The position numbers were made by a program, and so were the translations under genes. The notes under the pieces are model-generated. The model did no database searches, had not been told where the DNA came from, and saw nothing but the letters and a program-made list of their open reading frames with translations. 63,393 bases of DNA, taken from assembly GCA_903878285.1 (NCBI GenBank), contig CAIRHB010000013.1:1-63393 (forward strand), in the 5' to 3' direction. This document shows positions 1 through 63,393 of this stretch, piece by piece. This DNA is from Candidatus Adlerbacteria bacterium. Lineage in GTDB: Bacteria > Patescibacteriota > Minisyncoccia > Phycocordibacterales > SBAW01. Numbering within the stretch: position 1 is the stretch's first letter; the number at the start of each line of letters is the position of its first letter.

Positions 1-152
1 CTGCGATGTCTTGTAGTGAGTATCCACGCTCACGCAGTATTTGTATTTCGCTGCGTTCTGCGTTACGCAGCCCGCGCCATTTCTTTTTTTCATAGCACAA
101 ATCTACACAAAATCGTCCAAAGCTCAAAGACTAGTTACCAGCGTGAGCAGAT

Positions 153-194
153 GCCCGCCCCGACGTTTGCGCGTCGTGGGCGGGTTTGCTTTTG
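153..194 (+). terminator. Orphan intrinsic-terminator-like hairpin plus T-tract
   Basis: cccgccccgacg (154-165) pairs with cgtcg-t-gggcggg (172-184), giving 12 bp with one bulge. It is followed by tttgcttttg. No supported upstream + strand gene is visible in the window. Confidence 0.4.
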
Positions 195-299
195 TATAAG
201 TTTGACCAAGGGAAACACGCTGATGAACAAACAAGGTTGTAGCCCGCCTGCGGCACATCTGTACATGCAGAAAGGCACAAAACGTACTACTATATACGC

Positions 300-1028
300 A
301 TGCAGACCGTACTGATCACCGGGGCGAGGAGCGGGCTCGGGCTGTCACTGTCGCGCGCGTTCCTCGCGCACGGCTGGTACATTGTCGCCGTCGGCCGAAA
401 CATATCTGAAACGCCAGATGATGTGCGCACCAACCCGAACACACTGCTTAAAGAAGTCGAGCTTACCGATGACGCATCGCTGCGCGCGCTTGCTGCCGAC
501 CTGCGCGACACCCCAGTCGACATACTGATCAATAACGCTGGCATATACGACACTTCGTCGGTCGACGATGACGGGGTTGTCTCAACACTCAACAACATCA
601 CGCGTGTGTTCGCGGTCAACGCTGCTGCACCGCGTCTGCTTGCCGACCTACTGCTCCCCAACCTCGAGCTCGGGAGCGAGCGACTACTCGTTGGCATATC
701 ATCCGGCATGGGCACCTTCGCGCAGCTGTTTGGCCATGACTTCGAAACGACCAGTCGCGGCACCAGCGGTTACGAGGCGACACACTGGGTCTACAGCGCG
801 AGCAAGACCGCGCTCAACTATGGGTTACTGTCCTTTGGTGTGCTGCACCCCACGGTCAAAGTGTCGCTTATCAACCCCGGCTGGATGCAGACCGCTATCG
901 GCGGATTAGGCGCACCACTCTCGCCCGACGACTGCGCTGCCGCGATTGTCGAGCTACTACTCAACCATCGAGCGCGACTGCCCGCGAGCAGACTCGTTAA
1001 CCATCTCGGACACGTGATGGAGCTCTGA
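300..1028 (+). CDS. Short-chain dehydrogenase/reductase (SDR) family oxidoreductase
   Basis: N-terminal Rossmann motif TGARSGLGLS, NNAG motif (LINNAGI) and YSASK catalytic motif. Length is 242 aa. Confidence 0.85.
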   Translation: MQTVLITGARSGLGLSLSRAFLAHGWYIVAVGRNISETPDDVRTNPNTLLKEVELTDDASLRALAADLRDTPVDILINNAGIYDTSSVDDDGVVSTLNNITRVFAVNAAAPRLLADLLLPNLELGSERLLVGISSGMGTFAQLFGHDFETTSRGTSGYEATHWVYSASKTALNYGLLSFGVLHPTVKVSLINPGWMQTAIGGLGAPLSPDDCAAAIVELLLNHRARLPASRLVNHLGHVMEL

Positions 1029-1182
1029 CGCATCGTGCGCCGCATCACTTCTGCGGCAACCTCACTCATCCTCTTCACGAAAAAAACAGACACCTTCGAT
1101 TATGCTAAGCTAGATCGAGGGATTTTATTAGTTGCTAATTAGTGTTGAGCGTTTAGCTTATCAGTACATAACCGTAGTATAT

Positions 1183-1803
1183 ATGAATACCAAAAAAATA
1201 GGTCTTATGCTTGGCGCCGTGTTGTTTCTTGCCGCGCCGTTCTTGGCCCAGGCAGATACACTCACCCGCCAGCTGGAGCTTGGCATGTCGGGCACAGACG
1301 TAACCGCACTGCAGACGTTCCTCGCAGCGAACCCGAATGTGTATCCGTCAGGATTGATTACCGGCTACTTTGGTACACTCACCCAGGCAGCGGTGTCAAA
1401 CTTCCAGACACTCAACGGGATCGCCTCGGTCGGTCGTGTTGGGCCAGCCACACTGCCAGTGATCAACTTGCAGATGGGAAATAGCACCAGCGGCGTCGCA
1501 CCAACGATCACCAGCGTGAGCACCAATGCGAGCAACAACACCGCAACGGTAAGCTGGAACACTAACCAGGCAGCCAAGGGTGTTGTCTACTACAGCACCA
1601 GCCCACTGTCGACGTATGAGAATGGTCATACCGTTACCATTGGCGGAAGTACGGCGTTTACCAACACCAACTACAACACCGCGCAGAGCGTCGTCCTGCA
1701 AAACTTGCAGGCAAACACGACCTACTACTACCTCGTGTACACAACCAACCAAGCAGGCAACATCAGTGTCACCTGGCCAACTACCTTCCAGACTGCGAAC
1801 TAG
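1183..1803 (+). CDS. Secreted protein with a peptidoglycan-binding-like domain plus an FN3-like domain
   Basis: ATG at 1183 gives a signal peptide (MNTKKIGLMLGAVLFLAAPFLAQA). A PG_binding_1-like segment follows (GTDVTALQTFLAAN...GYFGTLTQAAVSNFQ). The FN3 / purple-acid-phosphatase-N-like segment reads ATVSWNTNQAAKGVVYY...LQANTTYYYLVYTTNQAGN. Confidence 0.7.
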   Translation: MNTKKIGLMLGAVLFLAAPFLAQADTLTRQLELGMSGTDVTALQTFLAANPNVYPSGLITGYFGTLTQAAVSNFQTLNGIASVGRVGPATLPVINLQMGNSTSGVAPTITSVSTNASNNTATVSWNTNQAAKGVVYYSTSPLSTYENGHTVTIGGSTAFTNTNYNTAQSVVLQNLQANTTYYYLVYTTNQAGNISVTWPTTFQTAN

Positions 1804-1832
1804 GTAGCGTCTGCAACAGCGTCAGTACTAAC

Positions 1833-1865
1833 AAAAAAAACGCTCCAACAGGGAGCGTTTTTGTT
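1833..1865. terminator. Bidirectional intrinsic terminator hairpin
   Basis: aaaaacgctcc / ggagcgttttt inverted repeat with an A-tract upstream and a T-tract downstream. It lies between the stop at 1803 and the next gene. Confidence 0.6.
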
Positions 1866-1914
1866 GTGTCACCATATGCAAGCTACATTGCGCTAAGCCG
1901 TGTATGATGTGCAG

Positions 1915-2439
1915 ATGAAAACATGCTTATGTTGGCACTACACCCTATTTGTCTTCGCGCTTGTGCTCGTTAGCACGTTTCTGCCGACAGATGCACATGC
2001 CGCTGTGAGTAATAGCAGCAGTGACACGGTGTCCGCAGCAACAATCATCATGCTGACAAATACTGATCGCACACTGCACGCAGCAGCGCCGCTATCGGAC
2101 AACGCGCTGCTTGACACTGCTGCACAAGCGAAAGCGGATGATATGGTCGCTGGCTCCTACTTCGCACACTACTCGCCAAGTGGCGTCTCACCGTGGCACT
2201 GGTTTACTGCGGCTGGCTACGCCTACACGCACGCAGGCGAGGACCTGGCGCTCAACTTTACCAACTCGGAGACACTCGAGGCGGCATGGATGGCATCACC
2301 CACGCATCGCGCGAATATTCTGAAAAGTGTATACACTGAGACCGGCGTCGGCGTCGCGCATGGTACATACCTCGGCTCGCCTGCTGTGTTTATTGTCGAG
2401 TTGTTTGCCACACCCACACACACAAACCCCGCACTCTAA
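1915..2439 (+). CDS. Secreted CAP/SCP (YkwD-like) domain protein
   Basis: Signal peptide from the ATG at 1915. CAP-type motifs: AQAKADDM, HYSPSG, GEDLA, SPTHRANIL and VGVA. Confidence 0.7.
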   Translation: MKTCLCWHYTLFVFALVLVSTFLPTDAHAAVSNSSSDTVSAATIIMLTNTDRTLHAAAPLSDNALLDTAAQAKADDMVAGSYFAHYSPSGVSPWHWFTAAGYAYTHAGEDLALNFTNSETLEAAWMASPTHRANILKSVYTETGVGVAHGTYLGSPAVFIVELFATPTHTNPAL

Positions 2440-2473
2440 GAGTACGGGGTCGTGCGCCACGCGCGAGGAGCTG

Positions 2474-3076
2474 CTAGATGCGCTGACGATCTCGGTCAGT
2501 GTATCGCCAGTACGAGTACGCGGCGACCACGACGACTAGTAGGAGTAGCAACCACAGCCACCACTCGCTAAACACCGTGCCGTCGCTCGTAGCAACCGCA
2601 GCAACCTGTGTCGAACCGGGCACGCTGACATCCGCTGCGGTAGCACCGCTCACTGTATCTGTAGTAGCGAGTGCTACATATCCCGGCGAGGTAGTCTCAG
2701 TGCCAGACACCGTTGTCGTGTTGGGCACATCCGTTGATGCACCGAGCACCGCTGACGTACCGAGCGTACTGGTGTCGCCACTTAGCGCGGGCGCGCCGCT
2801 ACCGCTCGTGTTGCTATATCCAACCGAGAGCGGTCCCGATATAACGCCGCCACCGCCGCCACCGCCACTACTACTTCCCCCTCCGCTACCGCCACCGAGG
2901 CCGCCAACCACGGTCCCCGAGACACTACTACTTAGTGTGCCGACCGCGTATGAGCCGATTGTGGCACTACCCGCCGAGAGTGTGCCAGTCACCTCCGAAG
3001 CAACGGCTGGCAAGGCGCCGAAGAGAAGCCCAAGCGCGAGCGCTGTTATCCCCATTATGTGTGTGCATGTTTTCAT
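2474..3076 (-). CDS. Gly/Ser/Thr-rich surface protein with a C-terminal membrane anchor
   Basis: It has an N-terminal signal peptide, a poly-Gly/Ser tract and a C-terminal hydrophobic helix (WWLWLLLLLVVVVAAY) followed by a basic tail. It is co-oriented with the next secreted protein, 23 nt away. Confidence 0.55.
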   Translation of the reverse strand: MKTCTHIMGITALALGLLFGALPAVASEVTGTLSAGSATIGSYAVGTLSSSVSGTVVGGLGGGSGGGSSSGGGGGGGVISGPLSVGYSNTSGSGAPALSGDTSTLGTSAVLGASTDVPNTTTVSGTETTSPGYVALATTDTVSGATAADVSVPGSTQVAAVATSDGTVFSEWWLWLLLLLVVVVAAYSYWRYTDRDRQRI

Positions 3077-3099
3077 AGGATGTGTGCGCAGAGCGTGAG

Positions 3100-4278
3100 T
3101 TATGGGAGCGTCTGTACGCCGTAGGCGGTCGAGTACGCACCGTTGACAGAACCGACAGGGACCTTGACCTCGACCACCACATCAACCTGTCGTCCCACAG
3201 CGGTCGGATCAAGATCCGACACCAAGAGCAGCGATGGGTTCGCGTACAGATTCGCTGCAGTGATCACCACTGGGCTCGTACTGCTCGCTTGTAGGGAGGA
3301 TATCTGGATATTCCCGCCAGCACGTATCGTGCTCGATGCTGCCGCGTCAAACCAATCACCAAACTTGAGTGTGAGGTTTGGCTCGTTGGTTGGATCAGTA
3401 ATATGGAAGATGTACTTCCACCCGTTCGCAAACGTACCATCAGCAGTTGCTGTCGTTTGTGTCGCGGTAATTGAGTTAACGGTCAGCACACCCTGCCCAC
3501 TGGTGCCACCAGTCACTGTGCCACCAATTGTCCCTGTCGGGCCAGGTGCGCAGTAGTGGATCACCGCGGTATAGAGTAGGCCAGTTGGGTTCACGGTGCT
3601 ACTGGCAATACCCCAGTTGCGCACCACAAAACTCAACGTGTTGACGCCTCCGACAGGACTAAACGCCGTCGTGAACGCGCTGCTAAAGTTCTGTGCGTTT
3701 ATATCAGGTGTCAGACCGTAGACATCTTCAGAGGTGGATGCATTTGTAGTTGCAACCGGCGTTACTGAGCCATTGAGATACACCGCCGCCGCATTGTCCG
3801 TAGCGTACCAGAGTGTTGCATCTGTCACGGTCGACCCTACCGGCAGCGTAAAGCTGTCTTGGAAGAGACGCCACTGATTATTCTGTGCCGACCCTTCGGT
3901 ATTGTCGGTACCGCCTGGCCAACTTGGATTAGTCGATACCCACACTGCACTTGAGCTCGCAAAGGAGCTGTCGGTAGCTGGAACAACCCATAGCGCATTT
4001 GTCTCAGTACTAGACGCGGCGATAAACTGTCCGAGACTGTACCCCGCAGGGATTAGTGCGTTTGCGTCACTGGTCGGTTGTGTCTCGGTGTATCCTGCGG
4101 TTTGTGTCGAGGGACCGCTAACAAGTGTTACTGTGCTACAAGATGTAGCCGCAGCCTGCGCGACCGGAATCGGCGCACCGAACGAGAAACTAAACGAGCC
4201 GAACACGAGTGCAAACACCGTGAGCATCACGGTCGTCACGCGCACTGTTTTTGCTAGACCATTACTACAATGTTTCAT
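3100..4278 (-). CDS. Secreted hypothetical protein (392 aa)
   Basis: The long ORF has a signal peptide (TVMLTVFALVFGSFSFSFGAPIPVAQA) and Thr/Ser/Asn-rich beta-type composition. I recognised no family. Confidence 0.6.
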   Translation of the reverse strand: MKHCSNGLAKTVRVTTVMLTVFALVFGSFSFSFGAPIPVAQAAATSCSTVTLVSGPSTQTAGYTETQPTSDANALIPAGYSLGQFIAASSTETNALWVVPATDSSFASSSAVWVSTNPSWPGGTDNTEGSAQNNQWRLFQDSFTLPVGSTVTDATLWYATDNAAAVYLNGSVTPVATTNASTSEDVYGLTPDINAQNFSSAFTTAFSPVGGVNTLSFVVRNWGIASSTVNPTGLLYTAVIHYCAPGPTGTIGGTVTGGTSGQGVLTVNSITATQTTATADGTFANGWKYIFHITDPTNEPNLTLKFGDWFDAAASSTIRAGGNIQISSLQASSTSPVVITAANLYANPSLLLVSDLDPTAVGRQVDVVVEVKVPVGSVNGAYSTAYGVQTLP

Positions 4279-4691
4279 ATTTTTTGTGCATAGTGTTTCG
4301 AATAATACCCCCTGCGAACACGTTAGCTACTAATGCTCTATCATTGCTCGCCAGCACTGAAGAAGCAGTGAGCCTCTATTTTCATCCCGGCATCAGACAC
4401 CATGCTGCACACTGCATGCATGTACACAACAACACACCGCTGCCATGAGTGTGTATTTGAAGAGCCCGAGGATGTCTCGATCGCACATACAGACAGTGGT
4501 CTCGCACAACAGACACACTTGTGGGAACATACCAAAAGAGCGCACCCGCAGACCGCTGCGCGGATTATGCGCAACTATCACACTCTGCCCAAGGAACTGT
4601 ATCTTCATTAAGTATTCATGGAGTGCCGCGTACAGTATGCTAGTGCTAGAGGCCGCAAAGCCGCCACTATATCGTTATCTACCACAGTTAT

Positions 4692-5372
4692 ATGAGACTA
4701 CTCATTGTCGAAGACGAGGCGCTTATCGCCCAGAACCTAAAGAAGGTGTTGGAGATCAAAGGATTTGCAACCGACTGGCTCTCCGACGGCGAAAAAGCAA
4801 AGAACCGCATCTTGATGTACCACAAAGAGTACGACGCAATCATCCTGGACCTCACGCTCCCAAAGGTGGACGGCATCACGCTTATCAAACTCGTGCGAGC
4901 CGAGAATATCACCACACCTATTATCATCCTCACGGGGCGTACTGAGACAAAAGACAAGATCGAGCTGCTCAATGCAGGTGCGGATGACTACGTGGTCAAA
5001 CCGTTTTCATCTGCGGAGATGATCGCGCGCATCGCATCGGTCCTGCGACGCCCCGCCGTCGTAACCAAGGTGGTTCACGAGGTTGGCAATATCACGATCG
5101 ACACTGCCACGCATCGCGTGTCGGTCGACGGTGCAGAGATCGCGCTTACGCTCAAAGAGTACTCGCTGCTTGAGTGTTTTGTGCGACGGCCAGGCGAGGT
5201 GTTTACCCGCGAGGAGCTGAGCAATCAGGTGTGGGATTTCGATGCACTCACGCTCAGCAACGTACTCGATGTGCACATGAAAAATCTGCGGAAGAAGGTG
5301 TGCGCAACGAGCAACTCGGTGCGGTTTGAGACGGTGCGAGGCATTGGTTATCGGTTTATTGCTGAGCTATGA
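4692..5372 (+). CDS. OmpR-family response regulator (REC + winged-helix)
   Basis: REC motifs (LIVEDE, ILDLTLPKVDG, KPF) and a C-terminal Trans_reg_C segment (LTLKEYSLLECF...VRGIGYRF). Confidence 0.9.
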   Translation: MRLLIVEDEALIAQNLKKVLEIKGFATDWLSDGEKAKNRILMYHKEYDAIILDLTLPKVDGITLIKLVRAENITTPIIILTGRTETKDKIELLNAGADDYVVKPFSSAEMIARIASVLRRPAVVTKVVHEVGNITIDTATHRVSVDGAEIALTLKEYSLLECFVRRPGEVFTREELSNQVWDFDALTLSNVLDVHMKNLRKKVCATSNSVRFETVRGIGYRFIAEL

Positions 5373-6025
5373 GCGAGGAACAACGATCGTTTCTCGCGCA
5401 GATGTCGCATGACCTGCGCAACCCACTATCGGTGATACGCAGCTCGACCGAACTGCTTGAGCTCCAAGAGCCCCACACCCCTGAAGCGCTCGACCTACTG
5501 CGCATGATAAACGACCATGTATGCACGATCACTGACATGCTGGACGCTCGGCTTGACGCGTACGCTGTATACCCAAACACCCTACCAGTACTGCAGCCGA
5601 CAGAAACTACGCCACCAAGCGACAGTAGCATGCACGCCACCCCAAACATCCTGCTGGTGGTTGACGACAACGCTGTCGCTGCCTGTACGCTCAGCCGCCT
5701 GCTCGAGCTGCGCGGGTACACGGTCTATGTCGCGTTTACTGGCAGAGATGCGCTCCAGCAAGCAGCACTGTACCACCCAGACATCATCATTCTAGACATC
5801 GGGCTGCCTGACATAGACGGATACGAGGTTGCACGCGCAATGCGCGAAAGCTTGTTGGAGAACAACAGCGACCGATCGCCGCGGTTTATCGCGCTCACCG
5901 GCTACGGCAGCCTCCATGAAAAAGAGCACTCGCATCGCGAGCACTTTGACGCACATCTTACCAAGCCGGTCGGCATTACTGAGATTGAAGCGGCGTTGCA
6001 ACAGGTTTCGACTGCTGTTGTATAG
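5369..6025 (+). CDS. HisKA (DHp) domain fused directly to a receiver domain, with no HATPase_c domain
   Basis: The H-box FLAQMSHDLRNPLSVI sits at the N-terminus. About 85 aa later a complete REC follows (LLVVDDN, IILDIGLPDIDG, LTKP). No N/G1/G2 ATP-binding boxes are present. The start overlaps the upstream stop (ATGA). Confidence 0.75.
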   Translation: MSEEQRSFLAQMSHDLRNPLSVIRSSTELLELQEPHTPEALDLLRMINDHVCTITDMLDARLDAYAVYPNTLPVLQPTETTPPSDSSMHATPNILLVVDDNAVAACTLSRLLELRGYTVYVAFTGRDALQQAALYHPDIIILDIGLPDIDGYEVARAMRESLLENNSDRSPRFIALTGYGSLHEKEHSHREHFDAHLTKPVGITEIEAALQQVSTAVV

Positions 6026-7049
6026 ACACCGAGGTGCCACGCGAACCGGTCTCAACAGCGACGCTCGCGCCAAGCTGCCGCGCGAGCGATTGCACGATTG
6101 TGGTGCCGAGACCCTCTTTGTGATTTGGATGCGGAGCGATACCAACGCCGTCGTCGATGACCGACAGCCGCCAACCCTGTTCCTGTTGCGGCAACACCTC
6201 GTAGCGGACAATAATCGTACCGCGCTTGCCAGAGGGGAACGCGTGTTTGAGCGCGTTGATCACCAGCTCAGCAGTAATGAGCCCGAGACTGATCCCCTCT
6301 GCGGAGGCAATCATCCCGCCATCTGCCTCGACCGCAAGAGTGATCAGCGCAGTTGTGCCAATCATACTCTTTGCCAAACTCTCGCACAGCCCGGTGAGGT
6401 ACGGACAAACTTCGACCTCTTCGTGCAAACTGGTGGTGTCTAAAAACTGCTCGACCGTGGCGATTGAGATAATGCGCTGATGTGCATCCTGTAGGTGTGT
6501 GCGGACTTCTGGCGACTCGACCACTTCAGACTTGAGTATAAGAATACTCGCAATCAACTGTAGGCTGTTTGCCATGCGATGCTTCATCTCCTGAATCATC
6601 AAGTCCTTCTGTTCTGAGATTTTTTCTTTTTCTCGATCAAGCAACTCACGCTCGGTAATATCACCAATAGTCAGCAGCAAGTGCCGTCGCGTGCTATTTT
6701 CATACACCACCTCGCGCGCACTGAGGAGCAACGTGCGCTGCCCCACTGTGACAGAATCGTGAATGATTTTGTATTCTTTAAGTACCTCGCGCCCTGGTAT
6801 GATGTTGGAGAGAAACGAGCGCAACGCTGGCACGTTATACTGCCCGTTGTCAATCTCGTAAAAGAGCGCCCCCTGTGTGCTGTCTTTGTCTGTCTGAAAC
6901 TTGTCATAAAAAGAACGGCTTGCCACAATAACGCGCAAGTCGGAGTCGAGCACTAAAAATGGTTCGTGGATAGTATCTACAATAGCCCGCGTAAGGGCGT
7001 TACCCAGCCTTGTATCGGCGAGAGGATCGTCGCCAGGAAAGTGAGTCAT
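5976..7049 (-). CDS. PAS-domain HWE/HisKA_2-type sensor histidine kinase
   Basis: PAS-like N-terminus, H-box EMKHRMANSLQLI (HisKA_2/HWE type), and HATPase boxes (ELVINALKHAF, DDGVGI, GLGTTIV). The start is ambiguous: ATG at 7049, or the longer ORF to 7091. Confidence 0.8.
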   Translation of the reverse strand: MTHFPGDDPLADTRLGNALTRAIVDTIHEPFLVLDSDLRVIVASRSFYDKFQTDKDSTQGALFYEIDNGQYNVPALRSFLSNIIPGREVLKEYKIIHDSVTVGQRTLLLSAREVVYENSTRRHLLLTIGDITERELLDREKEKISEQKDLMIQEMKHRMANSLQLIASILILKSEVVESPEVRTHLQDAHQRIISIATVEQFLDTTSLHEEVEVCPYLTGLCESLAKSMIGTTALITLAVEADGGMIASAEGISLGLITAELVINALKHAFPSGKRGTIIVRYEVLPQQEQGWRLSVIDDGVGIAPHPNHKEGLGTTIVQSLARQLGASVAVETGSRGTSVSIQQQSKPVATPLQSQ

Positions 7050-7102
7050 ACTGTGAGAGGGGCTGCAGTACGCAGTATAGCATATATCCACTAAAATAGT
7101 GT

Positions 7103-7339
7103 ATGCTGTGTTCTATGGAGACACTATTTCTCGTTGGTGTAGCATTTGTCGTCTTGGTAATTGTGCTCGCCACTTGGTCACGAATGGACACGAGCGGCGA
7201 GGCTGCCTCGATGTCTATCGACGAGCAAGAGGCGCAAGAGGCCGAAGAGGATGTTGCAGAGGGCAAACCACCCGAGCCGATACATGTCCAAACCCCCAAA
7301 GAGAAGGCGGACGAGGAAGAATATTTCGAAGAGACGTAA
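7103..7339 (+). CDS. Small membrane protein with an acidic C-terminal tail
   Basis: It has one TM helix (LFLVGVAFVVLVIVLATW) and then an Asp/Glu-rich tail. TAAAAT lies 5 nt before the ATG. Its stop is 19 nt before the deacetylase gene. Confidence 0.4.
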   Translation: MLCSMETLFLVGVAFVVLVIVLATWSRMDTSGEAASMSIDEQEAQEAEEDVAEGKPPEPIHVQTPKEKADEEEYFEET

Positions 7340-7358
7340 GTGGTGCTATGCTGCAGCT

Positions 7359-8225
7359 ATGCAGCGAAGTGAGTATATCGTGCTCGGCGTATCGGTAACA
7401 CTCTTGATGGGCGTCATTGGCTTTTCGCACGTTCACCGTGCAGCAGCAACGGCAAGCGCTGTTGCACAGGGCGCGAGCGCCGCAGAGGCGCTGCACACAG
7501 CAACAACCACTCCTGCCTCTGTGGCAACCTCGACCAACGCGGCGCCGGTACGCGTTCCGATTCTTATCTATCATGACATCCGCCCCGACTACCCAGGTGA
7601 GACCGCTGCGGTAAAAGCATTTACACTCACGCCCGACGAGCTTGATGCACAACTCTCCTACCTGAGCGACCACGGGTACACCGCGATCTCACTCGACGAC
7701 CTCGCGCACGATATCCAAACTGGCACCACCTCGCCAATCGCGAAGCCAGTGGTGCTCACCTTCGACGACGGGTGGCAAAATGAATATGTCTATGCCTTCC
7801 CGCTACTACAAAAATATCACTTTACAGCGACATTTTTTATCTTTACAAACCCTGTCAGCAAAAAAGATACGTTTATGACCTGGGATGAAATCATTCACCT
7901 GAGTGTGGCGGGTATGACGATTGGCGATCACACACTGTCGCATCCGCTGCTGTCAAAACTTACGCCTGAGCAGCTGCGCAAAGAGGTTGTCGACAGTAAA
8001 TCCGTTCTCGAACAAAAAATCGGCAAGCCGGTCACTGACTTTGCCTCACCGTTTGGCTACACCAGCGAGGCATTGGTCACGCTGCTCAAGCAAGTGGGCT
8101 ACATCACTGGACGCACCACTACCAAAGGCATCATGCACTCCGCGGCCGACCAGTACGCGCTGACGGGCTATCTCGTCCACCGCGACCTCAAAGATTTTAT
8201 CTACATTCTCACGCTGGCGCACTAG
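7359..8225 (+). CDS. Polysaccharide deacetylase (NodB/CE4 family), membrane anchored
   Basis: ATG at 7359 gives an N-terminal TM segment. NodB motifs are LTFDDGW and HTLSHP. The upstream part of the 354-aa ORF is Arg/Lys-rich junk that overlaps the previous gene. Confidence 0.8.
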   Translation: MQRSEYIVLGVSVTLLMGVIGFSHVHRAAATASAVAQGASAAEALHTATTTPASVATSTNAAPVRVPILIYHDIRPDYPGETAAVKAFTLTPDELDAQLSYLSDHGYTAISLDDLAHDIQTGTTSPIAKPVVLTFDDGWQNEYVYAFPLLQKYHFTATFFIFTNPVSKKDTFMTWDEIIHLSVAGMTIGDHTLSHPLLSKLTPEQLRKEVVDSKSVLEQKIGKPVTDFASPFGYTSEALVTLLKQVGYITGRTTTKGIMHSAADQYALTGYLVHRDLKDFIYILTLAH

Positions 8226-8234
8226 CTTGTGCTG

Positions 8235-8672
8235 CTATGCCGCTTTTTGCATTTTCTTTGCTTTGCATGACGCGCAGCGGCAACCTTTGGGCTTGATATA
8301 TTCATCGAAGTAGGAGGTGTCGTAGTCGTAGTTAAGCTCCTCGCCCGCTTTGATATTCTTCTTTGCCATCACGAACACCTGCCCCTTTCGGATCTCGATC
8401 TCGCAGTTGGGCTTGCAGGCGTGGTTGATGTAGCGCGCGGTGTTGCTGCGCGCTGCGCCGTCGATGGTCTTTGTCTTGGTCACCTCGAAGAGGTATTTAC
8501 TGCGGCTCTTGTACTCCTCCTCTTTTGTCAGCGTCGGTCCCACATACTCGATGATGCACGCACCTTTTTTAATCGGCTCCTCGGCAAACAATCCCAGCCC
8601 ATCCACACCACGTCTTACTTTGAGTTTAAAATCGCCTGGCACAAACTTTCCTTGTTTCTTTTTTGATGTCAT
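8235..8672 (-). CDS. SET-domain protein (putative protein lysine methyltransferase)
   Basis: Motifs RYINHACKPNCE (NHxCxPN), GEELNYDYD (ELxYDY) and a post-SET-like Cys cluster CRCASC. The ATG at 8672 gives 145 aa. Confidence 0.75.
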   Translation of the reverse strand: MTSKKKQGKFVPGDFKLKVRRGVDGLGLFAEEPIKKGACIIEYVGPTLTKEEEYKSRSKYLFEVTKTKTIDGAARSNTARYINHACKPNCEIEIRKGQVFVMAKKNIKAGEELNYDYDTSYFDEYIKPKGCRCASCKAKKMQKAA

Positions 8673-8705
8673 GTTGTATAGTGATAACCGCAAAAGTATA
8701 CCATC

Positions 8706-9266
8706 ATGAGTATGGCTCATACAACATGGGACGAAGCTGCCGTGCTCTTGCGTGCAGGCAAGGTTGGTATTATCCCAACCGACACCGTCTATGGGCTCGT
8801 TGGCTCTGCCTTGTTGCCGGAGGTGGTAGAGCGAATGTACACAATCAAACAACACCGAGACAAAAAGCCGTATATTGTACTTATCTCATCATTTGATGCG
8901 TTGCGCGAATTTAATATCCAACTCTCACCGCGAATACTCGCGCCGTTCTCCGAAAACACGGAGACGCCGACAAGTATCATTCTTCCCTGCCAAAATCCAG
9001 CATATGCATACCTACATCGGGGGACGGAATCGATTGCATTTCGTATTCCCAACCATGTAACCCTCAAAACACTCCTCGAACAAACAGGGCCATTGGTAGC
9101 CCCAAGCGCGAACCCAAGCGGACTTCCAACGGCAAAGACAGTAACAGAAGCGCGAGAGTATTTCGGCGACACAGTAGATTTTTATGTCGACGGGGGCACG
9201 CTTGATAACCCACCATCGCGACTGTTGCGACTCCGCGAAGACGGCTCGACAGAAGTGTTGCGCTAG
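8706..9266 (+). CDS. tsaC: L-threonylcarbamoyladenylate synthase (YrdC/TsaC family)
   Basis: YrdC-type motifs: PTDTVYGL, KPYIVLI and PSANPSG. Length is 186 aa. Confidence 0.85.
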   Translation: MSMAHTTWDEAAVLLRAGKVGIIPTDTVYGLVGSALLPEVVERMYTIKQHRDKKPYIVLISSFDALREFNIQLSPRILAPFSENTETPTSIILPCQNPAYAYLHRGTESIAFRIPNHVTLKTLLEQTGPLVAPSANPSGLPTAKTVTEAREYFGDTVDFYVDGGTLDNPPSRLLRLREDGSTEVLR

Positions 9267-9305
9267 CAGGATGCGCAGAAAAATCGGGCGTGGTAGAGTA
9301 GCGCA

Positions 9306-10145
9306 ATGCTCACCACACTACAAGCAGCAATACTTGGAGTACTCCAAGGTGTCACTGAACTGTTTCCTATTTCAAGTCTCGGACACAGCGTCATCCTGCC
9401 TGGCCTGCTCGGCTGGCAGATTGATCAAGCGAGCGACTACTTCCTCCCGTTTCTGGTGCTCACGCACCTCGCGACGGCGCTCGTCTTGCTTGGCTTCTTT
9501 TGGCGTGATTGGCTCTACCTTATCCAAGGCGTGCTGCGCAGCTTCTTTACTCGCTCGCTCAAAGGCGACCCGTATGCAAAACTCGGCTGGATGCTCATCG
9601 TCGGCACCATCCCCGCAGGACTCTTGGGGCTCATCTTCCAAACCAAACTTGCTGCGCTCTTTGCCGACCCCAAAACAGTGGCGATATTTCTCGCGCTCAA
9701 CGGCATCTTGCTTGGCGCGATTGAGCTCCTGCGCCGCCGAGGGTCGCAGCTCTTTGCGGGGGGTGATGCACGCATCGCTCGGCTCTCCTTTCTCCAGACA
9801 CTCGGCGTGGGCACGATGCAAGCGCTCGCGCTGTTGCCCGGCTTCTCGCGCACAGGCGCGGCACTTGGTGGCGGGCTCGTGGCGGGCTTGGCGCACGAAG
9901 ATGCAGCGCGGTTCTCCTTCCTCCTCGCCACGCCAATCATCCTCGCTGCGGCAGTGCTCAAGGTGCCGCATATTTTGCACGCACCGTCGGCAACGCTTGT
10001 CCCCGCGCTTGTTGGCGCATTGTGCGCCGCGGTCGCCGCATTTTTCTCTGTCCGCTTTCTCACGCACTACTTCAAAACCAACACTCTGCTCCCTTTCGCG
10101 ATCTACTGCCTCCTCGCTGGCGTCGTGAGTTTTTTCTTGATGTAA
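9306..10145 (+). CDS. uppP: Undecaprenyl-diphosphate phosphatase
   Basis: BacA/UppP signature ELFPISSLGHS, a polytopic membrane profile and PGFSRTGA. Confidence 0.9.
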   Translation: MLTTLQAAILGVLQGVTELFPISSLGHSVILPGLLGWQIDQASDYFLPFLVLTHLATALVLLGFFWRDWLYLIQGVLRSFFTRSLKGDPYAKLGWMLIVGTIPAGLLGLIFQTKLAALFADPKTVAIFLALNGILLGAIELLRRRGSQLFAGGDARIARLSFLQTLGVGTMQALALLPGFSRTGAALGGGLVAGLAHEDAARFSFLLATPIILAAAVLKVPHILHAPSATLVPALVGALCAAVAAFFSVRFLTHYFKTNTLLPFAIYCLLAGVVSFFLM

Positions 10146-10169
10146 AAGGCTCCTGACACCTTTTTATTT

Positions 10170-10904
10170 TTACCGATGATCGATGTACGTCTTCGTATGC
10201 GGCGTGCCGGTGAGATGTATCCAAAAGAGGTTGATGGCATAACGGTAGCCGGTTTTTATGATCCCCTCTTTTTGCAAGCGGCGACCAGAGGTCAACATCG
10301 GTAGCGACCATGTCCACCGCACGCGACCCTGCGCGCTGATGCGCCGCGCAATGTCGGCATCTTCACCAAAGAAAGCTATCGAGGTATCAAACCCGCCCGC
10401 CTTGTCCCACGCGGCACGCTTCAAAATAAAATTGCCACCTTGGAGCATCGTCGCGCGGCTGGTCAGCGGCTGTGCTACCATATCAAAAAGATATCCAGGC
10501 AGATAAAATAATTTTACCCAAAGATTCTGCGACCACGACAGATCATAGTAGACATACGGGCCAGAAAGCGCCACGAGCCGCGCATCCCGCTCGAACACAT
10601 GTACAACCTCGGTGAGCCAGCCCTTCGGCATACGCGCATCGGCGTCGATGTTCGCCACAAAGTCGCTCTGTGTTGCATCCCATCCCGCCTTGCGCGCCCA
10701 CACGAGCCCCTTGCGGCTCTCATCCACTACACGCACACCTACGTACCTCTGCGCAACCTCTTTGGTTTTGTCGGTCGATGCATTGTTGACCACAATCACC
10801 TCCGCCTCCACTCCCGCGTGCGCAATCTCCGCGAGCACGCTCTCTAAACAAGCGCCAAGATAGCGCTCTTCGTTGTACGCCGGGATCACAATACTAATGG
10901 TCAT
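10170..10904 (-). CDS. Family 2 glycosyltransferase
   Basis: VIPAYNEE start, NNASTD and NIDADA (DxD-type) motifs. Length is 244 aa. Confidence 0.85.
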   Translation of the reverse strand: MTISIVIPAYNEERYLGACLESVLAEIAHAGVEAEVIVVNNASTDKTKEVAQRYVGVRVVDESRKGLVWARKAGWDATQSDFVANIDADARMPKGWLTEVVHVFERDARLVALSGPYVYYDLSWSQNLWVKLFYLPGYLFDMVAQPLTSRATMLQGGNFILKRAAWDKAGGFDTSIAFFGEDADIARRISAQGRVRWTWSLPMLTSGRRLQKEGIIKTGYRYAINLFWIHLTGTPHTKTYIDHR

Positions 10905-10954
10905 GGTGTCTCTGCAGAGAAAAAAGTTCTTGACACCTTTTTCACCTTTTCCAA

Positions 10955-11701
10955 TTAAATCGTCTCAAGTCGCTTCCCGACTGTTGCCGAAAGCTTGTTG
11001 TACGCGTAGTAGATGCACGCCGTCGCGACCACGGCAGCGACAATAAAGTACTCGGCGTTTTGCACATACTTGGCAACGCTCGTGTACGCCTGCCCAAAGT
11101 AGTAGCCAAGTAAGACAAACAGCAGCACCTTCGGTAAAATAATCGACAAGCAGACCGATGTAAACTTTTTAATCGGCATGCGCACTGCGCCGACCATCAT
11201 AAGCCCTGGCGTGGCGATGCCAGTTGTCTTGATCACCAACAGCGTCTTGCCCGGATGCGTGCGCAGCAAGCGCTCGAGTTTTTTCATGCGCTCTTTGGAC
11301 ATACCAAAACGGTGACCGTACTTCTCAACAAAGGCTACACGACTGATGTAGCCGACCGCGTAGTAAGCAACGTCGCCCACAATATCGCCGAGGATCGCGA
11401 GCAGAAAGACAACGAAAATATCAAAGTAGCCGAGCGACGCACCAAACGCAGCAGCCGCGGTAATCATCGGCCCCTCGAGCACCATGCCGACAAACATCAC
11501 CACATAGCCACCCGCGATGACATAGGCGAGCGCGCCGTCAAATGATCCGCCAGAGCCTACTGCAGCAAGGTTGGCGTTAGCTGAAACGATGCTCGGTGTG
11601 ACACTACCAAACAGCGGCTGCCCTGCAGCAAACTGCAACCCCGCGAACACTAATACCGCTGACACCAGCACAGTCTTGCAAAAAGATATATGTAACTTCA
11701 T
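10955..11701 (-). CDS. DedA/VTT-domain membrane protein
   Basis: The ATG at 11701 gives a polytopic protein with a DedA-like core (VGMVLEGPMIT...GDIVGDVAYYAVGY). The upstream extension of the ORF is non-protein-like. Confidence 0.75.
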   Translation of the reverse strand: MKLHISFCKTVLVSAVLVFAGLQFAAGQPLFGSVTPSIVSANANLAAVGSGGSFDGALAYVIAGGYVVMFVGMVLEGPMITAAAAFGASLGYFDIFVVFLLAILGDIVGDVAYYAVGYISRVAFVEKYGHRFGMSKERMKKLERLLRTHPGKTLLVIKTTGIATPGLMMVGAVRMPIKKFTSVCLSIILPKVLLFVLLGYYFGQAYTSVAKYVQNAEYFIVAAVVATACIYYAYNKLSATVGKRLETI

Positions 11702-11713
11702 ACTGGTTAGTAT

Positions 11714-13090
11714 ATGACGTTTTTTAATAGACCGCCAAAACCAGGTGTGGAAAAGAGAGCACCTACGAGAGTTGAGAAGACGGCAGCAGTGGAGACCGCA
11801 GAGACCGCACCTAATGTCATCACCCTGCCCCACGCAGATGCAGCGATAACACTATATAAAGAGTATCTTGCGGGACAATCTGCTAAAGCAGAGCGTGCAC
11901 AAGAAGACGCTGCCGAGTTGCAAGAAGTGTTCAACACCTATGTTGAGCAAGCGCTCGCACGGACAGAGGTGTATGAATCGAAAGAGCTTGGCGTCTCGTT
12001 TCCCTCCAGTTCGGTCAATATCGCCGAGTTAGCAAAGGCGCTGTATAAAAAGAAAACGGGAGAAGATTCAGAGATCAATGAGGCAAGGATGCCGAGAGAA
12101 ACACTAGCGCAAAAGAAATTTGTGTTTGGCTCGGCTCTGGGGCCAGCCGATGGCGACCCATTTATGTTTGCCGAGGAGACAATGCACGAAATCGTCACGC
12201 GATTGCCGCAGGCACTGAAGGATCTGCAAGAAGGGCGAGAACCCGAACCGTTTGAGGTATACACCGCGGGCATGCCAACCAACACACTCGGACATATCTC
12301 GCCTGAGTTTCTTGCACAGATACAGGCCGACCCTGTTGATGCTATGTCGGATATGTATGCAGAATTTATGCAGTCGAAACTACCCGAAACGAACACTACC
12401 CCCAGCGACGTGCAACAAATAGTCCAGATATACGGCATATCAATGGGAGCGGGATTTTCTGCACGAGCAGGCGAAAAGCTGCTGGAGCGCGGACAAGCAA
12501 CGCAAGATTTCAAACAGGCGCAGACGAAACACCTGCCCTATCTACAAATCAAGGCAATGGTGCCAGTAAGCTTGAGCGAATCGGATACAAAGAGACAAAT
12601 ATACCCTGGGTTTGTTGCTGATGGTGCGTACAACATGTTTACAAACCCCGCAGTCAAAAAGATTGGCGCAGGAATACCCGCCTTCCAAAAAGCAGCCAGC
12701 AGCGCATTAGCTAAAAAAAATATTCACGAGCAAATGGAGAATGGAGAAAAAGAGCGGAAAAGCGAAGCACTGAAAAAGATTATTTTCAACCTACATCACG
12801 AAATCTCGCTCAACCCAGATACCAAAATAACCACAGTGTCTGGACTCTATGACCTTACCTCCTACACATCAGAGTTTAACTTGCGGGCAATCGACCATCG
12901 AGAGTCCACAGATGGAAGTTCGCTGGGGCGAGCGCTTGTATCCAACACAACAGGCGAACACACAAACCGGAGGGATTTTAGTGCCGAGATGGGGCACACG
13001 ATCCCCTTCTTTCGCGAAAGCGAATTCAGACGAATGGAAGCAACAGCAAAGAGTATGCAAAATCTGAGAAATACAGAACGAGCGGCGTAG
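11714..13090 (+). CDS. Hypothetical protein with a GxSxG nucleophile-elbow motif (possible alpha/beta hydrolase)
   Basis: 458-aa ORF that is visibly AT-richer than its neighbours. GISMGAG is followed later by D (GLYDLT) and GH (EMGHTIPFF) in Ser-Asp-His order. No signal peptide. No family recognised. Confidence 0.6.
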   Translation: MTFFNRPPKPGVEKRAPTRVEKTAAVETAETAPNVITLPHADAAITLYKEYLAGQSAKAERAQEDAAELQEVFNTYVEQALARTEVYESKELGVSFPSSSVNIAELAKALYKKKTGEDSEINEARMPRETLAQKKFVFGSALGPADGDPFMFAEETMHEIVTRLPQALKDLQEGREPEPFEVYTAGMPTNTLGHISPEFLAQIQADPVDAMSDMYAEFMQSKLPETNTTPSDVQQIVQIYGISMGAGFSARAGEKLLERGQATQDFKQAQTKHLPYLQIKAMVPVSLSESDTKRQIYPGFVADGAYNMFTNPAVKKIGAGIPAFQKAASSALAKKNIHEQMENGEKERKSEALKKIIFNLHHEISLNPDTKITTVSGLYDLTSYTSEFNLRAIDHRESTDGSSLGRALVSNTTGEHTNRRDFSAEMGHTIPFFRESEFRRMEATAKSMQNLRNTERAA

Positions 13091-13097
13091 CATCAAC

Positions 13098-14273
13098 CTA
13101 TCTTGTATCTACCACCTTGGTATAAATCTTTTCCCACTCACTCACGACAGCTTGGACAGAAAACTTGCGGGCGAAGGCGGCGGCGTTTGCGCCGAAGCGT
13201 TTGCGCTTTTTCTCGTCGGTTAGCAATGCTTCCAACTGTTTTGCCATCTGATAATGATCATCTCGCTCGAAGAGAGACCCGCGCTCGGCGTTGAGATACT
13301 CGGGTATCGCACCCCAGCGCACCCCGACTGCCGAGAGCCCCGCTGCAAATGCCTGAATGAGCGACATACTCTGCGTCTCCGACACGCTCGCGATTGCATA
13401 GACGTCTGACGCATGATACAGCTCGGCGACCTCCTGTTTGGTGAGTGTCCCAAGAAAGCGCACGCGGTCACGTACCCCAAGTTCGCGCGCAAGCACCTTC
13501 ATCTCGCCTTCAAAGCTACCATGCCCGCCAAAGGCAAGCATCGCATCTGGCACCTTACGCAAGAGCTCTGCGAATGCGCGCAACACCACGTCGTTCTTCT
13601 TCTCTGGCGCGATACGTCCGACACAAGCAACCACTTTGCCATCGAGCCCGAACTTTTTTCGCGCATACTCACGCTCGCCTTGTGCGGCAGGAGTAAAGGT
13701 GTCTGTGTCGATAGGATTTGAGACGGCCGTGTACGGTTTTATAAATCCACCAGCCTCTTTTTTAGTGAGGACAAAGGTCGACGGCGCAGTAATGAAATCG
13801 AAGCGATTATAAAACCAAGTGACCCACCACACTGTCGCACGACGAAACACTTGCTCAAAGAACCAGTGGATACAGTCGGCGAACTCAGCGATTGCCCAGT
13901 GGTCAGTACCGATAAGCGGTGTGCGCGACCGCTTGGCAACACGCATCCCGCGAAAACCGATGCAGATAAATGAGTGCACGTGGATTACATCATAGGTTGC
14001 GGTACCAATAGAGAAAAAAGGTGTTGCCACTCTCGATTGCAACGACGAGCTCGGGAACCCGAATGAAAACACTCGGCGAATATGCACGTTTTCTCCCAAG
14101 TCAATTTCGCGAAAGGGCAACCCAACGAAGATAAAATTTTCTTTACTGGGGCGTGGCGCCCAGATGTCAACTTTATGCCCACGTCGACCGAGCTCACGTG
14201 CGAGCTCGGCAACACTGTCCTGTATCCCACCAAGCTCGGGGTAAAAATGGTCAGTAAAGATACCAATACGCAT
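13098..14273 (-). CDS. Family 4 (GT-B) glycosyltransferase
   Basis: MRIGIFTDHFYPELGGI N-terminus and the C-terminal GT4 motif SETQSMSLIQAFAAG. Confidence 0.85.
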   Translation of the reverse strand: MRIGIFTDHFYPELGGIQDSVAELARELGRRGHKVDIWAPRPSKENFIFVGLPFREIDLGENVHIRRVFSFGFPSSSLQSRVATPFFSIGTATYDVIHVHSFICIGFRGMRVAKRSRTPLIGTDHWAIAEFADCIHWFFEQVFRRATVWWVTWFYNRFDFITAPSTFVLTKKEAGGFIKPYTAVSNPIDTDTFTPAAQGEREYARKKFGLDGKVVACVGRIAPEKKNDVVLRAFAELLRKVPDAMLAFGGHGSFEGEMKVLARELGVRDRVRFLGTLTKQEVAELYHASDVYAIASVSETQSMSLIQAFAAGLSAVGVRWGAIPEYLNAERGSLFERDDHYQMAKQLEALLTDEKKRKRFGANAAAFARKFSVQAVVSEWEKIYTKVVDTR

Positions 14274-14278
14274 AGAGA

Positions 14279-14923
14279 TTACTCGTGCAAGTCAAATATC
14301 TCGCTTGGTGGCAACTCTGCGTCAACAACCTCTTTGTCGCGCAAAAACCTCTGGCGCATACGGCGGCTGATGATGTAGTACCCCGTCGCGACGATGGCCA
14401 CCCCTGCGAGCGCATACTGGAAGTGGCTGAGGATGGTCGAGATCTTACCACCAAGCGCATTGCCAAAGTAGTAGCCGAGCACGAGCAGGACGCCGTACTG
14501 GAGTATCGCAACCAAGGCACCATAGGCGAAAAAGCGTGTGAGCGACATGCGCACCGTCCCCGCAGCCACAATAAAACTGGAGGCGATGCCGTAGGAGAGC
14601 TTGCCAAAGAACATCGTTTCGCCCGCATGCTTTTCCCACAGGATGCGGATCTCCTCCATATGCTCTGGCCGCACACCGATCTTATGCATCAATTTTTGCG
14701 CCAGTTGTGTCCGCCCGCCAAAGTAGCCGAGCGCATAGTAGCCGGAATCCATCACCAGGTCGCGGATAAAAAAGAATAGCCCGAGCGCGTAGAGGTTAAA
14801 GTAACCCGATGCGGCGAGCGTCCCTGCCGCAAAAGCAACGATGGGTCCCTCTAACATCGAAAGTGGGATAAGCACCCAATAGCGATAGTCGAGAATCAGC
14901 TGCGTAATGCTCCCCACATCCAT
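14279..14923 (-). CDS. DedA/VTT-domain membrane protein (second paralog)
   Basis: The ATG at 14923 gives the DedA-like core LSMLEGPIVAFAAG...RDLVMDSGYYALGY. Confidence 0.75.
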   Translation of the reverse strand: MDVGSITQLILDYRYWVLIPLSMLEGPIVAFAAGTLAASGYFNLYALGLFFFIRDLVMDSGYYALGYFGGRTQLAQKLMHKIGVRPEHMEEIRILWEKHAGETMFFGKLSYGIASSFIVAAGTVRMSLTRFFAYGALVAILQYGVLLVLGYYFGNALGGKISTILSHFQYALAGVAIVATGYYIISRRMRQRFLRDKEVVDAELPPSEIFDLHE

Positions 14924-15005
14924 GCTTGCCAGTATACAGGCATCCGAGGAGTTTTCCACTGCTGATAACCTGTTGACGAAATGTATTCGGGAGTATACTA
15001 GTGTC

Positions 15006-15371
15006 ATGGACGCTCTCTCACAGCTGCCGCACCATACTATAGATACCACGCGGCCATGGGGCGGCTTTGAGCAGTTCACCCTCAACGAGCCGACGACGGT
15101 CAAAATTCTTACCGTGCGGGCGGGCGAGGCGTTTAGCAAGCAAACACACGCGCAGCGCGATGAGTTTTGGCGCATCCTCTCTGGCAACGGCAGCATCACG
15201 GTTGGAGATACTGAACACACCGCGCACGCGGGCGACTCCTACTTCATCAAACGAGGCACGATACACCGCGCGCAGGGCGGCAGCGAAGATTTACAGATAC
15301 TCGAAATCGCATTCGGCACCTTTGACGAAGGCGACATTACTCGGCTCGCTGACAACTACGGCCGCGTATGA
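15006..15371 (+). CDS. Cupin-fold protein, mannose-6-phosphate isomerase type II-like
   Basis: PWGGFEQF...KILTV..GEAFSKQTHAQRDEFW...G cupin motifs. TTGACG-N15-TATACT-N6-ATG lies immediately upstream. Confidence 0.65.
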   Translation: MDALSQLPHHTIDTTRPWGGFEQFTLNEPTTVKILTVRAGEAFSKQTHAQRDEFWRILSGNGSITVGDTEHTAHAGDSYFIKRGTIHRAQGGSEDLQILEIAFGTFDEGDITRLADNYGRV

Positions 15372-16510
15372 CCTCACTCTTTGTTGGTCTTGCCCTGTTC
15401 GCACTCTTCTCTTTATTCCTGCAGAAACGTGCTGGTCGAACACCCGCGCAGCAGCAAGAAGACCTGCGGCAGCTTCTTGAGCGCTTTGCCGAAAACCCAG
15501 TGCTGCGCCCCGACCCCGACCACTGGTGGGAGTCCGAGGCGGTACTCAACCCAGCGGCAGTATACGCTGGCGGTCGGGTGCATCTCTTTTACCGCGCGAT
15601 GGGCAAGGACGGCATGTCGCGACTCGGATACGCATGGAGCACCGATGGTATCCATTTTGAGCGGCTGCCCTACCCCGTGTTCGAGCACGAAAACGTCGCT
15701 CGCGCACGCTCACACTATCCGAACACCTCGCCTGCGCGGCTCACCTACGATACCATCAACAACGAGTCTGGCGGCGGCTGGGGCGGATGCGAGGACCCGC
15801 GTGGCGTAGTAATCGACGACCGCGTCTATCTCACCTTCAACATGTTTAATGGTTGGGACTCGATGCGTGTCGCGTACACAAGCATCGCGGTCGACGACTT
15901 ACTCGCGCAGCGCTGGGCATGGGACAAGAGCGCCTACCTGTGCCGAGACAATCGCCAAAAAAACTGGGTGCTCTTTCCCGAAAAAATCAATGGCAAGTTT
16001 GCACTCTTCTATAATCTCGACAAGGGCGACCCAACGCGCGTCCACATCGCCTACCTCGACAATCTGGATATGAAAGAGACTCCTGGCCCCGACGAGGCGC
16101 TCGACCCGCACAAACTCCCCGACCATGTGGTGGCATGGCACCATCGCACACGCAGCGCCGCCACGCCACCAGTCAAGACAAAGTACGGTTGGTTACTCTT
16201 CTATCACGCAATGGACAAAGACGACCCCGACCGTTACAAACTCGGCGTGATGCTGCTCGACCTTGCCGACCCGACCAAAGTCCTTCTGCGCGCGTCGAAG
16301 CCGATTCTCGAGCCAGATGCGTGGTATGAAAATGACTGGAAGCCTGGCATCATCTACGCCACCGGAGCAGTCGCGGTTGATGATGACTTATTTATCTACT
16401 ACGGCGGCGGAGATAAATATATCGCAGCAGTGAAGACTAGCTTACCAGCTTTCCTTAATGCGCTGAAAACTCACCAACAACCGTCCGTATCATTATTTAT
16501 CAATAAGTAG
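15368..16510 (+). CDS. GH130-family (DUF377) beta-mannoside phosphorylase/transferase-like protein with an N-terminal TM helix
   Basis: N-terminal hydrophobic helix. GH130 hallmarks: NPAAV, LFYRAMG and GGCEDPRGV. The start overlaps the cupin stop (ATGA). Confidence 0.75.
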   Translation: MTSLFVGLALFALFSLFLQKRAGRTPAQQQEDLRQLLERFAENPVLRPDPDHWWESEAVLNPAAVYAGGRVHLFYRAMGKDGMSRLGYAWSTDGIHFERLPYPVFEHENVARARSHYPNTSPARLTYDTINNESGGGWGGCEDPRGVVIDDRVYLTFNMFNGWDSMRVAYTSIAVDDLLAQRWAWDKSAYLCRDNRQKNWVLFPEKINGKFALFYNLDKGDPTRVHIAYLDNLDMKETPGPDEALDPHKLPDHVVAWHHRTRSAATPPVKTKYGWLLFYHAMDKDDPDRYKLGVMLLDLADPTKVLLRASKPILEPDAWYENDWKPGIIYATGAVAVDDDLFIYYGGGDKYIAAVKTSLPAFLNALKTHQQPSVSLFINK

Positions 16511-16526
16511 ATTCTCTAGAAACCAC

Positions 16527-18458
16527 ATGTACGTCATCAAACGATCACCGAACAATCCGCTCATCGCTCCGACCGCTGGCAAGTCGTGGGAAGCGCGTGG
16601 CACCTTCAACGGCTGCCCCGTCATACACGGTAAGAAGATTTGTCTGCTATACCGTGCACTCGGCGCCCCCGACGCGCTCATGGTGCCAGGAGGGCTATCG
16701 ACCATCGGGCGTGCCTACTCAGCCGACGGCGAGCACTTTCACGACAGGCGACAATTTATCACTCCTGCCGAGGAGTGGGACAGGTACGGCTGCGAGGATC
16801 CACGCGTCACCTACTTCGAAGGACAATTTGTTATTTTTTACACCGCGCTCGGCGGCGTGCCGTTTGGTGCTGGCAATATCAAAGTCGCGGTTGCATTGTC
16901 GAAAGACCTCGAGACGGTAACCGAGCGACACCTCGTAACGCCGTTTAATGCTAAGGCGATGGCGCTCTTCCCTGAGCGTATCGACGGCAAGATTACCGCC
17001 GTCTTTACAATAGACACCGATGTACCACCCAAACCCGCACGCATCGCCATTGCACAGTGTGAAAAACTAGAGGAGCTATGGAGCTTGGACTTCTGGGAAC
17101 AATGGCATGCAGATCTCGATCAGCATATTATCAACCCACTACGTAGTGACCAAGATCATATCGAAGTCGGCACACCGCCCATTAAGACCAAAGACGGCTG
17201 GCTCCTTTTGTACTCCTACTTCCAAGACTACTATTCGGGCGAGGAGCACCGCATGGTCGGGATCGAAGGTATGTTGCTCGACCTCAACGAGCCGACGACG
17301 ATTATCGCCAAGACGCACGGCCCGATGCTAGGGCCCGAGGAGATCTACGAGCGGTATGGCATCGTGCCGAACGTTGTCTTTCCTTCAGGTGCCTTAGTCG
17401 AGAAAAACCGTGTCGACCTCTACTACGGTGCCGCCGACACTGTCTGCGCCAAAGCGTCGTTCCATCTGCCTGATATGCTCGCGTCGATGATCCCCGCTCG
17501 TCGTGGCGCACTTGTCGAGCGAGCGAAAGGCAACCCCATTCTCCAGCCGCTTGCCGAACATTCGTGGGAAAGTCGCGCAGTGTTTAACCCTGGAGCAATC
17601 GAAATCGACGACACCATCCACCTGCTGTACCGCGCGATGTCACAGGACAATACCTCGGTCATCGGCTATGCCGCGAGCAAGGACGGCACCAAGATCTCCG
17701 AACGGGATGCCGAGCCAGCATATGTGCCGCGCGAGGAGTTCGAGCAAAAGCGTGGTGGCATAAACAACAACTCTGGCTGTGAAGACCCGCGGATTACTCG
17801 CATCGGGAACACGGTGTACATGGCATACACCGCCTACGACGGCACGCACGCCCCGCGCGCGGCACTCACGTCAATCAGTGTGAAAGACTTTCTCGCGAAG
17901 CGCTGGAACGCGTGGCAAAAGCCGGTGCTTATCACCCCCGACGACCACGACGACAAAGACACATGCATCTTCCCCGAGAAGGTCGATGGCAAGTACTTAA
18001 TCCTTCACCGCATCAGCCCACAGATCTGCGCCGACCTCCTCGACTCGCTCGACTTTACTAAGAACCGAATTTCGCGCTGCATCGAGCTGCTTGAGCCGCG
18101 CCCTGGATTCTGGGACAGTCAAAAGGTGGGTATCGGCGGTGTGCCAATTAAGACCGAGAGAGGCTGGCTGCTTATCTATCACGGCGTATCAAAGTCGAGC
18201 ACCTACCGGCTCGGCGCCGCACTCTTTGACCTCGATAACCCGACGATGCTTATCGCCCGCACTGTTGACCCCATCTTCGAACCACGCGAGCAGTACGAGC
18301 GCGACGGGCAGATCCACAACGTGGTCTTTACTTGCGGTGCGGTCGCGCGCAAAGACACCATCTATATCTACTATGGTGGCGCTGATACGTGCATCGGCGT
18401 CGCTAAGGTGTCGCTCAACAAACTGCTTGCCATGCTCCTGCCTGCCGATCTCAAGTAA
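16527..18458 (+). CDS. Tandem double GH130-domain protein
   Basis: There are two complete GH130-like halves. The first carries LLYRALG and GCEDPRVTYF. The second carries NPILQP, LLYRAMS and GCEDPRITRI. Confidence 0.75.
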   Translation: MYVIKRSPNNPLIAPTAGKSWEARGTFNGCPVIHGKKICLLYRALGAPDALMVPGGLSTIGRAYSADGEHFHDRRQFITPAEEWDRYGCEDPRVTYFEGQFVIFYTALGGVPFGAGNIKVAVALSKDLETVTERHLVTPFNAKAMALFPERIDGKITAVFTIDTDVPPKPARIAIAQCEKLEELWSLDFWEQWHADLDQHIINPLRSDQDHIEVGTPPIKTKDGWLLLYSYFQDYYSGEEHRMVGIEGMLLDLNEPTTIIAKTHGPMLGPEEIYERYGIVPNVVFPSGALVEKNRVDLYYGAADTVCAKASFHLPDMLASMIPARRGALVERAKGNPILQPLAEHSWESRAVFNPGAIEIDDTIHLLYRAMSQDNTSVIGYAASKDGTKISERDAEPAYVPREEFEQKRGGINNNSGCEDPRITRIGNTVYMAYTAYDGTHAPRAALTSISVKDFLAKRWNAWQKPVLITPDDHDDKDTCIFPEKVDGKYLILHRISPQICADLLDSLDFTKNRISRCIELLEPRPGFWDSQKVGIGGVPIKTERGWLLIYHGVSKSSTYRLGAALFDLDNPTMLIARTVDPIFEPREQYERDGQIHNVVFTCGAVARKDTIYIYYGGADTCIGVAKVSLNKLLAMLLPADLK

Positions 18459-18478
18459 CCTACACAACAACACCATCC

Positions 18479-19243
18479 ATGCCTTCAATACCAAAACTTG
18501 TTGCTTTTGATTTAGACGACACACTTGCCGAAAGCAAGCAGCCAATCACTCCCGAGATGGCGGCGCTGCTTTCGCAATTACTAGCGAGGGTGCCGGTCGC
18601 CGTCATGTCAGGTGGCAAATGGGAGCAGTTTATGAGGCAAGTGGTCTCCCGCCTACCCAAACACACCACACTTGAACATCTCTACCTCTTCCCCGCGAGC
18701 GCAGCGCAGTGCTATCGATATACTAACGGGGCATGGCATGCTGTATATGACCATTCGTTTACCGAGGAAGAGCGACAAGAAATTAGAGCAGCACTGCACA
18801 CTGCACTGAAAGACGTTGGCCTCGACACACCGCCGCCACAGCTGTGGGGCGAGCAGTTGGAGGATCGTGGCGCACAATTTTCCTTCTCGCCACTTGGGCA
18901 GCAAGCACCTGTTGCCGAAAAAAAGGCGTGGCGCGAGAAACACAATCCTCTGCGTCTTAAACTGCGTGAACTGTTGGCACAACTCCTCCCCGACTTCGAA
19001 GTAACAGCAGGCGGCAGAACGACCGTCGATATCACTCGTAAAAGCATCAACAAAGCATACGGCGTGCAGCAACTTGCTGACATGACCAACATTCCTGTCG
19101 CTGACATGCTCTACATTGGCGATGCGCTCTGGGAGGGTGGCAACGACGCAGTGGTGATTGAGACCAGCATCCCAACACACCAAGTATCTGGCCCAACAGA
19201 CACAACTATTTTTATCTTAGAGATTCTCAATTCTGCTTCGTAA
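18479..19243 (+). CDS. HAD-IIB hydrolase, eukaryotic-type phosphomannomutase-like
   Basis: The DxDxT motif FDLDDTL is followed by VAVMSGGKWEQF and a C-terminal GDA..EGGND motif. Confidence 0.65.
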   Translation: MPSIPKLVAFDLDDTLAESKQPITPEMAALLSQLLARVPVAVMSGGKWEQFMRQVVSRLPKHTTLEHLYLFPASAAQCYRYTNGAWHAVYDHSFTEEERQEIRAALHTALKDVGLDTPPPQLWGEQLEDRGAQFSFSPLGQQAPVAEKKAWREKHNPLRLKLRELLAQLLPDFEVTAGGRTTVDITRKSINKAYGVQQLADMTNIPVADMLYIGDALWEGGNDAVVIETSIPTHQVSGPTDTTIFILEILNSAS

Positions 19244-19266
19244 CACACCCTCCGCAAATGGGTATC

Positions 19267-20484
19267 CTACCGCTGCAAGAATGCCTCTTTCGCTGAGAGT
19301 TGCGATGCGCGATATGCTGGCCACGCGCCAGAGATGACGCCGATGATTATCGCCAATACAATGGTAAGCCCGACAAACCACAGTGGCGTGATAAAGAGCG
19401 TGAATGCTTTCCCACCCATATGTGTCGCAAAAATATTGAGTGCGAGGTTAATCCCCTGACCTGTCAGAAAGCCGATAGCGACTCCGCCCGCGCCACCAAG
19501 AAACCCCATCATCGCCGCTTCAAGTAAAAAGAGGTTACGCACATCGGCATCCGATGCGCCGAGTGACTTGAGCACACCGACTTCATACGTACGTTCCATA
19601 AATGCTACGATCATGGTATTAAACATGCCGATTGCCGACACGAAGAGCGCCGTGATACCGAACACGCCAAGCACGATGGTGATGATGTTCGTAATCTGCC
19701 GTGCTTGGTTGACCAAGTCGACACGTGCCGAAACAATGAGCCCACGGTCGGTTAGCTCGTTGCGCACTTTTTCGACCGAGTCAACACTGTTCGCCTTTAC
19801 TAATACCGACTGATAAAACGTCGGCTGGAGCGCAACAGCGTCCGGCGGGATAAGCGCCTCGGCAGCTTTCGTGTCGTCGGAGATGATGCCAACGATAGGA
19901 AGGTCGCTGACAGACTTTGTCTGTGTGGTAGTCGCACGTAGCGCATCCTCATAGTTGACTACCAAGTTCACTGTATAGGCAAACGAGGCGGTCGTTGTCG
20001 GTAGACCCATCAACGCAAGCGCTTGACTCGTTAGCACGACACCAGGCGACGATGTGCTATACACGGTACCGAGTGTTGGCGCCGTACCTGATAGTCGAAA
20101 ATAGGCGGGCTCTATAATTTGGATGTCTACCACCGCGGGACGCCCGACGCCCGACTGCGACACTTCCCCCGAGGGGACGTCTGCAATAGGGACAACCTCT
20201 GCAACATTCGGCAAAGACCGGAGATCAGCTACTGCCTTGGTGGAAAAGGTGAGGTTCGTCTCATTTGAGTATGCAGCCTCCATTGTCACCAACGAGTCCT
20301 GTGTCGTCACCAAGTTGCCAATCAAAATATACTGCAAACCGTACCCCAGAGAGACAAGAAAGAGCACCACACCAAACCCGACCGACATACCAAGGATGGT
20401 CAGCGCCGCGCGCACCGGTTTGACGCGAAAGTTCCGCGACGACAGCCGGAGCATTTCTCCAATGAGTAGTTTGTGCCTATCCAT
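19267..20484 (-). CDS. FtsX/MacB-type ABC transporter permease (no ATPase gene adjacent)
   Basis: TM1 is followed by a large extracytoplasmic domain of about 230 aa and then three C-terminal TM helices of the FtsX type (LKSLGASDADVRNLFLLEA). It starts 24 nt downstream of the giant gene. Confidence 0.8.
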   Translation of the reverse strand: MDRHKLLIGEMLRLSSRNFRVKPVRAALTILGMSVGFGVVLFLVSLGYGLQYILIGNLVTTQDSLVTMEAAYSNETNLTFSTKAVADLRSLPNVAEVVPIADVPSGEVSQSGVGRPAVVDIQIIEPAYFRLSGTAPTLGTVYSTSSPGVVLTSQALALMGLPTTTASFAYTVNLVVNYEDALRATTTQTKSVSDLPIVGIISDDTKAAEALIPPDAVALQPTFYQSVLVKANSVDSVEKVRNELTDRGLIVSARVDLVNQARQITNIITIVLGVFGITALFVSAIGMFNTMIVAFMERTYEVGVLKSLGASDADVRNLFLLEAAMMGFLGGAGGVAIGFLTGQGINLALNIFATHMGGKAFTLFITPLWFVGLTIVLAIIIGVISGAWPAYRASQLSAKEAFLQR

Positions 20485-20508
20485 GTTGTCAGTATGCTGC
20501 CCACCTCC

Positions 20509-23500
20509 CTACTTAATAAAACTAAACGTCGTTGAGAAGTTCTTGAAGATGATGTCGACGATCGACTCACTCTGTTGCGGCGTCACAACGGTGCGCACCG
20601 GCAGTGTCTCGGTGTTCCCTGCCTGGTCGGTCGAGGACACCTGGATGCGGTAGATGGTGGACGGCTTGAGACTTGGCAGTAGCACCACGTGGTCCTGCAC
20701 AAAGCCGGTGTCATTCTCGACCTTGTTCTTGAGCGGTACGGTGGTGTTGCCACTTCCCTCCTCGTAGTACACCGCGCTAGTAGATGGCTTGTCGGTCTTC
20801 CACGAGACGATAGACTGTACAATATCGGTGCGACCCGGCACCAGGTTGGAGTCGATACGAAGGCTGGTGACCTGTGGGAGTGTCTTGTCGACCAGCGTAG
20901 TGACCGGCAGTGTACTGGTCATGGTGATGAGGTTACCATCTGCGTCGTAGCCATATGCTTTGACGTCGTAGGTATGCCCAGAGACAAGGTTGTTAGCAGT
21001 GAGATCGTGAGCGAGGGTCAGGGTGGCGTCCTTGAGTGTCTGGATGGTGCCTGTGGTGCGGTCGGTAAAGTCAATACTCGAGGAGGTCTGGATGCTCGTG
21101 GTCCACAGCACACGGAAGGAGTCTGGCTTCACATCAAGCACCTGTGGCGTGATTGGCCCTGCTTTGGTGGTGACAGTGTAGTCGCTACTCTTGGCGATCA
21201 CTTGAGGGAAGATGAATGCCTTGGTGATGAAGTGGTATTTGGTGTTTGGTGCCAGGTTGGTAAGGGTAAGCTGATGCGTTGTAGTGGCGATCTTGAGGTC
21301 AGAGGATTCTGCGGTGTAGTTGTGTGTCTTTTGGTAGGCAGCGTCTGTGTCGTAGTCGAGCACGGTGTAGGCAGGCACGTTGGTGCTCCAAGAGATCGTG
21401 GTGCTGTCCTGTGTGGTGCTGGCGATAATGGGCGTCGTCATGAATGGTGGGTTGATCGATGGGAGAGCCGACTGGATAATGTCCTCCAGCTTGCTCTGGA
21501 TATCGACCGCCTTGCTGAGTGCCGAGAGGTCGCCGAGGTCTTCGGCGGAGAACTTGGTGGTGAAGGAGGCGTCGGTGGATTGTGCAGTGAGACCGTCTTT
21601 GCTGATGACACTAACGAGATAATGGTAAGTGGTGCCTGGGAGCAGGTTGTTGATCTTGATACTGGTGTTAGCAGAAGGTGTCCAACTGCTTGCACTGTCG
21701 GTATAGGTTGCGGTGGGGGTACTGGAAGAAGTTGCACCATATTGGAGCCCCACTCGCACATCCTTGTCTGTCACCACATTAACCGTCGCATCAAAGGTGT
21801 CGATAGGATCCACCGTCATACTGCTGATCTTGGGTGCCACGGGCACTACCGGCGTCGGGTTGTTGGTGCTCCCTGCGCCGCCACTTGATGCCTGCACCAC
21901 AATCACCTCCGTGGCAGACGTCGTGACCATCTGCTCGTCGGATACACCACGGTTCCCGAGCGCATCATTGGCGATGATACGGAAGTAGTATGCCGTACTT
22001 GGTGTCAGGCCCGAGAGCGTCGCTACATGGAAGGTACCGAGCGTGGTATCCAGCACCGTGTTTGTGGTGTAGTTCCCGTCGGTAGTAGAGGCGACCGTGC
22101 CATACTCGACCTGTGTATCTGCGGGCTTGTCAGTGTTCCAGGTGACGACGATGTTCTTGGCATCAATGACAGGTTCGACAATGTCCGTGATAGTAGGCGG
22201 CGTGCTGTCTTTACCCGTGGTGAGCGTGTAGTTTGATCCGCCCGTGTTGTGGTCTGCGCTGGTGATACTATTTGCATCGGTCGAAGTAACGTAGAACGAG
22301 TATGGCGTAAGCGCCTGCAGATTGGTGAGTGTCACGCTGTGTGTAGTGGTGGCAGTCCCCGACCCAGCGGTTAGCGGATGCGACGGGTCAGCACTCACCC
22401 AGTAGAACACCTGCGAGTCTGCTGCGGTGTCAGTGTTCCAGGTGATCGTAGCACTGTGGTAGTCCTCGGTGTGCGCCACCGCGGTGATGACGGGGCCACT
22501 CACAGTGGTAAAGGTGTAGCCATTGTCCTCGCTGTTGGTGTTGCGACAAATGTCGGTGGAGGTGACCTTGTACTGGTAGGTGGTGTGTGCCTGAAGGTTG
22601 GTGAGATACACCGTGTGTGTGTTGAGGTAGCTGGTGGTCGAGGCGATGCCGCTAAAGCCACCCATACCGTAGGTCACCACCCCGTCTGCGAGATTGTTCG
22701 GCGTGCTCCAGGTAATCGTGGCAGACGTGTTGCCGAGATTACTCACAACAGGTGTCGTCATCACAGGCGGGAGTGACGAGCAGCCAGAGCCAGTGGGGGT
22801 CACTTTACTTGTGGGAGTAAAGTCAGAGAGGTTGCCAGCTTGGTCAACGGTACGTTCCTTGTAGTAGTAGCTGGTAGTGGAGGACAGGTTCATGTCCAGA
22901 TAGTAGTTGAGCGCCGCGGTGGTGACGGTTTGGAAGGGACTGTAGGTGGTGCCGTCGGTTGAACGCCAGATCTGGTACGCCTGGAAGGGGTCGCTACCGC
23001 CGTATAGTGACCACGCCAAGAAGAGTTGGTAGGTGTTCGTGGTGGCGTTTGATATATCGTGTGCCTCAAAGTTGTCGAGTGTTGCAGGCGCCAACACCGT
23101 GGTCGTGGCAATGTTGTTGAAGATATCCTTCGTGACCACCGTGACCGAGTGGGTTGAGGTACCGGTGTCGAGTGTCCAAGGTATACTAAGCGCGAAGGAT
23201 AACGGGAGCGCGTCGAGGATCAGAGACGGTGGTTCCTGGTTAACTCCACTGCTCCCGTTTACTCCGTCAGCAGTGCCGTTGCTGTTGTTGGAGACCGTAT
23301 AGTTGAGCAGCGGCACCGAGCTCGAGGCACTAATGCTCACGGTGGAAGTGCTGCTGGAGCCATCGATATGTACACTAACAGATGGTTGCTTCGTCTCGAT
23401 AGCGAACGCGGAGGTAGTGGCGTAGGCGATATTGTTGATGACCTCGTTGTCGTTGGCGGTGATGCGTACCTGCGCAGTAGTGCTATAGGTGTTGGGGATG

Positions 23501-26500
23501 TCTTGTGCTGCGTTCCAGTAAGCGGTGTAAGCGGTGTAGCCAATCTCCGTCACCGCCTTGTTACTCACTGCGTTGGTGGCGTTACCAGCGGCGTCGGCGA
23601 TGGTGGTGATGTTGTGCCAGGTGTCGGCGGGACTCAGGCGATATTGGAAGGAGGGGGTAATGAAGCCAGGCGTTACACTGCCGGAGGAGGTATCTTGGTC
23701 GCGCACGCGGTAGTCGATGCGTACTTTGCCATAGTTGGAGGAACTCTCAAGAGATGGCATACCGCTGTAGGGTATGTTGATCTGTCCCGCGGTAGCACCT
23801 GCCCCGTTACCAAGCGAGGGGTCGAAGTCTGGTGCTCCGTTTTGTGCATAGGTGACAACGATGCTGGTAATCGCGGGCACCGCGACTCCGTTGGAGGAGA
23901 TGAGGGTTGCTTGTACTTCCAGGTACTGATCGGTCGGCGGCGTGGTGTTGGTGGTGTCCCCTGTATTAGGCAGGATAGAAGCAGTACCTGAGCCGTTGGT
24001 GGCGAGGATGGTAGCAGACCATTGTGCGCTATAGAGACTGTCCTGCGTGTTAGCGCCACGCGTGCGGAAGAGTATCTGTGTGTTTGAGGGGATGGTGGTA
24101 GCCCAGCCCAGAGACACCATCTGTGCTGCTCCCTCGGCGTTGATCTTGAAGTTCTGCAGTGTGCCTATATAGTTGTGGTCGTTGTATGATAGGGTGAAGG
24201 ACGAGACGGTGGCGTCACCAGTGAAATCGACACGGTACTTGAGTGTGGTACCAGTCGTGGTGGCGAAGGTGGTTGGAGTGCCGGGGGTGGATGCGACCCA
24301 GGTGGCACCGTTGTCGTTGGAAAGATAGTAGGCTACGGAGCCGGCGGTGCCATTGGAGGCAACGACGTTCTGGATGGTAGCGGATTGAATACCGCCAGGG
24401 ACGGTTGCGAGGGTGGTGGAGAAGGCTGACTGAGAAACGGGAGGAGGGGTGGAGGAGGCGAGGGTGCCGTTGCCAGACCAGTACATGGTGCCATTTGCAG
24501 CAGCTATCACTGCCTCGTTAGAATTATTGTTCATGGTACTGAGGAAGCTTACTGCAGATGGCACGCTAGACCACTGCGCGTTTGTGCCACTGGGACCATA
24601 CTTCGCCACGAGTCCGTTATTGAAACCAACATAGATGGAGTGCGACACCGGGTCGTAGGTGTTTACGTTGGCGGCCCAACTGTTAGACGGAGTAGCATTA
24701 AACAGCGTTGTAAATTGTGTAGACAGAGAAGATACCGCGGTACCAACATTATTCGCGAGCATACCAATGTTCCAAAAAGCACTGGATTCAAATATTACGC
24801 CTGAGATAGGATCTACCAATGGAATTGAAGGTGCCCAGCATCCAGGAGAGACAGGGATGGTTGTTATAGTACCATCAAGACCTACCTTTATTGTCCCCGC
24901 AGCAGAAGTTCCTTGATATATCTTATTATCATATGCGCCATAAGTTAACGCAGTAGTGCCCCCAGAGCCGCAGCCTGTATCATTAGTAAAAGTATATGGA
25001 CTGCCAACCTGTGCTGTAGCGCCAGTTTGTAAATTGTATGAGTAGAATGTCTCGGTTACACTACTGCCCGACACTATTCCTTGCGAAAGATACAACAAAT
25101 GAGTAGCTGGATTTATCGCTCCAGTTACTGATGCCCAATAACTACTAGACAATAGAGGTATAGCGTTTGTACCAGACGACCCCATTACAGGCGTTACCGC
25201 ATCAGTTGCTGTGTTGTAGATAAAGGTTCCTCCACCTGAGTTAGAAACTACGAGACTATTAGTTGCTGCATCAAACGAGAGCACAACGCCAGCGTATCGT
25301 GGATCCTCCCACCAGACCATCTTTGAAGAGAGGTCAGTTTTTGCACCTGTGGTCAAATTAATCCTCCCAAGAAAGGCAGAGTTCGCAACAAACAGGTAGT
25401 TATGATTGGAGTCATATGCAAGTGCTGATGCTTGTCGATTAGGGTCAGCGAAGATATTCGTCACGAGTGAGCTAATGTCCTGAAACCTGTCAACATTCGT
25501 CCGCGCAAGTTTATTGACGGTGATTGGTGAATAGTATGGGCCGTATGATTTTAGTGCAGAAACTTCCCCAGCCGACAGCGCTCGGTTGTAGATAGCAACA
25601 CCAGCAATAGTAGCGTTTGAATAGTCGCCTTGGTAAGTTGGATTATAGCCAATAGATATGCTCGTGTTGGAAGGAATTGTGCCCACAAGCGCTTTAGTGT
25701 CTACTAATATTCCGTCAACATACATCTTTACATTGGAGCCATCATAGGTGTTGACCACATGATGCCAAATCGCTGTCGAGGTAGAGACGCTTGTACTCAC
25801 ATTGGTAGAACCATTGCCGATATTAAAACTAAAACCACTGCTATTTGCAAAGAACTGGAATCCCCTATTGTCTACGTCTGTATGCGAGTTTGCCATCAAT
25901 CGACCACCATTACCACCAAGCACCCACGCATCAAGCGTAAATGCAGTGTAACTCTGTGCAGTGTTTGCAAGGTCAATATGTTGATTACTTCCATTTAACT
26001 GTATTGCCTGCCCAAACCCCGTTGGTCCTGTCACACCATTGTATCCATTGACCACGGTTCCTGTATGACCATTGCTACTCAGATCTGGTAGCTGCACACC
26101 ACTAATGGTAGAGCTGTCGGAGTAGTAGGCAACGGGTGGATTCCCTGGGACTGCTGTTGAGTATCCTGTAACAAACGTCTGAGCCGTCGCCCAACTACTA
26201 CTAGTGTCCAGATGATAGTCAGTCCCGTTCGTGCCATTGAAGCTCTCGTTGAATGTACCCTTGAGCGAATCTGACCGCAGCGTAACAGTACCGGGCGTGG
26301 TAGTCATATCCACGTTTGGTGTGATGATGGTGGAGGTTGCAATACGGCCATCATTGTTGACACTACCAGTGGTGCCACTCCAGCCACTTTGGAATGCAGT
26401 CTGTGTTGCCCAAGGCGCCGTATAGGTTGCCGCTTGTGCAACGGGGAGAACGCCAACGAGTGGTGAGGAGATGAGCGAGGAGACAACCAAGAGTACGAGG

Positions 26501-26589
26501 AGGCGTTGCGTGAGCGTACGTAGCTGCACAAACACTCGTATGCAGACGGTTCGCACTTGTTGCTGTGTCAAAAAGTTTTGCATGTACAA
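20509..26589 (-). CDS. Giant secreted surface protein (2026 aa) with a LamG-like lectin domain and about eight FN3-like repeats
   Basis: It has a signal peptide (LLVLLVVSSLISSPLVGVLPVAQA) and a Laminin_G_3-like block (LNGSNQHIDL...FTLDAWV...VKMYVDG...AIYNRALS). Repeated FN3 / PAP-N-like modules each end in motifs such as LTNLQAHTTYQYKVTSTD. Confidence 0.85.
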   Translation of the reverse strand: MYMQNFLTQQQVRTVCIRVFVQLRTLTQRLLVLLVVSSLISSPLVGVLPVAQAATYTAPWATQTAFQSGWSGTTGSVNNDGRIATSTIITPNVDMTTTPGTVTLRSDSLKGTFNESFNGTNGTDYHLDTSSSWATAQTFVTGYSTAVPGNPPVAYYSDSSTISGVQLPDLSSNGHTGTVVNGYNGVTGPTGFGQAIQLNGSNQHIDLANTAQSYTAFTLDAWVLGGNGGRLMANSHTDVDNRGFQFFANSSGFSFNIGNGSTNVSTSVSTSTAIWHHVVNTYDGSNVKMYVDGILVDTKALVGTIPSNTSISIGYNPTYQGDYSNATIAGVAIYNRALSAGEVSALKSYGPYYSPITVNKLARTNVDRFQDISSLVTNIFADPNRQASALAYDSNHNYLFVANSAFLGRINLTTGAKTDLSSKMVWWEDPRYAGVVLSFDAATNSLVVSNSGGGTFIYNTATDAVTPVMGSSGTNAIPLLSSSYWASVTGAINPATHLLYLSQGIVSGSSVTETFYSYNLQTGATAQVGSPYTFTNDTGCGSGGTTALTYGAYDNKIYQGTSAAGTIKVGLDGTITTIPVSPGCWAPSIPLVDPISGVIFESSAFWNIGMLANNVGTAVSSLSTQFTTLFNATPSNSWAANVNTYDPVSHSIYVGFNNGLVAKYGPSGTNAQWSSVPSAVSFLSTMNNNSNEAVIAAANGTMYWSGNGTLASSTPPPVSQSAFSTTLATVPGGIQSATIQNVVASNGTAGSVAYYLSNDNGATWVASTPGTPTTFATTTGTTLKYRVDFTGDATVSSFTLSYNDHNYIGTLQNFKINAEGAAQMVSLGWATTIPSNTQILFRTRGANTQDSLYSAQWSATILATNGSGTASILPNTGDTTNTTPPTDQYLEVQATLISSNGVAVPAITSIVVTYAQNGAPDFDPSLGNGAGATAGQINIPYSGMPSLESSSNYGKVRIDYRVRDQDTSSGSVTPGFITPSFQYRLSPADTWHNITTIADAAGNATNAVSNKAVTEIGYTAYTAYWNAAQDIPNTYSTTAQVRITANDNEVINNIAYATTSAFAIETKQPSVSVHIDGSSSTSTVSISASSSVPLLNYTVSNNSNGTADGVNGSSGVNQEPPSLILDALPLSFALSIPWTLDTGTSTHSVTVVTKDIFNNIATTTVLAPATLDNFEAHDISNATTNTYQLFLAWSLYGGSDPFQAYQIWRSTDGTTYSPFQTVTTAALNYYLDMNLSSTTSYYYKERTVDQAGNLSDFTPTSKVTPTGSGCSSLPPVMTTPVVSNLGNTSATITWSTPNNLADGVVTYGMGGFSGIASTTSYLNTHTVYLTNLQAHTTYQYKVTSTDICRNTNSEDNGYTFTTVSGPVITAVAHTEDYHSATITWNTDTAADSQVFYWVSADPSHPLTAGSGTATTTHSVTLTNLQALTPYSFYVTSTDANSITSADHNTGGSNYTLTTGKDSTPPTITDIVEPVIDAKNIVVTWNTDKPADTQVEYGTVASTTDGNYTTNTVLDTTLGTFHVATLSGLTPSTAYYFRIIANDALGNRGVSDEQMVTTSATEVIVVQASSGGAGSTNNPTPVVPVAPKISSMTVDPIDTFDATVNVVTDKDVRVGLQYGATSSSTPTATYTDSASSWTPSANTSIKINNLLPGTTYHYLVSVISKDGLTAQSTDASFTTKFSAEDLGDLSALSKAVDIQSKLEDIIQSALPSINPPFMTTPIIASTTQDSTTISWSTNVPAYTVLDYDTDAAYQKTHNYTAESSDLKIATTTHQLTLTNLAPNTKYHFITKAFIFPQVIAKSSDYTVTTKAGPITPQVLDVKPDSFRVLWTTSIQTSSSIDFTDRTTGTIQTLKDATLTLAHDLTANNLVSGHTYDVKAYGYDADGNLITMTSTLPVTTLVDKTLPQVTSLRIDSNLVPGRTDIVQSIVSWKTDKPSTSAVYYEEGSGNTTVPLKNKVENDTGFVQDHVVLLPSLKPSTIYRIQVSSTDQAGNTETLPVRTVVTPQQSESIVDIIFKNFSTTFSFIK

Positions 26590-26680
26590 GAAATGAACGT
26601 GTACTTAGTATACCACTCATGTCTCTCGACCTGCAGCGTGTTGTGCAAGGGGTTTGTGGATAACTTTTTTCTTATCTCTT

Positions 26681-27511
26681 TTATTTCAAAGACTTCTCGA
26701 CACTGTAGTCGCCAACCTTGGTGCGCAGAATGCGTAGCGCGAGTGCGGGGACACCAAGCCCTTGACCCAACCCATGTGCAATCGATCGCGCATAGGTGCC
26801 GCTGGAGCAAGAAATGTGAATGGTTGCGCAGGGGAAAAGACGGTCGTTCTGTTTACGTAGATTGCGATGCCAAAGCCGAAGTATCTCCTCCTGCCGAAAA
26901 TCGCCCTGCACTTTAGCGATTGTCTCTTCAAGATAAGACAGCAGCTCGTTATCTGAGACTTTATAAATCTCGGATAGGCGAATATCGTATGTATTCACTT
27001 GTCTTCTCGGCAAGACGATATTCCCAATGAGGCCGCCACGTGCCCACTCGAAGAGGGATTTTCCATCTACCGGCTTGGAAGAAAACGGCGGATATTCTTG
27101 CGAAAACTGACCACGAAACTCGTTAAGTCCTTGCTCGATTGCGCTACGCTTGATAGATGTACCGTCGCCACTTTCCATCACCTTGCCAAGCAGGTCGTAG
27201 GTGTCGGTCGAAAAGCCAAAAAGCACATCGAGCGTGTACTCTTTACTCATATCGAGATAGGCATCGCGCATCTTGTTTGCCGAGCCAACGAGGGCGATCA
27301 GCACCCCCTCTGCCATCGGGTCGAGCCGTCCTGCGTAGGAAAGCACTTCGTTAGCGCATTCTGGCTTCTGCGCACGCAGACGCTCAAGCCGCTCACGCGG
27401 TGTCTCCCCCACCTGCTTGTACAGATTAAGTACCTTACCACCGACCGTGCGCGGATGCACCATATCGCCCATCCTTCGATCTTTTACCTCGTACGTGTTT
27501 TCCTGCGGCAT
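26681..27511 (-). CDS. truB: tRNA pseudouridine synthase, TruB-like
   Basis: Catalytic-Asp motif AGRLDPMAEGVL. The start is uncertain (27511, 27472 or 27463). Confidence 0.6.
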   Translation of the reverse strand: MPQENTYEVKDRRMGDMVHPRTVGGKVLNLYKQVGETPRERLERLRAQKPECANEVLSYAGRLDPMAEGVLIALVGSANKMRDAYLDMSKEYTLDVLFGFSTDTYDLLGKVMESGDGTSIKRSAIEQGLNEFRGQFSQEYPPFSSKPVDGKSLFEWARGGLIGNIVLPRRQVNTYDIRLSEIYKVSDNELLSYLEETIAKVQGDFRQEEILRLWHRNLRKQNDRLFPCATIHISCSSGTYARSIAHGLGQGLGVPALALRILRTKVGDYSVEKSLK

Positions 27512-27536
27512 TTCTGCTAGAATACTAGAAAACACC

Positions 27537-28790
27537 ATGAGCAGCAAAAAAGAGAAATTATCGGTCGAGCCCTATAAGGGGGTGCGGGACTTCTACCCCG
27601 AGGACCAGGCGTTCTATAACTACCTCCTTTCGACCTATCGACAAGTCGCGGAGCGCTTTGGCTATGTCGAGTATCATGCGTCAGTGCTTGAACCTGCTGA
27701 GTTATATAAAAGTAAAAACGCCGAGAACGAGGAGCTAGTTAACGAGCAGACATACACCTTTGTTGACCGTGGTGGGCGCGAGGTCACCCTGCGCCCCGAG
27801 ATGACACCGACGGTCGCGCGCATGGTCGCAGCGAGGCGGCGTGAGTTGGGCTTTCCGCTACGTTTTTTTTCTATTCCAAACGTGTTCCGCTACGAGCGTC
27901 CACAGCGCGGCCGACTGCGCGAGCACTGGCAGTTGAACGTCGATTTATTTGGATCAAAATCGCTGACCGCAGATACAGAGATAATCGCTGTTGCAGCTGA
28001 GATTATGCGCGCGTTTGGTGCAACCCCAAACGACTTCGAGATCCGCATCGGGAGCCGCATCTTCCTCGACTCACTTATCACACAACTCTCGCTGTCTGAC
28101 GACGCGACAAAAGAGTTTGTCGCGCTGCTCGACCGACGTCGCAAAATCCCCGCTGCCGAGTTTGACGCAACGCTCGCCGAGCTTGGCGTACCACTTGCCC
28201 TTCTCTCAACATCCGACACGCCAGACGAAGTGCGCGTTGTACTCAAAACGCTCGCCGAGCTTGGCATCAACAACGCCGTGTACGACCCGAGTATCGTGCG
28301 AGGGTTTGCCTACTACACCGGCGTTGTATTTGAAGTATTTGACACCCATCCAGATAACAACCGCGCACTCTTTGGCGGTGGTCGCTACGACAACCTCACC
28401 ACGCTGTTTGATGATGAGCCGATCGTGGGTGTCGGGTTTGGTATGGGCGATGTCAGCATGCGCAACTTCCTCGAGGTGCGCGGACTGCTCCCTGTGTATG
28501 TGCCACCAACCAAGCTCTATATCGCGGTCGCCGCGCCCGAGGATGTCTCGCACGCGCTCATGCTCGCACAGGAGTTGCGCGCGCAGAACGTTGCGATCGC
28601 CGTCGACTTTGGTGATAAAAAACTTGCCGACCAGATCAAAGCAGCGACAAAGCATCACATTCCCTACCTGCTCGTTGTTGGAGAAAATGAGATTACGTCA
28701 GGAACTTTCGCTGTGCGCGACCTCGCCACAGGAAAAGAAACGCCACTGTCGCGAACAGAACTTGCATCGTTCTTTCTCGCGCTCGCGTAG
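27537..28790 (+). CDS. hisS: Histidine--tRNA ligase
   Basis: KGVRDFYP, RPEMTPTVARM, FRYERPQRGR and GGGRYD motifs. The ATG at 27537 matches the canonical N-terminus. Confidence 0.9.
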   Translation: MSSKKEKLSVEPYKGVRDFYPEDQAFYNYLLSTYRQVAERFGYVEYHASVLEPAELYKSKNAENEELVNEQTYTFVDRGGREVTLRPEMTPTVARMVAARRRELGFPLRFFSIPNVFRYERPQRGRLREHWQLNVDLFGSKSLTADTEIIAVAAEIMRAFGATPNDFEIRIGSRIFLDSLITQLSLSDDATKEFVALLDRRRKIPAAEFDATLAELGVPLALLSTSDTPDEVRVVLKTLAELGINNAVYDPSIVRGFAYYTGVVFEVFDTHPDNNRALFGGGRYDNLTTLFDDEPIVGVGFGMGDVSMRNFLEVRGLLPVYVPPTKLYIAVAAPEDVSHALMLAQELRAQNVAIAVDFGDKKLADQIKAATKHHIPYLLVVGENEITSGTFAVRDLATGKETPLSRTELASFFLALA

Positions 28791-28821
28791 TAACAGCGGT
28801 CACCGTGTCTACACCTTATAT

Positions 28822-29397
28822 ATGCGACGAATTATTTTTGACATTGAAACCACTGGCGAGGGGATGGACGGCGGCTTCGACATCAACAAGCAGGAGCTCA
28901 CGGTTGTGTGTATTCACGACTCAAAGACCAATGAGTTCAGCAGCTACACTAAGGAGACGCTACCAACACTCTGGAGCATACTTGAGCGCGCAGACATCTT
29001 AGTTGGGTATAACTCGGACCACTTCGATATTCCTATTCTTAACAAATACTACCCGGGCGACCTCACAACGATACACAGTGTCGACCTTCTGAAAGAAGTC
29101 AAGAGCGTGCTCGGTCGCCGGCTCAAACTCGACAACATCGCCGAAGCAACACTTGGGCGCACCAAAACCGCCGACGGCATGCAGGCGGTGCGTTGGTGGA
29201 AAGAGGGCAAAATTGATTTGATTATCCAGTACTGTATTGAGGATGTGCGAATTACAAAAGACGTGTACGAGTACGCAAAAAAGAACAGGTCGCTCAAGTA
29301 CAAAGACTTTGATGGTATCCGCGAGGTCAAACTTAACCCGAGCGCCTGGGAAAAGATCTCCGAAGCTCCGGCGATGACCCACACCTTGCCGTTTTAA
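28822..29397 (+). CDS. DEDD-type 3'-5' exonuclease (RNase H-like, YprB-like)
   Basis: FDIETTG (ExoI), YNSDHFDIPIL (ExoII) and YCIEDVRIT (ExoIII). This is the in-frame tail of the 468-aa ORF. The ATG is at 28822, after the hisS stop. Confidence 0.7.
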   Translation: MRRIIFDIETTGEGMDGGFDINKQELTVVCIHDSKTNEFSSYTKETLPTLWSILERADILVGYNSDHFDIPILNKYYPGDLTTIHSVDLLKEVKSVLGRRLKLDNIAEATLGRTKTADGMQAVRWWKEGKIDLIIQYCIEDVRITKDVYEYAKKNRSLKYKDFDGIREVKLNPSAWEKISEAPAMTHTLPF

Positions 29398-29473
29398 ATC
29401 TTACGAAAAAGTGCTACACTGTTGGTACTTGTATCATTAGCAACAACAGCATCCTTAATATAGTACAGAGTAT

Positions 29474-30193
29474 ATGAAAAGCCAGTACGTTCTCCCCCTA
29501 ACTATTGTTATCGCCGGCGCACTCATCGCGGGAGCGATTTTCCTTGTCGGCAAAAGCAACACCCCGGGCACCAACGGTGCCAACGGACAATCAGTAAAAA
29601 CGGCAATCCGCCCTTACGACCCGGCGACCGACCATATCCTCGGCAACCCTGCTGCCACGGTTAAAGTGGTCGAATACGCCGACCTCGAGTGCCCCTACTG
29701 CAAGACGTTTGAAACTACTATGCATCAGGTGATGGATTACTACGGCCAGTCGGGCAAAGTGGCGTGGGTATATCGCCCGTTCCCACTCGGGCAAATTCAT
29801 TCGAAAGCGCCAAAAGAGGCAGAAGCAGCCGAGTGCGCAGCCGACCAAGGTGGCGACACGGCGTACTTTAAGTACATCGACCAAGTGTACGCAGTCTCGC
29901 CGCTTGAAAACGGCCTTGATCCAGCACAGCTCCCCATCATCGCGTCGCAAGTCGGTCTTGATGTAAATACGTTTAATCAGTGCCTCAGCAGCGGTAAGTA
30001 CACCAAGAAAGTGCAAGACAGCTACAATGAGGCGATCGCCGCAGGTGGGCAAGGAACACCGTTTATCTTTATCATGGTCGGCAGCGACGCGGTCACACTC
30101 CAGGGCGCACAGCCGTACGACTCGATGCGCGCTGCGATCGACGCCGTACTCCAACAGGTCGGCGGCAACACAGCGACCACAACCGCTCACTAA
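29474..30193 (+). CDS. DsbA-family thiol:disulfide oxidoreductase, membrane anchored
   Basis: N-terminal TM helix, CPYC active site and GTPFIF. Confidence 0.8.
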   Translation: MKSQYVLPLTIVIAGALIAGAIFLVGKSNTPGTNGANGQSVKTAIRPYDPATDHILGNPAATVKVVEYADLECPYCKTFETTMHQVMDYYGQSGKVAWVYRPFPLGQIHSKAPKEAEAAECAADQGGDTAYFKYIDQVYAVSPLENGLDPAQLPIIASQVGLDVNTFNQCLSSGKYTKKVQDSYNEAIAAGGQGTPFIFIMVGSDAVTLQGAQPYDSMRAAIDAVLQQVGGNTATTTAH

Positions 30194-33100
30194 GACAGCT
30201 CGCGTAGCGCGCAGTACTCGCAGCCACACTCGCCACAGCGACGCTCCCAAAACGCAAGGTCGTATATCTCGCGGGCAGTGGCAGCAAGCATCTCACGTAG
30301 CTGTAACACCTCCTCGTCAAGGACGGTAAAGTGCTCGCGATGGTAGCGTCCTTTTGCATCGGGTTCGACAAAATCAATCACACCCTCAAGCATCCGCCAC
30401 GCCTCCCCTGCGGCCGCACCACTGCGGTGTGACTCGAGCAACAACTTATAGAACACCAGCTGACGTTTGTAATCACCGCTGCCGTTCTTGGTCGTGCCCT
30501 CTATCTCGCCACGCGACTTTGGCTTGCCGGTTTTATAGTCGTAGACGACCACCTCGCGCTCGCTCACGAACTCGATTCGGTCGAGAATACCCCGCAGCGA
30601 AATCGACGGTAAGTCGGCGTACGGCAGTGGCAGCGAGACGCCGAGCGTGTACTCGCCGAGCACGCTCTGTTGCCACGAGTGCTGATAGGTGTCGTAGTAG
30701 CCCCCGAGCACCGTCTCGCCTTTTTTCTGTGCTTGCAGGAGATCAAACTCGCTGAACGGTTGCTGCCGTGTCGCTGCCACAAACCGCTCGATAAGCGCCT
30801 CGCGAGACAGCATCGCGCCCGAGCGAATGCTCGAAACCAAATCGCGCAGCGCCGCATGCACCGCGTTGCCAAAGAGCGCGTACTTGTCAGGCGCTTTTGG
30901 GATACGCAACAAATTGCTGTAGAAATAGCGCCATGGACACGCGAGGTAGTTGTTGAGCGCTGTCACGGACAACCCTTGCTCGAGAAAAATCTCACGCAGA
31001 AATGCACTATCTTTGAGCGAGTGCGCAGTCTTTTGCCGCGGAGCGAGCAGCTCTTGCGTCGACACACCAGACTCGAACGCCGCAGTGTCGACCCGCACTA
31101 CACCCTCGCCGAGTTCGTCGATAAACTGGGAGGGCAGCGACGGCGCACCATCCTCGCGTGCAAGTGCGTATGACACCAGCGCCTGGGTGCGCGCACGAGT
31201 GAGCGCCACATAGAACAATCGCCGGTCGTCCTCGAGCGCCGCGTCGGCAGCATCTCCTTCCTTTTGTAAAATGGGCAAATGGAAATATGATTTTTTTGTA
31301 CCACTGCCCCATCGCGCATCTTCGACACCAATAATGTATACATGTTCGAACTCCAACCCCTTTGAGCGATGCACCGTCATCAAGCGCACGCGCTCGGGCG
31401 AGAGCACAGCGCGATCCTTGCGCACCGAGACATCGTGCGCCTCCAGGAGCGCCAAGTAGTTGACCACCTCCGCGAGCGTGTAGCTGTGATGATGCGCGAT
31501 GGCGTCCTTGCACGCGTCGACGAGGCCGTTCACCTTCGCCAACTTTTCTGCGGCATCAGGAAGAAGCAGGATATGCGCGATGTAGCCCGACTCATCAAGC
31601 ATCTTCTCCAGCGCCTCGAGCGCGGGGATATTGCACGCAAGTGTCGCGAACGAGGACAGCAGCGAGAAGAGCGCGCGCAGCTTGGTGGGTTTGGCGATCT
31701 TCGCTGCGCGCAACTGCGCTGTCGAGGAAAGGATCTCTGCGAGCGACAACTTAGACCGGAGGCGATGCCGCGCGAGCTTGTACATCTCGATGGGTGCCAC
31801 ACCGAGAAAATCGGCATGTAGCAAGTCGAACAAGAGTCGCTCCTCGCCAAAGTGCGTGACCGTGCGCATCAGGAGCAGCAGCTTGCGGATGTCGGGGTCG
31901 TGCATAATGTTCTCGTCCGACTCAACCACAAAGGGCACGCCAGTGCGCTCGAGCGCCTCGACCAAGGCAGCCGCGTCGCGGTTGTTGCGATACAGCACGG
32001 CGATCTCCGCGGGCGGCACACCCTCGTCGAGCAGCCGCCGGATGTCGCGCGCGACGAACAGCCGCTCGAGGTCGCTGCGCGAAAACGCACGAACCAAGAC
32101 AGGATACGCCGTCGCAGCAGCAGCGATAAGCGGGATCCGCAGCTCTTTAACAAGCGGCACCTCGGAAGCGCTGCCGCGCGTAATCACCCCTTGTGCTGCA
32201 TCGAGCAAGAGCTGCCCCGAGCGATAGTTTGAGCGCAACTTAATCAGCAATGCGTCCGGATATCGCTTCGTGACATACAAAAAGTTTTGCAGCGACGCGC
32301 CTTGAAAGCGGTAGATCGCCTGCTTTTCATCCCCCACTACAAACAAGTTTGGACTTGGGTGGAAGCTCGATAACAGTTCGAGCAGACGGTTCTGCGCATT
32401 GTTTGCATCCTGATGCTCGTCGGCCAAGAGGTACTGATACTCTTCCTGTAGCAGGAGCAAAAAGTCGGCGTCACTCTGGAGCGCCCGCACCACTTCGAGA
32501 ATCATGTCTTCGAAGTCGTACAGCCGCCGCGTGGCGAGCTCTTTTTCATATCGCTCAAACACGCGCACCAGCTCACGGGTGCGGGCAATTTTGTCGAGCA
32601 GCGTCTGGTACATACCCTTCACCTTTCCTTTGTATGCACCTTTTGTGTGGATAAAATCTGGCTCGGCGCGGATACGCTCGTCTTCTCGCATCAATAACAC
32701 CGACACGTCGTCGGGTGAGATATTCTCGCGCTTGAGCGAGGAGATCGCCGAGAGCGCTGGGCGCAGGTAAAACAGCGGGTCGCCAAACGGGCGCAAGATG
32801 TCCAACTCCTCGCTCTTGATAATCTCCTCAAACAGCAGCACGCGGTCGATGTCGCTGATACTCTGCGAACCGATGATGCGCGGGAAGCGCTCGGGGTAGC
32901 GCTGTATCACGTCGTTGCAAAAGCCGTGGAAGGTGTGGATGTGGATGCGGTACGCGGGCGAGCCGACGATATCGACGAGGCGGCGGCGCATTGCAAACGC
33001 TGCCGATTCAGTAAAGGTGAGCGCGAGTATCGCGTCCGGCGGCGTATCCGTTTTCTGCAAAATATTCGCGATCCGTAGTGTCAGGATCTGCGTCTTGCCT

Positions 33101-33240
33101 GTCCCTGGGCCCGCTATTACTACCACCGGCCCCTCCGTCGTATCCACCGCGAGCTTTTGCTCGGGGTTGAGCTTCCGATATAACGTCGAAAACGTCCCGC
33201 TGTGCAGAGCTTTCTTCTTCCCTGTCTTCACCGCCGCCAT
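30190..33240 (-). CDS. UvrD/PcrA-type helicase fused to a C-terminal PD-(D/E)XK (AddB/Cas4-like) nuclease with a Cys cluster
   Basis: Walker A GPGTGKT, Walker B LLADEHQD and helicase motifs (VHRSKGLEF, YVALTRAR). The C-terminus carries GILDRIEF...VVYDYKTGK plus the cysteines ACPW...CGECGCEYC. Confidence 0.8.
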   Translation of the reverse strand: MAAVKTGKKKALHSGTFSTLYRKLNPEQKLAVDTTEGPVVVIAGPGTGKTQILTLRIANILQKTDTPPDAILALTFTESAAFAMRRRLVDIVGSPAYRIHIHTFHGFCNDVIQRYPERFPRIIGSQSISDIDRVLLFEEIIKSEELDILRPFGDPLFYLRPALSAISSLKRENISPDDVSVLLMREDERIRAEPDFIHTKGAYKGKVKGMYQTLLDKIARTRELVRVFERYEKELATRRLYDFEDMILEVVRALQSDADFLLLLQEEYQYLLADEHQDANNAQNRLLELLSSFHPSPNLFVVGDEKQAIYRFQGASLQNFLYVTKRYPDALLIKLRSNYRSGQLLLDAAQGVITRGSASEVPLVKELRIPLIAAAATAYPVLVRAFSRSDLERLFVARDIRRLLDEGVPPAEIAVLYRNNRDAAALVEALERTGVPFVVESDENIMHDPDIRKLLLLMRTVTHFGEERLLFDLLHADFLGVAPIEMYKLARHRLRSKLSLAEILSSTAQLRAAKIAKPTKLRALFSLLSSFATLACNIPALEALEKMLDESGYIAHILLLPDAAEKLAKVNGLVDACKDAIAHHHSYTLAEVVNYLALLEAHDVSVRKDRAVLSPERVRLMTVHRSKGLEFEHVYIIGVEDARWGSGTKKSYFHLPILQKEGDAADAALEDDRRLFYVALTRARTQALVSYALAREDGAPSLPSQFIDELGEGVVRVDTAAFESGVSTQELLAPRQKTAHSLKDSAFLREIFLEQGLSVTALNNYLACPWRYFYSNLLRIPKAPDKYALFGNAVHAALRDLVSSIRSGAMLSREALIERFVAATRQQPFSEFDLLQAQKKGETVLGGYYDTYQHSWQQSVLGEYTLGVSLPLPYADLPSISLRGILDRIEFVSEREVVVYDYKTGKPKSRGEIEGTTKNGSGDYKRQLVFYKLLLESHRSGAAAGEAWRMLEGVIDFVEPDAKGRYHREHFTVLDEEVLQLREMLAATAREIYDLAFWERRCGECGCEYCALRELS

Positions 33241-33295
33241 GCGCGCAGTATAGCACTTTGTGCAGAAACTACTCTAAAACGGTATACTGATAGGC

Positions 33296-34477
33296 ATGAA
33301 AAATCCGCCGCCATGCGCGCAGTGTGGGAGCGACCCGGTGTCGCATCGCGTCGAATATATTTCGCACACGCTCGACCTCTTGCTCCAACCCGTAGTCAAG
33401 CGCTGGCTGCGCGCAATGAGCACTATTGTCCCGCACAGCAGCGGAAGGCGGAGCGTCGGTATTTATGAGTGGCTCGTGCGGCGCGGCTGGGGGCAGTTGC
33501 TCGACGAGCCAGACGTAGAGACGCAGCTGCTGCACCAGATGCTGTGGCACGAGGCAAACGCGCGTGGCATCCGCATGCGCGAGTTTCGCCCCTTTAGTAT
33601 GTCGAAGGGTTCGTTTGTCGCGACACTTCCCGATGGGCGCGTGCTCGACTTCGAAGGGCTGCCCCAACCTCCCAACACCAATACGGTGTGGTGGATTGAC
33701 ACCAAGTCGACCCTGCGAAAAAAGTTAGCGCAAGCGGGCATACCCGTTGCCCTCGGCGGCGTTGCGGCGACACGCGCAGGTGCCCGAAGACTGTTCAAAA
33801 AAATCCCGCATCCGGTGATCACTAAGCCGGTGATCGGATCTGCGTCACGACACACGACGATGCATATCACGACCGTGGAAGAGATCGACTGTGCGTTTGA
33901 CATTGCACAACAACTCGCGCCGCTGGTGATTATCGAGCAAGAATTATCGGGTGCGGTATATCGCCCAACCGTGGTTGGTGGGAAACTGATCGCCACCATA
34001 CGCCGCGACCAGCCACACATCGTCGGCGACAGCGAGCACACCGTCGAGCAACTAGTCGCGCACGCGAACACGCACCCCGCGCGGCAAGGTCCGTACTTTC
34101 ACCACATACGAATCGATTCCGACGCGACACAAGAGCTTGCGTACCAAACACTCACGCCGCAAAGTATTCCCGAGAAAAATCGGCGCGTGACGCTGCATCA
34201 AAAAATAAACTGGGGCGTCGGCGGCACCACTACCGACGTCACCGACAACGTCCACCCCGACAACGTCGCGCTGTTTGAAACAGTTGCAGAGATCCTGCGC
34301 GCGCCCGTGGTCGGCATCGACTTTATCATCGACGACATCAGCCGCTCGTGGAAGGAGCAGAAAAACTGTGGCATCATCGAGTGCAACAGCATGCCCTTTT
34401 TCGACAATCACCACCTCCCCTTCGAGGGCACCCCGCGCAACGTGGCAAAACACATTTGGGATTTAGTTGACCGCTAA
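33296..34477 (+). CDS. Stand-alone ATP-grasp enzyme resembling the cyanophycin synthetase G domain
   Basis: The blocks RRDQPHIVGDSEHTVEQL, THPARQG, NWGVGGTTTDVTDNVHPDN and IIECNSMP match, from memory, the CphA ATP-grasp region. No Mur-ligase-like domain is present. TATACT-N7-ATG lies upstream. Confidence 0.6.
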   Translation: MKNPPPCAQCGSDPVSHRVEYISHTLDLLLQPVVKRWLRAMSTIVPHSSGRRSVGIYEWLVRRGWGQLLDEPDVETQLLHQMLWHEANARGIRMREFRPFSMSKGSFVATLPDGRVLDFEGLPQPPNTNTVWWIDTKSTLRKKLAQAGIPVALGGVAATRAGARRLFKKIPHPVITKPVIGSASRHTTMHITTVEEIDCAFDIAQQLAPLVIIEQELSGAVYRPTVVGGKLIATIRRDQPHIVGDSEHTVEQLVAHANTHPARQGPYFHHIRIDSDATQELAYQTLTPQSIPEKNRRVTLHQKINWGVGGTTTDVTDNVHPDNVALFETVAEILRAPVVGIDFIIDDISRSWKEQKNCGIIECNSMPFFDNHHLPFEGTPRNVAKHIWDLVDR

Positions 34478-34520
34478 CATCCATCCAAGAGTTACCCTTG
34501 GACAACCTCCGCCATTACAC

Positions 34521-35066
34521 TTACCCTTGGAGCAAGAACTCTTTGATTTGTGCGAATGGCTTGAGCTGTAGATACGTCAGGCGATCATCCTCCTCGCCCA
34601 GCTGCGCGCGAGTCACGTCGTAGCCATCGGGGATAAAAATCGGATCCCATCCAAAGCCGTCTGTGCCCGCAGGCGTTTCGGCAATCCTCCCGCGCAACTC
34701 ACCTTCGAAATAGCTCTCTACCTCGCCGTCGTAGTAACCAAAGACGCAGCGTGCCACTGCGGCGCGATCCTTGCCGTCTACCAACGCGCACAACTGCGCG
34801 TGCGACAGCTCTTCTTGAAACCATTTGATAAATGTCCCCGGCAGACGCCCGAGCGCCACGAACTCGAGCGACACGTCCTCGACCAAGACCGGCCGCCCGA
34901 CCTTCGCATACGCTTGGCGCACCTTGTGCCGCACCACCTCGCGCAGGTCGAGCGACTGGATCTCGTCAAGATCAACCTTCACATGCTCGACCGGATGCCC
35001 TAAGTATCGCGACAAGTAATCCGCCTTCTTCTGATTGCCAGTGATAAATACAGGGTATTTGGGCAT
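34521..35066 (-). CDS. rdgB: Non-canonical purine NTP pyrophosphatase (RdgB/HAM1/ITPase family)
   Basis: TGNQKK and FGWDPIF motifs. Length is 181 aa. Confidence 0.85.
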   Translation of the reverse strand: MPKYPVFITGNQKKADYLSRYLGHPVEHVKVDLDEIQSLDLREVVRHKVRQAYAKVGRPVLVEDVSLEFVALGRLPGTFIKWFQEELSHAQLCALVDGKDRAAVARCVFGYYDGEVESYFEGELRGRIAETPAGTDGFGWDPIFIPDGYDVTRAQLGEEDDRLTYLQLKPFAQIKEFLLQG

Positions 35067-35069
35067 GGA

Positions 35070-35582
35070 TTATTTGCGCACATAGCCAAACGCTTGCAGG
35101 CGCTCGGCAATATCTTCATATCTTTTGCCACAGAGCATGCCGCCGGCAATAAACTCCTCTTGCGTTACTTCGGCCAAGAGCCAGCTGGGCGCTACGAACG
35201 CAGCTTTGTCTGCGAGCGTTGTAAACTCGATATCCACGAGCACCAACCCTTGCAACGCATCTTGAAACACGTCGACCTCGTAGTCGATGCCGTTTTCGGC
35301 GTAATAGTAGCGCGTTTTGTGCACACGCTTCCCTTCCAACTTTTCGAGATCGGCAAACTCCTCTGGCGTGAGCGGGATAGTCGTCTCGATTTGATGCGAC
35401 GCGTCACCCTCCTGCACCGCCTGCTTTTTTGTGATTTCGTGAGTAGTCCCCGAGCGGCGGACGCGCAGTTTTGGATGCACCGCACCCGCAGGCAGATAAA
35501 TATCCAGCAACTCTTTCGACTTCGAACCAAACACCCCCGCTGGTAACTCCTTTGGCAAAAATGTCAGTTCAATTTCTTCCAT
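35070..35582 (-). CDS. CYTH-domain protein (CyaB/ThTPase-like triphosphate tunnel metalloenzyme)
   Basis: The ATG at 35582 gives MEEIELTFL (ExExK-type start), and LVLVDIEF follows later. The upstream part of the 252-aa ORF is hydrophobic junk. Confidence 0.6.
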   Translation of the reverse strand: MEEIELTFLPKELPAGVFGSKSKELLDIYLPAGAVHPKLRVRRSGTTHEITKKQAVQEGDASHQIETTIPLTPEEFADLEKLEGKRVHKTRYYYAENGIDYEVDVFQDALQGLVLVDIEFTTLADKAAFVAPSWLLAEVTQEEFIAGGMLCGKRYEDIAERLQAFGYVRK

Positions 35583-35611
35583 GTCGGCATTGTAGCACGC
35601 TAGCCAAACGA

Positions 35612-35639
35612 TTGACATACATAGCAGTATTGCTATACT
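35612..35639 (+). promoter_or_regulatory. Consensus sigma70-type promoter for the higBA-like pair
   Basis: TTGACA (35612-35617), a 16-nt spacer, then TATACT (35634-35639). Confidence 0.55.
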
Positions 35640-35679
35640 CAAGCAAGGTCGAAAGTATACACAATATGAGTATGCAAGC

Positions 35680-35991
35680 ATGAAGAAAAAGCATGTAATG
35701 CCGTTCTTTCTTACACACGCGAAAAAGTACCTGGACAGCATCCCTGATGTTGATCGAGGCGCAATTGGGCGGGATATTGGAGCGATTGTAGCTGGCGAAC
35801 TCGCGTTTGTCTCCACAAAACAGCTCAAAGGACCCGTCCGCGAACTGCGAGTTGGTCATCATCGCGTCACCTACTTCACTATCGGCACAAACATCTACTT
35901 TGTCCGCGGATTCCGCAAGAAAAGTGCGAAGACACCGAAGAACGAGATTTTATACGCCGAAAAAATATATAAACAGCTAAAAAGTAACTAG
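35680..35991 (+). CDS. higB: RelE/HigB-like toxin (Gp49/DUF891-type)
   Basis: 103 aa and basic, with RELRVGHHRVTYF...IYFVRGFRKKS typical of Gp49-like toxins. The toxin is encoded upstream of an XRE antitoxin, which is the HigBA arrangement. Confidence 0.65.
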   Translation: MKKKHVMPFFLTHAKKYLDSIPDVDRGAIGRDIGAIVAGELAFVSTKQLKGPVRELRVGHHRVTYFTIGTNIYFVRGFRKKSAKTPKNEILYAEKIYKQLKSN

Positions 35992-35997
35992 AAAGAT

Positions 35998-36294
35998 ATG
36001 AAAAAAACAAACGAAATAAAATTATACTCGTTCGACGAGGTCTTTAAGAAAAAGTCCCCTGCGTTTATTCGTGGATATAAAGAAGAGTCGGCACGAATCG
36101 ACTTGGCAAAAAAGATTAAGTTGGAGCGAGAAAAGCAGAAACTCACCCAGCATGTAGTCGCGAAGCGAGCTGCAATGCCGCAGTCGGTCATCGCCCGCCT
36201 CGAAAGCGGCGAACACAGTATCTCCGTCGACACGCTCGGCAAAGTCGCCCACGCGCTCGGAAAACAAATCGACTTAGTCGAAAGTATTGCGTAA
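35998..36294 (+). CDS. higA: XRE-family HTH antitoxin (HigA-like)
   Basis: HTH block LTQHVVAKRAAMPQSVIARLESGEHSISVDTLGKVAHALG. It starts 6 nt after the toxin stop. Confidence 0.7.
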   Translation: MKKTNEIKLYSFDEVFKKKSPAFIRGYKEESARIDLAKKIKLEREKQKLTQHVVAKRAAMPQSVIARLESGEHSISVDTLGKVAHALGKQIDLVESIA

Positions 36295-36295
36295 C

Positions 36296-36319
36296 CTCCG
36301 CCGAGGTTTAACCTCGGCG
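36296..36319. repeat. 24-nt palindromic element, copy A (ctccgccgaggtttaacctcggcg)
   Basis: The 10-bp arms cgccgaggtt / aacctcggcg form a perfect inverted repeat. The 24-mer is identical to 50427-50450. Confidence 0.85.
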
Positions 36320-36340
36320 AGTGAAAAAAACGAATGCGAT

Positions 36341-36361
36341 AAGCAAGGCGTCGCCTTGCTT
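36341..36361. repeat. GCAAGGCG-N-CGCCTTGC hairpin element, copy 1
   Basis: aagcaaggcg t cgccttgctt. The 19-nt core is identical to the reverse complement of 36930-36948. Confidence 0.8.
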
Positions 36362-36364
36362 AGA

Positions 36365-36913
36365 TTAGCGCAGCTCGTACTCCCACCCGGGTTGCCAGGA
36401 TTTTGTTTTGCGCCAGTCGTCGGCGAGAGCTTGCTTCCATGTTTTACCTTTTAGGAGCACATTGAGCGACAATTGTGGTGCTTTGTGCGCCACGATTGCC
36501 ACATGCTTGCCGTCGTAGTTTGCTTTGAGAAATTCAAGGAAATCAGCAACACGAACTTTAACGTCTTCGTAGCTCTCGCCCTCGGGGAATGTATTTTCGA
36601 TACACTCGTCTTCCTGCATCGGCTCGACAATGTCCGACGACGCGCCGTTTAATGTCCCATAGTTACATTCGCGCAGCCGCGCATCAGGAACAATCGGATA
36701 CACGCCATCCCACGCAAGCAGAGCCGACCGGTGCGCACGCTGCAAGTCGGAGCAGAAGACGACATCAAACGCAGCATCTGTAGTCTGCTCTTTCAATTTG
36801 ACCGCTTGTTGCTCGCCGAGCACCGAGAGCTCGGCATCCTTCCAACCAGACGAGACATGCTGCTCGTTGTCAGTCGTGGTGCCGTGGACGAAATAGGTGA
36901 TTTTTACCGACAT
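36365..36913 (-). CDS. Histidine phosphatase (phosphoglycerate mutase-like) family protein
   Basis: ITYFVHGTTTDN (RHG-type motif with Val in place of Arg), SDLQRA and VAHKAP. The ATG is at 36913. Confidence 0.7.
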   Translation of the reverse strand: MSVKITYFVHGTTTDNEQHVSSGWKDAELSVLGEQQAVKLKEQTTDAAFDVVFCSDLQRAHRSALLAWDGVYPIVPDARLRECNYGTLNGASSDIVEPMQEDECIENTFPEGESYEDVKVRVADFLEFLKANYDGKHVAIVAHKAPQLSLNVLLKGKTWKQALADDWRKTKSWQPGWEYELR

Positions 36914-36929
36914 ACTTTTACAATGCGTC

Positions 36930-36948
36930 AGCAAGGCGACGCCTTGCT
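36930..36948. repeat. GCAAGGCG-N-CGCCTTGC hairpin element, copy 2
   Basis: agcaaggcg a cgccttgct, lying between the rpoD stop and the phosphatase start. Confidence 0.8.
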
Positions 36949-36962
36949 AAAATAAGGATATG

Positions 36963-38339
36963 TTAGTAGCTGCGGAGGCGTTTTGCTTTGTCGTGGGTGC
37001 GGATGCGCTCGAGGGCCTTGGCTTCGATCTGGCGGATGCGCTCGCGGGTGACGCCAAACTTCTTACCCACTTCTTCGAGCGTGTGGTAGATGCCGTCCTC
37101 CAGCCCATGGCGGAGTTTGAGGATCTCGCGCTCTTTGGGAGAGAGTTCGTCGAGGATTTCTTTGAGCTGGTCGGCGAGGATGCGGCGCGAAACCTCTTGG
37201 TCGGGCGAAAGGATTTTGTCGTCTTTGATAAAGTCGCCAAGCACCGACTTGCCGTCCTCGTCGTCCGAGCCCACAGGGCTCTCGAGCGACACCGTGTCCT
37301 GGTCAATTTTTTCTATCTGGTAGATTTTGTCGACATCAACACCCATCTCGAGCGCAATCTCCTCGGCGAGCGGGTCGCGACCGAGATCCTGCGAAAGACG
37401 GCGCGAAACTTGTTTGTACTTAGCGATCGTCTCGACCATGTGCACGGGGATGCGAATCGTGCGCGACTGATCGGCCAATGCGCGGGTGATCGCCTGACGG
37501 ATCCACCACGTCGCGTAAGTCGAAAATTTGTAGCCCTTGGTGTAATCAAACTTGTCGACTGCTTTAAAGAGCCCGAGGTTCCCCTCTTGGATGAGGTCGA
37601 GTAGCGTGAGATCGGGCGAGCGCCCAACATACTTCTTGGCAATCGACACCACGAGGCGCAGGTTGGCGCGCGCGAGGAGGTTGCGTGCCTCGTCCTCGCC
37701 GTCGACGATGCGTTTTGCCAAATCGCGCTCCTGCTGCGCATTGAGCAGCGGGTACTTACCGATCTCGCGCAGGTACATTTGGATCGAGTCGTAGGAGGAG
37801 TCCGAGCGCGAGTAGCCCTTCTCGACCACGTCGTCGTTGATCTCGAGCATGCCGCCGCCCTCGAGCACGTCGATGTGCGCTGAGGCGAACTTCTCGTACA
37901 AGTCCTCGAGAAAGTCGACATCGCTCTCGATGGTCGGGAAGACTTTGAGAATCTCGTCGTAGGTGACAAAGCCGACCGCGCGGCCGCGCACCATCAAGCT
38001 CTCTGCTTTTTTGTTTCGCTCGCTGGCGCCAGCACCGCCTTGGCGTGATGCGTCGCTCGGCTTCTTTGCTGACTTTGCCGCACCCTTGTCAGATGATTTT
38101 GACGCAGCAACTTTCGCCTTCTTTGGCACCAATGCTTGGCGGCGTTTGGTGGCGATATCGCGCAGCTGCTTAGCCCGCCCAGCTACGCTGTTCGGGTAAA
38201 CCCGCCCCAACGTGTTCGGCTTTTTTGCTGATTTAGTAGCGCCTATCTTTCCCTTTGCCTGTGCAGATGACTTAACCGGACGAGCCTTCCCTTTCGTCTT
38301 AGTAATCGCCTTTTTTACCGCCTTTTTTTTGGTCGCCAT
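36963..38339 (-). CDS. rpoD: RNA polymerase sigma factor RpoD with a Lys-rich N-terminal extension
   Basis: Region 2 [18 protein letters not shown] and [13 protein letters not shown]. Region 4.2 [20 protein letters not shown]. Confidence 0.95.
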
Positions 38340-38354
38340 AATGTCAGCAGTATA

Positions 38355-40109
38355 TCACAAATATTTCATTTTGTAACGCTCCTTTGCCACCACGCGCCCG
38401 ATATCAGCAAGGAGGTCGGCGGCGATAATCTCCTTAGTCGAATGCTCACCCACCTCGCGGTCAAAGTCAAAGCGGATGCGCTCGGCAATCGGCTCCACCC
38501 GTGCCAACAACGATTGCACCTTCTCCTCCCCCAACAAGACAACTAATTTTATATACTGTTCAGATTCGACACCAAAATTGCACGCGATCATCGCCGCTTT
38601 TTTGAGCATCGGGTCGAGCACGAGTTCTGGCGAGGCATCTGTTCCCTGTTGAGCATCTTGTGCAGATACGGCTCTTGCAGATATTGAACCGGCAGACGCG
38701 ACAGGAGCAGTAGATGACGAATGCGTAGAAGTTGCTGCGCGAGACACTGCTGCAATCCGCGCCGCTTTGGCAATTGCAACCTCTTTGCGTATCGCGCCCA
38801 CATCGCCAAGCCAGCGTGCAGCTATGTTGATAAAATGTTCCTGATCAATCGCACTACTGATTGCCGCGATGAGCGGGATCACCTGGCTCTGCACCTCGCG
38901 TTTGTACGAGCGCTCGTTGAGCCCCTCCTTGAGCATCTCTTTGAGAAAAAACTCGATCGCGGTCTTCGACTCACGGATGATGGCGCGCAATTCGTCGGGG
39001 TTGTCTTTGGCTATGTCCGCAGGATCCTTGCCGTCGGGAAAGCGCGGCACTTTGACATCAAAGCCAGCAGCATACGCCATCAAGGCACTCTTGAGCCCCG
39101 CGCGGATCCCCGCTGCGTCGCCGTCGAGCGCGAGTACCAACCGCTTGGAAAATCTTCCCAACAGCGCCAAGTGTTCGTCGGTCAGCGCCGTGCCCGAGAT
39201 CGCGACCGCAAACGGCAAGCCAGACTGATGCGACAGCACCACGTCGAACTGCCCTTCGACGAGCAAAATACAATCCGCTTTGCGAATCGCATTCTTTGCC
39301 TTGTCGAACCCGTACAACACACGCGACTTTTTAAACAGCAGCGTCTCGGGGCTGTTCACATACTTTGCGGGTTCACTCTTCTGCTCGACACCTTTGATGT
39401 CCTCAAAAAATCTACCAGAGAATGCAATCACGCGACCATTTGCATCACACAGTGGAAACATAATGCGTCCACGGAATCTATCGTATATGTTTGCCTCTCG
39501 GTGCGATTGTTCGTTGTTTACTGTTCCACTTGGCTGCTCATCACGCTGCGAGCGCGCGGCAATCCCTGCGTCAACTATTTCATCTTTCGAGAACCCAACC
39601 GACGCGAGATACTCCGACGCGCTGCGCCACGTCGCGGGCGCGTAGCCGATGCGCCATGCTTTCTTCGTCTCCTCGGTCACGCCGCGCTTCGTGAGATACT
39701 CGCCGACATCAGCTCGCTTCGCTAACTCCTGTTCAAAAAAGATGGTCGCCGCTTCGCACACTTCGCGCAGCCGCTCCTCTTTCTCCACATTCTCTGTCTT
39801 GGGCACGAAGCTATGTTTGAGCACCACGCCCGCGCGGTCGGCGAGATGCTTGAGCGCCGTCCTAAAATCAACACTCTCCATCTTTTGCACAAACGAAAAG
39901 ACATCGCCCTTCTCGCCACAGCCAAAGCAAATATATGTCCCCCGCTCGGGGCTGACATGAAATGACGGCGTCTTCTCTTTGTGGAACGGGCACTTTGCCG
40001 TGTAGGTGCGCCCCGCGCGGTGGAGCTGGACATACTGCCCCACCACCTCGACAATATTTATCTTGTCTTTTATTTCCTGCACCTGCGAATCTTGCATAGA
40101 TGCCTCCAT
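38355..40109 (-). CDS. dnaG: DNA primase
   Basis: Zinc finger CPFHKEKTPSFHVSPERGTYICFGCGEKGD, TOPRIM LLVEGQFD and the conserved dnaG-rpoD order. An alternative ATG lies at 40097. Confidence 0.9.
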   Translation of the reverse strand: MEASMQDSQVQEIKDKINIVEVVGQYVQLHRAGRTYTAKCPFHKEKTPSFHVSPERGTYICFGCGEKGDVFSFVQKMESVDFRTALKHLADRAGVVLKHSFVPKTENVEKEERLREVCEAATIFFEQELAKRADVGEYLTKRGVTEETKKAWRIGYAPATWRSASEYLASVGFSKDEIVDAGIAARSQRDEQPSGTVNNEQSHREANIYDRFRGRIMFPLCDANGRVIAFSGRFFEDIKGVEQKSEPAKYVNSPETLLFKKSRVLYGFDKAKNAIRKADCILLVEGQFDVVLSHQSGLPFAVAISGTALTDEHLALLGRFSKRLVLALDGDAAGIRAGLKSALMAYAAGFDVKVPRFPDGKDPADIAKDNPDELRAIIRESKTAIEFFLKEMLKEGLNERSYKREVQSQVIPLIAAISSAIDQEHFINIAARWLGDVGAIRKEVAIAKAARIAAVSRAATSTHSSSTAPVASAGSISARAVSAQDAQQGTDASPELVLDPMLKKAAMIACNFGVESEQYIKLVVLLGEEKVQSLLARVEPIAERIRFDFDREVGEHSTKEIIAADLLADIGRVVAKERYKMKYL

Positions 40110-40140
40110 TCTAGCCGCTTTCTCCCCTCCGCGCAGGTAC

Positions 40141-40170
40141 TTGACAAATATCCACCACTGGGTTTATACT
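40141..40170 (+). promoter_or_regulatory. Near-consensus sigma70-type promoter
   Basis: TTGACA (40141-40146), an 18-nt spacer, then TATACT (40165-40170). Confidence 0.55.
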
Positions 40171-40228
40171 GTGTAGCGAACGAGTACAGTCGCCTGTATC
40201 GTACAGGCACAACAGCGGAGGATGCGAC

Positions 40229-40477
40229 ATGACGAAGCAAGTGAGTTACGGATTTTGCGGCTTCACGATTGAAGTCAAGACATTCGAGGGGGCACGACGT
40301 GCTTGTGGGTGGGTCACACAAATTGCGAGCACCCACAGCAACGGCATTCCACCACAGATCACGATAATTCCGTTTCCTGCGCCGGAAGGAGGCAGAGGGA
40401 TGCACGTTATCCTGTGGGCTCCTGTCGGAGAACACGCGGATATTATTTTGTCCTCGTGCGACCACGACGAAAACTGA
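40229..40477 (+). CDS. Stand-alone small hypothetical protein (82 aa, four Cys)
   Basis: GGAGG lies 7 nt upstream of the ATG. It has its own promoter upstream and an intrinsic terminator 8 nt after the stop. No family recognised. Confidence 0.5.
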   Translation: MTKQVSYGFCGFTIEVKTFEGARRACGWVTQIASTHSNGIPPQITIIPFPAPEGGRGMHVILWAPVGEHADIILSSCDHDEN

Positions 40478-40484
40478 TACGCCA

Positions 40485-40535
40485 AACGGCGCGGAACCCA
40501 TGTTGGGAACCGCGCCGTTGACTTTTTATTTTTCT
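40485..40535 (+). terminator. Intrinsic terminator
   Basis: aacggcgcggaaccc / gggaaccgcgccgtt stem (13 bp with a 2x2 internal loop, loop atgtt) followed by ctttttatttttc. Confidence 0.7.
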
Positions 40536-40542
40536 CTATCGT

Positions 40543-40566
40543 ACCAAGGACTGTCCTTGGTATTTT
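40543..40566. terminator. Second hairpin, accaagg-actgt-ccttggt, next to the rpoBC stop
   Basis: 7-bp stem with a T-tract on the + strand only. It lies immediately downstream of the minus-strand rpoBC stop codon. Confidence 0.35.
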
Positions 40567-47415
<6,849 letters not shown>

Positions 47416-47537
47416 ATGAGTTTTAGATGAAGGGTGCCTGGTAAATGGCGAACGCTAGTAATCGCACGTTACTGCTCGTCAAGCACGATATCCACAGGTC
47501 CAAAACGCGAAAAAAGAAAGCGCTATATACGCTCCCC

Positions 47538-47558
47538 CGCAAGGCGTCGTGCCTTGCT
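47538..47558. repeat. GCAAGGC hairpin element, copy 3 (variant)
   Basis: cgcaaggc gtcgt gccttgctg, inside the rpoBC 5' leader. Confidence 0.6.
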
Positions 47559-47664
47559 GTAGATGACTCACCGAGCCATACCCTAATTGTCGATCGAAAC
47601 GAAAGCCCCGTAACTCATTCGTTTCCTCGCTCGCGCGTGGATCCCCGCCTTTGTTTCATCTACC

Positions 47665-47692
47665 ATTCTACCCCCTCCTAAAATCATGTCAA
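47665..47692 (-). promoter_or_regulatory. Near-consensus sigma70-type promoter for rpoBC
   Basis: On the minus strand: TTGACA (47692-47687), a 16-nt spacer, then TAGAAT (47670-47665). This predicts a leader of about 240 nt. Confidence 0.5.
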
Positions 47693-47730
47693 GCGCAAAA
47701 ATGTGTTGTAAATCCTTACTGTAACCTCCC

Positions 47731-48465
47731 CTAACATACCCTTTCCACAAACAGAGGCAAAATGGTGGATGCTTCGGGTGATGGTCGGAGGATTTCGTCG
47801 ATGGGACGGTCGCTCGGGAACCGCTCCGAGGACGAACGGTACTCTGCCCGCATCTCCACATCCGAGAACTCGACATGAAATTGCATCGTGTAGCAGCGCC
47901 CACCATAGCGCAGCACACTATTGCGGCATCGCTCGCCAACCCCGAGCACCACTGCACCTTGCGGCAACAGCACCACACTGTCTTTGTGATCATATTGTGC
48001 CATAAACGTCGGCGGCAACAATCCAAAAAATGTATCTCGCTTCCCTGCTTCTGTGAGGGTCACCGCGAACGTGCCGATTTTGTTTTGTGTCAAATCGTCT
48101 TGCACCGAGCCACCTTGTGCGAGTGCGATCAGCTGGTGCCCGAAACAGATCCCGAGACAGGGAATATCCTTTTCGAGCAGGTATGCAATAAGTGGGCGTA
48201 GACGCTCAAGAATCGCGCGCGACTCGGCGAGTACTGGGTCGTTTGGCACTCTCCCACCATCAAAATCAAAATCGCTTGAGCCACCAAAAATAATGCCGTC
48301 GTATCCAGTAACGATTATTGCTGGCGTATTCCACGAGAGTGAGTCGTCAATCGAGGAAGCAAAAGTAATCTCGGCGTGTGAGCCAAGCACCTGCAAATAC
48401 TCGCGCCGCTCTTCCTCGGCATTCGCGACATCTTTGTACGATTGGATGATAAGAATTTTTTTCAT
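47731..48465 (-). CDS. Class I glutamine amidotransferase-like protein
   Basis: Nucleophile elbow LGICFGHQ and the His-Glu pair in MQFHVEF. Length is 244 aa. Confidence 0.8.
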   Translation of the reverse strand: MKKILIIQSYKDVANAEEERREYLQVLGSHAEITFASSIDDSLSWNTPAIIVTGYDGIIFGGSSDFDFDGGRVPNDPVLAESRAILERLRPLIAYLLEKDIPCLGICFGHQLIALAQGGSVQDDLTQNKIGTFAVTLTEAGKRDTFFGLLPPTFMAQYDHKDSVVLLPQGAVVLGVGERCRNSVLRYGGRCYTMQFHVEFSDVEMRAEYRSSSERFPSDRPIDEILRPSPEASTILPLFVERVC

Positions 48466-48497
48466 AGTGGCACAAAATGACTATAGCGCACGATGGC

Positions 48498-48544
48498 ATA
48501 AATAGAAATACTGCCGCACCAGCCCCGAAGGACCAGCGCGGCAG
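48498..48544 (-). terminator. Intrinsic terminator between the ATP-grasp and amidotransferase genes
   Basis: On the minus strand, ctgccgcgctggtcc-TTCG-gggctggtgcggcag (stem with G-U pairs and a UUCG loop) is followed by tatttctattt. Confidence 0.5.
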
Positions 48545-48571
48545 CATAGTACGTTCGCCCAAGACCCATGA

Positions 48572-49876
48572 TTAGTCGGTAAGCGCCTGGGCTACAGCGA
48601 CAGCATTATCTAGTAACTCCCGAGCTTCGGCGGATGTGGTGCCGTATGCCACAAACATGCCGCCATAGTCCTTGCGATACACGATTGGCATTACTCCCGA
48701 ATGGATTGCACCATTTGCGGCTGGCAGGAGAAGGCCATCTTCTGTAAGTTGCTGTAATAGTCCGGGCAGATTGTCTGACTCTGGAGTGAACTTACGACTC
48801 ATCCAGACCCCAGATGTAGATAGCTCTTGCCCATGCTGCTCCGCACAGAATATGAGTGGCATTGCTTCGGTCATCCTGCCCACATTAAGATCAATGAGGT
48901 ACATATGACCGTCAGTGCCTTGGATAAAGTCCAGTCCACCCAGACCTGTTGGCTGCGCTCGTTGGACAAATGCACGCGCCATACGCACAACACTTTGGCA
49001 CATGTCGTCCGAGAGCCCCGAGGGATACCGCAACCCAAGGAACGTATCACCCGCCAATGCCTGACGAGCAGGCACGCCGACATGTCCGCCGCAGATATGG
49101 ATACTCGGGGCTACAATAGCCGAACGAGCAGAGGTAACAACATTTTCCTCCAATATCATGGTTCCGTGAGCAAAACCGTGACGTCGAAGAAGACCATCAT
49201 CAATCGCCGAGAAGTACTCAATGCCGACACCTCCATCACCATCAACTGGTTTAAGAAGCATCTTCTTCACTCCTCCAGCACGCAGCCGACGTGATGCTTC
49301 CAGCAACTCATCTGTGGTGTCCGCCATAAATCCACGCGGAACACAAAACTCGGACAATTCTTCCAGTGAAGGTCCGCTATTCTGCACAAGGTTGATGTGC
49401 GGGTGCAGACATCTCTTCCCCCAATTCTCGCGCCACTCCCACGAATCGCACACCAGCGGGATACCGAGCCGCCGAGACAGACGTACAGCGCCTGGATGAT
49501 GATGGTAGGTCACCAACACCCAACTGCCGAGAGAGATTCTCTGCTTGAGTTCTGCCTCCATGTTGCCACAAACGCATGTCTCGAGTTGTGCAAACGTTCC
49601 TGGAGCAATCTGAATCTGCCAAGATTCCAATCCGAGAAGTTCAGCAAGCGCGTACACGATGTTTTGGACGCCGTCATAGAACGGAACGATGGCGATATCA
49701 ATCCCCGGTCGAAGCATGGGGACTGCATACCAAGGCACCGTCTGGTCAAACGCAGCATCCGATGCGCGGTCAATCGGCGCACCTGCCCCCCCCAAACAGA
49801 AAACGATGCCGCCATTTGGATTGAGCAGTCCGTGATGCAGGCCGCGAGGCACGACAGCACTTGTATTCGTATCCAA
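48572..49876 (-). CDS. ATP-grasp superfamily ligase with an extended N-terminal (pre-ATP-grasp-like) region
   Basis: LLKPVDGDGGVGI (the ATP-grasp K/G-rich loop region) and GLDFIQGTDGHMYLIDLNVGRMT (Mg/ATP-binding end). TTG start with GGGAG 6 nt upstream. Confidence 0.6.
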   Translation of the reverse strand: MDTNTSAVVPRGLHHGLLNPNGGIVFCLGGAGAPIDRASDAAFDQTVPWYAVPMLRPGIDIAIVPFYDGVQNIVYALAELLGLESWQIQIAPGTFAQLETCVCGNMEAELKQRISLGSWVLVTYHHHPGAVRLSRRLGIPLVCDSWEWRENWGKRCLHPHINLVQNSGPSLEELSEFCVPRGFMADTTDELLEASRRLRAGGVKKMLLKPVDGDGGVGIEYFSAIDDGLLRRHGFAHGTMILEENVVTSARSAIVAPSIHICGGHVGVPARQALAGDTFLGLRYPSGLSDDMCQSVVRMARAFVQRAQPTGLGGLDFIQGTDGHMYLIDLNVGRMTEAMPLIFCAEQHGQELSTSGVWMSRKFTPESDNLPGLLQQLTEDGLLLPAANGAIHSGVMPIVYRKDYGGMFVAYGTTSAEARELLDNAVAVAQALTD

Positions 49877-49993
49877 GATATGTCTCCCTTCACTTCATGT
49901 ATAGGAACTGTTTCAAAGAAAAACTAACATCAGTACAGTAACGTGTCAAACGTTGTCGTATAAAAACTGTGGAAAACTCGCGGGTTTTTGTGA

Positions 49994-50707
49994 TTACGCA
50001 CTCTTGCCTCGCTTTGCGTTGCGCCAGGCGTCCATCTTGGCATGGTCGCCCGAGAGGAGAACTTTTGGCACGCGATACTTTTTTATCTTGCCCGCGGCGT
50101 CAGCATGCTCGAGCACCTCGGGGCGGGTGTAGACCTCGGGCGAGGATGCGCGGCTTTCCTCCAACGATTCAAACTTGCCAAGCACGCCCGGTATCTGCCG
50201 CGCGGTCGCGTCGATGATCGCGAGCGCGGGCACTTCGCCGCCCGTCAGTACATATTCGCCGGTCGAGACCTCTTCGGCTTTCAAAATCTTTTTCACCCGC
50301 ACATCAATCCCCTCGTATCGCCCGCACAAAATAATCACGTCGCTCTGCTTGGTGAGCTTTTTCGCATACGCATTCGTCAGCGGCTTGCCACCTGGTGCCG
50401 TAATCAGCACCCGCACCTCCCGCCCACTCCGCCGAGGTTTAACCTCGGCGGATACATCTAACGTAGTCTGACTACGTTTTTGTAGGATTGCTTCGACCGC
50501 GCGGACAAATGGCTCGGCCTGCAGCACCATCCCGGGGCCCCCGCCGTACGGTCGCTCGTCTGCTTTGCCCCACTTATTAGTTACAAAATCGCGCAGCTGA
50601 TATGTCTTGACCGACAGTATTCCCTCTTTTTGTGCACGACCAAGAATAGATGCGTCTGTGTACGCATCTATCACTTCGGGGAACAATGTGACAACGTGGA
50701 AGTTCAT
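49994..50707 (-). CDS. trmD: tRNA (guanine37-N1)-methyltransferase
   Basis: RPYGGGPGMVL, CGRYEGIDVRV, GEYVLTGGEVPA and LSGDHAKMDAWR. Confidence 0.95.
   Translation of the reverse strand: MNFHVVTLFPEVIDAYTDASILGRAQKEGILSVKTYQLRDFVTNKWGKADERPYGGGPGMVLQAEPFVRAVEAILQKRSQTTLDVSAEVKPRRSGREVRVLITAPGGKPLTNAYAKKLTKQSDVIILCGRYEGIDVRVKKILKAEEVSTGEYVLTGGEVPALAIIDATARQIPGVLGKFESLEESRASSPEVYTRPEVLEHADAAGKIKKYRVPKVLLSGDHAKMDAWRNAKRGKSA
50427..50450. repeat. 24-nt palindromic element, copy B, inside the trmD coding sequence
   Basis: Identical to 36296-36319. It is read in frame as ...SAEVKPRRS... within a TrmD loop that is about 13 aa longer than in E. coli TrmD. Confidence 0.85.
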
Positions 50708-50713
50708 ATGCGT

Positions 50714-51163
50714 CTACGTAGTGAGATACCGCACTGTGTCGCTAAACAAGTTGCCACTTTTGAAATCTTTCGCAAAACCTTCGGGCAGAATATGCACATC
50801 ATCAGCTGGGCTCACCCATTCTATCGATGCCAATTCGTGTGCATGGGTACGATTAGCACCAAGCGTTAGATAGTCGCGCGGATTGAGTATCTCGAAAAAG
50901 AATTCAACTGGTTGCTTCCATCCGTTCTCAATGTACGTATTAACATACAGCAGCCGCCCAATACTCGGCTCGACCCCAAGCTCCTCCTGCATTTCTCGAC
51001 GCAAACAAGTAAGAACATCTTCGCCCCATTCCATATGCCCACCAGGAAGCGCTGCAAAACTCGCATCATGTGCATGACGAACAACGAAGAGTTTGCCATC
51101 AACAACGATAACAGCTCGCGCTCGTACCACAAATGTTCCTTTCTTTTCGTCTGTATCAGTCAT
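50714..51163 (-). CDS. NUDIX hydrolase
   Basis: Nudix box GGHMEWGEDVLTCLRREMQEELGV. Confidence 0.85.
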   Translation of the reverse strand: MTDTDEKKGTFVVRARAVIVVDGKLFVVRHAHDASFAALPGGHMEWGEDVLTCLRREMQEELGVEPSIGRLLYVNTYIENGWKQPVEFFFEILNPRDYLTLGANRTHAHELASIEWVSPADDVHILPEGFAKDFKSGNLFSDTVRYLTT

Positions 51164-51222
51164 AGCAAAATCCGCACCACTACTGTAGCGCGGATTTTGG
51201 TTTTTGTCGTTATGTAGAAAAA

Positions 51223-51576
51223 CTAGAGATCAAGCGAGCCCATGGCTTCGTCGATGGATTTCATCGCGGGAGTGGCGGGTGCGGCGTGCGTGCCGTCCCA
51301 GCCGGTGTCTGCCGAGGAGCGAATGCCGCCCACGGGCTCGTTGATCTTGAGGTTGACGCGAGCGTTGTGCTTCATCCCGACCACGCGCAGCAGTGTGCGG
51401 ATCGCTTTGGCGGTGTTGCCCGAGCGGCCAATCACCTTGCCCATGTCGTCGGCGTTGAGATCCATTGTGAGCAAAACGCCCATCTCGTCGACCGAGCGGT
51501 GTACCTTGACCTCCTCTGGATGCTCGACCAGCCCTTTGACGACGAACTCCAAAAACTCCTGATCTTTTTCTACCAT
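51223..51576 (-). CDS. KH-domain RNA-binding protein (YlqC/UPF0109-like)
   Basis: GxxG loop GKVIGRSGNTAKAIR. It holds the conserved position after rpsP. Confidence 0.8.
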   Translation of the reverse strand: MVEKDQEFLEFVVKGLVEHPEEVKVHRSVDEMGVLLTMDLNADDMGKVIGRSGNTAKAIRTLLRVVGMKHNARVNLKINEPVGGIRSSADTGWDGTHAAPATPAMKSIDEAMGSLDL

Positions 51577-51619
51577 GACAGTATATTTAATTTTTTAGTA
51601 ACAACCGACAGTTGTTATT

Positions 51620-52030
51620 TTATGCAGCAACGGCTTCTTCTGCAACCGAGTTATCCTCCTTCGCTACCGCTTCGGAGGACAGGTCATCTGCTGATGCAGC
51701 ATCTGGCACAACTTCTGTAACAGGTGCGGCTGCTTTCGGCTCTTCTACTTTAGGAGCGACAACCTTCTTTGGCAGCACGTTAATCTTTTTTGCGGTGATG
51801 ATCTTCTGCGAGACGAGCAGGTTGTGGACCGTGTCAGATACCTGTGCGCCTTGTTTGATCCACGCCAAGATGCGCTCGCCTTTCAACTCGACGCGGTCGA
51901 CGCGCGGGTCGTAGGAGCCGACCATCTCGAGGTAGTTACCGGTCTTGGGCTTCTTTTTTGAATCAACAACGATAACCCGAAAACTCGGGTCGTTCTTTCT
52001 GCCGCGGCGCTGGAGTCGTACTTGTATCAT
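51620..52030 (-). CDS. rpsP: 30S ribosomal protein S16 with an Ala/Glu/Val-rich C-terminal extension
   Basis: The ATG at 52030 gives MIQVRLQRRGRKNDPSFRVIV. Confidence 0.9.
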   Translation of the reverse strand: MIQVRLQRRGRKNDPSFRVIVVDSKKKPKTGNYLEMVGSYDPRVDRVELKGERILAWIKQGAQVSDTVHNLLVSQKIITAKKINVLPKKVVAPKVEEPKAAAPVTEVVPDAASADDLSSEAVAKEDNSVAEEAVAA

Positions 52031-52109
52031 AGTTGTAGTGAAAATCCCTCTGAGACGAGGGTGCTGACACTGTAGCAGATGCTGGCGCAAAGTCAATTTG
52101 TGCGCTAGT

Positions 52110-54233
52110 ATGTCTCTATACATGGCTCCCCGTCCCGGTCGACACGACCATCAGCGCCCACAGAACAGCGCTGCAAAAAAGCGAATAGCGGGCATTATCC
52201 AACTGACACGCAAAGGTGTCGGGTACTTGCCGTGGCCAGTCGAGGACGCCGAGCTTGAGCACCATCGCCGCAAAGAAATCGCCTCCGCCAAGAGCGCAGG
52301 CATCGCCAAAGACGCCAAGGCGGATATCGAAATCGCTCCCGAGTACTTAAACGGTGCGCTCAACGGCGACTTGGTCGAGGTCGAGGTGGTCGGACTCTTT
52401 CCCCGACCGAAAGGCACTGTGGTCGCCGTGACCGAGCGTGCCAAGACCGAGTTTGTCGGCACACTCAAGCAGGGCGCGGGCGGATGGGTCGTACTCGCGA
52501 GCGACATCAAGTTTTATCGCCCGATTCAGATCGCTCGCCTACCCGAGGGCGCGAAAGCGGAGGATCGCGTACTAATCAAGCTGCTCTCCTTTAGCGGCGG
52601 CAAGGATCCCGAGGGCGAGATTATCGAAATCATCGGCACTGCTGGCGACCATCGCACCGAGATGAACGCGATTGTGCTCGAGCACGGCTTCTCGACCACC
52701 TTCCCGCCCGAGGTGCTGTGCGAGGCAAAAGAGGTTGAGAAAAATCACGCAGCAACGATCGCTGCCGAGGCGTCGAAACGTGCCGACTACCGCAACGTGG
52801 TGACGATGACCATCGACCCATTTGATGCAAAAGATTTCGACGACGCGCTTTCGGTAAAAACACTCGACAACGGCGACTTTGAAGTCGGTGTGCACATCGC
52901 GGACGCGACCTACTTTGTCCGCCCGGGCACGGCGCTCGACGACGAGGCGACCAAGCGTGGCACGTCGGTCTACCTCGTCGACGCAACCATCCCCATGCTG
53001 CCGCTCGAGCTCTCGGGCAACGTCTGCTCACTCCGCGAGGGCGAAGACCGGCTCGCGTTTTCTGCGACGTTCCGGATCACCCCCGACGGCCGCGTGCTCG
53101 ATCGCCGATTCGAGAAATCGATCATTCGATCCAACAAGCGCTTTACCTACGAGGAGGCACAGGCCGTGCTCGACCAGCATGACGGAAAAAACATAACAGG
53201 CGGCGTTGCATCAAAAAAGTTTGAGAAAGAGTTGTTGATCCTGCGCGGACTCGCACGTATTTTGCGAAAAGGGCGCGAGCAGAGCGGCGCGATCGACTTT
53301 GGCGACAACGAGGTGAAATTTGTTCTGGACGAGAAAGGCGTGCCCGTTGATGTGGTGCGCAAAGAGCGCATCGAAACAAATTTGCTCATCGAGGAGTTTA
53401 TGCTCCTCGCCAACCGCGAGGTCGCGACATATGTGACCAAGCTGGCAGAGAAAGTCCCTGAGCATGGGCTCGTCTTCCTCTACCGTATCCACGACAAGCC
53501 AAAGGAGGACAGAATCGAAGAGCTCGCGACGTTTGTCCGCGCGATCGGCTACGAGTTTGGTAAGATTCAAAAGAAAAATGGCGCACCGAACAAAAGTCAT
53601 TACTCCGCACGCGACATCGGCAAGCTGCTCGCGCAAATAGAGGGCAAGCCCGAAGAGCATTTAATCCGCACGGCGACGCTGCGCTCGATGGCAAAAGCAA
53701 TCTACTCGACCAAAAATATCGGGCACTTTGGACTCGCGTTCGACTACTACACGCACTTTACCTCGCCCATTCGCCGCTACCCGGACATGCTGGTGCACCG
53801 TATCCTCGCGTCGCACCTACCCGACCGACAGACCGGCCTGCCTGGCAACCCGATCTCGCGCCGCGAGTACAGCAACCTCGAAAAGATGTGCCTCACCGCG
53901 AGCGAGCAGGAGGCAAAGGCGGTCAGCGCCGAGCGCGACTCGATCCGCTACAAGCAGGTCGAGTACCTCCTCGCACGCGTGGGGCAAGAGTTCGACGCAG
54001 TTATCTCCGGCGTCACCGACTGGGGGCTGTACGTCGAGGACACCAAGAGCGCGTCCGAGGGCCTTGTCCGCGTCCGCGCACTCGGCGACGATTTCTATAA
54101 CTATGATCCAAAATCCTACGCACTTGTCGGCCAGCGTACTCAAAAAAAACACGCCCTCGGAGATCGAGTGCGTGTCAAGTTGGTCGCCGCCGACCTTGCC
54201 GCGCGAACCGCGGATTTTGAGCTGGTGCGTTAA
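52110..54233 (+). CDS. rnr: Ribonuclease R (RNB family exoribonuclease)
   Basis: RNB motifs (IDPFDAKDFDDAL, HIADATYFV, TSPIRRYPD) and a C-terminal S1 domain. The start is ambiguous (52098, 52110 or 52122). Confidence 0.9.
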   Translation: MSLYMAPRPGRHDHQRPQNSAAKKRIAGIIQLTRKGVGYLPWPVEDAELEHHRRKEIASAKSAGIAKDAKADIEIAPEYLNGALNGDLVEVEVVGLFPRPKGTVVAVTERAKTEFVGTLKQGAGGWVVLASDIKFYRPIQIARLPEGAKAEDRVLIKLLSFSGGKDPEGEIIEIIGTAGDHRTEMNAIVLEHGFSTTFPPEVLCEAKEVEKNHAATIAAEASKRADYRNVVTMTIDPFDAKDFDDALSVKTLDNGDFEVGVHIADATYFVRPGTALDDEATKRGTSVYLVDATIPMLPLELSGNVCSLREGEDRLAFSATFRITPDGRVLDRRFEKSIIRSNKRFTYEEAQAVLDQHDGKNITGGVASKKFEKELLILRGLARILRKGREQSGAIDFGDNEVKFVLDEKGVPVDVVRKERIETNLLIEEFMLLANREVATYVTKLAEKVPEHGLVFLYRIHDKPKEDRIEELATFVRAIGYEFGKIQKKNGAPNKSHYSARDIGKLLAQIEGKPEEHLIRTATLRSMAKAIYSTKNIGHFGLAFDYYTHFTSPIRRYPDMLVHRILASHLPDRQTGLPGNPISRREYSNLEKMCLTASEQEAKAVSAERDSIRYKQVEYLLARVGQEFDAVISGVTDWGLYVEDTKSASEGLVRVRALGDDFYNYDPKSYALVGQRTQKKHALGDRVRVKLVAADLAARTADFELVR

Positions 54234-54239
54234 ACTCGA

Positions 54240-54521
54240 CTACATTGAGTAAAAACCACCAGTAAACTGCCTCCGCACATACCCTGGAACTTGAGACATC
54301 GAGACAAGGCGAAATTGCTTCTCTCCATTCCCCCTACGCCCCCAAAGACCTGTACCGTCTTGCCCGTACTCAAAACTGCCATCGCCTAAAACTACTTTAC
54401 CAACCACTGTCACAAACAATGGGGTTGTGTTACCAGACACGGGCTTATCCTCCGCCTTGCCAATATCTGGATTTTCACTCGGCTCTTCTGGAGATGGAGA
54501 AAGCGGCGTAACGTCCGTCAT
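54240..54521 (-). CDS. Small hypothetical protein (93 aa), last gene of the MTase/nuclease island
   Basis: GGAGG lies 5 nt upstream of the ATG. It is co-oriented with the two upstream island genes. No family recognised. Confidence 0.45.
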   Translation of the reverse strand: MTDVTPLSPSPEEPSENPDIGKAEDKPVSGNTTPLFVTVVGKVVLGDGSFEYGQDGTGLWGRRGNGEKQFRLVSMSQVPGYVRRQFTGGFYSM

Positions 54522-54602
54522 CCAGACCTCCTCTGCACATGTTCCACCACAATAGCGGATTTTTTGAGCATACTATTGTCCCGCTATTTTGCAACTCGTG
54601 CA

Positions 54603-55694
54603 CTACTTCCCCGATTTGGTGCGGTTGTCTTGCTTGCAGAGCATTTGGCAATTTTCGGCAACGGTTTTGCCGCCCTCGTGCCACGGCGTAATATGGTCTG
54701 CCTCCATCTCCTCAAGCTCAAAGTGCTTACCACATTTTACACAGATACCATCTTGCCGCTCGTATGCCTCGCGCTTTTCTTTATCTTTAAACATACGGAT
54801 ACTGAGCGACCGCTCACTGCCCGTCAATACGTACTCATAAATACCCTTCTTGTTTGTAATATCGTCATCGAGCATTAATTCTTTGATCTTGGCTTCGAGC
54901 TTGGCGGCATCCACCTTTTTGTCTTTGTAAGCATTATACAACTCGCCCCACGCGACATCCTTCATCTCCTTGCGATACGTCGTAAACGTCTTGCGCACCC
55001 ACGCGATCACATCCTGAAAATATTGCCACAACTCGTCGGCACCTTGGTCATGTTGATGCTTGCCCATGTATTCTTCGATATTGCCGTTATTGATCCACGA
55101 TAGCGCGGTCTCTAGATACTCTTGTCGAATGGGCGAACCGCTCACCAACTGACCACCATCGTGCGCGAGCAGATACGCGGCGCAGTTGGTCTTACTAAAT
55201 TTGAGCTTCGCGTCCGAGAGCCACGAACCAGTATACACCGCATTGCGCAACTCTTGGTCGGTTAACTTCTCGCCCGCAATGTTGATTATCTTAAACCAAT
55301 CTAACTTCTCACGGTCGGTGCCCTCGCAGAAATAAATCATTAACTCGTAGTCCAAAATCTGGTTTTGTTCCTCGTCGGTCAAGTTGTGAAAAAAGTAGCC
55401 GCCGAGCGAGTAGTCGCCGCCCACATACTGCCCGATACTGATTGTACGCTGTTGACCATCAAGCACCTCGTATACCCCCGAGCCTGTCTTGACCCAGTAC
55501 ATCACGTTGAGCGGGAAGCTCTTTTTGATTGTTTCAATCACCGCATCACGCTGCTTGCCGTTGTAGACAAACTCGCGTTGATATTTGGGGCGGATATCGA
55601 GTTTACCGCCATACGCCACCACACCCTCCTCGGCACTATCCTTGTAACCCGCAACCACCTCGCGCACTGCAATCTTGTGTAGATCAATTTTCAT
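54603..55694 (-). CDS. DUF262 (ParB-like NTPase, DGQQR motif) domain fused to a C-terminal HNH endonuclease
   Basis: VLDGQQRTISI is the DUF262 signature. The C-terminus CVKCGKHF...ADHITPWHEGGKTVAENCQMLCKQDN is HNH/His-Me finger. It starts 6 nt after the MTase stop. Confidence 0.8.
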   Translation of the reverse strand: MKIDLHKIAVREVVAGYKDSAEEGVVAYGGKLDIRPKYQREFVYNGKQRDAVIETIKKSFPLNVMYWVKTGSGVYEVLDGQQRTISIGQYVGGDYSLGGYFFHNLTDEEQNQILDYELMIYFCEGTDREKLDWFKIINIAGEKLTDQELRNAVYTGSWLSDAKLKFSKTNCAAYLLAHDGGQLVSGSPIRQEYLETALSWINNGNIEEYMGKHQHDQGADELWQYFQDVIAWVRKTFTTYRKEMKDVAWGELYNAYKDKKVDAAKLEAKIKELMLDDDITNKKGIYEYVLTGSERSLSIRMFKDKEKREAYERQDGICVKCGKHFELEEMEADHITPWHEGGKTVAENCQMLCKQDNRTKSGK

Positions 55695-55700
55695 AGTAGT

Positions 55701-56780
55701 TTATTTTTTTACTTTCTTGTTTCTTACAAATATTCGTTTAAATGTCTCTTTACCATTCAGATGCGAACCTCTACCATACACTCCATTCGGATCTTGATCT
55801 ACGCCTCGATTTGATCCAATAATCTCAAATTGCTCTGGATTATATTTATCAAGAAAAGTAATTGGCACCCCCATGACACCGGCAAAATCCATGGGGATTT
55901 CATACACCTTTGAGACCTCAATCGCATCATAATTATCATACGTTGGATACTCCTCTGGTGTATATTTTTTATACAAGGTCATTTCTTCGTGGCGTTTTAT
56001 AGTATCCAGATTTGTAAACCATACAACACTACCCATACTGAAATACTTGATACCATTTTCAATTTTTATTCGTGATTCCGTTGGAATATCATAATCCATG
56101 GGCACTTGAAACCACTTTGTACCACCATTATCATAACCGAGCCACAATTTATTTTCTTTAATAAATTTAAATACCTCTTTGTAGATAATCGCGTTTTGAT
56201 TTCCAAGAATCAAAAACTTTTTATCGTATTCCATCAGCTGCGCGACAAACTCGCGAAAGAGCGAAAATGGCGGATTAGTAACAATAATGTCCGCCTGTTG
56301 TAACAACTCAATACACTCCGCACTGCGGAAATCGCCCGCACTATACGTAACATCATCTGGCAAGTGTCGCGCGACATTTTTGTCACGCCTCAACAAAAGC
56401 TCAACATCCTCCAAACTTATGGCTCCGTCTGCATTTAGATCTGGTACGTCATTTATTTCGACAACATAGGGCTCTTTGTGCTCTGGTTTTAATCCCTCAA
56501 TAGCAAATAGTGGGAGCTGTTTCCCGACAATAGGGCTTTTGATATAGCTTGTTGCTATAAGTTTTTTTAAACCAAACGCTTTAAAGTTTGCGGCAAAATA
56601 TTTGAAGAAATTGCTCTCAAACGGATCGTCGCAATTACAATACACCACCTTGCCACGAAACTGGTCCTTGTAGTGCCTCAATTCCTTTTCAATATCAATG
56701 AGCTGAGTATAAAACTCATCCTTTTTTGCTTGACTCGCCTTATGTAGGTTTTGATTGAGTGATACGCTCGCCATACCCAT
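55701..56780 (-). CDS. EcoRI-methylase-family N6-adenine DNA methyltransferase
   Basis: The blocks DEFYTQ, VVYCNCDD, NFFKYF, TNPPFSLFREF (motif IV NPPF), YDNYDAI and GVMGVPITFL are as I recall them from M.EcoRI. The gene is strongly AT-rich. Confidence 0.8.
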   Translation of the reverse strand: MGMASVSLNQNLHKASQAKKDEFYTQLIDIEKELRHYKDQFRGKVVYCNCDDPFESNFFKYFAANFKAFGLKKLIATSYIKSPIVGKQLPLFAIEGLKPEHKEPYVVEINDVPDLNADGAISLEDVELLLRRDKNVARHLPDDVTYSAGDFRSAECIELLQQADIIVTNPPFSLFREFVAQLMEYDKKFLILGNQNAIIYKEVFKFIKENKLWLGYDNGGTKWFQVPMDYDIPTESRIKIENGIKYFSMGSVVWFTNLDTIKRHEEMTLYKKYTPEEYPTYDNYDAIEVSKVYEIPMDFAGVMGVPITFLDKYNPEQFEIIGSNRGVDQDPNGVYGRGSHLNGKETFKRIFVRNKKVKK

Positions 56781-56831
56781 ATACTACCCCCTCCGCAAGA
56801 TACCGCCACCCCACGCATGCACACCTGCTCC

Positions 56832-59144
56832 CTATTTTGCAACCGCGAGCGCGTCTTCGAACTTGATGGAAAGGAGTTTGGAGATCCCGTCGGAGCCCAT
56901 CGTGACGCCATAGAGGACGCCCGCGCGGGACATGGTTTCGCGGTTGTGGGTGATGACGATGAGCTGCGAGCGCTGCGCCAAGACCTCGATCATGTCGCCA
57001 TAGCGGCGCGAGTTCGCCTCGTCGAGCGCCGCATCTGTTTCATCAAGTATCAAAAACGGCGGAGGGTTGACCTGCGACATCGCGAAGATGAGCGCAATTG
57101 AGGTGAGCGCGCGCTCGCCGCCCGAGAGCATGTGCAGACCTTTAACACGTTTGTGTGGCAGCGAAATATCGACCTCGACGCCGTCGTTTTTATGCGCGTT
57201 TACTCGCGCGGTCGCGTCTTGCACAACACCGCCGCGGAGAGAATCATCCGCATCTGACGCACGGTATTTTGGCGAAAACTCGCTTGCACTTGTAGCATCA
57301 TCAGTGTCGTCGTCCGCATCATCACGCGCAGATTGGATAAGAGACAGTGTCGCACTCCCGCCGCCGAAGACGAGTTTAAAAAATCGGTCGAACTCGGCGG
57401 CGACGGTCGCGATCCCACTCGCGAAGCGCTCCTCCAACGTCGCCGTCAACTCCGCAATCAGTTGGTTGAGCGATGTGGCACTCTGTTCAAGATCAGCGAG
57501 CTCGCGGGCGAGAAACTGCTCGCGTTCGACGGTTTCTTTATGTTCGCGCAGCACCTCGGCAGCATTTGCTGCACCACTTTCCTCGACTTTAATTTTGAGT
57601 CGCTCCAGCTTGCGGCGGCGCTCGTCCTGGCGCTCCTGCGGCTCGTCGACAATGTCCGCATCCGACAGTGGCTCGCCGCTCTCGCTTCGCACTTCATAAC
57701 TGTCATAGTCGGCGATGGCACGGCCAACCAGCGCAGCTGCCTCGCCGAGCTCGAGCCGAAACTGCTCCTGCGCGCGCGACAGCGTCTCGGCACGTGCGCG
57801 CAGCTCGGCGATTACTGTCTCCAACTCGCTCCGGCGCGCCATCGCGGCAAAGAGCTCACGCTCACCTTCGCGGTTGGCATCTTTTTCGCTATCAATTTTT
57901 GCACGAAGCGCCACGACCGCATCACTCACTTCTTTCGCCTTTTGCTCTACAGCAGCGAGTTCTGTCTCGAGTGAGTGCTTTTTTTGATTGAGCTCGTCGG
58001 CCGAGATGCGCGGCTGCTCGACCTTCACCATCCGACGCAAGAAATCTTTTGCGAGGACAATCAGCGCCTGCAAAGCGTGGCGCATCGTCGCCTCGTCGTG
58101 CGAAAGCGCCTGCGCCAACTCCGCCTCGACTGTCTGTGCGAACTCGCGCGCTTGGGTGGCAGGCACGCTGTCGACCATCGTGGTGACAATCCGCGCCTGC
58201 GCGGCGAGCTCGCCCTCGACCCGGCCCAGCTCGCGGCCGAGGCTGTCGCGCCGCGCGGCGAGCCGCCGACCCTCGTCCTCGAGGTGCACCAGCTCGGACG
58301 CGCCTGCGTCATGCTGTTTTTGCGCGAGTGCCGCGCGCAGCGCGGCAATGCGCGTGCCGAGTGTTGCATACTCTTCCTGTGGGATGCGTCGCTCCTCTGC
58401 CAAGAGCAGTTGCCCGACGCGAATGCGCACGCTCTCGCGTTTCAAATATTCTAGATACATCTCGGCGAGCGAGTCGCGCAACTTCTGCGACTCCTCAATT
58501 TTCTTGACCTGCGCACCGAGGTAGCGCAAGTGCGGTGCCAGCTCGCGGCGCAGGCCCTCGACCTCGCGCATATTCTCGGCGGTCTTCTCCAACTTCTTTA
58601 GCGCCTCAACTTTTTTATACAAAAATGCCGTAAGCCCGAGCGCGTCCTCGATCATCTCGCGCCGCTCCTTCGGCGAGCAGGTGAGCACACGGTCGGCCTC
58701 GCCCTGCGAGATAATATGGTGCCCCGATGCGCCGATGTTCGCCGATGCCAAGAGCTCAGTAATATCGCGCAGGCGCACCTGGCTGCCATTCAACACATAC
58801 TCGTTCCCACCATCGCGGTTGACCACGCGCTCGATAGTCACCTCGTCAAAATCGACATTAAGCAATCGCTTACCACCAACTGATGGATTATCAAATACCA
58901 ACTTTACGCTCGCTCGCCCCGCGCGCGGCACCGCCGCCGAGCCATTCCAGATCATATCCTCGCCACGCTTGCCGCGCATCGACTTCATCGACTGCTCGCC
59001 GAGCACAAAGCGAAACGACTCGGCGATGTTCGACTTCCCTGAGCCGTTCGGCCCCACAATCGACGTAATCGCCGTGGCAAACGCCAAGGGCGTCCGTTTT
59101 GCAAACGATTTAAATCCGCTCAACTCAATCGACTTCAGGCGCAT
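56832..59144 (-). CDS. smc: SMC-family chromosome partition ATPase, short form without a recognisable hinge
   Basis: The N-terminal head is FKSFAKRT...IVGPNGSGKSNIAESFRFVLGEQS. The C-terminal head is LSGGERALT...LILDETDAALD...IVITH. The total is only 770 aa, and the middle is continuous coiled-coil-type sequence. Confidence 0.85.
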   Translation of the reverse strand: MRLKSIELSGFKSFAKRTPLAFATAITSIVGPNGSGKSNIAESFRFVLGEQSMKSMRGKRGEDMIWNGSAAVPRAGRASVKLVFDNPSVGGKRLLNVDFDEVTIERVVNRDGGNEYVLNGSQVRLRDITELLASANIGASGHHIISQGEADRVLTCSPKERREMIEDALGLTAFLYKKVEALKKLEKTAENMREVEGLRRELAPHLRYLGAQVKKIEESQKLRDSLAEMYLEYLKRESVRIRVGQLLLAEERRIPQEEYATLGTRIAALRAALAQKQHDAGASELVHLEDEGRRLAARRDSLGRELGRVEGELAAQARIVTTMVDSVPATQAREFAQTVEAELAQALSHDEATMRHALQALIVLAKDFLRRMVKVEQPRISADELNQKKHSLETELAAVEQKAKEVSDAVVALRAKIDSEKDANREGERELFAAMARRSELETVIAELRARAETLSRAQEQFRLELGEAAALVGRAIADYDSYEVRSESGEPLSDADIVDEPQERQDERRRKLERLKIKVEESGAANAAEVLREHKETVEREQFLARELADLEQSATSLNQLIAELTATLEERFASGIATVAAEFDRFFKLVFGGGSATLSLIQSARDDADDDTDDATSASEFSPKYRASDADDSLRGGVVQDATARVNAHKNDGVEVDISLPHKRVKGLHMLSGGERALTSIALIFAMSQVNPPPFLILDETDAALDEANSRRYGDMIEVLAQRSQLIVITHNRETMSRAGVLYGVTMGSDGISKLLSIKFEDALAVAK

Positions 59145-59188
59145 GTGGGTATTGTAGCAAGAAATGGTCAGGTGTTATACTAGTCTAC

Positions 59189-59620
59189 ATGGAGAAGACA
59201 GACTTCAATCAGCTAGATACAAAACTCGACGCAATAGTGAGCAGTATATTGGTGCTTACTGGTCGATTTGATACACTCGAGCACAGGTTTGATACCCTCG
59301 AACACAAGTTCGACGCATTGGAGCATAGGTTTGATACGTTCGAGAAGAATGTATCGGATCGGTTTGATGTGCTCGAACATAGATTTGATACGCTGGAGCA
59401 AAAGGTTACTGCATTAGGTGAGAAAGTAGATACTCTCGACAGCAACCTGTCTGACCTGACAGAGATCGTCGTCGCGATAAAAGACAAACTCGAAGACAAC
59501 GATGAGCGGCTTGAGATTGCCGAGGGCAACATCAACGGACTTCACCGCCGCATCGACGCCGAGGTCGATTCCCGCGTCGCACTTGAGGCATTCGTCAGCA
59601 AACACATCCCGGTGGCATAA
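59189..59620 (+). CDS. Heptad-repeat coiled-coil protein (RFDTLEH repeats)
   Basis: 143 aa that is almost entirely heptads, including six near-identical R/K-F-D-x-L/F-E-x units. TATACT-N7-ATG lies upstream. Confidence 0.65.
   Translation: MEKTDFNQLDTKLDAIVSSILVLTGRFDTLEHRFDTLEHKFDALEHRFDTFEKNVSDRFDVLEHRFDTLEQKVTALGEKVDTLDSNLSDLTEIVVAIKDKLEDNDERLEIAEGNINGLHRRIDAEVDSRVALEAFVSKHIPVA
59264..59401 (+). repeat. Six imperfect 21-bp tandem repeats (one 12-nt interruption), coding
   Basis: The units start at 59264, 59285, 59306, 59327, 59360 and 59381 (for example cgatttgatacactcgagcac and aggtttgataccctcgaacac). They are in frame with the CDS. Confidence 0.85.
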
Positions 59621-59633
59621 CACTGGCGCATAC

Positions 59634-60380
59634 TTACCGCAGCTTGTACAAAAATCCGTTTCGGCTCCAAAACCATAGTGGTGGATGCATTTCTATCGGC
59701 GAGATTCCAGAACCATCGAGCAAATTTCGCCAACGCTCAGAAATAGCTTCTTTTGAAAGCGTCTTCGCCTCGTTTTCAGTCAACACGCCGAGCTGCACCG
59801 AGCATTGCGTGATGTGCGTATCGGGCGCAATCTCTATATGTTCTTTGTTCCGTAAATCTACCTTCCCATATTCGCCCAAGATAAAAGACCAGTAGTTAAA
59901 GATCTTTGGTCCAGATACATACGGGAACCCTTTCTTGTGTCGCGCTTGGACAATATCTCGCAAGAGCAAAAAATCATTATTGGTCGCCTGCATCAATTTT
60001 GAAAAACTTCCCCATTCAGTATGCACGGTGTGCGCTATTCTCTTCCAAGTATCGATGTGTTTATTTGGCTGCAATGCAACTTTATGCTTGAGTAACTTTC
60101 TTCGCAACACATCGTCAGACATGCTCGAGACAATCTCCACAGCAAACACATCTTTTGTATCTGGGTCATTCCATGTTTGCAACGCCGACCTCCACAAGGC
60201 GTAACTATCCCGCTGATAATTAAGCGCCATAGGCAATGTAAAATACGCCAACCGCATTTCGGTTTGGTCATCCAAAAAAGCAGGGCTATTGTCCTCTGGC
60301 ATCGTCGTCTGCCCAAGCTGCCCCGTTTTGTACGCTTCCAGCAAACTCTTACAATCTGTAAGTAGTTGTTCTTTATTCAT
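59634..60380 (-). CDS. HhH-GPD-like protein (putative DNA glycosylase)
   Basis: The HhH-like segment FPYVSGPKIFNYWSFIL is followed by IAPDTHITQ, which resembles the GxGxK...xDTHx spacing of endonuclease III. This is a weak, motif-level call. Confidence 0.4.
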   Translation of the reverse strand: MNKEQLLTDCKSLLEAYKTGQLGQTTMPEDNSPAFLDDQTEMRLAYFTLPMALNYQRDSYALWRSALQTWNDPDTKDVFAVEIVSSMSDDVLRRKLLKHKVALQPNKHIDTWKRIAHTVHTEWGSFSKLMQATNNDFLLLRDIVQARHKKGFPYVSGPKIFNYWSFILGEYGKVDLRNKEHIEIAPDTHITQCSVQLGVLTENEAKTLSKEAISERWRNLLDGSGISPIEMHPPLWFWSRNGFLYKLR

Positions 60381-60688
60381 CGCTGCTTGAGTTCTACCTC
60401 CTCTTTATGTAAATCGAACTTGACCACAAACGCATCAAAGAAGCCTCTCTGCCCGACCAGTCCATACGGCATCGCGCGCCCAGCAACCTGCGGCATAAAC
60501 ACCTCGCGCGGCTTACCATCTGCCACCTTGATACCAACAGCTTCGCCAATCTCCGCATCAAACAGACACAGGTCGGCGCCCGAGTCCACCAGCACCTCAT
60601 ATCGGACTGATTCATCCTTCTTACCTCGCACCCGAATCTCAATCACCGGGCGCAAAACCTGTCCGTATTTCTTGTATCGAAACTTCAT
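60377..60688 (-). CDS. Retropepsin-like (clan AA) aspartic protease domain protein
   Basis: The LVDSGADLCLF active-site motif sits in a 103-aa protein. The gene overlaps both neighbours by 4 nt. Confidence 0.65.
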   Translation of the reverse strand: MKFRYKKYGQVLRPVIEIRVRGKKDESVRYEVLVDSGADLCLFDAEIGEAVGIKVADGKPREVFMPQVAGRAMPYGLVGQRGFFDAFVVKFDLHKEEVELKQR

Positions 60689-60879
60689 ATCGCGCCGACG
60701 TATGCTTCTACGTTTTCTGGCATGCGAGTAAGAATCGGGTCATGATTCCCCGCGTCTCTTGCCTTCTGTAGTGCATCACGGAGTGTCTTGCCCGAGCCAA
60801 GCACTGTCAGCTCATCGTCCGCAAGTGCAACCCACAATCCTTTATATTTCTTCTGTGTTTTAGTCCAGTCGATTGCCAT
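60685..60879 (-). CDS. Small DUF5678-like protein
   Basis: 64 aa. The KYKGLWVALADDELTVLGSGKTL...ARDAG pattern resembles small proteins commonly encoded upstream of retropepsin-like genes. Confidence 0.45.
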   Translation of the reverse strand: MAIDWTKTQKKYKGLWVALADDELTVLGSGKTLRDALQKARDAGNHDPILTRMPENVEAYVGAI

Positions 60880-60907
60880 ACAACTAGTATATCAAATTAC
60901 CCATCAG

Positions 60908-61600
60908 CTACCACCCCTTTGCCTCAAGTGCGCGGCGCGCGGCGGTTTGCTCGGCCTCTTGTTTGGATTTGCCTTCGCCCTGCGCAAGGAGTATCTCTTT
61001 AACATACACCCCAACGAGAAAGTGTTTGTCGTGGTCGGGGCCGGTCTCCTTGAGCACCGAGTAGTATGGCGTTGATCCCTCGACCTCTTGCGCCTTTTCC
61101 TGCAGGGTCGACTTAGCATCCTGCCACAGACGCTTCTCGAGAATGTCGGTGAGTTTTGGTAGAAGCGACATGGCGATAAACTGCTTCGCTGCGTCGTAGC
61201 CTTGGTCGATGTAGATTGCGCCCACCACTGCCTCGAACGCGTTCGCGAGCAAAATCTGCCGCGCACGACCATTGTCCTTTGCCTCGCCACGCGAGAGCAA
61301 TAGGTAGTCGTTCATCCCCAACTCGCCCGCTACCTCAGCGCAGGTAACCGCGTTGACCAGCGCCGCGCGGTAGGACGTCAACTCGCCTTCATCTTTGTGT
61401 GGAAATGTTTCGAACAAGTAGTGCGTCGAGACAAGCTCGAGCACTGCGTCGCCGAGGAACTCGAGCCGCTCGTTGTGGGTGAGCGCCTCGCCGCGATGCT
61501 CGTTGATGTATGAGCGGTGCGTAAACGCTTGACGCAAGAGTGCCTGATCGTGGAACGAGAATCCTAATTTCCCTTCAAATGTCGTAAAATCTTTTTCCAT
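60908..61600 (-). CDS. rnc: Ribonuclease III
   Basis: Signature NERLEFLGDAVL plus a C-terminal dsRBD. Confidence 0.95.
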   Translation of the reverse strand: MEKDFTTFEGKLGFSFHDQALLRQAFTHRSYINEHRGEALTHNERLEFLGDAVLELVSTHYLFETFPHKDEGELTSYRAALVNAVTCAEVAGELGMNDYLLLSRGEAKDNGRARQILLANAFEAVVGAIYIDQGYDAAKQFIAMSLLPKLTDILEKRLWQDAKSTLQEKAQEVEGSTPYYSVLKETGPDHDKHFLVGVYVKEILLAQGEGKSKQEAEQTAARRALEAKGW

Positions 61601-61608
61601 AGCATCCG

Positions 61609-62499
61609 TTACTTAGTGGCCAGTTGTTCTACCCCTTTGAGCACGACTGGCAGCATATCGTCATAAAAGTTGAGCTCGAGCGCGTCCTTGAGAAGAAACC
61701 ATTTTGCATCATCGAGCCCGCCCTTCTGCGCAAGCGCAATGTCCGTAAACGGCGACTCTGCGAGAAAGTAAATCACATGCTTGCGCTTTTTGCCGACCGC
61801 GGGGTCGGACGCGACGTACTCGTTCTCGCCCAAGCGCTCTTTAGGGGTGATGTCGAGCCCAATCTCCTCTTTGATCTTGCGCACCACACCTGCCTCTGGT
61901 GTCTCTTCGGGAATGAGCTTGCCCTTCGACAGTGTCCAATGCCCGAAGATGTCATGCACGAGTGCAAGATACACCTCTGCACCTTGATGCGCAAACACAA
62001 CCGCACCGACGAGCCGCTCCAGCGGGAGTTGGTCATACGGCACGTCTTTTTTCTTTTTAGAAATCTCGTCCTTGCCTGGCTCGCCGAGCTCTTTGTAGAC
62101 CGCGCCGAGAACGCCGTTGACGAAGCGGCCGCTGTTGTCGCCGCCGAAGCTTTTTGCTAGCTCGATCGCCTCGTTGATGGCAACCTTCGCGGGAACTTTT
62201 TCTCGATCAGAAAAGAGGAGCTCGAAGAGCCCGAGCCGCAGGACGTTGCGGTCGATCGGCGCGATGCGCTCGATAGGCCACTCGGGCGCCGCTTTTTCGA
62301 TCACCAGGTCGAGGTCGACCCTGTGCGAGAGCGTGCCGCGGAGGAGCTCCTCCATAAACGGCAAATCCCCCGCGCCGGGGGCAAACTCGTCGGCATTGCG
62401 ACGCAGGATATCGACCGCGATCGCAGAGCTGCAATCGCGAAACTCGCACTCGAAGAGTGTCTGGAGAACGACTGATCGTGAGAGGTGCCGATTTGCCAT
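61609..62499 (-). CDS. nusB: NusB antitermination factor fused to a C-terminal NUDIX-like domain
   Basis: Residues 1 to about 140 are NusB (AINEAIELAKSFGGDNSGRFVNGVLG). Residues from about 165 carry the near-Nudix box GKLIPEETPEAGVVRKIKEEIGL. Confidence 0.75.
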   Translation of the reverse strand: MANRHLSRSVVLQTLFECEFRDCSSAIAVDILRRNADEFAPGAGDLPFMEELLRGTLSHRVDLDLVIEKAAPEWPIERIAPIDRNVLRLGLFELLFSDREKVPAKVAINEAIELAKSFGGDNSGRFVNGVLGAVYKELGEPGKDEISKKKKDVPYDQLPLERLVGAVVFAHQGAEVYLALVHDIFGHWTLSKGKLIPEETPEAGVVRKIKEEIGLDITPKERLGENEYVASDPAVGKKRKHVIYFLAESPFTDIALAQKGGLDDAKWFLLKDALELNFYDDMLPVVLKGVEQLATK

Positions 62500-62575
62500 T
62501 GTGTAGAAGAACGACCCGAGGAACCGACCGCAGGGAGAGCACCGAAAGAAAATGCGCGAACAACTCTATACTACA

Positions 62576-62803
62576 CTACTTCTTCGTAGCAGCTTCTTTC
62601 TTTGCCTTCCGAGCAACTTTTGCCGTCGCCTTCTTTGCCACGTCGACGACGACGCGCCCACGGTAGCGACCACACGACGCGCATGCGCGATGCGACACGC
62701 GGACAGCGCCACACTCGCAGGTCGCGAGCGTCTGCGCCTTGAGCGCGTGATGCGAACGGCGGTTAGCCGTGTGCGCGCGCGTATGTCTCATGCGGACTAC
62801 CAT
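62576..62803 (-). CDS. rpmF: 50S ribosomal protein L32
   Basis: The ATG at 62803 gives [21 protein letters not shown]...CECG...CASCG. Confidence 0.85.
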
Positions 62804-62922
62804 ACTGGGCAATGTACCAAATAGACCCATAAAAAGCAATCCCCCAAGCTGTGCATGCAAATGATTGCAGTGGCATAGCTCGGGGAACTGGAGGGCGAAT
62901 GCTACTGTAGAACTAAAATGCG

Positions 62923-63135
62923 TCAGGCAGCTTGAGACATCTGCGATGCACAAGCAATTTCAGAAATAAGCGGCGCAGGAATAATTCCAAGCATACGACA
63001 AGTTACAAGTCCTGTAGCGTACTCAATGGATATGCAACTTGAACATTTTGTACATTGGCATTTGTGTGCCGAAACAGGTCTCGAATCAGCATCGTAGACA
63101 TATCCAGTAGCAGCACTGCCTTGCGTCAACGACAC
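62923..63135 (-). CDS. Possible small Cys/Ser/Thr-rich protein (70 aa)
   Basis: GTG start with GAGGAG 9 nt upstream and a TATATA box further upstream. No family recognised. It sits where YceD/DUF177 is usually found upstream of rpmF. Confidence 0.3.
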
Positions 63136-63393
63136 GACGACGAACTCCTCACTCTCTTTTTGTTAACATAGCCCCTTGTGGAGCTTTTGGTTTTACCCCA
63201 GGCGACGCACGGAACAGCAGACTTTTATATACCACAGAAACAGAAAAATTGCTACGATTTTTTGCGTAACCCCTCACACCCCCAATCCCCACCACCACAC
63301 CTGACCCCCTTGCGGTAATGGTACACTGTGTGTCAGGTATGGCGCTCACACCAGAATACATACGCACCCGCATGGTCGAGTGGCGCAATCTCA

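Follow-up and report, generated by a model that had tools for sequence, protein, structure and literature searches.

A methylase of the EcoRI family and a DUF262-HNH nuclease as a candidate two-gene restriction-modification cassette in a Patescibacteria contig

Does an EcoRI-family DNA methylase that sits directly beside a DUF262-HNH nuclease, instead of an EcoRI-like endonuclease, form a restriction-modification (R-M) system, and is such a pairing new? The question is raised by a locus in a contig of Candidatus Adlerbacteria (GenBank CAIRHB010000013.1), of which positions 1 to 63,393 were analyzed (here, the window). An original prediction, made from the sequence alone, described three minus-strand open reading frames (ORFs) as an AT-rich, apparently horizontally acquired block. 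Here, we report the layout of this block, the domain content and distribution of its genes, and the reading that we consider most probable.

Locus layout and proposed edges of the insert

The three predicted ORFs and their coordinates proved exact, as did the 6-nt intergenic gap between methylase and nuclease. The ORFs and the leader are as follows.

Methylase ORF, 55701..56780, minus strand: EcoRI-family N6-adenine DNA methyltransferase, 359 aa
Nuclease ORF, 54603..55694, minus strand: candidate restriction nuclease, 363 aa, DUF262 plus HNH
93-aa ORF, 54240..54521, minus strand: ORFan, outside the repeat-bracketed insert
Leader from smc stop to methylase start, 56781..56831, minus strand: 51 nt, with a GGAGG Shine-Dalgarno-like motif

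Pfam searches identified the flanks as smc and the RNase R gene rnr (SMC and RNB domains found), the latter downstream of the cassette in convergent orientation. The block is AT-rich and wedged between these genes, as predicted (GC content, 38.4% for the methylase and 49.5% for the nuclease, versus 59-60% for rnr and for smc); no other 1-kb stretch of the window has a GC content as low as that of the methylase gene (GC3, 0.38). Its proposed horizontal acquisition is supported. A promoter scan found no sigma-70-like promoter in the 51-nt leader, so read-through from smc is possible.

A direct repeat brackets the methylase and the nuclease.

Direct repeat, left copy (GTTGCAAAATAG, gene strand), 56832..56843, minus strand: 12 nt, perfect; coincides with the 3' end of smc, TAG stop codon included
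Direct repeat, right copy, 54584..54595, minus strand: 12 nt, 8 nt past the nuclease stop codon

We propose the two copies as the edges of a 2248-bp insert holding the methylase and nuclease only; the cassette appears to have inserted at the smc stop codon, with a 12-nt duplication. None of 200 matched null window pairs reached a repeat of 12 nt (0/200). Direct repeats 12 nt or longer flanked the cassette in just 4/67 loci, so the repeat is suggestive for the window and is not a rule of the family. A search of metagenome contigs for the predicted smc-to-spacer junction of an empty site gave no exact match, and every contig with an identical SMC or RNase R also has the insert. Beside the cassette, the window shows neither an integrase or transposase nor conserved element ends. 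Among the related loci compared, rnr or smc neighbors the cassette at the window locus only, and the cassette is AT-rich regardless of host GC.

The 93-aa ORF, originally taken to complete the cassette, lies beyond the 12-nt repeat and is not a cassette component. It is an ORFan, with no homologue in 80 related loci and only a self-match in a homology search of 5.8 billion proteins. Its DNA is 100% identical in same-strain contigs, which are therefore uninformative on its conservation.

Domain content of the methylase and nuclease

The Pfam models for EcoRI_methylase, DUF262/GmrSD_N, and HNH, all named in the original prediction, were each matched. The methylase is a full-length match to EcoRI_methylase (PF13651; residues 11-355 against model positions 1-345; E=1e-136) and also matches PADLOC MTase_II (PDLC03297; E=6e-124). 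With its four named motifs all present (DEFYTQ, VVYCNCDD, TNPPFSLFREF, and GVMGVPITFL), the family assignment stands. Against true M.EcoRI encoded on an E. coli EcoRI plasmid, identity is 48% end to end, C-terminal half included (BLASTP), and the window methylase has an extra 31 aa inserted (about residues 101-131). A PDB sequence search matched no structure for the methylase. The catalytic motif is located as follows.

Catalytic motif IV TNPPF, 56265..56279, minus strand: methylase residues 168-172

Both NPPF and DEFYT are kept in 65/66 cassette methylases, and with the two motifs intact the window enzyme is predicted to be catalytically competent. In the methylase tree, M.EcoRI is a small branch nested inside the DUF262-partnered group.

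The nuclease is divided into the following parts.

DUF262/GmrSD_N domain, 55233..55595, minus strand: residues 34-154, Pfam E=1.3e-16
DGQQR motif, 55446..55460, minus strand: nuclease residues 79-83
Helical middle domain, 54795..55226, minus strand: about residues 157-300, from the secondary structure of the model
HNH domain, 54612..54743, minus strand: residues 318-361, PF01844, E=9e-13

This is the compact ParB-like DUF262 domain (DGQQR) joined to an HNH domain that had been predicted. The DUF262 domain also bears a QR motif (Q39 R40) and an F/N (FxxxN) motif (N104), the definitions being those of PMC12137116 and PMC12065111. The HNH residues are C318-x2-C321, D333-H334, N348, C353, and N357. 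Across 123 sequences at 35-83% identity, no variation occurs at Q39, R40, D79, G80, R83, C318, or N348, and conservation is at least 90% at H334, C321, and C353. PF01844 and PF14279 were the only HNH models matched in the Pfam search, and DUF1524 was absent. A "ParBDB" DNA-binding domain has been described for NsnA, GmrSD, and SspE (PMC12065111); the helical middle domain occupies the corresponding position, and by analogy it may read DNA.

The full length of the nuclease matches PADLOC REase_II model PDLC03418 (E=2e-138), as do 123/123 diverse family members; the PADLOC papers do not state whether this model was built from characterized enzymes or from REBASE prediction. R.EcoRI matches a separate PADLOC model only (PDLC03551), in line with the claim that the nuclease lies outside the EcoRI-like PD-(D/E)XK enzymes. 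RefSeq labels the nuclease "DUF262 domain-containing protein" and nothing more, and no NCBIfam model covers it. In the PDB sequence search, the only match was through the HNH domain, to the Gme HNH nickase (4h9d; E=1.4e-4). AlphaFold2, supplied with the 123 diverse sequences, gave a model with a pLDDT of 94.6 (an input of 27 sequences about 80% identical had reached 46, and that model was discarded). Foldseek matches to this model were weak and domain level (E about 1e-3), comprising CTP-bound ParB/Noc/KorB, BrxU, SspE, and the Gme HNH nickase; the long alignments span ParB with its DNA-binding domain, BrxU, and SspE. Neither the PDB sequence search nor Foldseek matched a solved Type II restriction endonuclease (REase).

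Linkage, distribution, and recognition site

The methylase lies directly upstream of the nuclease on the same strand in 78/80 loci from different species. One of the two exceptions (L045) ends at a contig edge; the other (L049) has an intact nuclease and RhuM, with no methylase in 4.5 kb upstream, and is alone truly without one, giving 78/79 informative loci. Most loci have the order methylase then nuclease with a 1-nt spacing or a 4-nt overlap, and in about 15/80, genes for RhuM, an AAA_15/21 ATPase, T5orf172, or DUF2130 sit between the two. Every plasmid record with a full-length nuclease also has the methylase (43/43), including small plasmids (7.5-11 kb); in RefSeq, the two genes are annotated as neighbors on plasmids from numerous phyla. 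The same overlapping pair occurs in a Flavobacterium phage, actinobacterial hosts carry the complete pair, and a natural fusion of the two proteins (P0257) also exists. Carriers in culture include Mammaliicoccus sciuri (pH8C110P-cfr), Sulfitobacter indolifex, and Gordonia sp. KTR9. The 78/79 loci, 43/43 plasmids, and one phage bear out the view that the two genes belong together as a genuine, conserved functional pair. The survey of homologous neighborhoods thus finds the DUF262-HNH partner recurring, and the small ORF that was expected with it nowhere (0/80).

At 50% identity, the nuclease family falls into at least 503 clusters from >565 species, and it is found particularly often in Patescibacteria. 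Between nucleases from different Patescibacteria lineages and from other phyla, identity is about 75-83%, and transfer is therefore likely to be frequent. Mean pairwise identity is 0.80 for the nuclease versus 0.62 for the methylase, and the two divergences are weakly correlated (r=0.24); higher conservation of the nuclease and so weak a correlation are unusual for R-M partners that read sequence independently.

The original prediction regarded this architecture as non-canonical and perhaps new, a view that we do not share. In the collections searched, EcoRI-family methylases occur mostly in this pairing, the two genes are annotated side by side in RefSeq plasmids, and the nuclease has a PADLOC REase_II model of its own. 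The pair is already catalogued in PADLOC as a Type II R-M family, of which the window locus is one more copy. A literature search found no paper describing the methylase plus DUF262-HNH pair, its biochemistry, or its methylome.

GAATTC occurs exactly twice in the window, at 13022 and 50900, as a manual scan had reported. The expectation of about ten sites behind the proposed deficit is roughly that of an order 0 model (12.5); order 1 gives 16.5, order 2 gives 5.2, order 3 gives 3.2, and at order 4 (2.0) the deficit is gone. Among 64 palindromic hexamers, GAATTC ranks 6th in depletion at order 0 and 45th at order 4, and CCTAGG, CTTAAG, AGGCCT, and others are as depleted in the window or more so. 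In 1.02 Mb of carrier DNA (pooled flanks from the 80 loci, with maximal-order Markov expectations), the observed/expected ratio is 0.86. Avoidance of GAATTC is thus not demonstrated in the window or in carrier DNA, and the scarcity of the site varies with the null model chosen and carries no specific signal. A search for k-mer avoidance in the window and the carrier flanks found generic palindrome depletion only (GGCC, GATC, CTAG, and others) and no candidate site.

Proposed mechanism, alternatives, and significance

The domain content, intact catalytic motifs, near-obligate linkage, and mobility are established, as is the fit of the nuclease to a Type II REase model that is already catalogued. 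Given the Type II profile matches and the near-obligate linkage, an R-M role, as first suggested, is the best reading of the pair, and the locus is probably a horizontally acquired two-gene cassette for methylation-based R-M. The methylase, predicted to be active, would mark host DNA at a short site (N6-adenine). Our guess at its target is an AATT-core site, possibly GAATTC, because of the 48% end-to-end identity to M.EcoRI. The nuclease would serve as the restriction arm, combining a ParB-like DUF262 nucleotide-binding domain, a helical, putatively DNA-binding domain, and an HNH domain, and would be expected to nick or cut DNA without the methyl mark; methylation would presumably block it. 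By analogy with SspE, GmrSD, and BrxU, the DGQQR domain may gate the HNH site through NTP binding or hydrolysis, and a requirement for NTP is plausible because the QR and DGQQR motifs are invariant. More tentatively, and with some doubt on our part, the whole family could represent a mechanistically distinct class of restriction, still based on methylation, in which a ParB-type NTP switch (possibly CTP or GTP) reads DNA methylation, alone or with the methylase, and gates the HNH domain.

Several known systems share parts of this plan. Like the EcoRI system (Type IIP), the cassette is a two-gene, mobile, plasmid-borne module, and its methylase shares PF13651, PADLOC MTase_II, and the identity noted above with M.EcoRI; unlike it, the cassette has the methylase gene first (EcoRI has R then M), and its nuclease is unrelated to R.EcoRI (PDLC03418 versus PDLC03551) and has an NTP-binding ParB-like domain. 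SspABCD-SspE likewise combines a DNA-marking module with a DUF262 His-Me/HNH nuclease as restriction arm, the DGQQR NTPase domain of SspE couples mark recognition to DNA cleavage, and SspE (6jiv) is a fold match. Its mark, however, is a phosphorothioate made by four enzymes, whereas that of the cassette is presumably N6-methyladenine made by one, and SspE has DUF1524 and 560-771 aa (chains matched), compared with a PF01844 HNH domain and 363 aa. GmrSD and BrxU (7p9k, a fold match) have the same N-terminal DUF262 with QR, DGQQR, and F/N motifs, helical middle, and C-terminal beta-beta-alpha-metal nuclease, but they are stand-alone, modification-dependent, DUF1524-bearing, and longer (BrxU chain, 580 aa), while the cassette nuclease is tied to a methylase. 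KpnI, Hpy99I, and PacI are HNH-type Type II endonucleases with an HNH/beta-beta-alpha-metal site and a paired methylase, and the cassette nuclease resembles them in using HNH as the cleavage module of a methylase-paired enzyme; we know of no ParB-like nucleotide-binding domain in enzymes of this type. Outside R-M, the best PADLOC match is Menshen NsnA (residues 30-158; E=1.5e-24), which 123/123 family members also match. Its partners NsnB (ABC ATPase) and NsnC had no matches at the window locus. NsnA is described without a nuclease domain, NsnC being the effector (PMC12065111).

The order and spacing of the two genes in most loci would also suit a nuclease with little specificity of its own, for which a complex with the methylase supplies the site and the ParB-like NTP switch licenses cleavage, in the logic of Type III or Type IIG enzymes. 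The nuclease is the better conserved partner, and the fusion protein P0257 joins a complete nuclease to an EcoRI-methylase-like domain whose catalytic motifs have degenerated (TNPPF to TFPSF, DEFYT lost), as expected of a DNA-recognition module. Yet that fusion is the single one among the best 150 cluster representatives, about 15/80 loci tolerate one or two unrelated genes between the partners, the nuclease has a helical domain of its own at the ParB DNA-binding position, and the weak correlation of divergences gives no sign of a tightly co-evolving interface; we consider such guidance unlikely. A Type IV-like enzyme, dependent on modification as GmrSD and BrxU are and attacking foreign modified DNA, with a separate role for the methylase, seems very unlikely. 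The sensing of foreign modification was part of the original prediction; the N-terminal domain does belong to the GmrSD_N/DUF262 family, whose characterized members are modification sensors, homologues are publicly named "GmrSD restriction endonuclease domain-containing protein" or "McrA," and the L049 nuclease has no nearby methylase. For an m6A-dependent enzyme, however, near-obligate linkage to an intact adenine methylase (78/79 loci, 43/43 plasmids) would make no sense or would be self-destructive. GmrSD, BrxU, and SspE have DUF1524 where the nuclease has PF01844 HNH, and they exceed it in length by about 200-400 residues. Moreover, in mycobacteriophages Hami1, Marchy, and Norz, the EcoRI-family methylase is full length and the nuclease behind it is reduced to a 50-aa stump; because these phages keep the methylase and drop the nuclease, the methyl mark seems protective.

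The spread of the cassette bears on a further explanation, a selfish addiction or homing module for which defense is not primary, with the HNH nuclease aiding spread or maintenance and the methylase averting host killing. Many unrelated chromosomal sites, small plasmids, and phages carry the cassette, direct repeats flank some copies (4/67), and the level of nuclease identity across lineages and phyla implies frequent transfer. Such behavior is nonetheless compatible with R-M function, classical R-M systems being selfish too; the window has none of the integrase, transposase, or element ends sought, and the other defense-type genes found within the operon suggest a role in defense islands. As a replacement for the R-M reading, this explanation is the least probable that we considered.

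For the R-M reading, the interest lies in the family rather than in the window copy. The cassette is small (two genes, 2.2 kb) and widespread in Patescibacteria, a group that, to our knowledge, is reported to largely lack CRISPR, and EcoRI-family methylases are, in the collections searched, paired mainly with its nuclease family. For a ParB-like nucleotide switch and HNH combined in one nuclease, we found no published biochemistry. A requirement for NTP, if confirmed, would depart from the classical definition of Type II enzymes (Mg2+ alone, no NTP). If NTP-gated reading is true, the nuclease would be an m6A counterpart of SspE and not a classical NTP-independent Type IIP enzyme, and the idea of DUF262 as a "modification sensor" could come to cover ordinary m6A in addition to phosphorothioate and hypermodified cytosine. 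In that case, an NTPase-nuclease would be what methylases of the EcoRI family usually pair with, and R.EcoRI would be the exception.

Gene content, base composition and flanking repeat of the cassette

Three minus-strand open reading frames (ORFs) were found where the original prediction had placed them. The first two encode an EcoRI-family adenine methylase and, starting 6 nt past its stop codon, a nuclease that joins a ParB-like DUF262 domain (DGQQR at residues 79 to 83) to an HNH module; the pair (the cassette) lies between the genes for RNase R (rnr) and SMC (smc), as had been proposed. Features of the window discussed here are as follows.

55701-56780, minus strand: methylase, 359 aa (Pfam EcoRI_methylase, whole model, E=1e-136)
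54603-55694, minus strand: nuclease, 363 aa (GmrSD_N/DUF262, residues 34-154; HNH, residues 318-361)
54240-54521, minus strand: 93-aa ORF
56832-56843: direct repeat copy 1, the 3' end of smc (12 nt, stop codon included)
54584-54595: direct repeat copy 2, starting 8 nt past the nuclease stop codon
56832-59144, minus strand: SMC homologue, 770 aa (SMC_N match, residues 3-755)
59189-59620, plus strand: coiled-coil protein, 143 aa, with LEHRFDT-type repeats
59634-60380, minus strand: 248-aa ORF without a Pfam match
60377-60688, minus strand: 103-aa ORF, weak match to retropepsin-like aspartyl protease
20509-26589, minus strand: 2026-aa ORF

All four predicted motifs (DEFYTQ, VVYCNCDD, TNPPFSLFREF, and GVMGVPITFL) were present in the methylase, and the block is AT rich as described (GC content, 38.4% in the methylase and 49.5% in the nuclease versus 59 to 60% in rnr and smc), with the methylase gene forming the lowest-GC kilobase of the 63-kb window. 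Third-position GC (GC3) was 0.38 for the methylase, 0.64 for the nuclease, and 0.71 to 0.73 for the host. This asymmetry was the largest among 62 loci, and across the loci compared nuclease GC3 was never more than 0.1 below that of the methylase; the low methylase value might reflect a methylase swapped in later than the nuclease. Four same-strain metagenome contigs from several samples (L090, L094, L095, and L096) end or begin inside the methylase gene, with identical flanks, possibly because strains differ or because the AT-rich gene is poorly covered.

A perfect 12-nt direct repeat (GTTGCAAAATAG, gene strand) flanks the cassette; no repeat of that length arose in 200 matched null pairs of windows. 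The 2,248-bp segment between its copies holds the methylase and nuclease alone. Comparable repeats flanked just 4 of 67 loci, and a search of metagenome contigs for the uninterrupted junction of an empty site found none; the repeat is suggestive of an insertion scar. We conclude that the cassette is real and was gained by horizontal transfer. The 93-aa ORF, predicted to complete it, does not belong: it lies outside the repeats, apparently within the native spacer between smc and rnr, and had no family match in profile searches, no homologue in 80 related loci from other genomes (even at E≤10), and no match but itself among 5.8 billion proteins.

Elsewhere in the window, the SMC homologue appears to have unusually short coiled-coil arms, because typical bacterial SMC proteins are about 1,100 to 1,200 aa long. 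The region directly past smc (59189-60688) also has lower GC (0.45 to 0.49) and may be a second acquired segment. The sole other stretch below 45% GC (about 24.75 to 26.0 kb) falls within the 2026-aa ORF. No tRNA genes or Rfam families (gathering threshold) were found across positions 1 to 63393.

Distribution of the pair and its relation to EcoRI

Databases held more than 8,000 nuclease relatives; those listed were about 78 to 83% identical and came from many Patescibacteria lineages. Clustering at 50% identity gave 503 clusters with E≤1e-30. A relative was encoded in more than 565 species genomes, mostly of Patescibacteria, with Omnitrophota, Endomicrobiaceae, Woeseiaceae, and others also represented. 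A same-strand EcoRI-family methylase gene stood just upstream of the nuclease in 78 of the 80 loci fetched; the intergenic distance was usually 1 nt, or the frames overlapped by 4 nt. In L045 a contig end truncates the locus, leaving L049 as the one locus that truly has no methylase nearby. Every plasmid record with a full-length nuclease (43/43) also carried the methylase, the genes adjoining in those inspected, in hosts including Staphylococcaceae, Lactobacillaceae, Enterococcus, Actinomycetota, Proteobacteria, and Bacteroidota. One Flavobacterium phage had the same overlapping pair. The predicted pairing is thus genuine and conserved. Its supposed novelty is not supported: in the collections searched, EcoRI-family methylases are usually partnered by a DUF262-HNH protein, so the original framing is reversed.

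M.EcoRI and the window methylase aligned over their whole lengths (48% identity) save for an insertion of 31 aa. M.EcoRI was also 50 to 57% identical to Patescibacteria methylases and nested inside the DUF262-partnered methylases in a neighbor-joining tree. R.EcoRI, in contrast, was seen as a partner solely on small plasmids of enterobacteria, where the R gene precedes the M gene. RefSeq names R.EcoRI explicitly, whereas the window-type nuclease is a "DUF262 domain-containing protein."

Protein motifs and proposed restriction function

Catalytic motifs of the methylase were kept in 65 of 66 cassettes. In the nuclease, QR (Q39 and R40), DGQQR, and the HNH residues C318, C321, H334, N348, and C353 were highly conserved across sequences spanning 35 to 83% identity; motifs of these types are tied to NTP binding or hydrolysis and nuclease activity in papers on GrwAB, HEC-06, SspE, and NsnA. 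The AlphaFold2 model of the nuclease was confident (pLDDT, 94.6) and comprised an alpha/beta domain at the N terminus, a middle domain made up entirely of helices, and a small beta-beta-alpha module at the C terminus. Its PDB fold matches, all weak and at domain level (E of about 1e-3), were best to CTP- or CDP-bound ParB, Noc, and KorB, then to BrxU and SspE, and further to the Gme HNH nickase, McrA, and Cas9 HNH domains; no type II restriction endonuclease fold was among them. Two homologues, P0244 (464 aa) and P0245 (480 aa), carry C-terminal extensions of about 100 aa, for which no Pfam match was reported, with motifs resembling the HEPN signature (R-x5-H, RNKWFAH, and R-x4-H, RNVWAH, respectively).

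We consider it probable that the cassette functions in restriction-modification (R-M): the methylase would protect host DNA, the HNH nuclease would restrict, and the ParB-like domain would act as a nucleotide switch gating it. NTP gating is proposed with less confidence than R-M itself, and an AATT-core or GAATTC recognition site with less again. That methylation protects is suggested by the near-obligate linkage of the nuclease to a predicted active methylase and by phages. The temperate mycobacteriophages Hami1 (L098:1425-2653), Marchy (H36), and Norz (H37) have retained an EcoRI-family methylase at full length (PF13651, E=2e-138), followed, at an overlapping stop/start, by a 50-aa stump matching the first 43 nuclease residues (67% identity). 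Also suggestive is that actinobacterial hosts, mycobacteria included, carry the complete pair. The phage cassette has apparently lost its nuclease and looks like an anti-restriction methylase. About 15 of 80 related loci have one or two further genes, in the same orientation, separating the methylase from the nuclease:

RhuM: L010, L054, L049, L045
AAA_15/AAA_21 ATPase: L076:8527-9999
DUF2130: L028:1793-3080
T5orf172: L044, L070, L072
No Pfam match: L037, L048, L059, L071, L078, L041

The named families are typical passengers in R-M operons and fit a defense role; the unmatched genes could be unrecognized defense genes hitchhiking in the operon.

The main rival, a complex in which the methylase guides the nuclease, we regard as improbable. 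A natural fusion, P0257 (688 aa; representative of a cluster at 50% identity), joins a complete DUF262-HNH nuclease to an EcoRI-methylase-like domain whose catalytic motifs have degenerated (TFPSF replaces TNPPF, and DEFYT is missing) and hints at physical cooperation; the nuclease also evolves more slowly than the methylase (mean pairwise identity, 0.80 versus 0.62). However, unrelated genes can separate the two, a candidate DNA-binding domain is present in the nuclease itself, and divergence in one protein tracks only weakly with divergence in the other (r=0.24). Less likely still is the type IV alternative originally raised, a nuclease sensing foreign modification, which is disfavored by the near-obligate methylase linkage, the lack of DUF1524, and the phages that keep the methylase with a nuclease stump alone.

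Scarcity of GAATTC had also been predicted. The window does contain exactly two sites (13022 and 50900), but specific avoidance was not supported, as the expectation depends on the model (12.5, 16.5, 5.2, 3.2, and 2.0 at Markov orders 0 to 4). Among the 64 palindromic hexamers, GAATTC ranked 45th at order 4, several others were as depleted or more so at order 0, and 1.02 Mb of host DNA (cassette flanks from 80 other genomes plus the window) held 314 sites, 0.86 of expectation. No 4- to 6-mer in this DNA stood out past generic palindrome avoidance.

Catalogue status

In PADLOC, the methylase fell under the M.EcoRI model (MTase_II), and the nuclease matched, along its full length, a REase_II model of its own (PDLC03418, E=2e-138), which 123/123 diverse family members also matched; therefore, any standard defense-annotation run would call the locus type II R-M. 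There is no NCBIfam model for the nuclease, and other sources name homologues "HNH endonuclease," "GmrSD domain-containing," or even "McrA." No description of the family was found in the literature searched; reviews and a systematic ParB-DUF262 census cover GmrSD, SspE, PD-T4-2, Dazbog, and Menshen, with the DUF262-HNH family absent. The cassette belongs, as an ordinary member, to a family that is very widespread and already catalogued but, as far as can be seen, mechanistically uncharacterized, and the remaining interest lies in how the nuclease family works.

Follow-up and report, generated by a model that had tools for sequence, protein, structure and literature searches.

Three overlapping genes between rnc and smc in a Candidatus Adlerbacteria contig most probably represent a lineage-specific juxtaposition of two unrelated units, to which we assign a probability of about 0.7: a cassette encoding a DUF5678 protein (P1) and a retropepsin-like aspartic protease (P2), and an independent gene (P3) for a predicted glycosylase. 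A preliminary description of the 63,393-nucleotide stretch of DNA analyzed here (the window) had proposed instead that the trio forms a toxin-antitoxin (TA)-like or anti-phage module in which the protease gates the glycosylase. The trio as one functional unit is unsupported, because the co-occurrence of its parts is essentially absent elsewhere, the cassette of a syntenic relative is not accompanied by P3, and the protease of the window has lost its flap. The neighborhood is a chance one in one bacterial lineage.

Gene layout and composition of the rnc-smc block

The genes and sites discussed are located as follows in the window.

60908..61600, minus strand: rnc (RNase III), upstream flank; Pfam Ribonucleas_3_3 and dsrm
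60685..60879, minus strand: P1, DUF5678 protein, 64 aa; first gene of the two-gene cassette
60377..60688, minus strand: P2, retropepsin-like aspartic protease gene, 103 aa; allele with a 29-residue in-frame deletion
60497..60502, minus strand: deletion junction of P2, codons V63 and F64 (from the alignment, with coordinates from the sequence)
59634..60380, minus strand: P3, predicted AGOG-like HhH-superfamily glycosylase, 248 aa; probably an independent gene
59904..59906, minus strand: K159 codon of P3 (SGPKIF, HhH hairpin), candidate nucleophile Lys
59820..59822, minus strand: D187 codon of P3 (APDTH), candidate catalytic Asp
59189..59620, plus strand: coiled-coil ORF convergent to the trio, 143 aa; not a trio member
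56832..59144, minus strand: smc, 770 aa, downstream flank; Pfam SMC_N

The three minus-strand ORFs overlap by 4 nt, as first described, with ATGA at both junctions (60685-60688 for P1/P2 and 60377-60380 for P2/P3). In alignments, the N termini of homologs line up with the start codons of P1, P2, and P3, and thus the overlaps are not artifacts of start choice. Elsewhere in the window, a rough ORF call gave one other 4-nt overlap among about 32 same-strand neighboring pairs. The trio is AT-richer than its flanks, also in agreement with the earlier account, with GC3 values of 0.49 to 0.60 versus 0.70 to 0.71 for rnc, nusB, and smc. Indeed, the block occupies the rnc-smc interval, and it includes a fourth, convergent ORF. 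The latter, with a GC3 of 0.57, belongs to the AT-richer block; its profile matches were non-specific coiled-coil ones only, it contains a 21-nt tandem repeat (59267-59344), and its counterpart in a sister strain is 125 aa long.

The gap between rnc and P1 is 28 nt, and a search for a sigma-70-like site in it found none. The trio is probably on one transcript with rnc. A promoter-like site is present ahead of smc (59178-59151). Beyond smc, at a distance of 3 kb, are a low-GC methylase gene and a GmrSD/HNH gene.

The DUF5678-protease cassette

P1 is DUF5678-like, as had been suggested: it scored 30.8 bits against Pfam PF18929 (cut-off, 23.2) over model positions 2 to 43 of 49. We found 230 homologs, the best 120 at 59 to 77% identity and almost all 62 to 66 aa long, and nearly all have a precomputed PF18929 assignment. 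The AlphaFold2 model of P1 (pLDDT 84) has an alpha-beta-beta-alpha-beta core, and an extended tail, PILTRMPE..YVG, is conserved in the family. Fold searches with this model gave no significant match in the PDB; in the viral library, the top matches were Pandoravirus DUF5678 proteins, with a probability of 0.98 and a TMq of 0.64, but an E value of 0.18. The N-terminal domain of the HicB antitoxin was considered as a relative of P1 and rejected as noise (E, 3.1).

The DUF5678 protein and the protease form a self-contained pair. A co-oriented P1-family ORF is directly 5′ of the protease gene in 81 of 84 other cassette loci, which bears out the earlier claim of a recurrent pair. The commonest form among these loci is a 64-aa ORF that overlaps the protease gene by 4 nt, and the window pair has the cassette form as well, with the DUF5678 gene upstream, co-oriented and overlapping by 4 nt. 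The gene 3′ of the cassette varies, adenylate kinase being the largest group (7 of 75 loci). The cassette is common in Patescibacteria. Literature searches for DUF5678, PDC-M08, or retropepsins with Patescibacteria returned nothing relevant. One paper reports that, in Sulfolobales, proteins with retropepsin domains occur near type III CRISPR loci; these have no obvious relation to the cassette.

A flap deletion in the protease of the window

The DSGAD motif occupies residues 35 to 39 of P2; D35, S36, G37, and D39 are invariant among 26 sequences, and A38 is nearly so. The window protein scored 18.5 bits against PF13650 (Asp_protease_2), below the cut-off of 24.3, and intact relatives passed it (P0122, 30.2 bits; P0128, 24.8 bits; P0167, 32.7 bits). 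With the motif, these scores uphold the initial assignment to clan AA retropepsin-like proteases. A P2 profile search of solved structures yielded only a marginal match to a retroviral protease (E, 2.2).

P0122 is the 131-aa allele of a sister strain, on a contig that keeps the gene order of the window. The segment FGVGGKASLYYLHTITIEVGGWPYKIEAG is absent from the window P2, which is otherwise identical to P0122. At the V63/F64 junction, 87 nt are gone, so that the GVGG flap hairpin and the subsequent strands are lost, and the distance from the start of P1 to that of P3 is 499 nt in the window versus 586 nt on the P0122 contig. The missing 29-residue, GVGGK-containing segment is present in all 25 relatives aligned. 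Protease length is 131 to 141 aa in these relatives and in 83 of the 84 metagenome copies; the length of roughly 100 aa given in the preliminary description thus applies only to the window copy, after its loss of 29 residues. The deleted allele was found on at least 13 contigs and is shared by several independent assemblies, and an assembly error was rejected on this ground. Because the 29 residues lost in frame include the substrate-closing flap hairpin, the window protease, judged by its sequence, is most likely catalytically dead or decaying. P3 is intact beside the deleted allele.

A large predicted glycosylase family related to AGOG

Structure prediction confirmed the HhH glycosylase fold suspected for P3. 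The AlphaFold2 model (pLDDT 94.4, pTM 0.87) has 15 helices in a two-domain, all-helical fold with an HhH motif, and Foldseek matched it to Qng1, MagIII, MutY, OGG1, and TAG with probabilities of 0.94 to 1.0. The best structural match was Qng1, with E values of 2.7e-4 to 1.5e-3 and TM-scores of 0.50 to 0.57. Comparison of P3 with solved structures, as a single sequence and as a profile, gave nothing real; the link to glycosylases of solved structure comes from the fold search only.

Among Pfam families, P3 of the window scored 14.2 bits on AGOG (PF09171), below the cut-off of 26.1, and did not match HhH-GPD (PF00730). The AGOG alignment pairs its residues 159 to 238 with model positions 148 to 229, the C-terminal catalytic part. 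In a set of 37 diverse relatives, AGOG matched 19 (best E, 5.8e-9) and HhH-GPD matched 3 at E values below 0.01. The P3 family is large, has no annotation, and is related to AGOG, an archaeal 8-oxoguanine glycosylase. It comprises 2,498 homologs, of which the best 120 listed are 63 to 72% identical to P3, and its members occur across Patescibacteria and DPANN, in at least 574 species-level genomes. The copies of Patescibacteria and DPANN archaea are 59 to 72% identical.

The sequence FPY(V/L)SGPKI is followed 28 residues on by APDTH. The GPK lysine and downstream aspartate singled out earlier proved to be strongly conserved: K159 does not vary among close homologs, G157 and K159 reach 90% conservation or more among the 37 relatives, down to 22% identity, and D187 is one of only three invariant columns in that set (22 to 45% identity). 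The spacing of 28 residues between K159 and D187 is comparable to that of K199 and D231 in Qng1, mutants of which are among the Foldseek matches. Distant relatives have, near the C terminus, a cluster of Cys residues resembling the Fe-S loop of EndoIII/MutY.

We sought a conserved neighbor of P3 over 77 loci and found none. The neighbors are mostly housekeeping genes, including those of tRNA-binding proteins and methyltransferases; an Xth-type AP endonuclease-family gene and a NUDIX gene each occur twice. Ham1/ITPase adjoins P3 in 3 of the 77 loci, in differing orders (rough P of 5e-4 to 4e-3), and on one archaeal contig P3 is flanked by the genes for Orc1/Cdc6 and the PolD small subunit. P3-like domains are also fused to Ham1 in one protein (P0256) and to a Q_salvage domain in another (P0247). 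Half of 55 co-oriented upstream neighbors are within 15 nt of P3, and in 3 of the 55 cases an unrelated gene likewise has a 4-nt overlap with it. Tight spacing is therefore generic for P3.

Co-occurrence and synteny

Searches with phmmer and a family HMM detected no P1 or P2 homolog within 5 kb of P3 at 77 loci of other species. Conversely, a P3-family gene (39% identical) was present at 1 of 84 cassette loci, L140, where the order rplE, P3, P1, P2 differs from that of the window. By a rough estimate, chance alone would yield about 0.1 to 0.4 P3-family matches in the 448 kb scanned around cassettes. The preliminary description had made its module depend on the three genes co-occurring elsewhere, and these neighborhoods essentially refute it on that ground.

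In the syntenic relative L128, the order is rpmF, nusB (65% identity), rnc (59%), two pilin-like genes, P1 (61%), P2 (51%), and smc (46%). P3 is absent from the rnc-smc slot of this relative, its P2 is intact (132 aa), and the gap is filled by other genes there too. Since P1 and P2 have diverged about as much as the flanking housekeeping genes (46 to 65%), their history is more in line with vertical descent than with a mobile addiction module. At another locus, L007, P3 (69%) is on the opposite side of smc.

PADLOC models of known defense systems matched neither P1 nor P3, and P2 relatives matched only the candidate model PDC-M08B (27 bits; E, ~8e-7). PHROG models gave no match for P1, P2, or P3. 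A search of 2.9 million viral contigs recovered no P2 relative and a single distant relative of P3 (42% identity). A phage-borne origin of the trio, which was also considered, was rejected in view of these scant viral relatives together with the lack of PHROG matches.

Interpretation of the block

We propose that the P1-P2 cassette and P3 were both inserted into a variable slot between rnc and smc, where both would be read through from the nusB-rnc operon. The conserved C-terminal tail of P1 might sit in the protease cleft, as a cognate substrate or as a pseudosubstrate inhibitor. P3 would be independent of P1-P2, its 4-nt overlap with P2 arising from tight packing in small genomes. Most likely, it serves in the base-excision repair of damaged purines: it would flip out and excise an oxidized or deaminated purine from DNA, the first step of that pathway, and may have lyase activity through K159. 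Some observations count against two separate units. Two consecutive ATGA overlaps are unusual in the window, L140 provides a second, independent P3-family gene touching the cassette, and the base composition of the entire block is foreign. The low-GC methylase and GmrSD/HNH genes mentioned above are nearby beyond smc, P2 relatives match PDC-M08B, and Qng1, the best structural match of P3, is a nucleotide rather than a DNA glycosylase.

The proposal that the protease, with the DUF5678 protein as regulator, gates or activates a glycosylase effector in a TA-like or anti-phage module draws on the same coupling at both junctions, the AT-richness of the block, the abutting P3-like gene in L140, and the PDC-M08B match; moreover, phage defense by a single gene is proven for glycosylases of the HhH and UDG families (PMC11078745; preprint 10.1101/2025.10.29.685425). 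Nevertheless, it is highly improbable: the genes co-occur at none of the 77 P3 loci and at just 1 of the 84 cassette loci, where their order differs, the L128 cassette lacks P3, and the supposed gate is flapless in the window next to an intact P3. Its 59 to 72% identity across phyla and domains is unlike that of fast-evolving defense effectors, and the PADLOC and PHROG searches argue in the same direction. P3 could alternatively act alone against phages as a Dag-type glycosylase, which would remove modified purines, for example 7-deazaguanines, from the DNA of phages and spread horizontally in Patescibacteria and DPANN independently of P1-P2. Dag proteins are HhH glycosylases, some of which cluster near AGOG and Tag (10.1101/2025.10.29.685425). 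The HhH-superfamily fold of P3, whose best structural match is the queuine-releasing Qng1 with its 7-deazaguanine pocket, agrees with such a role, as do a neighborhood that differs in every species, a GC3 below that of host genes, and a cross-domain identity of 59 to 65%, which implies horizontal transfer. We consider this improbable, as P3 is very highly conserved whereas Dag families are typically less than 20% identical (10.1101/2025.10.29.685425), its adjacent genes are mostly housekeeping rather than defense genes, and it has no PADLOC match.

P3 might also be a Qng1-like nucleoside-5′-monophosphate N-glycosidase that acts on free nucleotides, after Ham1/ITPase or in base salvage. Qng1 proteins are the top structural matches (E, 2.7e-4 to 1.5e-3), P3-like domains occur in natural fusions with Q_salvage and Ham1, Ham1 adjoins P3 in 3 of the 77 loci, with the rough P given above, and the family is concentrated in salvage-dependent Patescibacteria and DPANN. 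In contrast, the nearest family by sequence is a DNA glycosylase, AGOG, the intact HhH hairpin and the Fe-S-loop-like Cys cluster of distant relatives are DNA-binding features, and P3 adjoins an Xth-type AP endonuclease-family gene, Orc1/Cdc6, and PolD. The TM-scores to Qng1 are also just 0.50 to 0.57, and we regard this role as unlikely. If real, the P3 family would be, instead of a DNA-repair enzyme, a new nucleotide-level N-glycosidase that recycles or detoxifies aberrant purine nucleotides with Ham1/ITPase, a doubtful prospect, but one that would explain its 59 to 72% identity over two domains, Patescibacteria and DPANN being salvage dependent.

Significance

A protease-gated glycosylase would have been a new kind of defense module; the evidence indicates that it does not exist as a unit. 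The two parts that we favor as separate are of interest in their own right. The AGOG-like family of P3 may be a main purine-lesion repair or sanitation enzyme of these reduced genomes, its unusually high conservation between Patescibacteria and DPANN archaea is evidence that they have exchanged genes, and the family is linked to ITPase. The DUF5678-retropepsin cassette is an apparently obligate, uncharacterized pair suited to study with a simple two-gene construct, and the lineage of the window offers a natural flap-deletion allele beside an intact sister allele.

Comparison with known systems

AGOG (an 8-oxoguanine DNA glycosylase/lyase, PF09171) has the same all-helical, two-domain HhH fold as P3, with a Lys within or beside the hairpin and an Asp about 30 residues downstream, and is the sole Pfam family matched by many P3 relatives (19 of 37). 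It differs in that the N-terminal half of P3 is unmatched and the score of the window protein, 14.2 bits, falls short of the cut-off of 26.1; AGOG is archaeal, whereas the P3 family is mainly bacterial (Patescibacteria), with DPANN members. Qng1/DUF2419 (queuosine-5′-monophosphate glycosylase, PF10343; PDB 7U07 and 7ULC) matches P3 with a probability of 1.0 and TMq values of 0.50 to 0.57, the Lys/Asp spacing is similar, and one natural protein joins P3-like and Q_salvage domains. However, identity is 11 to 14%, Qng1 has about 70 additional residues and a free nucleotide as its substrate, and a Q_salvage match was obtained for 1 of the 37 P3 relatives and was weak. The anti-phage DNA glycosylases Dag1/Dag2 and Brig1 are single genes, as is P3, whose neighbors vary. 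Going by their descriptions, the Dag families are set apart as hypervariable and found in integrons and defense islands, whereas P3 is 59 to 72% conserved and has housekeeping genes around it; the fold of Brig1 is instead that of the UDG family.

The P2 family resembles the prokaryotic single-domain retropepsin-like proteases (PF13650, TIGR03698; APRc of Rickettsia, PMC4140852) in its length of about 130 aa, the D-S/T-G-A motif, the G-V/I-G-G flap, and a presumably homodimeric active site. APRc is membrane-embedded and autoprocessing and has no DUF5678 partner, whereas the P2 family is cytoplasmic in size and paired with DUF5678; the window copy is flapless. Although P1 has no fold match to known antitoxins, type II TA modules and ImmR/ImmA-type pairs of a small protein plus a protease share its architecture, i.e., two small co-oriented genes that overlap by 4 nt, with the small gene first, scattered over varied contexts.

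Gene structure and setting of the trio

The preliminary description had placed three minus-strand ORFs between rnc and smc, coding for a small DUF5678-like protein (P1), a retropepsin-like protease (P2) and an HhH glycosylase-like protein (P3). They were found exactly so, with 4-nt overlaps at both junctions (ATGA shared at P1/P2 and P2/P3).

20509-26589, minus strand: very long ORF, 2,026 aa (rough ORF call)
40567-47415, minus strand: very long ORF, 2,282 aa (rough ORF call)
56832-59144, minus strand: smc, 770 aa, flank of the block
59189-59620, plus strand: convergent coiled-coil ORF, 143 aa, fourth ORF of the rnc-smc block
59634-60380, minus strand: P3, 248 aa
60377-60688, minus strand: P2, 103 aa
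60497-60502, inside P2: in-frame deletion of 87 nt, flap region removed
60685-60879, minus strand: P1, 64 aa
60908-61600: rnc, flank of the block on the P1 side
61609-62499, minus strand: NusB-NUDIX hydrolase fusion, 296 aa

The first residues of P1, P2 and P3 homologues align with the N termini in the window, so neither overlap is a product of how the start codons were chosen. A rough ORF call gave one other 4-nt overlap among approximately 32 same-strand neighboring pairs, indicating that two in succession are not the local norm. The block is AT-richer than its flanks, as had been claimed: GC3 values of 0.49, 0.60 and 0.51 for P1, P2 and P3, against 0.70 to 0.71 in rnc, nusB-NUDIX and smc, mark it as compositionally foreign. 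A scan for promoter-like sites detected no sigma-70-like site within the 28 nt that separate rnc from P1, and one belonging to smc itself. The overlaps behind the one-operon proposal hold, but the trio is thus probably transcribed by read-through from nusB-rnc and not as a separate operon.

Conservation of the neighborhood

Synteny is the most direct evidence on whether the trio forms a unit. Among 80 loci surveyed in other species (L006 to L085), P3 was called in 77, and phmmer and family HMM searches found no P1 or P2 homologue within 5 kb of it in any of them. No conserved neighbor of P3 emerged from these loci: its 139 immediate neighbors are spread over 134 Pfam families, the commonest cluster comprising 7 loci. 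P3 is usually closely packed after unrelated genes, half of the 55 co-oriented upstream genes lying at most 15 nt away and 3 overlapping it by 4 nt.

Conversely, a co-oriented P1-family ORF directly precedes the protease gene in 81 of 84 loci; most commonly it is 64 aa long and overlaps that gene by 4 nt. The recurrent pair proposed earlier is therefore real, and the pairing is obligate. Genes before this cassette include rplE (directly preceding it in nine loci besides L140), ComM and PNPase, and the gene after it varies (adenylate kinase in 7 of 75 loci, then S24 peptidase and others). A P3-family gene (39% identity) accompanies the cassette only at L140 (328-2308), in the order rplE, P3, P1, P2. 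By our rough estimate, 0.1 to 0.4 matches would be expected by chance in the 448 kb scanned; the single case is roughly what chance allows, and this contact may be due to chance.

Locus L128 has the order rpmF, nusB (65% identity), rnc (59%), two pilin-like genes, P1 (61%), an intact P2 (51%), smc (46%), DUF3800 and, on the opposite strand, RNase R; the cassette thus occupies the rnc-smc slot without P3. At L007, P3 (69%) lies on the far side of smc, between smc and RNase R. Together, the two surveys and this synteny show that the trio is a lineage-specific juxtaposition and not a conserved neighborhood. Searches with defense models yielded no match supporting the trio, and viral contig and phage-family searches revealed no phage link for it. 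The earlier domain reading was thus accurate, but the functional model of a protease-gated glycosylase acting as a TA-like or anti-phage module is unsupported, with co-occurrence and synteny against it.

Beyond smc, the corresponding slot is occupied by DUF3800 in L128 and by P3 in L007. In the window, positions 54603-56780, just past smc, encode an adenine methyltransferase of the EcoRI type (its GC content of 38% being far under the 55% of the window) and a GmrSD_N/HNH protein. The two look like a small restriction or type IV islet gained by horizontal transfer. The NusB-NUDIX fusion and an unusually short SMC (770 aa) are common to the window and L128.

A flapless protease and its small partner

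P2 belongs to a retropepsin-like family (403 members at E ≤ 0.001), as proposed, but its length of 103 aa is not the usual size: 25 aligned relatives and 83 of 84 metagenome copies have 131 to 141 aa. Alignment with the 131-aa homologue P0122 (sample ERZ1426851), which is otherwise identical, showed that 29 residues, FGVGGKASLYYLHTITIEVGGWPYKIEAG, have been lost cleanly and in frame, among them the GVGG hairpin of the flap and the strands after it. The P0122 contig has the gene order of the window (DUF5678, protease, 248-aa gene, convergent ORF), which identifies P0122 as the intact allele of a sister strain. An assembly error was rejected, since several independent assemblies contain the deleted allele, on 13 contigs or more. 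Intact relatives pass the Pfam Asp_protease_2 cut-off of 24.3 bits (24.8 to 32.7), and the window copy scores 18.5. P2 is a prokaryotic retropepsin-like protease in damaged form and, without its flap, is probably inactive. The convergent ORF, which contains heptad-like HRFDTLE repeats encoded in part by a 21-nt tandem repeat (59267-59344), has 125 aa in the sister strain versus 143 in the window, and its length is thus polymorphic.

P1 is a DUF5678 member (30.8 bits, cut-off 23.2), and nearly all of its 230 homologues have 62 to 66 aa. Its model (pLDDT 84) comprises a small alpha-beta-beta-alpha-beta core followed by an extended tail, PILTRMPE..YVG, conserved among homologues. A structure search found no resemblance to solved structures; the model may resemble other DUF5678 proteins, its best matches among viral proteins being members of this family (probability 0.98, but E = 0.18). 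We infer that the tail may sit in the cleft of the protease, acting there as its substrate or as an inhibitor.

P3 represents a family related to AGOG

The predicted structure of P3 is all-helical and confident (pLDDT 94.4), and its best PDB matches are Qng1/DUF2419 (E = 2.7e-4), MagIII, MutY, OGG1 and TAG. By predicted fold and motif, P3 thus belongs to the HhH glycosylase superfamily, in agreement with the initial assignment. Sequence and profile searches found no solved relative by sequence alone. The window protein scores under the Pfam AGOG (archaeal 8-oxoguanine DNA glycosylase) threshold; of 37 diverse relatives (22 to 45% identity), 19 match AGOG (best E = 5.8e-9) and 3 match HhH-GPD. 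Only W164, D187 and W217 are invariant in these relatives, and P153, G157, K159 and H189 are kept in at least 90%, which bears out the hairpin Lys and downstream Asp noted earlier. The family of P3, unannotated and closest to AGOG, has 2,498 matches (the best 120 at 63 to 72% identity) and is carried by at least 574 species-level genomes.

Copies from DPANN archaea (e.g., L024, L033, L062 and L084) are 59 to 65% identical to P3, compared with 45 to 65% for SMC, Rnc and NusB of syntenic Patescibacteria. These identities imply strong constraint and transfer between domains. The presence of Orc1/Cdc6 and of the PolD small subunit confirms that the L062 contig is archaeal. The family is most worth following for this cross-domain conservation and its ITPase link: Ham1/ITPase adjoins P3 in three loci, in differing orders (L006:609-1157, L052:943-1479 and L055:6017-6550; rough Poisson P of 5e-4 to 4e-3), and in P0256 it forms a single protein with a P3-like domain. 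P3 also adjoins an Xth-type AP endonuclease-family gene twice and a NUDIX gene twice, and in one archaeal contig it lies between Orc1/Cdc6 and the small subunit of PolD. These surroundings point toward purine sanitation and DNA transactions.

It is possible that P3 acts at the nucleotide level, as does Qng1, a queuosine-5'-monophosphate glycosylase, given that Qng1 is the top structural match, that P3-like domains are fused to Ham1 and, in P0247, to a Qng1-type Q_salvage domain, and that the organisms carrying P3 have a salvage lifestyle. Fusions to DUF6884 occur in further distant relatives. An anti-phage role like that of the Dag glycosylases (10.1101/2025.10.29.685425) is also possible, but fits poorly with the very high conservation of P3 and its housekeeping neighbors. 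On account of its AGOG relationship, HhH/Asp architecture, genomic context and relatives with a loop like that of Fe-S enzymes, the favored reading of P3 is that of a glycosylase, possibly bifunctional via K159, that removes damaged purines in base-excision repair. Relatives at 25 to 30% identity (e.g., P0290, P0311 and P0355) are extended at the C terminus by a segment that the subfamily in the window lacks; its four spaced cysteines, GC...C...CPV..FC (alignment A4, columns ~350 to 380), are similar to the loop around the Fe-S cluster in EndoIII and MutY.
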